Shown one piece after another: positions 1 through 28,279 of a stretch of 28,279 bases of DNA. Position numbers and translations under genes: made by a program. The notes below the pieces were generated by a model. It was not told the origin of the DNA, ran no database searches, and worked only from the letters and a program-made list of their open reading frames with translations. This stretch comes from Jatrophihabitantaceae bacterium (lineage in GTDB: Bacteria; Actinomycetota; Actinomycetes; Mycobacteriales; Jatrophihabitantaceae), in the NCBI GenBank assembly GCA_036506855.1, contig DASXRA010000210.1:1-28279 (forward strand), in the 5' to 3' direction. Within the stretch, counting starts at the first letter, position 1; the number at the start of each line of letters is the position of its first letter.

Positions 1-1296
1 CTCCGGGCTCCACAGGACGACCGCGTGGCCCTCGACGTCGATGCCGCGGCGTCCGGCCCGGCCGGTGAGCTGCGTGTACTCCCCCGGCGTGATGTCGGCG
101 TGGGTGTCGCCGTTGAACTTCGACAGCCGCTCGAGCACGACGGTGCGCGCCGGCATGTTGATGCCGAGAGCGAGCGTCTCCGTCGCGTAGACGACTCGCA
201 CGAGCCCTCGGTTGAACAGCTCCTCGACCGTCTCCTTGAACGCCGGGATCAGCCCGGCGTGATGCGCCGCCACGCCGCGCCGCAGCCCGTCGAGCCAGTC
301 CCAGTAACCGAGCACGTCGAGATCCTCGGCCGGGATGGCGCCGGTTCGTCGCTCGGCCACCGCCGTGATCTCGTCGCGCTCGTCCGGCTCGGTCAGCCAC
401 AGCCCGGACTGGACGCACTGCCGCACTGCGGCGTCACAGCCTGCCCGGCTGAAGATGAACGTGATCAGCGGCAGCAGCGCCTCGCGATCGAGGCGCGCGA
501 TGATGTCCGGCCGGTGCGGCGGGCGCCAGCCGCGCAGGGGCCGGCGACCACGCAGGCCCGGGTCGAGGTAGCGCATCCGCTCGGTGATGTACCGCTTCAA
601 CTCGGGGTCCACGGTCGACTGGTCCGCGGCGAACAGGTCGAACATGCGCGTGCCGACCAGCATGTGCTGCCACAGCGGCACCGGACGCGTCTCGTGCACC
701 ACGACCGTCGTGTTGCCGCGCACCGTGACCAGCCAGTCGCCGAACTCCTCGGCGTTGGACACCGTGGCCGACAGCGAGACCAGCCGCACCGACGCCGGCA
801 GGTGGATGATCACCTCTTCCCAGACGGCTCCCCGGAACCGGTCGCCGAGGTAGTGCACCTCGTCCATGACGACGTACCCGAGACCGGACACCGCCTCGCT
901 GCCCACGTAGAGCATGTTGCGCAGCACCTCGGTCGTCATGACGACGATCGGCGCGCCGGCGTTGACCGCGTTGTCGCCGGTCAGCAGGCCCACCGCGTCG
1001 GCGCCGTGCCGCTCGACCAGGTCGTTGTACTTCTGATTCGACAGCGCCTTGATCGGTGTCGTGTAGAAGCACTTCTGCCCGGACGCCAATGCGAGATGCA
1101 CCGCGAACTCGCCGACGACCGTCTTGCCGGCCCCGGTCGGCGCGCAGACGAGCACGCCGTGCCCGTCCTCGAGGGCGAGGCAGGCGTCGCGCTGGAAGGC
1201 GTCGAGCTCGAACGGGTACCCGAGGCGGAAGCTGTCGTATACCGGGTGCTGCGCCCGCCGCCGAGCGGCGGCGTACCGGTCGGCCGGCGCGGACAT
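1..1296 (-). CDS. helY: DEAD/DEAH-box helicase HelY (Ski2-like), 3' part runs off the window
   Basis: Hand translation from ATG at 1296: MSAPADRYAAARRRAQHPVY...CAPTGAGKT (Walker A)...TTPIKALSNQKY...VMDEVHY (DEVH)...SLSAT. Absent from the ORF track because its stop is outside the window. Usual position downstream of tatC. Confidence 0.93.
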   Translation of the reverse strand, partial: MSAPADRYAAARRRAQHPVYDSFRLGYPFELDAFQRDACLALEDGHGVLVCAPTGAGKTVVGEFAVHLALASGQKCFYTTPIKALSNQKYNDLVERHGADAVGLLTGDNAVNAGAPIVVMTTEVLRNMLYVGSEAVSGLGYVVMDEVHYLGDRFRGAVWEEVIIHLPASVRLVSLSATVSNAEEFGDWLVTVRGNTTVVVHETRPVPLWQHMLVGTRMFDLFAADQSTVDPELKRYITERMRYLDPGLRGRRPLRGWRPPHRPDIIARLDREALLPLITFIFSRAGCDAAVRQCVQSGLWLTEPDERDEITAVAERRTGAIPAEDLDVLGYWDWLDGLRRGVAAHHAGLIPAFKETVEELFNRGLVRVVYATETLALGINMPARTVVLERLSKFNGDTHADITPGEYTQLTGRAGRRGIDVEGHAVVLWSPE

Positions 1297-1303
1297 GGTG
1301 TCC

Positions 1304-1309
1304 AGCCTA
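1304..1309 (-). promoter_or_regulatory. -10 element TAGGCT, 7 nt before helY ATG (leaderless-type promoter)
   Basis: Minus strand reads TAGGCT-ggacacc-ATG, matching actinobacterial TANNNT at leaderless spacing. Confidence 0.65.
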
Positions 1310-1326
1310 CGTGCGAGGCTGAGGCG

Positions 1327-2042
1327 GTGATCGACCTCGACGCCGATGCCGTGCTGTTCGACCTCGACGGCACGCTCGTCGACTCCTCGGCCAGCGTGCT
1401 GCGTGCCTGGTATCGGGTTGGGGCAGCGTTAGCCATCCCGTTCGCCGAGTTCGAACCATACGTGCACGGCATCCCGGCGCCTGAGTCTTCGCTCTGGTCG
1501 CGCCGGATCTCGCACCGGCGGATGTACGCGACATGACCGAGCAGATGCTTGCCGCCCAGGCGCTCGACCGCGACATACGGGCCACGCCGGGCGCTCTCGC
1601 GGCACTGGGGGCCTTGCCGGCCGACCGCTGGGCGATCGTCACCAGTGGCGACCGGCGCCTCGCCTCGGCCCGGATCGCCACTGCCGGCCTGCCCGCGCCG
1701 CGCGTACTGGTCACGTCCGACGACGTCGACGACGGCAAGCCCGACCCCGCGTGTTACCTGCTGGCCGCGGCCAAGTGCGGCGCCGAACCGGCACGCTGCC
1801 TGGTGATCGAGGACGCTCCGGCAGGCGTGGCCGCCGGGCGCGCGGCGGGCATGGCCGTGCTCGGGCTATTGACGACGTACCCCGAACTGGACGCTCCGTA
1901 TCTGGCGGCCGATCTGCGCGACGTGCACCTGCGGGCGACCGGGCGGGGCGTCAGGGCCTCGATCGATGCGGCGCCAAGCCACGGCCGACCACGCCGGGCG
2001 GCACCAGCACGCCGATCGCCGCGGGGACGCACGTCGTCGTGA
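1327..2042 (+). pseudogene. HAD-IA family phosphatase split by a 1-nt frameshift near 1484 (pseudogene or sequencing error)
   Basis: GTG at 1327 gives FDLDGTLVDS (motif I) in one frame. IVTSG, KPDP and VIEDAPAG (motifs II-IV) lie in the 1533..2042 frame, which is open back to 1485. Adding one G in cctGAG|TC (to cct gag gtc) joins the two. Confidence 0.8.
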
Positions 2043-2895
2043 TGGGCAGCGGACCGAGGCGCTCTCCGTCGGCGTACGCGACGGTGTCCGCGGCTTCGAT
2101 CGAGACCGTGCACGCCTCGTAGGTCGCCACCGCCGGATGCCCGATGTGGCCGGCGTGCGGCAGCTTCGGTGCCATCCGGGCCAGCGTGCGGCGGCTGACC
2201 GGCCCGACGACGGTCACCGCGAAATTGCCGCCGTGCATCCGCCCGTCCGGCGTCATCAGCTTGCCGCCGCCGTACTGCGGGGCGTTCCCGACGGCGATCA
2301 GCGTCGCCAGCACGTCCTGCCGCTCGCCGTCGAAGGTCACCGTGAACGGACGCGCGCGCAGGCGAAGCATCTCGGCAATGATCGCGACGTCGTAGCGGCG
2401 TGGGCCGCGTGGCCAGCGCATCCGGTTGGCTCGCTCGTTCACCGCCGAGTCGAACCCGGCGCACAGGATGGTCGCCCACCACGTTCCGCTGTCGGTTCGT
2501 CCCAGGTCGACCTGGTGCACCGACGAGGCGTCCAGCGCGTCCAGCATCGCGTCTGCGGCCTTGAGCGGGTCCGCGGGAAGCCCGACTGTGTCGGCGATGT
2601 CGTTGCCGGTACCGCCGGGAATGATGCCGAGCGGTGTCTCGCCGCCGGCGAGAGCCTGCAGCGCGAGGTGCACCGCGCCGTCACCGCCGAGGACGGCCAC
2701 CGCGTCGTACCCGCTCGCGACCGACCGCAGCAACTGCAAGCACTCGACGGCCGACGTGCCGGCGAACGACGTGACCTCGGCCCGGGTGCCCAGCCGCTGC
2801 AGCACGGTGTCGGCCAACCCGCGTGCCCGCCCCACTCCTGATGCCGGGTTGACCACCAGGGCGATGCGGTGCCGGCTCAGGTCGTCTCCGTCCAC
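1951..2895 (-). CDS. Diacylglycerol kinase family lipid kinase (YegS/Rv2252/BmrU type)
   Basis: VNPASG, LGGDGAVH, IPGGTGNDIA, GFDSAV and GGG motifs; usual neighbour of tatC/helY. Confidence 0.9.
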   Translation of the reverse strand: MDGDDLSRHRIALVVNPASGVGRARGLADTVLQRLGTRAEVTSFAGTSAVECLQLLRSVASGYDAVAVLGGDGAVHLALQALAGGETPLGIIPGGTGNDIADTVGLPADPLKAADAMLDALDASSVHQVDLGRTDSGTWWATILCAGFDSAVNERANRMRWPRGPRRYDVAIIAEMLRLRARPFTVTFDGERQDVLATLIAVGNAPQYGGGKLMTPDGRMHGGNFAVTVVGPVSRRTLARMAPKLPHAGHIGHPAVATYEACTVSIEAADTVAYADGERLGPLPITTTCVPAAIGVLVPPGVVGRGLAPHRSRP

Positions 2896-3761
2896 GGCTC
2901 GTCGAGGCCGCGCGGGATCGGGTCGATCCGGGACGGCACGTCGGCGTCCAGGTCGGCCAGCCGCGCTTCTTCCGCCTTGCGCCGGGCCTTTCGCCGGTCA
3001 TGGAAGACGGCGAACAGCACCGAACCCTCGAACAGGAGGCACATCGGCGCGGCCATTGCGATCATCGTGAACGGGTCGGTGCTCGGCGTCGCTACCGCCG
3101 CGAACAGGAAGATCAGGAAGATCCCGACCCGTTGCGACTTGACCAGCCACCGCGCAGGCAGCACGCCGACCATGTTCGCCATGACCACGATCAGCGGCAG
3201 CTCGAACGACACCCCGAAGATGATCAGCATGAGCGTGAGGAACGACAGGTAGCTGTCGATGGTCAGCAGCGCCTGGGTTCCGCTGCCGGCGGCACCGAGG
3301 AGGAACCGAAGACCCTTCGATACCACTGCGTAGGCAAGCGCGACGCCGGTCGCGAAGAGCACCGTCGACGCGACGATGAATGCGATCGTGTACTTGCGCT
3401 CGTTCTTGCGCAGGCCGGGCGTGATGAATGCCCAGATCTGGTAGAGCCACAGCGGTCCGGTGAGGACGGCTCCGGCGATGAACGACACCTTGAGCCGGGT
3501 CGTGAAGCCGGCCAACACCTGGCTGTAGATCAGGTGGCACGTCCCGTCGCTGCTCTGGAAGCGGTGGTTAGCCGGCACCGAGCAGTACGGATGCTCCAGG
3601 AAGCGCAGGATCGGGTCGTAGAAGATGTAGCCCACGACCGCTCCCCCGGCGATGATGAGCAGCGCGACAATGATCCGGTGCCGCAACTCGCGCAGGTGGT
3701 CGATCACCGACATGCGACCTTCTGGGTCGCGGTGACGTCGTAGCCGCAGCTTCAGGCGCAC
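2877..3761 (-). CDS. tatC: Twin-arginine translocase subunit TatC
   Basis: MSVIDHLRELRHR, QIWAFITPGLRKNERKY, FELP, AVATPSTDPFTM. Start moved to GTG 3761, 7 nt after the upstream stop. Confidence 0.95.
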   Translation of the reverse strand: MRLKLRLRRHRDPEGRMSVIDHLRELRHRIIVALLIIAGGAVVGYIFYDPILRFLEHPYCSVPANHRFQSSDGTCHLIYSQVLAGFTTRLKVSFIAGAVLTGPLWLYQIWAFITPGLRKNERKYTIAFIVASTVLFATGVALAYAVVSKGLRFLLGAAGSGTQALLTIDSYLSFLTLMLIIFGVSFELPLIVVMANMVGVLPARWLVKSQRVGIFLIFLFAAVATPSTDPFTMIAMAAPMCLLFEGSVLFAVFHDRRKARRKAEEARLADLDADVPSRIDPIPRGLDEPWTETT

Positions 3762-3768
3762 AGCCGGC

Positions 3769-3975
3769 TCACTTGCCCGGACGAGCCGGCAGTCGGCGTT
3801 GCGCGGCGGCGAGGCGCTGCTGCAACGATGCAAGTTCGTCGCGCATCGTCAGCAGGTCGCGCAGATCCTTCGACAGCCGCTTGGACTTCCAGGCCAGCTC
3901 GTACCCGCAGGCGCCGAGCACGACGACGGCGACGAGCACTGCGATACCCCACGCGAGGCCGACCAGCCAGGACAC
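3769..3975 (-). CDS. Small single-pass membrane protein (68 aa) between pafC and tatC; not TatA
   Basis: GTG at 3975: MSWLVGLAWGIAVLVAVVVLGACGYELAWKSKRLSKDLRDL...; one TM helix plus an amphipathic helix; fits tightly between the pafC stop and the tatC start. Confidence 0.7.
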   Translation of the reverse strand: MSWLVGLAWGIAVLVAVVVLGACGYELAWKSKRLSKDLRDLLTMRDELASLQQRLAAAQRRLPARPGK

Positions 3976-3985
3976 GCGCCGAACT

Positions 3986-4936
3986 CTACTGGCCGGAATA
4001 TGCCGCCAGCGCCGAGAGCGCCTCGTCGCGGATCGACTCCGCCAGCCACTCCGGCGACAGCACTTCGACGTGCCCGGCCGAGCCCAGCGCAAGCGCCCGC
4101 ACCCAGGCCGGATCGGCGACGCGCACGCTGATCCGGCGCCGCCCGTCGGGCTCGACCGTCTCGCTGTCGCTCAGGTAGTAGTCGGCGACCCACGCATAGG
4201 CCGGGTCGACGCGCAGCACGGCGAGCAGGTGTTCCGGTGCCGGCGTGAAGACGCCCTCGCTCAGGTCGCGCAGCTCGGCGTCCGGTGGCGGGTTCGCCGC
4301 CTCGTCCAGGACATCGGCCTTGTCGATGCGGTCGACGCGGAACACGCGCATGCCCTCGGCGCGGCGACACCATGCCTCGAGGTAGGCGCGCCCGTCCATC
4401 TCGAAGAGCCGCATCGGGTCGACGACGCGATCGGTGGTCTCGTCGCGGGTGGCGGTGTAGTACCGCAGCGCGAGAGCACGCCCCTTGTCGATCGCGCCCT
4501 GCAGCACCGGGATCAACGCGGACACGCGGTCGAGCTGCACCGCGACGGTCTCGGCGTCGACCGAGCCGCTCGCCGCGGACTCGACCTTCGCCAGTGCACG
4601 CTCGACGGCGTCGCGGTCAGTGACACCCGGCATCTCGGCGAGCGTGCGCAGGGCCACGACGAGCGGCAGCGCCTCCTCGGCGGTGAGCCTCAGCGGACGC
4701 GACATGCCGGCGTCGAAGATCACCGAGACCGAGTCGCCGTCGAAGGACAGGTCGATCAGGTCGCCCGGACTGTGACCGGGCAGCCCGCACATCCACAACA
4801 GCTGCAGGTCGCGACGCAGCTGATCTTCGGTGATTCCGAAGTCGGCCGCCGCCTGCTCGATCGCGACACCGTCGTGCGCCTGCAGGTAAGGGACGAGAGC
4901 GAGCAGGCGGGGCAGCCGCTCGCGTTCTCCGGTCAT
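3986..4936 (-). CDS. pafC: WYL-domain transcriptional regulator PafC
   Basis: MTGERERLPRLLALVPYL..., LWMCGLPGHSPGDLIDLSF, AYLEAWC, FRVDRI; ATGA overlap with the pafB stop. Confidence 0.93.
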   Translation of the reverse strand: MTGERERLPRLLALVPYLQAHDGVAIEQAAADFGITEDQLRRDLQLLWMCGLPGHSPGDLIDLSFDGDSVSVIFDAGMSRPLRLTAEEALPLVVALRTLAEMPGVTDRDAVERALAKVESAASGSVDAETVAVQLDRVSALIPVLQGAIDKGRALALRYYTATRDETTDRVVDPMRLFEMDGRAYLEAWCRRAEGMRVFRVDRIDKADVLDEAANPPPDAELRDLSEGVFTPAPEHLLAVLRVDPAYAWVADYYLSDSETVEPDGRRRISVRVADPAWVRALALGSAGHVEVLSPEWLAESIRDEALSALAAYSGQ

Positions 4937-5904
4937 GATGAGCCGGCAGCCGCGGGCACGACGCCGGCCACGGCTTGCAGGCGGGCGTGCACGGCGTCGG
5001 CCAGATCGGGCGGGTCGAGCACGCGTGCACCGGCCCCGGCGCTTGCCGCGGCCCGGGCGAGCCAGGTCAGGTCGTTGAACGGGACGGTCAGCACGCCGTC
5101 GGCCTCGCTCGTGGCGTACCGGCGCAGCTGACCGCCATGGCCGGTGACCTGGATATGCGCCACACGCGCTTCGTCGGGGGTTCGGCCGGCGACGTAACCG
5201 AGCAGGTCGACGTTCTCCGGACGCTCGAAGCCGCCGCTCTTCCGGTCGAGGGTGACCGCGCCCTGCACGCGCGAGAGGCGGAAGCTGCGCACGTCGTCGC
5301 GGTCGCGGTCGTACCCGACGACGTACCAGCGCCGCCGCCACGACAGCACGCCCCACGGCTCGACATTGCGCCGCTCGGGACTGCCCGACCCGGACTTGAG
5401 GTAGTCGAAGCGGACGGCCCGCGCGTGCCGTGCCGCCTCGAGGAACGTGGGCAGGGTCGGCTCGCTCGCATCGACGTGCGGCATGGTGGCGTTGCCGGAT
5501 GCCGACTCGACGTCGGTGCCGCCGGCCCGCAGCTTGATCAGGGCACTGCGCGCGGACGCGCCGAGCGTGGCGGACTGCCACAGCCGCGCGGCCAGGCCGA
5601 CCGCGGCGGCCTCCGCCGGGTCGAACTCGATCGCGGGCAGCTCGTACTTGCGGCGCGTGATGCGATACCCGTCCTCGGCGTCGAAGACGCTGTTTCGCCC
5701 GGTTTCGAGTGGAACGCCTAGGTCGCGCAGTTCAGCCTTGTCGCGCTCGAACATCCGCTTGAACGCCTCGTCGGTGCGCGGATCACCGTCCGCCGGTTCG
5801 TAGCCGGGCACCACGTCGCGGATGCGCTCGGCGGTCAGGAACTGGCGGGTGGACAGCAGGCAGATGACCAGGTTGACCAACCGTTCAGCCCGTCGCGCCG
5901 CCAT
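4933..5904 (-). CDS. pafB: WYL-domain transcriptional regulator PafB
   Basis: MAARRAERLVNLVICLL, FKRMFERDKAELRDLG, RWYVVG, RSFRLSR. Real start is ATG 5904; the 769-aa track ORF is an over-extension. Confidence 0.93.
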   Translation of the reverse strand: MAARRAERLVNLVICLLSTRQFLTAERIRDVVPGYEPADGDPRTDEAFKRMFERDKAELRDLGVPLETGRNSVFDAEDGYRITRRKYELPAIEFDPAEAAAVGLAARLWQSATLGASARSALIKLRAGGTDVESASGNATMPHVDASEPTLPTFLEAARHARAVRFDYLKSGSGSPERRNVEPWGVLSWRRRWYVVGYDRDRDDVRSFRLSRVQGAVTLDRKSGGFERPENVDLLGYVAGRTPDEARVAHIQVTGHGGQLRRYATSEADGVLTVPFNDLTWLARAAASAGAGARVLDPPDLADAVHARLQAVAGVVPAAAGSS

Positions 5905-6030
5905 GTCCTCGAAACTAATGTGCGCCCGGGCACGCCGTGCGGCGGCTCGCCCACCCGACACGAGCTGGCTTGTCATAGTCCGATCATTGCTGATCCTGGG
6001 CCGATTGCGCACTGCGGTTAAGGTGCCGGG

Positions 6031-7101
6031 GTGATCCGGTGGCGAAGCGGCACGGTGCTCGACGTGCGGCGCGAGTGGCCCGGCGTGCGCGAGGTGGGCG
6101 TTGACGTGCCCGCGGACGGGATGGTGCCCGCCCTGGCGTACGTGGCCCTCGTCGGCGCGCCCGAGCCGGGCGATCGGGTCGTGCTGAACACGACCGCGCT
6201 CGCGATGGGCCTCGGCACCGGCGGGCACGCGCTGGTCGTGGCGCTGCCGGACCGGCTGCCCCCCGACGCGCCGGGGCCAGGGCACATCGTCAAGGCGCGC
6301 TACACACCCGCCCAGGCGACCGTGCTCGGGGTGGACGAGCCCGCCTCCCCGCACCACGCGGAGATCACGGCCGCGACGTCGATCGACCGCATGCCCGTCG
6401 TCGTGGCCGACCTGCACTCCGCGCTCGGCGCGATCCTGGCCGGGATCCGTGCCGATGCGCCGGAGGCCCGGGTGGCCTACGTGCTGACCGACGGCGGCGC
6501 GCTGCCGCTGTGGTACTCCCATACCGTCGCGGCGCTGCGCCCGCTGCTCTGCGGCACGGTCACCACCGGGCAGTCCTTCGGCGGCGACCTGGAGGCCGTG
6601 ACGGTGCATACCGGGCTGCTCGCGGCGCGGCACGTCCTGCGGGCCGACATCGCCGTCGTGACGCAGGGGCCGGGCAATCTGGGCACCGGCACGCCGTGGG
6701 GCTTCTCCGGCGTGGCCGCCGGCGAGGTCGTGAACGCGGTGGCGGTGCTCGGCGGCCGGCCCGTTGGCGCGCTGCGGCTCTCTGACGCCGACCCCCGCGA
6801 ACGCCATCGCGGCGTGTCGCATCACGCGCTCACCGCGTTCGGCCGGGTGGCCATGGCCCCAGCCGATCTCGTGGTGCCGGCCGGCCTCGAACCGGCCCTG
6901 GCCCGGGCCGTCGCGGACGACCTCGCCCCACTCGGCGGCCGGCACCGCATCATCACCGTCCAGGTTGACGGGTTGGACGCGGCGCTGCGCAGCCTGCCGG
7001 TCGCCTTGTCGACGATGGGCCGCGGCTTGGACGAGGACTACGCCTACTTCGTGGCGGCCGCCGCCGCCGGCCGCCACGCTGCGATGCTCATGCCGGTTTG
7101 A
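6031..7101 (+). CDS. DUF3866 family protein
   Basis: MIRWRSGTV..., GHIVKARYTP, VADLHS, QGPGNLGTGTPWGFSG, RERHRGVSHH; conserved divergent neighbour of pafB. TAAGGT lies 6 nt before the GTG. Confidence 0.85.
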   Translation: MIRWRSGTVLDVRREWPGVREVGVDVPADGMVPALAYVALVGAPEPGDRVVLNTTALAMGLGTGGHALVVALPDRLPPDAPGPGHIVKARYTPAQATVLGVDEPASPHHAEITAATSIDRMPVVVADLHSALGAILAGIRADAPEARVAYVLTDGGALPLWYSHTVAALRPLLCGTVTTGQSFGGDLEAVTVHTGLLAARHVLRADIAVVTQGPGNLGTGTPWGFSGVAAGEVVNAVAVLGGRPVGALRLSDADPRERHRGVSHHALTAFGRVAMAPADLVVPAGLEPALARAVADDLAPLGGRHRIITVQVDGLDAALRSLPVALSTMGRGLDEDYAYFVAAAAAGRHAAMLMPV

Positions 7102-8431
7102 AGTCGACGTGCGTCGTGAGCCGCCGGTAGCCCAGCTGCTCGTAGAGCGGGGCCATGCTGTCGGCGCAATGCAGCCAGGCGAGCCCCGCCTGGCGCACGG
7201 CATATGACGTGGCCGCTGCAGACATGAGCCGGCCCAGGCCACGGCCTCGGCGCTCCGGCAGCACCGTGACCGCGGAGACGTAGGCGGTGCCGCCGGTCTG
7301 CGTCACGCGGGCACAGGCCACCGCGCGGCCCTGCTCGCGCAGAATCAGGAACGCCCGACCGGGCCGGCCGATCTGCCCGGTGAGGAGCGGGGCGAGGTCG
7401 TCGCCGAACACCGAGACGAACTCGGCGGCGTCGGCGGCATCGCCGATGTCGACGCCGTCCGGCGTGCGCAAATACGGCCGGCGATCGGTGATCCAGACGC
7501 CGAGCTCGAGTGCCGGGACGAGCCCCGCGCCTGCCAGGCCGCCGCGCTGCTCGTCCCGCACGCGCACCTGCCACGAACCGGGACGCCTCGCCGCCAACCA
7601 GTCGAGCACAGCGCCGAGCTCGTCCGGCGCGGGCAGGTCGGCACGTCCCGTCAGCGCCGCCTGCGTCGCCCACGGAGCGTCGATGTCGAAGCTTGCGCAC
7701 GGCACGCCGTGTATGTCGGCGGCGATCGCGGCGCCATCGGCAGATGCCTGCAGCCAGTGCTCCGCCGCCCGCCCGACGAGGTCGATGAGATCACCCGGAT
7801 GTGGGGCACGGTCCGGATCGCCGGGCCATCGCACGAGCGTCCACGCATGGCTGTCGACACTGAGCTCCGCGACACCGCAGTTCGGGATCGGATGCTCTCG
7901 CGCGAGGTGGTCGACGACATCGGACGCGCACCGCGGCAGAGCTAGACGCATCGCGCCGCCGTGGCTCACGACCACCACCGTCTCGCCGCGATGCGTGTCG
8001 GCGACCTCGTGCAGCGCCTGCCGCATCCGCGCGACCACCGCGTCGCCTGTCTCGCCACCGTCGATGCCGGCCGGCAGATCGCCGTCGAACCAGCGCAGGA
8101 ATGTCGTGTCGACCTGCGCCCAGTCCTCGTCGGCCTCGCTGCCTTCGTGCCGGCCCATGCTGACCTCGCGGACGCCGTCGAGCGTGCCGAGCCCGACACC
8201 GAACGCCGCCGCGAGCAGCTCACCGGTCTGCTGCGCGCGCAGTAGCGGCGAGGCGTACACGTGGGCGATCTTGTGTGCGCGCAACCGCTCGGCCACCGCG
8301 GCCACCTGGCCTCGTCCGCGCTCGGTCAGCGGTTCGCCCGGTGCCGCGGAGGTGAGCCGCCGCCCGAGGTTGCCCTCGCTCTCGCCGTGGCGCACCACCA
8401 GAATCGTTGCGGGGCACTGCAGGTCGGTCAC
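7088..8431 (-). CDS. Histidine phosphatase (phosphoglycerate mutase-like) fused to a C-terminal GNAT acetyltransferase
   Basis: N-terminal VRHGES, YASPLLRAQQT and VSHGG; C-terminal VTVLPERRGRGLG (acetyl-CoA motif A) and PLYEQLGY. One uninterrupted 447-codon frame. Confidence 0.85.
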   Translation of the reverse strand: MTDLQCPATILVVRHGESEGNLGRRLTSAAPGEPLTERGRGQVAAVAERLRAHKIAHVYASPLLRAQQTGELLAAAFGVGLGTLDGVREVSMGRHEGSEADEDWAQVDTTFLRWFDGDLPAGIDGGETGDAVVARMRQALHEVADTHRGETVVVVSHGGAMRLALPRCASDVVDHLAREHPIPNCGVAELSVDSHAWTLVRWPGDPDRAPHPGDLIDLVGRAAEHWLQASADGAAIAADIHGVPCASFDIDAPWATQAALTGRADLPAPDELGAVLDWLAARRPGSWQVRVRDEQRGGLAGAGLVPALELGVWITDRRPYLRTPDGVDIGDAADAAEFVSVFGDDLAPLLTGQIGRPGRAFLILREQGRAVACARVTQTGGTAYVSAVTVLPERRGRGLGRLMSAAATSYAVRQAGLAWLHCADSMAPLYEQLGYRRLTTHVDFKPA

Positions 8432-8437
8432 CGCATC

Positions 8438-8460
8438 ACAGTAAAGCGAGTCACCGACAA
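8438..8460 (-). promoter_or_regulatory. PafBC-dependent (RecA-NDp) promoter, leaderless-type
   Basis: Minus strand tTGTCGGtg-actcgctt-TACTGT-gatgcg-GTG(8431): exact TGTCGG-N10-TA-N3-T. Confidence 0.8.
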
Positions 8461-8473
8461 GGCGACATGCCGC

Positions 8474-8857
8474 CTATCCCTCGCCGATGTCGTCCGCACC
8501 CGGCGGTGTCGGCACGCCGCGCCACCGTGCCTCTGCCTGCTCGTCGAGCCCGGTGAGTTCGTTCGCGACCTCGGACGGAATGCTCGGCTCGTCGCTCGGC
8601 AGCTTCTCGATGCGGCCGATGTCGAGCCACCTGCGCATCAGCCCGGCGGCGCGCTCTTCGTCGATCTCGACCGTCTCGTCCCACGACCCTTGGTACTTCT
8701 GCTTGTAGAGGATGTCGCTGTGCACCCAGTCGCCGGATCGCAGCAACATCTCGGCGCGCGCGACGCGAGCGCCGACCGGAAGGCGGATCAACCCGGCCTT
8801 GCCGTCGTCGGCCAATTCCGGGGTGTCACCGGACAGGTAGTACTGCCATCGCGTCAT
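8474..8857 (-). CDS. Putative immunity protein (127 aa) for the upstream toxin
   Basis: ATG 8857 with GAGG upstream, 10 nt after the toxin stop: MTRWQYYLSG...GLIRL...AEMLLRSGDWVHSD...VEIDEERAAGLMRRW. Small, acidic and directly downstream of the toxin. Confidence 0.65.
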   Translation of the reverse strand: MTRWQYYLSGDTPELADDGKAGLIRLPVGARVARAEMLLRSGDWVHSDILYKQKYQGSWDETVEIDEERAAGLMRRWLDIGRIEKLPSDEPSIPSEVANELTGLDEQAEARWRGVPTPPGADDIGEG

Positions 8858-8867
8858 CGATATCGCC

Positions 8868-9638
8868 TCACCAGTTGATCCCTGTCGCACCAGTTGGTTT
8901 GGTGACCATCCCGAATATGCCGTTCTGCAGGTCTTCCAGGTAGTCACGGACGACCGGATGCAGGCCCGGAAGTCGCTGGAAGTCATAGATCCCGTGCGTG
9001 CCCTCCTTGGCTTCGAGGCTTTCGACCGAGTGGAACTGCACCTCCACCATCTGCCCGGTCTCGGTATCGCGCCACACGCTGTTGATGCCCTTGTAGCCGG
9101 CCTCGTTTCCCCACGTGTTCTTCAGCTTTCCGATCGGCTCGAAACCCGCGTCCTTGAGCTTGCCGATAGCGTCCTCGCTGACTCTGGCGTAGTCGTCCCG
9201 GGATGACTTGAACGTATAGCGCACCGCGTCCTTGATGCCGCTGAGCGACTCGTCTACGGTCTTTCCGTCGCGTACGACGTCGGTGGCGACCTTGCGCCGC
9301 AGCGAGTCGGCGGACTTGAGCTTGAACTCTTTCCCCGCCAGCTCAGTGCCCGGAATGGCCTGCTCGATTCGTTCGAGCCTCGGGGTGATCAGCTTCTCGG
9401 CCTCCCCCGACCGCTTGGCGAACGCGTCGATGGCCGCATGCTCTCCGTGGCTCAACTCGCCGACGAGGTCTTTCTCCATCTGGCCGAGAATCTCCTTGGC
9501 CGACCGGGTCTCGCCCCGCTTCAGCGCATCCTTGGTGACGGCGCTCTCCGCGTCGCGCAGAGCGCTGCGCGCGGCCTTGGCGATCAAGCCGCGGGCCGCC
9601 TCCTCGCCGCCGCGAACAGCGGCGCCGCCGCCTACCAC
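8868..9638 (-). CDS. Putative polymorphic toxin with RelA/SpoT-like (small alarmone synthetase) domain; start uncertain (GTG 9638, or ATG 9688 with a frameshift)
   Basis: KLKSADSLRRK (xKxxxSxxxK), DAVRYT, GYKGIN, EVQFHS and AKEGTHGIY correspond to the synthetase motifs in order; Gly/Ala-rich N-terminus. Confidence 0.75.
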   Translation of the reverse strand: MVGGGAAVRGGEEAARGLIAKAARSALRDAESAVTKDALKRGETRSAKEILGQMEKDLVGELSHGEHAAIDAFAKRSGEAEKLITPRLERIEQAIPGTELAGKEFKLKSADSLRRKVATDVVRDGKTVDESLSGIKDAVRYTFKSSRDDYARVSEDAIGKLKDAGFEPIGKLKNTWGNEAGYKGINSVWRDTETGQMVEVQFHSVESLEAKEGTHGIYDFQRLPGLHPVVRDYLEDLQNGIFGMVTKPTGATGINW

Positions 9639-9696
9639 GGCCGCCGCCGCGGCGCCGCGTCGGTGTTCGTGCCCAGCAAGCTCTCCATCCCTTCAC

Positions 9697-10188
9697 TCAG
9701 CTCAGGATCGCCATGATGACCTCGTTGATGATCGCGTTGATGATGCGCTCGGCGATCTCCTTGAACACCGGGATCTCGGCGAGCGACGCGCCGAACGTCG
9801 GCACCGCCGTCGCGATCGCTTCGGCGATCTCGCACGCGAGGATCACGAGGTTGACGATTGTGTTGATCTTGAGGCCGAGCACCAGGCCCGCGCACGCGAA
9901 CATCGCCGCGCCGACGGCCTCGACTCCGGTCGTCGCGTCGCCGAGCACTGAGGCAGGCGAGTTGTGGCTCTGGAGCTTGTCGTGGAACGCGTTCAGCGCG
10001 TCGGCTTGGTTGTTCGCCATGAGCTTCTGCGCAGCCGTCATCGTGAGTTGATGGGACTGGCCGACCGCCGAACCGAACTGGCACCAGGACTGGCCGACCG
10101 TGAACAGATCCTGCTCGTCGACCTCGGGCCAGGTGAAGCCCAGGTCGTTGAGCAGGCGTTCTAGTTCGCCGGGCAGTGTGACGCCCAT
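9697..10188 (-). CDS. WXG100-like helical carrier domain protein (163 aa)
   Basis: ATG 10188 with GGAGG: MGVTLPGELERLLNDLGFTWPEVDEQDL...AVPTFGASLA. Resembles the N-terminal domain of actinobacterial type VII toxins but ends in its own stop. Confidence 0.7.
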   Translation of the reverse strand: MGVTLPGELERLLNDLGFTWPEVDEQDLFTVGQSWCQFGSAVGQSHQLTMTAAQKLMANNQADALNAFHDKLQSHNSPASVLGDATTGVEAVGAAMFACAGLVLGLKINTIVNLVILACEIAEAIATAVPTFGASLAEIPVFKEIAERIINAIINEVIMAILS

Positions 10189-10204
10189 ACAGGTGCCCTC
10201 CCCG

Positions 10205-10510
10205 TCACTCTGCTTTGAACAGCGTCGCGCTGTTCTCCTCGGCGTCTTGGTAGTGCTTCGCCATCGTGTGCAGCCCGTCGGAGTAGGTACCCAGAGCCTG
10301 GTGCGACGTGCCGAAGCACGAGTCGGCGACCGCAATCGCGCCCATGAGCGTCATCTGGATGAGCGGCGCGACCATGTCGGTCTGGCCGAACTTGATGCCC
10401 ATCGTCTGCGCCTTGAGCTGTTCCCATTGCTGGTGCAGGTCGTCGCCGGCCTGTACGAGCGCGTCGCCCGTGGTGTGGAAGTCGTCAGGGTTGACGAGGA
10501 AGCCGACCAT
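10205..10510 (-). CDS. WXG100-like type VII secretion substrate (101 aa)
   Basis: About 100 aa, helical, with a C-terminal YxxxE signal (HYQDAEE) and no canonical WxG. Confidence 0.7.
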   Translation of the reverse strand: MVGFLVNPDDFHTTGDALVQAGDDLHQQWEQLKAQTMGIKFGQTDMVAPLIQMTLMGAIAVADSCFGTSHQALGTYSDGLHTMAKHYQDAEENSATLFKAE

Positions 10511-10512
10511 GC

Positions 10513-10860
10513 CTACTGCGCCCGCAGTCGGGTCACCGCAGCCGTGAGCTCGCCGCTCATGCGTTTCATCTGCTCGGCGGACTGTTCCTGGATCGCTGTG
10601 AGCTCCTCGATCAGGTTCGACGTCGACGAATCTGCCGGACGGGCGTCGACGGCCTGGTTCACGGCAGCCGCGATACCGTCCGCGAGCTCGGCGGCAGGCC
10701 TGCGCAGCATCGTCGGATCGACCGAGATGGACGCGACGTCGCCGTCCGGGCCGACGATCACGGTGATCAGTCCGTCGTCGGACGTGCCGGTCGTGGAGTC
10801 GCTGGTGCGGCGCCCCGATCCGGACAATACGGCGCTCGTCCGCATGAGTAGGTCGTCCAT
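10513..10860 (-). CDS. YbaB/EbfC-family (EspL-like) protein; start uncertain (10947/10884/10860/10845)
   Basis: GTSDDGLITVIVGPDGDVASISVDPTMLRRPAAELADGIAAAVNQA matches the family core. Confidence 0.7.
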   Translation of the reverse strand: MDDLLMRTSAVLSGSGRRTSDSTTGTSDDGLITVIVGPDGDVASISVDPTMLRRPAAELADGIAAAVNQAVDARPADSSTSNLIEELTAIQEQSAEQMKRMSGELTAAVTRLRAQ

Positions 10861-10894
10861 CTCCTGAACCGGGTCGGGCCGCACGTTCGTGACT

Positions 10895-11326
10895 CTAGCG
10901 GCGAGTCGATCCAATTTCGCCGGGCTGGCCGGCCGAATTTCCGGCACGCTCCTCGCGCGCTGCCTGCACGTGCTGCTCGACCTCGGCCATGGCCTGGACG
11001 ATCAACGTGAGCTCGGTCCGGGCCTGCTCGCGCATCGCCTTGAGCGCGTCGACCACCGGGGCGAAGTCGACCTTGCCGGGACGCGCGGCGAGTGCACCGT
11101 TGATGGCTGTCTGGATCTCCGCGGTCACGTCCGCGAGCGGGCGGCGCAGGACGCTCGGGTCGATCGACAGGGACCGCACCCGACCCTCGAGGCTGACCTC
11201 GGCTGTGATCAATCCGTCCGCGGCGGAACCCAGGTACGGGCCTGCGGCCGCCTGCGTTGAGTCGGGAAGCCTTCCAGCAAGTGCCGCCCGCGCCTGCGTC
11301 ACGAGAGCGTCGACCGACGAATCCAT
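10895..11326 (-). CDS. YbaB/EbfC-family (EspL-like) protein
   Basis: GSAADGLITAEVSLEGRVRSLSIDPSVLRRPLADVTAEIQTAINGA; paralogous to the next gene. TAAGGT lies 8 nt before the ATG. Confidence 0.72.
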   Translation of the reverse strand: MDSSVDALVTQARAALAGRLPDSTQAAAGPYLGSAADGLITAEVSLEGRVRSLSIDPSVLRRPLADVTAEIQTAINGALAARPGKVDFAPVVDALKAMREQARTELTLIVQAMAEVEQHVQAAREERAGNSAGQPGEIGSTRR

Positions 11327-11407
11327 GAACGCAGACCTTAGTGGGACGCGTTGGGTGAGTCCTGGTGACCAACTACGAAGCCGCAGCCGCGCCGACGCAA
11401 CGCGAAC

Positions 11408-11431
11408 CGATCGCGCCTTCCGGCGCGATCG
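11408..11431 (-). terminator. Stem-loop after pafA, probable intrinsic terminator
   Basis: Perfect 10-bp stem cgatcgcgcc-ttcc-ggcgcgatcg, 7 nt past the pafA stop; U-tract weak. Confidence 0.6.
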
Positions 11432-11438
11432 ATTTGCT

Positions 11439-12797
11439 CTACATGGAGTTGATCAGCTTCTCGACCCGGTCGTCGACGCTGCGGTACGGATCTTTGCAGA
11501 GCACGGTGCGCTGGGCCTGGTCGTTGAGCTTGAGGTGCACCCAGTCGACGGTGAAGTCGCGGCGACGTTCCTGGGCGCGGCGGATGAAGTCGCCGCGCAG
11601 CTTCGCCCGGGTCGTCTGCGGCGGCACGTTCTTCGCCTCGAACACGGTCAGGTCGTTCGTGATCCGGTCGACCGCGCCGCGTCGTTGCAACAGGTAGTAG
11701 AGGCCGCGTCCGCGCTGGATGTCGTGATAGGCGAGATCGAGCTGCGCCACCCGCGGCGACGACAGCGGCAGATCGTGCTTGGCCCGGTAGCGCTCGATGA
11801 GCGTGTACTTGGTGGCCCAGTCGATCTCGCGGTCGATCTTGCTCAGATCACCCTCCTCGACCGCGTCGAGCGTGCGCCCCCACAGTTCGAGCACGCGCTT
11901 GGAAGCGTCGTCCACGCCGGTGCGTTCGACGAAGTCCACGGCCTTGCCGTAGTACTCGCGCTGGATGTCGAGCGCCGAGGCGCTGCGCCCGGCCGCGAGG
12001 CGAACCTGCCGGGAGCCGGTCAGGTCGTGCGAGATCTCGCGGATCGCGCGGATCGGGTTCTCCAGCGCGAGGTCGCGGAACGTGACCCCGTGCTCGAGCA
12101 TGCGGAGCACCAAGTCGGCCGAGCCGACCTTGAGCATTGTGGTCGCCTCGTTCATGTTCGAGTCGCCGACGATGACGTGCAGGCGCCGGTAGCGCTCGGC
12201 GTCGGCGTGCGGCTCGTCGCGGGTGTTGATGATCGGACGCGACCGGGTGGTCGCCGACGAGACGCCCTCCCAGATGTGCTCGGCGCGCTGGCTCACGCAG
12301 TACACGGCGCCACGCGGCGTCTGCAGCACTTTGCCAGCGCCACAGATCATCTGCCGGGTGACCAGGAACGGGATCAGCACGTCGGCCATCCGGCTGAACT
12401 CGCCGTGCCGGCCGACCAGGTAGTTCTCGTGGCAGCCGTAGGAGTTGCCGGCCGAGTCGGTGTTGTTCTTGAACAGGTAGATGTCGCCGGCGATGCCCTC
12501 GTCGTGCAGGCGTTTCTCCGCATCGACGACAAGGCCCTCCAGGATCCGCTCCCCCGCCTTGTCGTGCGCCACCAGCGAGGTCAGCGAGTCGCATTCCGGC
12601 GTCGCGTACTCGGGATGGCTCCCGACGTCCAGGTACAGCCGCGCGCCGTTTCGCAGGAAGACGTTCGACGAGCGGCCCCACGACACGACACGGCGAAACA
12701 GGTAGCGCGCCACCTCGTCGGGCGACAGGCGCCGCTGGCCGTGAAACGTGCACGTGACGCCGTACTCGTTCTCGATACCGAAGATGCGCTTGTGCAC
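11439..12797 (-). CDS. pafA: Pup-protein ligase PafA
   Basis: [63 protein letters not shown] lies 6 nt before GTG 12797 (alternative GTG 12800). Confidence 0.97.
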
Positions 12798-12883
12798 CAC
12801 GACAGCCTATGCGCTGACGCGCGCGCGGCGCTGGCGAAGCGCCCGGCGTCCGGCGTAGCGGCCCGACAAGTGCGCGATGCCGA

Positions 12884-13522
12884 TCAGAGCGGTAGCGCCA
12901 GCAACGGCTTGCCGCTGACCGTGGTGATGTCGACCTCCTTGACCTGCGAGCGCGGCAGGGCGATCCCGCTCTGGTAGGTCGTTGCCTTCCCGGGGACAAG
13001 ATTCCAGCTGCCCAGATCGTGGTGCTTGCCGCTTCGGTCGACTACGACCAGCGCGTACGGCCGCACCGGTTGCGACGTCTCGTAATACCGGCAGACCAGC
13101 TCGATCTTGGTTCCCCAGCCGACATCGCGCACGTCGGCAGTCGCCGTGATCGGAGCGCTCGCTACGGCCGTCATCGCGACCGGATGCGAGGACGGTCCGG
13201 ACGTCGGCCAGCTGACGACGACGGCAAGGGCGAGCACACAGGCCGCCGCGGCAGCCACGCCGCTCACGATCCAGCGACGACGGCGTGCCGCGCCGCGTGC
13301 TCGTCGCTGCAGGGCCGGCAACAGCGACAGCGGGGGCGCCTCGTCGAGGAGGGCCGACTCGGGCACGGTGGCGAGCAGGGCCGGCAAGCCGCTCAGCTCG
13401 CGCACGGATGTACTGCACGCGTCGCACTCGGCAAGGTGAGCCTCGAACGCGATCCGATCAGGATCGGAGAGGGCACCCAAGACGTACGCCCCGTCGAACA
13501 TGGCAAACGGATCGCTGGTCAC
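12884..13522 (-). CDS. Zinc-binding (ZAS, zf-HC2) transmembrane anti-sigma factor, RslA-like
   Basis: FEAHLAECDAC (HxxxCxxC), one TM helix, extracytoplasmic WGTKIELVC domain; GTGA overlap with the sigma gene. Confidence 0.85.
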   Translation of the reverse strand: MTSDPFAMFDGAYVLGALSDPDRIAFEAHLAECDACSTSVRELSGLPALLATVPESALLDEAPPLSLLPALQRRARGAARRRRWIVSGVAAAAACVLALAVVVSWPTSGPSSHPVAMTAVASAPITATADVRDVGWGTKIELVCRYYETSQPVRPYALVVVDRSGKHHDLGSWNLVPGKATTYQSGIALPRSQVKEVDITTVSGKPLLALPL

Positions 13523-14058
13523 AGCACACCTCCCATCTCGTCAAGAGCCAGCCGAAGTGCCCGCAGCGCGTAGTGCGCACGAGACTTGACCGTGCCTTCG
13601 GGCACGCCGAGCCGTTTCGCCGCCTCGGCGACGGACGAGCCGCGGTAGTAACACTCGAGCACCACCTGGCGGTGTTCGAGTGACAGCTGCCGCAACGCCG
13701 CCGTGACGACCGCCGCGTCCATGGCCTTGTCGGTCGCGTCGGCGACCTGCTGTTCAGGCGGTTCGGCGGTCACCACCTCGTGCCGGCTGCGCGACGTGCG
13801 CCAGTCGTCGATCACTATGCGCCGCGCGACCGTGAACAACCAGGCACGTGCGGAGCCCTGCGACTGGTCGAGTACCTGCGGATGCCGCCAGGCACGCAAC
13901 ATCGTCTCCTGGACGACGTCCTCCGCCCGGGCCCGGTCGCCCCCAGTGAGATGTACCGCATAGGACCACAGTGCGCGGGCGTGCTCGTCGTGCAGCGCGC
14001 GCATGAGGTCGGCGTCGCTCGTCCGCACACCACTCCCGGTAACTTGACCTGACTGCAT
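13519..14058 (-). CDS. ECF sigma factor, SigL-like (start ATG 14058 or GTG 14028)
   Basis: AEDVVQETMLRAWRH, RAWLFTVARRIVIDDWR, LGVPEGTVKSRAHYALRALR. Confidence 0.9.
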   Translation of the reverse strand: MQSGQVTGSGVRTSDADLMRALHDEHARALWSYAVHLTGGDRARAEDVVQETMLRAWRHPQVLDQSQGSARAWLFTVARRIVIDDWRTSRSRHEVVTAEPPEQQVADATDKAMDAAVVTAALRQLSLEHRQVVLECYYRGSSVAEAAKRLGVPEGTVKSRAHYALRALRLALDEMGGVL

Positions 14059-14108
14059 CGCCCGGCGCCGCGCGTCGGTCACCGTGCAGTCTGCCCCGCC
14101 AGTCAGGG

Positions 14109-14540
14109 TCAGCGCGACTGTCGCCACAGCATCCACGACGCAAGACCCCCGAATACGACCGCGACGTACTCCGCCACCTCCGCCAGTACCTGCGGCTGAC
14201 CGCTTGCGACCTCGTGCAGGCCGAACAGGCCGACCGACACCGACAGGTAGAACGCCACGAGCGTCCCCGCGCCGAAGCCGGCGGCAGCGAGCGCGGGCAG
14301 CCAATGCGACCAGGACAGCACGACCAACCCGATCAGCACGCCGCTGACCGCGTTGAGCAGGAACAGCGGGCCGATGGTCGGGATGTCACGGAATCCCTGC
14401 GAATACCACAAATCGAGGTGGACATCGGCGGAGAGCAGCACACCTGCCACGGCCAGGCCGCGCGCGACGTTCGTCGCGACGCGACGCTGAACGGCAGCCG
14501 GCATCGCGATGTGCACGCGGCTCGGCGCATGTACGGACAT
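14109..14540 (-). CDS. Four-helix membrane protein, first gene of the sigma operon
   Basis: GAGGAGG 7 nt before ATG 14540; VHLDLW...IPTIGPLFLLNA...LFGLHE; about four hydrophobic segments. Confidence 0.75.
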   Translation of the reverse strand: MSVHAPSRVHIAMPAAVQRRVATNVARGLAVAGVLLSADVHLDLWYSQGFRDIPTIGPLFLLNAVSGVLIGLVVLSWSHWLPALAAAGFGAGTLVAFYLSVSVGLFGLHEVASGQPQVLAEVAEYVAVVFGGLASWMLWRQSR

Positions 14541-14569
14541 CTGCGGCCTCCTCGAGATCCTCTGTGCTA

Positions 14570-14597
14570 GACACGGCGCGAGCGACCGCGGGGTTCA
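14570..14597 (-). promoter_or_regulatory. SigL-type ECF promoter TGAACC-N16-CGTGTC driving the membrane protein/sigma/anti-sigma operon
   Basis: Read directly on the minus strand about 30 nt upstream of ATG 14540; matches the mycobacterial SigL consensus. Confidence 0.75.
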
Positions 14598-14611
14598 CTC
14601 CGCCGAAACAC

Positions 14612-14639
14612 TGAACCCGTCGCCCCGCCCGCGCGTATC
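14612..14639 (+). promoter_or_regulatory. SigL-type ECF promoter TGAACC-N16-CGTATC driving the Rieske gene
   Basis: TGAACC at 14612-14617 and CGTATC at 14634-14639, 40 nt before ATG 14680. Confidence 0.72.
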
Positions 14640-14679
14640 GGTAGGTGTCCGTGTCGAGCGAGTCCGTGGAGGTAAACCG

Positions 14680-15132
14680 ATGAACGACGACCCGACTGTT
14701 TCGCGCCGTGCCGTCCTCGCGGCTGGCGCCGTCGGGGCAGGGGCCGTCGCTCTGGCCGCGTGCTCGAGTTCGTCCAAGCCGGGTGCCACGCAGCCGGCCG
14801 GCACGCGGCCCTCAGGCTCGCAGCCTGCGGCGAGCGGGAACGACCTCGTCAAGTTGGCCGACGTCGAGGTCGGCAAGTGTGTCGCGGTGAAACTGCCGGA
14901 CGGCAAGCCTGGGATCGTGTCGCGACCCACCGAAGACACGGCTGTCGCGTTCAGTGCCAAGTGCACGCACATGGGTTGCACCGTCGCGCCGGCGGGCAGC
15001 GAGCTGCACTGCCCGTGTCACGGCTCGAAGTACAACGCGCTGACCGGCGCCGTGCTTCAGGGACCGGCACCGCAACCGTTGGCAAAGATCGACGTGCAGG
15101 TCGTCAGCGGCGAAGTCGTCGCGAGCAGCTAG
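14680..15132 (+). CDS. Rieske [2Fe-2S] Tat lipoprotein
   Basis: GGAGG RBS, SRRAVL twin-arginine signal, LAAC lipobox, CTHMGC and CPCHGS Rieske boxes. Confidence 0.9.
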
Positions 15133-15920
15133 CTGCTGCCGTCGGATCCGGACGAGTCCGGCGCGTCGTCGGCGTCGTGCCGCGGCGTGTCGGCCGGGGC
15201 CGGTTCGGCCGGCTGGCCGGTCGTGTCGGCGGGTAGCAGCGGGCTCAGCGCGGCACCGGTGATCCGCTTGAACTTGCGCGACGGACGTGTGCGGTCGAGG
15301 ACGGCAACCTCGAGTTGGTTGGCGGGCAGCGTACGTGGCGAGCCGTTGCCGCCGACTGACCCGAGCGCGCGCACTGTCACGGCCAACGCCTCGGCGAGCG
15401 GCAGCCCGGCCTCGTAGGTCCGGCGCATCTCGGTGGTGACCGCCTCGGCCTGCCCACCCATCACGAGGAAGTCGGGCTCGTCGACGATCGTGCCGTCGTA
15501 GGAGACGCGATACATCTGGTCCTCGTCGGACGTGGCACCGACCTCGGCGACGCACAGCTCGACCTCATAGGGCTTTTGCTGATCGGTGAAGATCTGGCCC
15601 AGCGTCTGCGCGTACGCGTTGCCCAAGGCTCGGGCCGTGACGTCGCGGCGATCGTAGGAGTACCCGCGCAGGTCGGCCAGCCTGATGCCCGCGACGCGCA
15701 TGTTCTCGAATTCGTTGTACTTGCCGACCGCGGCGAACCCGATGCGGTCGTAGATCTCGCTGACCTTGTGCAGCGCCGAGCTGGCGTTCTCGGCGACGAA
15801 CAGGATGCCGTCGGCGTAGGTGAGCACGACGACGCTGCGGCCACGTGCGATGCCCTTGCGCGCGTACTCCGAGCGGTCGCGCATGATCTGCTCGGCCGAC
15901 GCGTAGAACGGCATCGTCAT
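15129..15920 (-). CDS. prcA: 20S proteasome alpha subunit
   Basis: [50 protein letters not shown]. Confidence 0.97.
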
Positions 15921-15961
15921 GGTCGTGGTCTCCGCAAGGTCGAGGTGATCGGGACGGGGGG

Positions 15962-16804
15962 TCAGGAGCCGGGCTGGTCGCGGCGCTCGTCGAGGATCGC
16001 GCGCACGATCGTGTCGAGCTCGGAATCGCCGACGCGCGCCGTGCCTTCGGCGGTCGCCAGCATGACGACCGGGAAGATCTGGCGGTTCAGGTCCGGCCCG
16101 CCGGTGGCCGAGTCGTCATCGGCAGCGTCGTAGAGAGCCTCGACGGCGACGCGAATCGCGCCGGCGCGGTCGAGGGCAGGACGCCATCGCTTCTTCAACG
16201 ATCCCTTCGCGAACAGCGAGCCCGATCCGATCGAGTCGTAGTACCGCTCGGGGAAGCGCCCACCGGCCGGATCGAAGCTGTAGATCCGTCCGGCGTTCGC
16301 CGGATCGTCGGCGTCGATGTCGAAGCCGGCGAAGAGCGGAACGACGGCCAGCCCCTGCATAGCCATCGCGAGGTTGCCCTGGATCATCGTGGCCAACCGG
16401 TTGGCCTTGCCGTCAAGGGTGAGGTGGGTGCCCTCGATCTTCTCGTAATGCTCCAACTCGACCTGGTAGAGACGCACGATCTCGACAGCCAGGCCGGCCG
16501 TTCCGGCGATGCCCACCAGCGAGTACTCGTCGGACGCGAAGACCTTCTCCATATCGCGCTGCGCGATGAGATTTCCCATCGTGGAGCGCCGGTCGCCGGC
16601 CATGATGACGCCGTCGGTGAAGGTGGCTGCGACGATCGTCGTGCCGTGCGTGGCGAGCTCGCCGGCGGGCAGCAGGCGCTGGCGCGGCAGCAGATCTGGC
16701 GCGGCCGCGCTCAGGAAGTCGGTGAAGGACGACGATCCGGGAGAGGTTGCGTAGCGCAGCATGCTCTGAATGGCGGCTGCGCCGGTGTACCGGTCGATGC
16801 TCAC
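15962..16804 (-). CDS. prcB: 20S proteasome beta subunit with propeptide
   Basis: SSSFTDFL propeptide, HG|TTIVA autocleavage site, [19 protein letters not shown]. Confidence 0.97.
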
Positions 16805-16903
16805 GACGCTCCCTCAATGTCGACTGCTGGCCACGACCCTACCTATGCGCGCGGGAGTCATGTCACGCGCAGGATGATGATCGCGGTCACCCGGAGCGCG
16901 CCG

Positions 16904-17110
16904 TCACTCCCCTCCCTTTTGCACGAAGGACCGGACGAAATCCTCGGCGTTGGTTTCGAGCACGTCGTCGATCTCGTCGAGCAACGCGTCGACGTCCTCG
17001 GTGAGCTTCTCCTGCCGTTCGGCGACATCAGAGGTGGCGTCGACATCGACCTCATCGGCGTTTTCGGGCTGGCGCTGTGGGCGGCTCTGGCCGCTGTCGT
17101 GAGTGGGCAT
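16904..17110 (-). CDS. pup: Prokaryotic ubiquitin-like protein Pup (68 aa, C-terminal GGE)
   Basis: DALLDEIDDVLETNAEDFVRSFVQKGGE; GGAG RBS before ATG 17110; TAGGGT -10 element at 17148-17153. Confidence 0.97.
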   Translation of the reverse strand: MPTHDSGQSRPQRQPENADEVDVDATSDVAERQEKLTEDVDALLDEIDDVLETNAEDFVRSFVQKGGE

Positions 17111-17249
17111 GTCGACTCCCTGTGCTGGCCGGTACCGGTCGAACTTCACCCTAGCTCGACATGGTGACGTATCGATGACAGTTTGCCGAAAGCCGTCCGG
17201 CAACGGCCGGTATCGCGGCGAGCGCTAATCGCACATACCCGGCGTCGGG

Positions 17250-18548
17250 TCAGGCCGACCGGGGCACCGGTGCCGCCGCAACGCACACCACGTTGCGTCC
17301 GGCGTCCTTGGCGGCGTACAGGGCTCGATCGGCGGATCGGATGAGCGAGTCGAGTTCGGTGCCGTGCCCGGGATAGACCGCAACGCCGACCGAGGCGCTC
17401 AGCGGCACCTGGCGAGCGTCCGCGCCGCCGTCGACCACCCGGAGCGACTCGATCCGCCGGCGCACCCGCTCGGCGATCCCGGGCGCATCGTCGACGCCGA
17501 CCTCGGGCAGCAGCGCGACGAACTCCTCACCGCCGAAGCGTCCGACGGCGTCGTACCCGCGAAGCTCGTCGGCAAGGGCTTCCCCGACCGCGCGCAGGGC
17601 GTCGTCGCCGGCCAGATGACCGTGCGTGTCGTTGATCTGCTTGAAGTGATCCATGTCGATGAGCAGGATCGCGGCGCTCTGATCGCCACGCTCGGCCCTG
17701 GCGAGCTCGCGGCCGGCGAGCTGACGCCACGTCGTGGCATTGAGCAGATCGGTCTTCACGTCCATCGTCGCTGCCTCGACGAGCTCCTTGATCAGGTTCT
17801 GGTGCTGGAGCAGGAACACCGCGGGCAGCACCATGACCACGAACCACGGCGCGTACACGACGCATCCGGCGGTGACCGCGCCGAGCGCAAGCGTCGCCAG
17901 CTCCAGCGCGTGGTCAGACCACCGCCCGACGAGTGCGGCCCGCACCGGGGCACCCGTGCTGGCAATCACCGCGATCGCGACGATGCTGCGGTTGACGAGC
18001 CGGTACACGCAGACGCTGAGCACGATGAGGCCGGCTGTCGCGATCGGTGTGGACCAGAAGATGCCGGCCGGGTCGATGTGCCGCAGCATCGTCGAGACGG
18101 CGAAGCAGGTGAGCGCGACCCCAGCGGCGCTGTACACGACACGGTAGGGTCGCGCGCCATCGACACGACTCCACGAGCGGGCCCACAGGTGAGCGAAGCT
18201 TGCGACTACCGCAATCACGGCGAGACTCGGCGGAAGAATCAGGGCTCCGGCGAACAGCCAGACCGAGGTGACGTCGACATGCGCTGAGCCGGCGGCGATG
18301 AGCCGGCGCTGGAACTCGATTTGCCGAGATACCTCGATGTACGCGACGCTCAGCAAGACCAGCACGCTGAATCGGACAAGGTCTGCGTTCGTAACCGAGT
18401 CGGTGACAATCGCATATACCATAAGTGCTACTGCAACAGCATCAACCGACACGACAAGGGCGACGAGCCGGCGCGGCAGGCTCCAGAGTGCCCATCGTCT
18501 GGACACTGCCGATGCTCTCCGCTCCGTCGACACTTCGCTCTCGGTCAC
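17250..18548 (-). CDS. Multi-pass membrane diguanylate cyclase (GGDEF domain)
   Basis: About six to seven hydrophobic segments, then DVKTDLLN, LIDMDHFKQINDTHGHLAGD, an RGYD I-site and RFGGEEF. Confidence 0.92.
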   Translation of the reverse strand: MTESEVSTERRASAVSRRWALWSLPRRLVALVVSVDAVAVALMVYAIVTDSVTNADLVRFSVLVLLSVAYIEVSRQIEFQRRLIAAGSAHVDVTSVWLFAGALILPPSLAVIAVVASFAHLWARSWSRVDGARPYRVVYSAAGVALTCFAVSTMLRHIDPAGIFWSTPIATAGLIVLSVCVYRLVNRSIVAIAVIASTGAPVRAALVGRWSDHALELATLALGAVTAGCVVYAPWFVVMVLPAVFLLQHQNLIKELVEAATMDVKTDLLNATTWRQLAGRELARAERGDQSAAILLIDMDHFKQINDTHGHLAGDDALRAVGEALADELRGYDAVGRFGGEEFVALLPEVGVDDAPGIAERVRRRIESLRVVDGGADARQVPLSASVGVAVYPGHGTELDSLIRSADRALYAAKDAGRNVVCVAAAPVPRSA

Positions 18549-18715
18549 GTCGGCCCCCGTACGCCCCCCGATGACGCGAGACGAACGCTATCCCATCCGT
18601 CCGTCTGTGTCATTACCGGACAGAACGATCCGTATGCAGAACGTGGCGGGTCATGAACCCGTCGACCAACCGTGAGATGGCAGCCAAACCTCGATCGGGC
18701 GGGAGGTGAGCCTCG

Positions 18716-18742
18716 ATGTCGCAGAGCGAGAGCTGGATCTAG
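18716..18742 (+). CDS. Putative 8-aa peptide MSQSESWI, copy 1
   Basis: GGAGGTGA (18702-18709), 6 nt, then ATG TCG CAG AGC GAG AGC TGG ATC TAG. Confidence 0.55.
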   Translation: MSQSESWI

Positions 18743-18784
18743 ACCCCGCGATGACCATTCCCACGGATGGAAGGCGGTGAGCTC

Positions 18785-18811
18785 ATGTCGCAGAGCGAGA
18801 GCTGGATCTGA
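18785..18811 (+). CDS. Putative 8-aa peptide MSQSESWI, copy 2
   Basis: AAGGCGGTGA (18771-18780), 4 nt, then ATG TCG CAG AGC GAG AGC TGG ATC TGA. Confidence 0.5.
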   Translation: MSQSESWI

Positions 18812-18831
18812 GTTCGGTTGGGCGACTATCG

Positions 18832-20358
18832 CTACCGCGGGCCGACCAGGGCCTCGATGAGTGAGGCAGCCGTCGGGCACCGGTCGAGCAGTTCGCCGAC
18901 GTGAGCTCGGGTACCGCGAAGCGGCTCGAGGGTCGGCACCCGCACCAGGGATTCGCGCCCCACGTCGAAGATGACCGAGTCCCACGACGCGGCAGCGACG
19001 GCGGCGCCGTACCGCTGCAGGCACTCACCGCGGAAGAACGCCCTCGTGTCGTCCGGCGGCGTCGACATGGCCGTTGCTGCGACCCCCTCCGGTAGCAACG
19101 TCTTCATGGCGCCCCGGGCGACGAGGCGGTGGTAGAGGCCTTTGCCGGGACGCACGTCGGCGTACTGCAAGTCGACGAGCTGAAGCCGCGACGAGTCCCA
19201 GTCGAGCTCGTCTCGGTCGCGGTAGCCGTTGAGCAGGCGCAGCTTGGCGACCCAGTCCAGTTCGTCGGCGAGCTGCATCGGATCGGCCTCGAGCCGGGTG
19301 AGTACCGACTCCCACCTAGCCAATATGTCGCGCGTCTGGGTGTCGGCATCCTCGCCGTAGCGGTCGTCGACGAACTTGCGCGCGCGGTCGAGGTACTCGC
19401 CCTGCAAGCCGATAGCCGTGATCTTGCGACCGTCCGCCAGCCGGATGAGGTGCGTGAGGGTCGGGTCGTGCGAGATCTCGTGCAGCTCCCGCACCGGCTG
19501 TGCGATGCCGAGGTCGTCGGGCAGGAACGCGTCCTCGATCATCGCCAGCACCAGGGACGTCATGCCGACCTTGAGGTAGGTCGAGATCTCCGACAAGTTG
19601 GCGTCGCCCACGATGACGTGCAGGCGGCGGTAGCGGTCGGCGTCGGCGTGCGGCTCGTCACGGGTGTTGATGATGGGGCGCTTCAACGTGGTCTCGAGGC
19701 CGACCTCGACCTCGAAGAAGTCGGCGCGCTGGGAGAGCTGGAAACCGGCCGTCCGGCCGTCCTGACCGATACCGACCCGGCCCGCGCCGGTGATCACCTG
19801 ACGCGAGACGAAGAACGGGACGAGGTGGCGCACGATCGACACGAACGGCGTCGAACGGCTCATCAGGTAGTTCTCGTGGGCGCCGTAGGACGCGCCCTTG
19901 TTGTCGGTGTTGTTCTTGTACAGGTTGATCTGCGTGCCGACCCCCGGCATCGACGCCACCCGCCGTGCAGCATCGGCCATGATCAACTCGCCCGCCTTGT
20001 CCCACCGGACGAGGTCGAGCGGCGTCGTGACCTCCGGCGTCGAGTACTCCGGGTGGGCGTGGTCGACATACAGGCGAGCCCCGTTGGGCAGGATGACGTT
20101 GGCCATCCCCGCGTCCTCTTCGGCCTCGATGAACTCCTGGGCGACACCGGCGCCCCCGCCGAGTTCGAAACCGCGGGCGTCACGCAGCGGTGACTCCTCT
20201 TCGAAATCCCAGGCAGCGCGGCGGGCCCGACCGGCCGGCAGCGTACTCGCGTAGGCGTTGACCACCTGCGCCGACAGCAGCATCGCGTTTGCCGACGGCT
20301 GGCCGGGCAGGCTCACGCCGTACTCGACCTCGGTGCCCATGACCCGCCGAACGCTCAT
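18832..20358 (-). CDS. dop: Pup deamidase/depupylase Dop
   Basis: [42 protein letters not shown]-like [25 protein letters not shown] lies 6 nt before the ATG. Confidence 0.97.
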
Positions 20359-20557
20359 TCCCCAAGGCTACGGCCCCGGCCTTGTTCGCGAAGGATGTAT
20401 CCGGGCGCCTGGCCGGCCCTCCGTTGTTCTGGCAGCAACGGGTAGCTAACGATGTGGCAACGGTTCGGCTCTCGAAGCATCGGTTGGGGTGCGCAGAGCG
20501 TCATTACGGTTGACGCGCAGATGTTCGCGGCCGCGTCCGGCAGGATGGAGGGGCCTC

Positions 20558-20743
20558 GTGAAGAGCAACCCGCTACGCACCGGTGTTGCGCCGGCGCACG
20601 TGTCCGCGCGGCCTGTCGCGCCCGCTGCCCGAGCCCACGCCGACGACGTCGTCGCCTGGCTCAACGACGCTTCGTTTCGCCTGCTCGAGGCGCGTCTTGC
20701 CCGCGCCCGCAGCCGCGCCGCCACCCGCGCCCGCAGCGACTGA
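20558..20743 (+). CDS. Possible small protein (61 aa) between dop and arc
   Basis: GGAGG 6 nt before GTG 20558: MKSNPLRTGVAPAHV...ADDVVAWLNDASFRLLEARLARAR; fills an otherwise empty 390-nt gap. Confidence 0.4.
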   Translation: MKSNPLRTGVAPAHVSARPVAPAARAHADDVVAWLNDASFRLLEARLARARSRAATRARSD

Positions 20744-20750
20744 CTGACCC

Positions 20751-22520
20751 CTACAGGTACTGGCCCGTGTTTCCGACGGTGTCGATGGAGCGGCCTGCGT
20801 CGGGGCCCTTGCCCGACACGAGGGTGCGGATGTAGACGATCCGCTCGCCCTTCTTGCCGGAGATCCGCGCCCAGTCGTCGGGGTTCGTGGTGTTCGGCAG
20901 ATCCTCGTTCTCGCGGAACTCATCGACACAGGCGGCGAGCAGATGCTGCACCCGCAGCCCACGGGCACCGGTGGTGAGGACGTCCTTGATCGCCATCTTC
21001 TTGGCCCGGTCGACGATGTTCTGGATCATCGCGCCGGAGTTGAAGTCCTTGAAGTAGAGCGTCTCCTTGTCGCCGTTGGCGTACGTGACCTCGAGGAAAC
21101 GGTTCTCCTCGGTCTCGGAGTACATCCGCTCGGTTGTGCGCTGGATCATCGCGTCGACGGTCGCGCTGATGTCGCCGCCATGCTCGGCGAGATCGTCGGC
21201 ATGGATCGGCAACGTGTGCGTGATGTACTTCGAGAAGATGTCACGCGCCGCCTCGGCGTCGGGTCGCTCGATCTTTATCTTGACGTCGAGGCGTCCTGGC
21301 CTAAGGATCGCCGGGTCGATCATGTCCTCGCGGTTGGACGCGCCGATCACGATCACGTTCTCGAGCCCCTCGACGCCGTCGATCTCGCTCAGCAGCTGCG
21401 GCACGATCGTGTTCTCGACGTCGGAGGAGACGCCGGATCCGCGGGTGCGGAACACGGAGTCCATCTCGTCGAAGAACACGATGACCGGGGTGCCCTGGCT
21501 CGCCTTCTCGCGAGCGCGCTGGAAGACCAGCCGGATGTGCCGCTCGGTCTCGCCGACGTACTTGTTCAGCAGCTCAGGGCCCTTGATGTTGAGGAAGAAC
21601 GACTTCGCGGTCGAGCCGTTGCCACGCACCTTCTCGACTTGCTTGGCGAGCGAGTTCGCGACCGCCTTGGCGATGAGCGTCTTGCCACAGCCGGGCGGGC
21701 CGTAGAGCAGGATTCCCTTTGGCGGGCGCAGTTCGTGCTCGCGGAACAGATCGGCATGCAGGAACGGCAGTTCGACGGCGTCGCGGATCGCCTCGATCTG
21801 GCGGGTCAGGCCACCGATGTCGGTGTAGTCGATGTCGGGGACCTCTTCGAGGATGAGCTCCTCTACCTCGCTCTTCGGGATCCGCTCGTACGCGTAGGAC
21901 GAGCGAGTCTCGAGCAGCAGCGAGTCGCCGCTGCGCAGTGGCTGCTCACGAAGGATGTCGGCGAGGTGGACCACGCGCTCCTCGTCGGCATGCCCGATGA
22001 CCAGTGCGCGCTCGCCGTCCTCGAGCAACTCCTTGAGCATCACGACCTCGCCGGCCCGCTCGTGGCCGCGCGCGGCGACGACGTTCATCGCCTCGTTGAG
22101 CATGACCTCCTGGCCGTGCTGCAACTCGTCGGTGGCCACGTCGGGTGAGACCGCGACGCGCAGCTTCCGGCCGCTGGTGAAGATGTCGACGGTGCCATCG
22201 TCGAAAGCCTCGAGGAACACGCCGTAGCCGCTCGGCGGCTGGGCGAGCCGGTCGATCTCCTCCTTCAGCGACACCACCTGGTCGCGCGCCTCGCGCAGCG
22301 TGTCGACCAGGCGGTCGTTGCGTTCACCAAGGCTCGCGACCCGAGCCTGCGCGTCGGCCAGCCGCTCTTCGAGAATGCGCATATGCCGCGGAGACTCCGC
22401 CACTTTTGCCCGCAGCAACTCGACCTCTTGCTCGAGAAATGCCGTGCGCCTGCGCGCCTCGTGCACCTGGTCGTCGCCGGGGTCATTCGAGCGGATCGTC
22501 TCGTCGGACTCGTGAGCCAT
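20751..22520 (-). CDS. arc: Proteasome AAA+ ATPase ARC/Mpa
   Basis: N-terminal coiled coil, [28 protein letters not shown]-terminal GQYL; GGAGG RBS. Confidence 0.97.
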
Positions 22521-22656
22521 GCGGCCACCTCCACTCGTGTGGTTCGCGAAAATCCACCCTACACAGCCGGTCGAATCGTGGCGGGATCTACGCTCGATTG
22601 CGACGGCCCGCCGCTGGCGTTGCGGCGGCCGACGGATCAGAGAGGATCTCGCAGAC

Positions 22657-22932
22657 TTGAGTCAGCCGCTTCGTGTCTGGATCGATCAAGACCTGTGTAC
22701 CGGTGACGGTCTGTGCGTGCAGTACGCCCCCGAGGTGTTCGAGTTCGATGTCGACGGCCTCGCCTACGTCAAGGACGGCGACGGTGCCCTGCTCGCGCAG
22801 TCCGGAGCGTCCGCGGACGTGCCCGAGCGACTTCGCCTGGACGTGATCGACTCGGCCAAGGAGTGCCCCGGCGCGTGCATCCATGTCGTGCGCGCCTCTG
22901 ACGGCGGCGAGGTCGCCGGCCCGGCCGCCTGA
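22657..22932 (+). CDS. Single-cluster ferredoxin
   Basis: TTG 22657: [28 protein letters not shown]...ECPGACI; conserved divergent neighbour of arc. Confidence 0.88.
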
Positions 22933-23008
22933 CGTCGCACGATTGCCCCGCGTGTCTTGCGTGGATATCGCCGCGCCATCGCTGATACTGGTGTGTTTGG
23001 TGAGGCCC

Positions 23009-23037
23009 TTGTGAATATTGGGACGTCGACGTACGGT
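23009..23037 (+). promoter_or_regulatory. Housekeeping-sigma-type promoter for the Rpf-like gene
   Basis: TTGTGA (23009-23014)-N17-TACGGT (23032-23037). Confidence 0.55.
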
Positions 23038-23151
23038 GGTGCGCGGTCGCGCTATCCGGCGGCCACCCAGGTCGGCCCAGGCTGACACCGATGAGAGCTC
23101 CGCGCTGTCAGCCGAGGGCATTCCCTCCTCGGGCACGGGGAAGGATCGTCC

Positions 23152-26041
<2,890 letters not shown>

Positions 26042-26094
26042 CACCGCGATGCTACGGCGCGCTGCACAGCTCGCCGGGTTAGCGTATACGGGCA

Positions 26095-26850
26095 GTGAGC
26101 GACACCGACGATCTGCGGAGCCGCATAGAGGCTCAGGTTGCCGCGCGCCGTGGCAAACCCAAGGGTCGTCATGCCCGCGTCGACCACGCTGAGCCCGGGC
26201 ATCATCAGGCACCGAGGATCGCGTCGCCCGTCGCCGAAACGCAGCTCATCGAGCGCGTGCGTCCAGACGCTGCCAGGACTCGCGGCGAGTCGCGCCGGCC
26301 CGGTAAGCGCGAGCACCGGTTCGGCCTGATTGTCCGCGTACTCGTCCTGATCTCGGTGGCCGGCATGCTGGCGGTGACCCTGCGGACGTTCGTGGTCGAG
26401 CCGTTCTGGATCCCGTCCGAGTCGATGGAAAAGACGCTGCACGGCTGCACCGGCTGCAACGACGATCGGCTGCTCGTCGACAAGCTCTCCTACAAGCTGC
26501 ACCCGGTTCACCGCGGCGACGTGGTGGTGTTCCGGCGCCCGCCGTCGGTCAACGCCAGTGAAAAGGTGCTGATCAAGCGCGTGATCGGGCTGTCCGGTGA
26601 GACCGTGCGCGGCCGCGACGGCAAGGTGTGGATCGGTGACCGCTTGCTCGAGGAGCCGTACGTGAACGGCGTGTGCGACGGGACTCAGGACTTCGCCGCG
26701 GTCACCGTTCCGGCAGGCGACGTGTTCGTCATGGGCGACAATCGCTGCGACTCGACCGACAGCCGGGTCTTCGGGCCGATCAAGAAGTCCTCGATCATCG
26801 GCCGCGCATTCCTGATCATCTGGCCGCTGGGACGGATTCACTGGCTGTGA
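26095..26850 (+). CDS. lepB: Signal peptidase I
   Basis: One TM helix, IPSESMEKTL (Ser), RGDVVVF, LIKRVIG (Lys), GDNR..S.DSR.FG. Confidence 0.93.
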   Translation: MSDTDDLRSRIEAQVAARRGKPKGRHARVDHAEPGHHQAPRIASPVAETQLIERVRPDAARTRGESRRPGKREHRFGLIVRVLVLISVAGMLAVTLRTFVVEPFWIPSESMEKTLHGCTGCNDDRLLVDKLSYKLHPVHRGDVVVFRRPPSVNASEKVLIKRVIGLSGETVRGRDGKVWIGDRLLEEPYVNGVCDGTQDFAAVTVPAGDVFVMGDNRCDSTDSRVFGPIKKSSIIGRAFLIIWPLGRIHWL

Positions 26851-26870
26851 CGGATGCGCCTGGCACAAAC

Positions 26871-26892
26871 TGTCGGGGGGCCGTTCTACTGT
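26871..26892 (+). promoter_or_regulatory. PafBC-dependent (RecA-NDp) promoter, leaderless-type
   Basis: TGTCGG-ggggccgttc-TACTGT-tcggttc-ATG(26900): exact TGTCGG-N10-TA-N3-T. Confidence 0.8.
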
Positions 26893-26899
26893 TCGGTTC

Positions 26900-27796
26900 A
26901 TGAGCGACACGGTGGTGGCAACCGGCCCGGTGGCCGAGGCGGTGATCGGATCGTTGTCGCCCTCGCGCGCGTCGGACTTCAAGACGTGCCCGCTGCTCTA
27001 CCGCTTCCGCGCGATCGATCGTCTACCCGAAGCGCCGTCTCCGGCCGCCGCGCGTGGCACCGTCGTCCACGCCGTTCTCGAGCAGCTTTACGACCTGCCG
27101 TCCGGCGAGCGCACGCTATCCGCCGCGACAAACCTGGTCGAGCCGGCTTGGCAGCACCTGCTCGCCGAGGAACCCGCGCTCGGCACGCTGTTCGCCGACG
27201 ACGTCGAGGGCGCGGCGCTGTCTGGCTGGCTCGACTCCGCGCGCGACCTCGTCGCGAGCTACTTCGACCTGGAGGATCCGGCCGCGCTCGAACCCGCGGC
27301 CCGTGAGGAACTCGTCGAGGCGGTCGTCGACGGGCTGCGGCTGCGCGGATATGTCGACCGGCTCGACATCTCGCCCGCGGGCGACATGCGCGTCGTCGAC
27401 TACAAGACCGGCACGATCCCGCGCGAGGCGTTCGAAGCCAAGGCGCTGTTCCAGATGAAGTTCTACGCGCTCGTGCTGTGGCGTACCCGCGGCGTCGTGC
27501 CGCGGCAGCTGAAGCTGATCTACCTCGCCGACCGCGACACGTTGACCTACTCGCCGGAAGCCGACGAGCTCGTCCGGTTCGAACGCACGCTCAAGGCAAT
27601 CTGGACGGCCATCGCTCGCGCGACCGAGAAAGGCGACTTCCGGCCGAGCCCGAGCAGGCTGTGCGACTGGTGCGACCACCAGGCCCGGTGCCCGTCCTTC
27701 GGCGGTACTCCCCCACCGTTCCCGGCCGACGCGTTGGCAATCCTCAACCGCGACCGGCGCGAAGTCACGCCGCAGGTGGTCGAGCCAGAGCTGTAG
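26900..27796 (+). CDS. RecB-family PD-(D/E)XK exonuclease with Cas4-like four-Cys cluster
   Basis: LSPSRASDFKTCP, GTVVHAVLE, LRGYVDRLD, VVDYKTG, Q..FYA, CDWC.....C. Confidence 0.9.
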   Translation: MSDTVVATGPVAEAVIGSLSPSRASDFKTCPLLYRFRAIDRLPEAPSPAAARGTVVHAVLEQLYDLPSGERTLSAATNLVEPAWQHLLAEEPALGTLFADDVEGAALSGWLDSARDLVASYFDLEDPAALEPAAREELVEAVVDGLRLRGYVDRLDISPAGDMRVVDYKTGTIPREAFEAKALFQMKFYALVLWRTRGVVPRQLKLIYLADRDTLTYSPEADELVRFERTLKAIWTAIARATEKGDFRPSPSRLCDWCDHQARCPSFGGTPPPFPADALAILNRDRREVTPQVVEPEL

Positions 27797-27804
27797 TTCG
27801 GGGC

Positions 27805-28279
27805 TCACTGTCCACTGTGGACGATCAGCGGGATCGCGGTCTCCTCCGCAGTCATCGCGCCGTGGTACGCGACGAGCTTGCCGACTCGCTTGTCCTCGTG
27901 CTTCGTGGCGAGCAGGACGTACCGGTCCTGGCAGACCGCGACGATGTCGCCGATGCGCGCCAGATGTGCTTGCGGTACCGGGCCGAACCAGCCTGCGCCC
28001 ACGGCTTCGTCACGCGTGACGACCTGCGCCGCGGCGCCGAGCACCGACCGCCACGCATCCAGCACGTCGTCCTGAGCGCCTGCGTACGTGTGCACGTACC
28101 GGACTCGCGGCTCGCCCGCGATGACGCGCACGCCGGCTCGCAGACTTCGGTCGGCATCGACGTCGATACGCTTGCCGGCCGGAACGTTGATGCCGCCGTG
28201 ATCGGCCGTGACGAGCAGCGCGGTGTCGGACGGCAGCTCGTCGACCAGCCGGGCGAGGAGCCGGTCGACCTCCGCGGCC
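27805..28279 (-). CDS. Alkaline phosphatase superfamily / nucleotide pyrophosphatase, C-terminal part (5' end outside the window)
   Basis: VDRLLARLVDELPSDTALLVTADHGG, GEPRVRYVH, RIGDIVAV, YHGAMTAEE. Confidence 0.85.
   Translation of the reverse strand, partial: AAEVDRLLARLVDELPSDTALLVTADHGGINVPAGKRIDVDADRSLRAGVRVIAGEPRVRYVHTYAGAQDDVLDAWRSVLGAAAQVVTRDEAVGAGWFGPVPQAHLARIGDIVAVCQDRYVLLATKHEDKRVGKLVAYHGAMTAEETAIPLIVHSGQ

Follow-up and report, generated by a model that had tools for sequence, protein, structure and literature searches.

PafBC controls the main response to DNA damage in mycobacteria and their relatives. To our knowledge, its regulon outside the mycobacteria is known almost solely from prediction; for many member genes, no function is known. 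The published consensus of PafBC promoters is tGTCgg(N10)tA(N3)T, with the upstream element at positions -23 to -28 and no -35 element; its GTC triplet is strictly conserved and is read by residues R46 and R50 of PafB (PMC8635444). The directionality of the motif also matters (PMC8635444; PMC8151990). One candidate target in Mycobacterium tuberculosis is a GNAT, Rv0133, which is induced by mitomycin and has CGTCGG-N10-TAGCCT upstream (PMC8151990, supplement file 6). In the literature, we found nothing relevant on fusions of a histidine phosphatase to a GNAT, and no report of a PafBC target with a histidine-phosphatase/tandem-GNAT architecture.

A gene of this type is present in the DNA analysed here, a stretch of 28,279 nucleotides from a Jatrophihabitantaceae bacterium (contig DASXRA010000210.1; hereafter, the window). 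As it is preceded by a textbook PafBC DNA-damage promoter, located between pafA and pafBC, this gene very probably belongs to the PafBC regulon, as a new and lineage-specific member.

Organization of the Locus

The fusion gene (7088-8431, minus strand) is a single reading frame of 447 aa. It lies downstream of pafA, which encodes the Pup ligase (11439-12800, minus strand; Pfam PF03136, E 6e-168), and on the other side are found the DUF3866 gene (6031-7101, plus strand; PF12982, E 3e-121), pafB (4933-5904, minus strand; WYL/WCX), and pafC (3986-4936, minus strand; HTH_PafC, WYL, and WCX by domain matches). The cognate PafBC encoded here has the GTC-reading residues: in an alignment to the M. 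smegmatis PafB of 7P5X (E 6e-68), PafB of the window keeps R-M-F-E-R, with the equivalents of R46 and R50. The DUF3866 gene is convergent with the fusion, which it overlaps by 14 nt, and divergent from pafB; no PafBC motif was found in the divergent pafB-DUF3866 region, and a literature search on the function of DUF3866 returned nothing relevant. In the host family, the order is always pafA, fusion, convergent DUF3866, and pafB. DUF3866 adjoins the fusion in 9 of the 9 host-family genomes that have the fusion, and 16 more carry DUF3866 without it.

Between pafA and the promoter of the fusion gene there is a lineage-specific insert of 2.87 kb (8473-11347, minus strand; boundaries by blastn against the orthologous locus L100), with YbaB-like, WXG100-like, and XopAD-C-terminal-like genes. 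This insert is missing from L100 (87% identity) and present in four other loci (L119, L130, L143, and L160). The ORF upstream of the fusion stops at 8474, which leaves a gap of 42 nt (8432-8473), and the boundary of the insert is 13 nt upstream of the -26 element of the promoter, which has survived the arrival of the cassette. Since the pafA/DUF3866 junction has also accepted a toxin cassette, the position of the fusion beside pafBC may simply reflect a site that tolerates insertions.

The Promoter of the Fusion Gene

Upstream of the 447-aa ORF, the minus strand reads TTGTCGG TGACTCGCTT TACTGT GATGCG GTG. The bipartite motif TTGTCGG-N10-TACTGT (8460-8438, minus strand) is oriented toward the GTG at 8431 and consists of the PafBC -26 element tTGTCGG (8454-8460, with TGTCGG at 8459-8454) and of a -10 hexamer of the TANNNT type, TACTGT (8438-8443). 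Six nucleotides separate TACTGT from the start codon (8429-8431, minus strand), and this gap contains no Shine-Dalgarno sequence. The choice of start codon is supported by the orthologues, in which protein conservation (V-T/S-D-L-Q-C-P) begins exactly at this GTG. From the leaderless spacing at 15 of the 21 motif sites in the genome (see below), we infer that transcription also starts at GTG 8431; with this predicted start, the two elements would occupy positions -28 to -23 and -12 to -7, exactly those published for PafBC. In the window, TGTCGG-N10-TANNNT occurs twice, against 0.02 matches expected from shuffled sequences. A search for a sigma-70 -35/-10 pair between 6900 and 8700 found none, nor were there any Rfam families within the window. 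A preliminary description of this DNA had reported a 447-aa ORF uniting an RHG phosphatase with a GNAT, a PafBC motif 6 nt before its GTG, a distance of 1.2 kb from pafB, and survival of the motif in the 42-nt gap beside the toxin cassette. All four points were borne out, the two domains by Pfam and the distance as 1,184 nt from the pafB start (5904) to the 3' end of the fusion.

A Predicted PafBC Regulon in the Host Genome

Across the genome, the motif has 21 matches with the N10 spacer, about five-fold more than the approximately four expected from a third-order Markov model, and each of the other spacers from 5 to 16 yields 0-6 matches. At 15 of these 21 sites, the start codon of an ORF with 100 aa or more follows the -10 element by 5-10 nt, which implies leaderless transcripts. 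This motif delineates a DNA-repair regulon that includes recA: in the genome, it is located upstream of recA, uvrB, polA, and radA, as well as of genes for an AlkZ-like glycosylase, an HhH-GPD glycosylase, and a PD-(D/E)XK nuclease. Other genes preceded by the motif encode a DinB_2/MDMPI protein, two DrrA-like ABC ATPases, a methyltransferase, an alpha/beta hydrolase, and, on contig C15, a stand-alone GNAT of 169 aa.

Conservation of the Fusion and of Its Promoter

Orthologous loci were gathered from encoding contigs, from a coding-sequence pattern scan of metagenomes, and from genome searches. The fusion occurs in approximately 60 protein clusters (44-99% identity), with a dN/dS of 0.21-0.34 in all three of its parts and a dS similar to that of neighboring genes. 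It is thus recurrent and not confined to this assembly, and these clusters, together with the purifying selection, rule out an assembly artefact or a lost stop codon. One partial protein, 88% identical to the fusion, is labeled Jatrophihabitantaceae. The distribution is patchy, as expected of an accessory gene, which is missing from some genomes of the same genus. Frameshifts seem to be present in a few copies from metagenomic or nanopore data (L143, L165, and L020/L174), probably through assembly errors or occasional decay.

Whether fused or not, the GNAT unit of the host family is always found directly after pafA and before DUF3866-pafBC. Three forms are probably co-transcribed with pafA, judging from gaps of 21-52 nt and from the Shine-Dalgarno sequence visible in the forms with a 52-nt gap. 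Because dS matches that of the neighboring genes, all paf-linked copies derive from one insertion, and this synteny therefore counts as a single evolutionary event. The fused orthologues in Angustibacter and at loci L136, L157, and L164 have no paf gene nearby.

Upstream of the gene, in 10 orthologous loci (58-93% identity, dS up to 0.8), only (t)GTCG and TAnnnT are conserved, while spacers and flanks have diverged. The -26 element has kept a fixed spacing across a dS of about 0.7-0.8, and every orthologue with a promoter of its own has TAnnnT 6-7 nt ahead of the GTG. Two species have TGTCGC instead of TGTCGG, and the spacing is off by one in L136 and L164. The motif is absent from the same-genus species G419 (L170), from the 52%-identity genus g100 (L018, L020, and L172-L174), where the gene follows pafA with a Shine-Dalgarno sequence, from the unfused GNAT-only form (L182), and from the Angustibacter clade (L019 and L114-L117). 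Its conservation is thus clade-limited. With regard to the checks proposed in the preliminary description, conservation upstream of orthologues held for the 10 loci of at least 58% identity and failed in G419, g100, and Angustibacter, and the motif is not common to fused and unfused forms, as L182 lacks it.

Architecture of the Fusion Protein

The N-terminal part of the protein is a histidine phosphatase domain (aa 1-204; 7820-8431, minus strand), for which the His_Phos_1 model PF00300 matches aa 10-202 (E 2e-45; 155 bits, cut-off 21.7), placing it in branch 1 of the histidine phosphatases. Its catalytic residues are RHG at 14-16, R65, E89, and H157; among 58 homologues, R14, H15, R65, and H157 are invariant, and G16 and E89 occur in 90% or more. 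On the basis of these residues, the phosphatase is apparently active. A low-confidence linker (aa 205-212) connects it to a C-terminal half that is two-lobed, so that the product has three parts: the phosphatase, the short linker, and the tandem GNAT. The N-terminal lobe of this tandem GNAT (aa 213-335; 7427-7795, minus strand) has no match in the Pfam search and was recognized with AF2 and Foldseek, which places it with the tandem GNATs 4IUS, MshD, VipF, and MAB_4324. The catalytic lobe (aa 336-447; 7091-7426, minus strand) is matched by Pfam GNAT models at aa 340-440 (E 2e-10 to 5e-10), with scores of 40.1 against a cut-off of 20.7 for PF00583 and of 41.3 against 27 for PF13508. It contains R395-G396-x-x-x-G400, which corresponds to the acetyl-CoA motif R/Q-x-x-G-x-G/A, and Y430; R395 and G400 are invariant, and G396 is nearly so in a 19-sequence alignment. 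The Pfam models, the acetyl-CoA motif, and the two-lobed fold all identify a tandem GNAT. The AF2 models have pLDDT values of 88.8 and 93.1.

The phosphatase fold resembles PhoE/YhfR, PspA, and Rv2419c (TMt about 0.8), with weak matches to SixA and Sts-2. The 19 NCBIfam matches at E <= 0.01 all score far below their cut-offs, and the substrate is fixed neither by an equivalog model among them nor by a close homologue that has been characterised. A bleomycin-N-acetyltransferase-like tandem GNAT was also considered and is not supported, as it was neither among the best 50 Foldseek matches listed nor among 49 PDB profile matches at E <= 1.

Proposed Regulation and Function

In the mechanism that we propose, DNA damage would lead ssDNA-activated PafBC, encoded 1.2 kb away, to bind the -26 element tTGTCGG (8460-8454) and to adapt RNAP-SigA to a promoter that has a -10 alone (TACTGT, 8443-8438) and no -35. 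The first transcribed base would be the G of GTG 8431 or one adjacent to it, giving a leaderless mRNA. As the GTG lacks a Shine-Dalgarno sequence, transcripts reading through from the cassette would be poorly translated, and expression would thus be gated by the PafBC promoter. We infer PafBC dependence and induction by damage, as the preliminary description did, from the N10 regulon, the geometry of the promoter, the adjacent pafBC with its arginines, and the conservation of the motif; the clade-specificity of the motif limits this to part of the orthologues.

Tandem GNATs of the 4IUS/MshD-like class mostly acetylate small-molecule amines. The modeled fold therefore favors a substrate of this kind, which fits a role in detoxification or metabolite handling: to judge from its fold class (4IUS, MshD, glucosamine N-acetyltransferase, and glycine N-acyltransferase), the tandem GNAT would most likely N-acetylate a small-molecule amine, and the substrate of the phosphatase would be this compound or a related one, as a phosphorylated metabolite or xenobiotic. 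This would place the enzyme in a genotoxin- or metabolite-handling arm of the regulon and not in direct DNA repair. We give a probability of roughly 0.7 to this reading as a whole, that is, a LexA-independent PafBC regulon member encoding an amine-acetylating phosphatase-GNAT. The detoxification of a genotoxic compound suggested in the preliminary description is compatible with the tandem-GNAT fold, and any substrate named within this arm is a guess.

Other readings of the same data differ in what drives the gene or in what the enzyme acts on. Several orthologues have no -26 element, and many unrelated stand-alone histidine phosphatases with the same N-terminus have a TANNNT 6-7 nt before their GTG and no -26 element, as would be seen if the promoter were a constitutive leaderless SigA promoter, with TGTCGG fortuitous or bound by another factor and the gene not induced by damage. 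We consider this quite unlikely, given the fixed spacing of the -26 element amid diverged surroundings, its persistence 13 nt from a 2.87-kb insertion, the genome-wide specificity for N10, and the identity of the genes downstream. With the PafBC promoter retained, the phosphatase could instead act on nucleic-acid ends or damaged nucleotides (3'-phosphate, 2',3'-cyclic phosphate, or oxidised dNDPs). This would suit a regulon dominated by DNA-repair genes, and the best NCBIfam similarity is indeed to the acid-phosphatase half of an RNase H/acid phosphatase (NF005567, E 9e-25), with a weak match to the histidine-phosphatase domain of the mycobacterial MutT1 8-oxo-(d)GTP phosphatase (NF052459; 9cxx, 5gg5). 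However, these scores are far under the cut-offs (87.8 vs 326 bits, for the phosphatase half only and with no RNase H match in Pfam, and 24.9 vs 475 bits), metabolite phosphatases are closer structural matches, the fusion has no nucleic-acid-binding domain, and it is not obvious what an N-acetyltransferase would do at DNA ends. Nothing specific supports the nucleotide or end-phosphate clean-up advanced in the preliminary description, which appears very unlikely.

A substrate of another kind, again with the PafBC promoter retained, may be suggested by the neighborhood of the gene. VipF, one of the structural neighbors, is a tandem GNAT that acts on a host translation factor, and the weak matches of the phosphatase half to SixA and Sts-2, the invariable position of the host-family GNAT unit between pafA and DUF3866-pafBC, and its probable co-transcription with pafA in three forms would all suit an enzyme that acts on proteins. 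The GNAT would then acetylate lysines or N-termini and the phosphatase would dephosphorylate proteins, in the manner of SixA, PGAM5, and Sts, so as to tune the Pup-proteasome or the DNA-repair machinery during damage; one way would be to acetylate lysines and thereby keep them from being pupylated. But the paf-linked copies represent one insertion event, several fused orthologues are not paf-linked, most tandem-GNAT neighbors use small molecules (MshD, GlcN N-acetyltransferase, GLYAT, and the clavulanate CBG protein), and the phosphatase is closest to the small-molecule enzymes PhoE, PspA, CobC, and GpgP; we regard this reading as unlikely. As the host-family unit sits at the pafA/pafBC junction and would be expressed either together with pafA or from a PafBC promoter of its own, it is also conceivable, if rather improbable, that the tandem GNAT, with or without the phosphatase, serves the Pup-proteasome/PafBC damage system as a dedicated accessory. 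It would then modify one of the components or substrates of this system, for instance blocking the pupylation of repair proteins via lysine acetylation for as long as damage persists, or process a damage-derived metabolite. If true, the LexA-independent response would have an enzymatic layer not recognised before.

The preferred reading remains that of a PafBC-regulated enzyme for small molecules. The membership of the fusion gene in the regulon is a well-supported prediction, validated by comparison; recA, uvrB, polA, and radA serve as internal controls, and the host is a soil actinobacterium that has not been cultured. With its histidine phosphatase and tandem GNAT, and its place between pafA and pafBC, the gene would be an unusual member of this regulon, and nature provides a series in which the same gene is coupled to pafA, has its own leaderless PafBC promoter, is unfused, or lies elsewhere in the genome. 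If its substrate is found, it may uncover an arm of the damage response that is chemical and does not repair DNA, for example one that inactivates genotoxins or handles a damage-derived metabolite. At present, this is a solid advance at the level of annotation and not a new principle.

Comparison with Known Systems

With PhoE/YhfR (1EBB), PspA (4IJ5), CobC, and the GpgP Rv2419c, the phosphatase half shares the RHG...R...E...H residues and the fold (TMt 0.78-0.84; E about 1e-15); it differs in its fusion to a tandem GNAT, and, at 24-28% identity, it reaches no equivalog cut-off. Fusion of a histidine-phosphatase domain to a second enzyme is also seen in Rv2228c-type RNase H/acid phosphatases, which are the nearest outgroup matches of this half, and in MutT1. 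Their partner is an RNase H or a Nudix domain, in contrast to the GNAT found here, and the likeness is confined to the phosphatase fold.

The GNAT half has the degenerate N-terminal lobe and the active C-terminal lobe of tandem GNATs. Its best structural neighbor among the matches listed is 4IUS, an uncharacterised protein of Kribbella flavida (TMq 0.73; sequence match E 1e-11). MshD (2C27/1OZP) is more distant (TMq 0.61, TMt 0.50, 18% identity): its GNAT unit has about 300 aa vs 235 aa here, no MshD equivalog was found among the 19 NCBIfam matches at E <= 0.01, and the fusion bears a phosphatase and is patchily distributed, unlike a core gene of thiol biosynthesis. A Rosetta-stone link between MshD and the missing mycothiol phosphatase 'MshA2' was rejected because of the lacking equivalog match, the shorter GNAT unit, and the absence of the gene from same-genus genomes.

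Rv0133, a single-domain GNAT, resembles the fusion in being preceded by a PafBC-type motif. It has no phosphatase, and its gene is 606 nt long, corresponding to about 200 aa (PMC8151990 supplement). The closest described systems are the mycobacterial PafBC promoters (RecA-NDp, or recA P1; sigma adaptation). The host here differs in being an uncultured, non-mycobacterial actinobacterium; its promoter has the same tGTCgg-N10-tAnnnT motif, with no sigma-70 -35/-10 pair found, and, given a transcription start at the GTG, would have the same geometry (-28 to -23 and -12 to -7), in a genome that likewise combines a cognate pafBC with the motif ahead of recA and repair genes.

Promoter motif and gene in the window

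The window is a Pup-proteasome locus in which mpa, dop, a GGDEF gene, prcB, prcA, an ECF sigma module and pafA (11439-12800), all on the minus strand, are followed by a 2.87-kb insert and a 447-aa gene (7088..8431). Beyond this gene lie DUF3866 (6031-7101, plus strand) and then, on the minus strand, pafB (4933-5904), pafC (3986-4936), tatC, a DAG-kinase-like gene and a helY-like helicase gene. The GGDEF gene (17250-18548, minus strand), which encodes a diguanylate cyclase, lies within the proteasome cluster, with dop on one side and prcB on the other.

The 447-aa ORF opens with GTG at 8431 and joins a branch-1 histidine phosphatase (aa 10-202; Pfam, E 2e-45) to a GNAT domain (aa 340-440; Pfam). 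The minus-strand sequence before it reads TTGTCGG-TGACTCGCTT-TACTGT-GATGCG-GTG, with the -26 element TGTCGG at 8459..8454 and the -10 element TACTGT at 8443..8438. Its stop codon is 1,184 nt from the pafB start, and a 42-nt gap separates it from the upstream ORF. The motif before the GTG, the two-domain ORF and both distances had been reported in the preliminary description, and every particular matched the sequence. The window has two copies of TGTCGG-N10-TANNNT where 0.02 would be expected; the second, also an exact motif (TGTCGG-N10-TACTGT, 26871-26892, plus strand), is separated by 7 nt from the ATG of a downstream gene for a 298-aa PD-(D/E)XK (RecB-family) nuclease (26900-27796, plus strand).

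The published PafBC consensus is tGTCgg(N10)tA(N3)T, with the 5' part at -23..-28 and without a -35 element; R46 and R50 of PafB read its GTC triplet, which shows strict conservation in the recA promoters of actinobacteria (PMC8635444). Motif orientation also matters for these promoters (PMC8151990). When the G of GTG 8431 is taken as the transcription start, TACTGT falls at -12..-7 and TGTCGG at -28..-23, as published, and no sigma-70 -35/-10 pair was detectable in 6900-8700. The PafB of the window matches M. smegmatis PafB, from the RNAP-PafBC structure 7P5X, with E 6e-68 and keeps the R-M-F-E-R residues. No Shine-Dalgarno sequence is present in the 6-nt gap before the GTG; good translation would be expected only for 5'-GUG leaderless transcripts from this promoter.

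Independent computational lines give good support to a PafBC-type leaderless promoter on a genuine, conserved fusion gene (probability about 0.7), and our confidence is higher for the promoter taken alone. The fusion is predicted to be induced by DNA damage.

Authenticity and spread of the fusion

A two-domain gene of this kind could be an artefact of a lost stop codon seen only in this assembly, as the preliminary description had cautioned. This is contradicted by a search of 5.8 billion proteins, in which about 60 clusters (44-99% identity) share the architecture, cultured Angustibacter species among the carriers, and by a dN/dS of 0.21-0.34 in each of the three parts of the gene, measured against three orthologues. 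The corresponding values for pafA, pafC and DUF3866 are 0.01-0.15, and the dS of the fusion matches that of its neighbours, which together indicate a functional gene that evolves faster than the genes around it and has been inherited vertically together with the locus. Clustered at 50%, the fused proteins reduce to about three representatives. In 58 sequences, the phosphatase catalytic residues R14-H15-G16, R65, E89 and H157 and the GNAT residues R395, G400 and Y430 are invariant or nearly so. Many stand-alone proteins match single halves, some (about 205 aa long) covering aa 1-205 at 40-50% identity and others (about 240 aa) covering aa 213-446 at 39-55%. Frameshifts or splits seem to interrupt some fusion copies (loci L143, L165 and L020/L174). 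For L020/L174, splits in the adjacent DUF3866 and pafC as well suggest long-read assembly errors; L143 and L165 may have suffered either assembly error or decay.

The fusion is found in 9 of 142 same-family genomes (6/13 in the genus of the window, its own genome counted, and 3/4 in a second genus) and in none of 400 further genomes sampled across the order. In the fusion-bearing family genomes, the order is invariably pafA > fusion >< DUF3866 - pafB > pafC, while other relatives, two of the same genus among them, have either plain pafA-pafB-pafC or pafA >< DUF3866 - pafB. In a metagenomic locus (L182), the same slot, 21 nt after pafA, holds an unfused 246-aa tandem GNAT that shares 51% identity with aa 214-446. 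In Angustibacter and a few metagenomic copies, the fused gene lies at other sites, without paf genes nearby. One insertion event accounts for the link between fusion and paf locus, and the position beside the paf genes may simply mark an insertion-tolerant junction.

DUF3866, a family of unknown function, is present in 25/142 same-family genomes and is divergent from the adjoining pafB in all of them, fusion present or not (loci L176-L181). The intergenic region between the two holds a short palindrome-like block (GATCAGCAATGATC) kept across genera; no PafBC motif was found in this region. In Angustibacter aerolatus, a photolyase-related DPRP gene lies directly 3' of the fused gene (L115:6358-7887), and two Angustibacter loci have nucS about 3-4 kb away from the fused gene (L114 and L115, at about 9.5-10.7 kb). 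Chance may explain these neighbours, or they may be a second sign of a DNA-damage link.

Conservation of the motif

The exact motif, 6-7 nt before the GTG, is present in the window, in L100 (87% identity), in L119/L130/L160/L165/L143 (88-95%) and, more distantly, in L167 (69%), L103/L171 and L155 (65%) and L175 (63%). TGTCGC replaces TGTCGG in L101/L168 and L102/L169 (67-68%), and L157 and L163 (58%) carry cGTCGC-N10-TACCGT; the M. tuberculosis PafBC list (PMC8151990, supplement) admits the C-for-T variant in the case of Rv0133. L136 and L164 have a spacing that differs by one. Ten non-redundant upstream regions anchored on the -10 give the consensus '.......ttGTCG......c....TAccgT', in which conservation is limited to the two functional elements, the spacer and flanks having diverged at dS ~0.7-0.8. 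The motif is missing in one same-genus genome (G419, locus L170), in all three genomes of a 52%-identity genus, where AAGGAG precedes a start 52 nt after pafA, and in Angustibacter, where a leaderless -10 alone is retained. Conservation in orthologues, which the preliminary description had proposed as a check, holds within one clade of the fused form and fails as a family-wide rule. Whether unfused forms share the motif had also been raised; those examined lack it. The unfused GNAT of L182 has none upstream, and in unfused paralogues of the histidine phosphatase that share its N-terminus, a -10 is present without the -26 element.

In the lineage of the window, the 2.87-kb insert (8473-11347, minus strand) separates pafA from the fusion promoter; the insert stops 13 nt short of the -26 element, and the promoter is undamaged. 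It encodes a WXG100-like protein (9697-10335), a 256-aa protein (8868-9638) that resembles the C-terminal 190 residues of XopAD/skwp-type effectors (NF041399, E 4e-23), a 170-aa ORF (8474-8986), all on the minus strand, and YbaB/EbfC-like proteins. L100 (87% identical) lacks the insert; L119, L130, L143 and L160 have it. Near-identical metagenomic contigs show the same arrangement as the window. Where the window carries the toxin cassette, L100, the closest cassette-free relative, has a pafA-fusion intergenic region made up of about 2.5 tandem copies of a ~110-nt repeat (L100:5706-5960).

Architecture and possible role

In the AF2 model (pLDDT 88.8), a phosphatase domain (aa 8-201) is joined by a disordered linker (205-212) to a compact C-terminal unit, which, modelled alone, reaches pLDDT 93.1 and pTM 0.89. 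The phosphatase fold is like those of PhoE/YhfR, the PspA phosphoserine phosphatase, Rv2419c GpgP and CobC (TMt ~0.8). The C-terminal unit is a tandem GNAT, with 4IUS as a tandem-GNAT neighbour (TMq 0.73; sequence E 1e-11); VipF, MshD, MAB_4324, a clavulanate tandem GNAT, a glucosamine N-acetyltransferase and a glycine N-acyltransferase are also among the matches listed. The protein approached no NCBIfam equivalog. For most proteins of this fold class that have been characterised, the acetyl acceptor is a small-molecule amine. The fold class, the accessory distribution and the xenobiotic-type regulon genes make a small-molecule role our best guess; the enzyme might, for example, inactivate a genotoxin or handle a damage-derived metabolite. 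The architecture is unusual and uncharacterised, and NCBI already names the protein of Angustibacter 'bifunctional histidine phosphatase family protein/GNAT family N-acetyltransferase'.

The predicted regulon and known systems

In the 3.38-Mb MAG of the window (70% GC, 80% completeness), TGTCRG-N10-TANNNT has 21 matches, against 0-7 (mean ~4) in 3rd-order Markov simulations and 0-6 for each other spacer from 5 to 16. The spacer comparison is the sharper of the two controls. At 15 of these 21 sites, an ORF of 100 aa or more begins 5-10 nt after the -10. Repair-type genes after the motif are recA, uvrB, polA, radA and those for an AlkZ-like glycosylase, an HhH-GPD glycosylase and the PD-(D/E)XK nuclease; others encode an ECF sigma factor, an AraC regulator, a DinB_2/MDMPI protein, a stand-alone 169-aa GNAT, two DrrA-like ABC ATPases, a SAM methyltransferase and an alpha/beta hydrolase. 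Apart from the two regulators, this latter group and the AlkZ-like crosslink glycosylase are xenobiotic-type members of the predicted regulon and are mostly leaderless (contigs C15, C58, C93, C218, C273, C298 and C381; loci L001, L003, L004, L006, L010, L011 and L015).

This gene set resembles the mycobacterial PafBC regulon. The fusion is probably a new member, specific to its lineage, of a regulon class that is already known. Mitomycin-induced Rv0133 of M. tuberculosis appears in a list of PafBC candidates (PMC8151990, supplement) and provides a mycobacterial precedent for a GNAT in that regulon.

Follow-up and report, generated by a model that had tools for sequence, protein, structure and literature searches.

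[quoted passage not shown] The host is an uncultured soil actinobacterium. The cassette comprises six genes, all on the minus strand from 11326 to 8474 (Table 1), with a GC content of 0.66 versus 0.73 in the left flank. Every open reading frame (ORF) was located, and intergenic gaps are 2 to 58 nt, which confirms the initial observation of six co-oriented, tightly spaced genes. The same gene order was found at four independent loci (L018 to L021) from other metagenomes or metagenome-assembled genomes (MAGs); given this repetition, the arrangement is not due to chance. We consider it likely that the six genes form a T7SSa polymorphic-toxin cassette with a split, carrier-plus-cargo design.

Table 1. 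Features of the cassette, listed in the direction of transcription, with the basis of each assignment.
Feature	Coordinates	Strand	Basis or remarks
YbaB/EbfC-like protein 1, 143 aa	10895..11326	-	PF02575, E = 4.1e-6, 27.3 bits
YbaB/EbfC-like protein 2	10513..10947	-	PF02575, E = 3.5e-9
101-aa PE/WXG100-like helical partner with YxxxE	10205..10510	-	Homologue conservation and family profile
163-aa stand-alone WXG100_2 carrier	ATG 10188 to 9697	-	PF25547, E = 1.1e-11
Carrier-toxin spacer, 58 nt	9639..9696	-	Has an 18-codon ORF from ATG 9688
Toxin gene, 256 aa	GTG 9638 to 8868	-	
Toxin constant N-terminal module, residues 1-60	9459..9638	-	Predicted helices 5-40 and 47-60
EAS-type RelA/SpoT SYNTH domain, residues ~61-256	8868..9458	-	8VX3 homology, AF2/Foldseek
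127-aa acidic protein, candidate cognate immunity protein, uncharacterized family	ATG 8857 to 8474	-	Synteny

All five motifs named in the original prediction (KLKSADSLRRK, DAVRYT, GYKGIN, EVQFHS, and AKEGTH) were found in the toxin. The toxin region proposed there (8868..9400) lies within the gene but falls short of it, the full gene being 8868-9638 on the minus strand. As a single sequence, the toxin matched SaEAS of Streptomyces albidoflavus (8VX3) over residues 62 to 253 (E = 2.3e-35), and its family profile did so at E = 2.2e-67; SaEAS is the nearest characterized homologue (~38% identity) and has the catalytic Asp and a C-terminal VPxPxGA tail in common with the toxin. A nucleotidyltransferase SYNTH fold was recovered in the AF2 model (pLDDT 92.8, pTM 0.87), for which Foldseek returned 8VX3 (TM 0.83 to 0.85, E = 1e-15) and, after it, RelP, RelQ, and the Rel NTD (E = 5e-5 to 1e-3). 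Toxin D137 aligns with the catalytic D121 of SaEAS, and the D121A substitution inactivates SaEAS (PMC12691689). Among 16 homologues, K108, S112, R115, K116, D137, R140, Y141, G181, Y182, G184, and N186 are invariant; E199, Q201, H203, H215, and Y218 are at least 90% conserved, and K106 falls in one or the other of these classes. The catalytic motifs KxKxxxSxxRK, Asp, GYxGxN, ExQxH, and HxxY are all kept.

NCBIfam gave a match to the XopAD C terminus (E = 4e-23). The search against PF04607 (RelA_SpoT) that had been suggested for this protein found no match at E ≤ 1, nor did any other Pfam entry match at that level. Proteins of this clade have diverged too far for the Pfam RelA_SpoT model, and a match to it is no biochemical hallmark of the class; membership rests on EAS clade homology and structure. 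These two lines agree: by homology and modeled fold, the toxin is a member of the EAS clade of RelA/SpoT enzymes, as expected of the nucleotidyltransferase first proposed. Judging from EAS membership, its product should be (p)ppGpp and/or (p)ppApp; SaEAS makes both guanine and adenine alarmones, and AaEAS and VpEAS make only guanine-based ones (PMC12691689). None of the genomes searched from 12 other species of the genus yielded the toxin, which points to an accessory character; the carrier was found in 6 of those 12.

The genes upstream of the toxin resemble T7SS substrates and accessory factors. In the 101-aa helical protein, the YxxxE motif (Y87xxxE91, within HYQDAEE) is invariant across six homologues, as are W29 and F41-G42, and the protein can be refined to PE/WXG100-like. 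Its family profile matched PE25 over the full length (E = 0.003), with YxxxE lying over YATAE of PE25, and matched EsxB more weakly; PF06013 (WXG100) was matched by two of the six family members (best E = 5.6e-6). These comparisons suggest that PE/WXG100 T7SS substrates are its closest kin. The 163-aa protein, previously described as WXG100-like, belongs to WXG100_2 and has a hydrophobic stretch at approximately residues 85 to 130 (19-residue Kyte-Doolittle mean up to 1.95). A library search returned 456 relatives of this carrier; among the best 150 cluster representatives, it forms the N-terminal domain of 230- to 1,770-aa proteins in ~70. It has 36% identity to residues 1 to 158 of one fused toxin, P0065.

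Both of the genes originally called YbaB/EbfC-like match PF02575, the first with a score above the cutoff of 25.5 bits, and they are paralogues with 38% identity. The first cassette gene is likewise YbaB-like at L018 to L021. For the second paralogue, the longest ORF (GTG 10947, 144 aa) shares 53 nt with the gene before it, and an alternative start at GTG 10884 lies 10 nt past the upstream stop and gives 123 aa, the length called for its counterparts in L018, L020, and L021; GTG 10884 appears the more likely start. The first paralogue may serve as an EspL-like chaperone or as an accessory factor. Within the cassette, no gene for an EspG-type chaperone was seen.

Read from the ORFs, the distinctive feature here is that export domain and toxin are two separate polypeptides. 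T7SS LXG/WXG toxins are recognized by a targeting domain on the toxin polypeptide and a small helical YxxxD/E partner upstream; the 101-aa protein is such a partner, but here the 163-aa protein provides the targeting domain as a polypeptide of its own. PF25547, LXG, and WXG100 gave no match on the toxin polypeptide, which begins with a conserved M-V-G-G-G. Upstream extension of the toxin frame is blocked by a stop at 9695-9693, and the TAG stop of the spacer ORF overlaps the toxin start (GTGGTAG). In L018, L019, and L021, carrier and toxin genes lie 12 to 15 nt apart; in L020 the distance is 61 nt. Such a split could also arise by decay, if a formerly fused WXG100_2-EAS gene had been broken by a frameshift or assembly error and no deliverable toxin were left. 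Fused homologues do exist (P0065), the source is a fragmented MAG, and the toxin GTG start (9638) lacks a clear ribosome-binding site, no Shine-Dalgarno sequence being visible there. Decay is nonetheless very improbable: the carrier stop and separate toxin start are kept in five loci (50 to 98% protein identity; frame offsets 0, 1, and 2), the carrier stands alone, at ~163 aa (range, 154 to 175 aa), in ~55 of its best 150 cluster representatives, the catalytic residues are all intact, and the spacer of L020, a 98%-identical MAG, is unrelated in sequence to that of the cassette. The toxin start, (A/G)TG-GTA-GGC-GG, is also kept in the five loci.

The split design is accompanied by a constant N-terminal module on the toxin. 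In L018, a glutamine-deamidase toxin and an EAS toxin are identical over the first 59 residues, and the module also occurs on P0016, joined to a third kind of domain; EAS, Gln_amidase, and one further domain are thus the C-terminal domains found on it. The constant/variable junction of the toxin is a predicted loop (residues 61 to 63 of the AF2 model). Residues 1 to 158 of the carrier and 62 to 254 of the toxin are colinear with residues 1 to 158 and 216 to 405, respectively, of the fused 409-aa P0065. In relatives, the genes behind stand-alone carriers encode small cargo toxins, namely Gln_amidase, ADPrib_exo_Tox (an ADP-ribosyltransferase), and Ntox30. The arrangement is that of T7SS polymorphic toxins, a constant trafficking part with swappable toxin domains, and the ~60-aa module may serve for docking of the toxin on the carrier.

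The last gene begins 10 nt past the toxin stop and encodes an acidic protein, as first described (pI 4.53; 25 acidic versus 15 basic residues). Every EAS toxin in L018 to L021 has a homologue of it downstream; behind the glutamine-deamidase toxin there is a small ORF of another kind. Downstream of the fused P0065 toxin in L023 lies a weak match (29% identity, E = 2e-3), a clearer one (31%, E = 4e-7) lies downstream of a 332-aa EAS frame of Haloactinopolyspora alba (L048), and an orphan copy occurs in another genome (L024). The proposal that this gene confers immunity fits its position downstream of the SYNTH toxin in every locus examined, and its co-variation with the toxin domain supports its behaving as a cognate immunity gene. 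The AF2 model (pLDDT 86) had no relative among solved structures (best E = 0.65); among AFDB clusters, residues 1 to 80 reached a TM of ~0.5 with unnamed proteins and one "Immunity protein 26." The protein has no Pfam relative and no HD or SAH domain, and a PDB-wide fold search and Pfam revealed no (p)ppApp-toxin immunity protein of the Tis1 or IapK kind among the entries covered, which include Tis1 only if that protein is a chain of PDB entry 6OX6. With no resemblance to any established family of immunity proteins or antitoxins, the protein is assigned its immunity role from synteny alone.

A small synthetase followed by a small neutralizing protein is also the layout of toxSAS pairs, and the two genes might be an intracellular toxin-antitoxin or abortive-infection module of the FaRel/CapRel/PhRel type that merely lies beside T7SS-substrate genes. 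Its toxin would then hit the producer's own nucleotides or tRNA upon a phage or stress trigger. FaRel2 does occur among the Foldseek matches, at rank 23, but its TM of 0.28 to 0.35 is weak compared with 0.83 to 0.85 for the EAS structure. A module of this kind would not be expected to have its first ~60 toxin residues in common with unrelated polymorphic toxins, nor to be colinear with a WXG100_2-fused toxin, and we regard this explanation as quite unlikely. Membership in toxSAS (FaRel, CapRel, PhRel) was itself rejected on the weak FaRel2 match and the lack of an HD or SAH domain in the 127-aa protein.

The polymorphic-toxin cassette that we favor would depend on a T7SS for export. The original prediction placed an ESX system elsewhere in the genome, and eccC (859 bits), eccD (243 bits), and eccB (276 bits), each over its curated cutoff, were recovered from the same genome along with an esx pair (two WXG100 genes on contig C492). 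A mycosin-like gene scored just under its cutoff (272 versus 278.75 bits), and an EccE-like match was weak. The T7SS genes are on a contig other than that of the cassette and the MAG is 80% complete, which leaves it uncertain whether the machine is complete and physically linked to the cassette.

An exported enzyme need not be antibacterial. The synthetase might leave by the T7SS to make extracellular alarmones, with the 127-aa protein only guarding the producer cytoplasm before export. SaEAS is secreted (Sec), makes alarmones extracellularly, and did not inhibit Bacillus subtilis in coculture (PMC12691689); moreover, the T7SS exports folded proteins, and the producer would therefore need an internal inhibitor in any case. 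However, Sec-type EAS genes have no immunity genes (the Sec-type relative P0014 of Streptomyces mashuensis has no cassette), whereas the T7SS-type cassette always has one. The carrier design is also paired with toxins that have intracellular targets (ADP-ribosyltransferase, Ntox30, and glutamine deamidase), and the orphan immunity gene in L024 is a signature of defense against neighbors' toxins. A purely extracellular role seems unlikely on this evidence.

The computational checks support the overall interpretation of a T7SS EAS toxin with immunity. Its supposed novelty did not stand, as T7SS-linked EAS toxins in actinomycetes had already been published (Ahmad et al., mBio, November 2025, PMC12691689). 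In that work, EAS proteins were gathered by jackhmmer starting from Apk1, 85 were WXG/LXG linked, and the only T7SS-linked EAS tested, AaEAS of Amycolatopsis azurea, was bactericidal in Escherichia coli and makes (p)ppGpp but not (p)ppApp. AaEAS resembles our toxin as a T7SS-associated actinomycete EAS SYNTH toxin with a targeting-factor gene upstream and a putative immunity gene downstream. It differs in being one polypeptide with an N-terminal LXG domain, whereas in the cassette the PF25547 carrier and the toxin are separate proteins, the latter bearing a ~60-aa constant module of its own. Streptomyces "cluster B" EAS have no signal peptide and lie beside T7SS and immunity genes (PMC12691689), and these may share the split layout. 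A second comparison is EatA-TapA1/TapA2-EatI, an ESX-4-dependent antibacterial toxin system of Mycobacterium abscessus (Benedict et al., Nat Commun 2026, PMC13444075), which is likewise T7SSa with small helical partners upstream, then toxin, then immunity. EatA-type loci are reported to be widespread in Actinomycetota, yet EatA and the other toxins surveyed are 400- to 1,000-aa helical-bundle/toxin fusions, and EatA is a cell wall arabinanase with a lipoprotein immunity partner (PMC13444075). "YbaB" does not occur in the text of that paper. The T7SS toxins described in PMC12691689 and PMC13444075 are fused only.

Secreted or injected RSH synthetases with cognate immunity proteins are also known in Tas1/Apk1-Tis1 (T6SS) and Apk2-IapK (MuF phage), which kill through runaway alarmone synthesis, an idea common to the cassette. 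Their delivery is by T6SS Rhs/PAAR or phage MuF, in contrast to the T7SS proposed here, and neither Tas1/Apk1 nor Apk2 was among the 50 listed Foldseek PDB matches or the toxin sequence matches. An LXG-Lap1-Lap2 targeting complex of Bacillota T7SSb was reportedly described by Klein et al. in PNAS in 2024. LXG partner families are DUF3130 and DUF3958, which are unrelated in sequence to the cassette partners. The counterpart of that complex here would be the 101-aa protein plus the WXG100_2 carrier, but the LXG system is of the T7SSb subtype and its LXG is covalently joined to the toxin, whereas the cassette toxin is separate. In PMC13444075, the helical N domain of such toxins and its small helical partners are described as a composite export signal. 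In PE25-PPE41 (PDB 4W4K, 4KXR, and 2G38), the PE YxxxD/E signal coincides with YxxxE of the 101-aa protein, and the pairing of that protein with a larger W-x-x-F/L-G helical partner mirrors PE-PPE pairing (background in PMC13444075); the PE25 match is weak, however, and the carrier is PF25547, not PPE.

Under the proposed mechanism, the 101-aa protein would supply the YxxxE export signal and, with the carrier, form a helical export handle recognized by the EccC machinery, with the pair of YbaB-like proteins assisting as accessory factors in the manner of EspL. The toxin would dock noncovalently on the carrier through its N-terminal module and be coexported. With ATP as the donor, the SYNTH domain would then pyrophosphorylate guanine and/or adenine nucleotides at their 3'-OH, and at a very high rate; ATP and GTP pools would be drained while (p)ppGpp and/or (p)ppApp built up to flood the cell. 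The 127-aa protein would most likely block the enzyme by direct binding, both in the producer and in resistant kin. Docking of the toxin on the carrier, dependence on the T7SS, delivery into rival cells, which product is made, and the way immunity works are parts of this scheme that we infer; for T7SSa toxins whose targets are cytoplasmic, passage across the rival envelope is an acknowledged difficulty (PMC13444075).

It is conceivable, though we put this forward tentatively and at somewhat less than even odds, that actinobacterial T7SS has "cargo-type" effectors, in which a carrier, a YxxxE partner, and YbaB-like helpers load swappable toxins noncovalently. Such toxins would be ~150 to 270 aa (EAS, ADP-ribosyltransferase, Ntox30, and glutamine deamidase) and be loaded by a short constant N-terminal helix, analogous to the distinction between cargo and specialized effectors of the T6SS. 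If this is true, a homology arm of ~60 codons would suffice for a toxin swap, and recombination of the export handle would never be required.

All six predicted genes were located as ORFs within 11326-8474, with intergenic gaps of 2 to 58 nt (see the table), and the two YbaB/EbfC-like proteins are paralogues (~37% identity). The order YbaB, ~101-aa protein, 163-aa WXG100_2 protein, ~255-aa toxin, and ~127-aa protein was found again at four independent loci, from metagenomes or MAGs (L018 to L021; 50 to 98% protein identity to the window cassette), confirming the co-oriented six-gene cassette of the original prediction. L020, from a Jatrophihabitantaceae MAG, has the same synteny as the window, with the cassette between pafA and pafBC. 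The cassette also occupies the pafA-pafBC interval in L021 and lies beside DUF3866 in L018, and its presence in the same neighborhood in several loci marks the pafA-pafBC/DUF3866 region as a recurrent site. GC content was 0.66 in the cassette and 0.73 in the left flank. No DNA repeats above chance level were found as cassette borders, a promoter scan found no sigma-70-like site, and no other paralogues of the six genes were found in the window's MAG. A perfect palindrome with a 10-bp stem (CGATCGCGCC-TTCC-GGCGCGATCG, 11408-11431) in the 112-nt gap from pafA to the first cassette gene may be the pafA transcription terminator or a divider of the two units.

Genes of the cassette, in order of transcription
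Feature	Start	Strand	Supporting match or property
YbaB/EbfC-like protein 1		minus	PF02575, E = 4e-6, over gathering score
YbaB/EbfC-like protein 2	GTG 10884 (123 aa; most likely, over GTG 10947)	minus	PF02575, E = 3.5e-9, over gathering score
101-aa protein		minus	Y87xxxE91
WXG100_2 carrier, 163 aa	ATG 10188	minus	PF25547, E = 1e-11
Toxin, 256 aa	GTG 9638	minus	all originally predicted motif strings present
Acidic immunity protein, 127 aa	ATG 8857	minus	pI 4.5

The toxin matched no Pfam family, including RelA_SpoT (PF04607), the HMM initially proposed as a check. Its residues 62 to 253, searched as a single sequence, matched structure 8VX3 (E = 2.3e-35), as did a profile built from 16 toxin homologues (E = 2.2e-67). 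This structure, labeled SaSAS in the PDB, is SaEAS, the exported alarmone synthetase (EAS) of Streptomyces albidoflavus (PMC12691689). The AlphaFold2 model of the toxin (pLDDT 92.8) superposed on 8VX3 with a TM score of 0.83 to 0.85, and the structural matches that followed were RelP, RelQ, and then Rel/SpoT synthetase domains. FaRel2 was a weak structural match, and we regard an intracellular toxSAS module as quite improbable. Toxin residue D137 aligned with the position changed in crystallized SaEAS D121A, a substitution that inactivates the enzyme (PMC12691689), and the ATP-site K/S/R/K cluster, GYxGxN, ExQxH, and HxxY were invariant or almost so among toxin homologues. The sequence match, the superposition, and the retained catalytic motifs bear out the RelA/SpoT-type nucleotidyltransferase fold foreseen for this protein. 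An NCBIfam match was to the C terminus of XopAD/skwp type III effectors (E = 4e-23), which are among the EAS proteins in PMC12691689. Since EAS relatives differ in product (SaEAS makes both types of alarmone, AaEAS and VpEAS (p)ppGpp alone; PMC12691689), the toxin's own product cannot be called from sequence.

EAS matches occurred in only 6 of 400 genomes sampled evenly from the class, mostly as long fused frames; named genomes with fused forms belong to Mycolicibacterium, Mycobacterium, Luedemannella, and Actinoplanes. Across 12 other species genomes of the same genus, the carrier was found in six and the EAS toxin in none; the toxin is accessory. Judged by their reading frames, homologues in a Mycobacteroides chelonae contig (L049; a 163-aa open frame with the domain's C-terminal part only) and in Actinocrinis puniceicyclus (L054; matched as two pieces) look like remnants.

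The immunity gene starts 10 nt past the toxin stop, and homologues (41 to 99% identity) follow every split EAS toxin. A 93-aa ORF weakly similar to the immunity protein (29%, E = 2e-3) follows P0065, a 409-aa fused carrier-toxin homologue, and a further homologue (31%, E = 4e-7) follows a 332-aa EAS frame of Haloactinopolyspora alba; the ORF after the glutamine-deamidase toxin of L018 (102 aa) is unrelated. An orphan copy (L024:10001-10384, ENA contig_17068, 440 kb; 73% identity) has a GNAT gene on one side and an unrelated gene on the other, with no EAS toxin, carrier, or partner within 10 kb. Given this pattern of co-occurrence and orphan occurrence, the last gene of the cassette looks like the cognate immunity gene of an interbacterial toxin, the role first proposed for it. 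An exported enzyme with a non-antagonistic function is unlikely. The immunity protein (model pLDDT 86) has no Pfam family and no solved-structure relative, and searches of AFDB and Atlas gave weak matches to unnamed actinobacterial proteins, no more. Searches found neither an HD nor a SAH hydrolase domain in it, so the protein most likely neutralizes the toxin by direct binding. Its C terminus is an almost invariant V-P-T-P-P-G-A-D-D-I (8474-8515), the same short motif as the toxin end (K-P-T-G-A-T-G-I, 8868-8906; family consensus P-P-G-A-x-x-I), and SaEAS ends in V-P-V-P-A-G-A-D. No DNA-level repeat beyond chance lies behind the motif; the tail of the immunity protein possibly imitates that of the toxin.

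The toxin is encoded by a gene of its own, with no export domain. Its start, (A/G)TG-GTA-GGC-GG (M-V-G-G-G), is conserved in the window, L018, L020, L021, and L022; a stop just upstream closes its frame in the window, and only 12 to 15 nt separate the carrier stop from the toxin start in three loci. Carrier residues 1 to 158 align with residues 1 to 158 of P0065 (36% identity) and toxin residues 62 to 254 with residues 216 to 405 (38% identity). Both window genes (419 aa together) thus match one fused protein, a colinear, Rosetta-stone relation. Decay of a carrier-toxin fusion is an extremely unlikely origin of the separate genes. Conserved readthrough or a programmed frameshift fusing the two was ruled out, since frame offsets vary among loci by our own arithmetic on locus coordinates, automatic frame choice being unreliable at some loci. 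The window spacer (9632-9696) contains an 18-codon ORF (ATG 9688) whose TAG stop overlaps the toxin start GTGGTAG, and a different 15-codon ORF ends at the same place in L020. The idea that one additional base would bring the 18-codon ORF into frame with the toxin was rejected because five loci share the M-V-G-G-G start and the corresponding spacer of L020, a 98%-identical MAG, is unrelated in sequence. The spacer ORF could permit termination-reinitiation at the toxin start codon, which is without a Shine-Dalgarno sequence.

Toxin residues 1 to ~60 make up a constant module, which also precedes a third C-terminal domain in P0016, another protein. The glutamine-deamidase toxin (PF15644) and the EAS toxin of L018 share 59 identical N-terminal residues and diverge after them, at a loop predicted to separate helices 47-60 and 64-94 of the AlphaFold2 model. 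L018:1056-4142 is a tandem array of carrier, glutamine-deamidase toxin, 102-aa ORF, full EAS toxin, and the immunity gene of that toxin; at this locus the gene for the 101-aa partner seems frameshifted (two tblastn pieces). Stand-alone carriers in genomes of the same genus and family are directly followed by small toxins whose N termini are likewise Gly-rich and amphipathic, including an ADP-ribosyltransferase (PF03496, E = 1e-13) and Ntox30 (PF15532, E = 8e-31). We infer that the constant module docks on the carrier. A complex prediction with carrier, 101-aa protein, and toxin residues 1 to 70 scored 0.00 (partner pLDDT 41), a result that speaks neither for nor against docking.

The profile of the 101-aa family matched PE25 over its full length (E = 0.003), with YxxxE on the PE export motif YATAE, and then EsxB more weakly; two of six family members matched PF06013 (WXG100). 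The carrier family comprises 456 cluster representatives (E <= 1e-3), and among the best 150 of these ~55 are stand-alone (154 to 175 aa) and ~70 are the N-terminal domain of 230- to 1770-aa proteins, as counted by hand from listed protein lengths. A literature search on PF25547/WXG100_2 found no publication. Carrier residues ~85 to 130 (9799-9936) are strongly hydrophobic (19-residue Kyte-Doolittle mean up to 1.95), as is also seen in fused PF25547 proteins, and this stretch might insert into the membrane at delivery. In the window's MAG (80% complete, 543 contigs), the search for eccC and eccD proposed at the outset recovered type VII core genes: EccC (859 bits), EccD, and EccB scored over curated cut-offs on contig C492, which also encodes a weak EccE-like protein and two WXG100 genes, with mycosin-like proteases elsewhere. 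On another contig (G000:C240:18105-21708), a second EccC-like gene adjoins a strong WXG100 gene. A 536-aa open frame with a weakly WXG100/WXG100_2-like N terminus (G000:C143:2406-2693) is possibly a further T7SS substrate or fused toxin, judging from sequence.

We consider it likely that the cassette encodes a T7SS export complex carrying a separately encoded, purine-pyrophosphorylating EAS toxin, neutralized by the acidic 127-aa protein; the overall interpretation of the locus as a T7SS-exported alarmone-synthetase toxin with immunity is thereby upheld. The carrier and its PE-like partner would form the complex, the YbaB-like proteins would assist it, and the toxin would kill through unchecked 3'-pyrophosphorylation of purine nucleotides.

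Ahmad et al. (mBio, 12 Nov 2025; PMC12691689) identified SaEAS, solved 8VX3, and found WXG/LXG domains in 85 of 1,369 Apk1/Tas1 homologues. They showed that AaEAS, an LXG fusion from Amycolatopsis azurea, synthesizes (p)ppGpp and is lethal to E. coli; its locus has a targeting-factor gene upstream and a putative immunity gene downstream. Benedict et al. (Nat Commun 2026; PMC13444075) showed that a fused T7SSa toxin, which has Tap partners and an immunity protein, kills other bacteria in an ESX-4-dependent manner, and reported such loci across Actinomycetota. The novelty once attached to a T7SS route in an actinomycete has been overtaken by these two studies. With toxin class and export route published in November 2025, the main contribution of the locus is one more member, from an uncultured soil lineage resembling Jatrophihabitantaceae. 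However, the trafficking domain is LXG-fused in AaEAS and a separate gene in the window, and the fused toxin of Benedict et al. contrasts with the separate carrier and toxin polypeptides here; neither paper describes this variant, in which carrier and cargo are split. Streptomyces "cluster B," which has no signal peptide and adjoins T7SS and immunity genes (PMC12691689), may have the same layout. The locus also supplies an uncharacterized immunity family for EAS enzymes; wild-type EAS could not be purified by Ahmad et al., for want of an immunity protein for SaEAS or VpEAS (PMC12691689). Beyond that, its contribution is one of architecture: together with its relatives, the locus shows that the trafficking domain for T7SS can exist as a carrier protein in its own right, on which small toxins with a short common N-terminal module can ride. 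If true, the cassette would be a compact system for studying cargo recruitment to T7SSa, and searches that rely on fusion of a toxin domain to LXG/WXG would overlook a class of T7SSa effectors.
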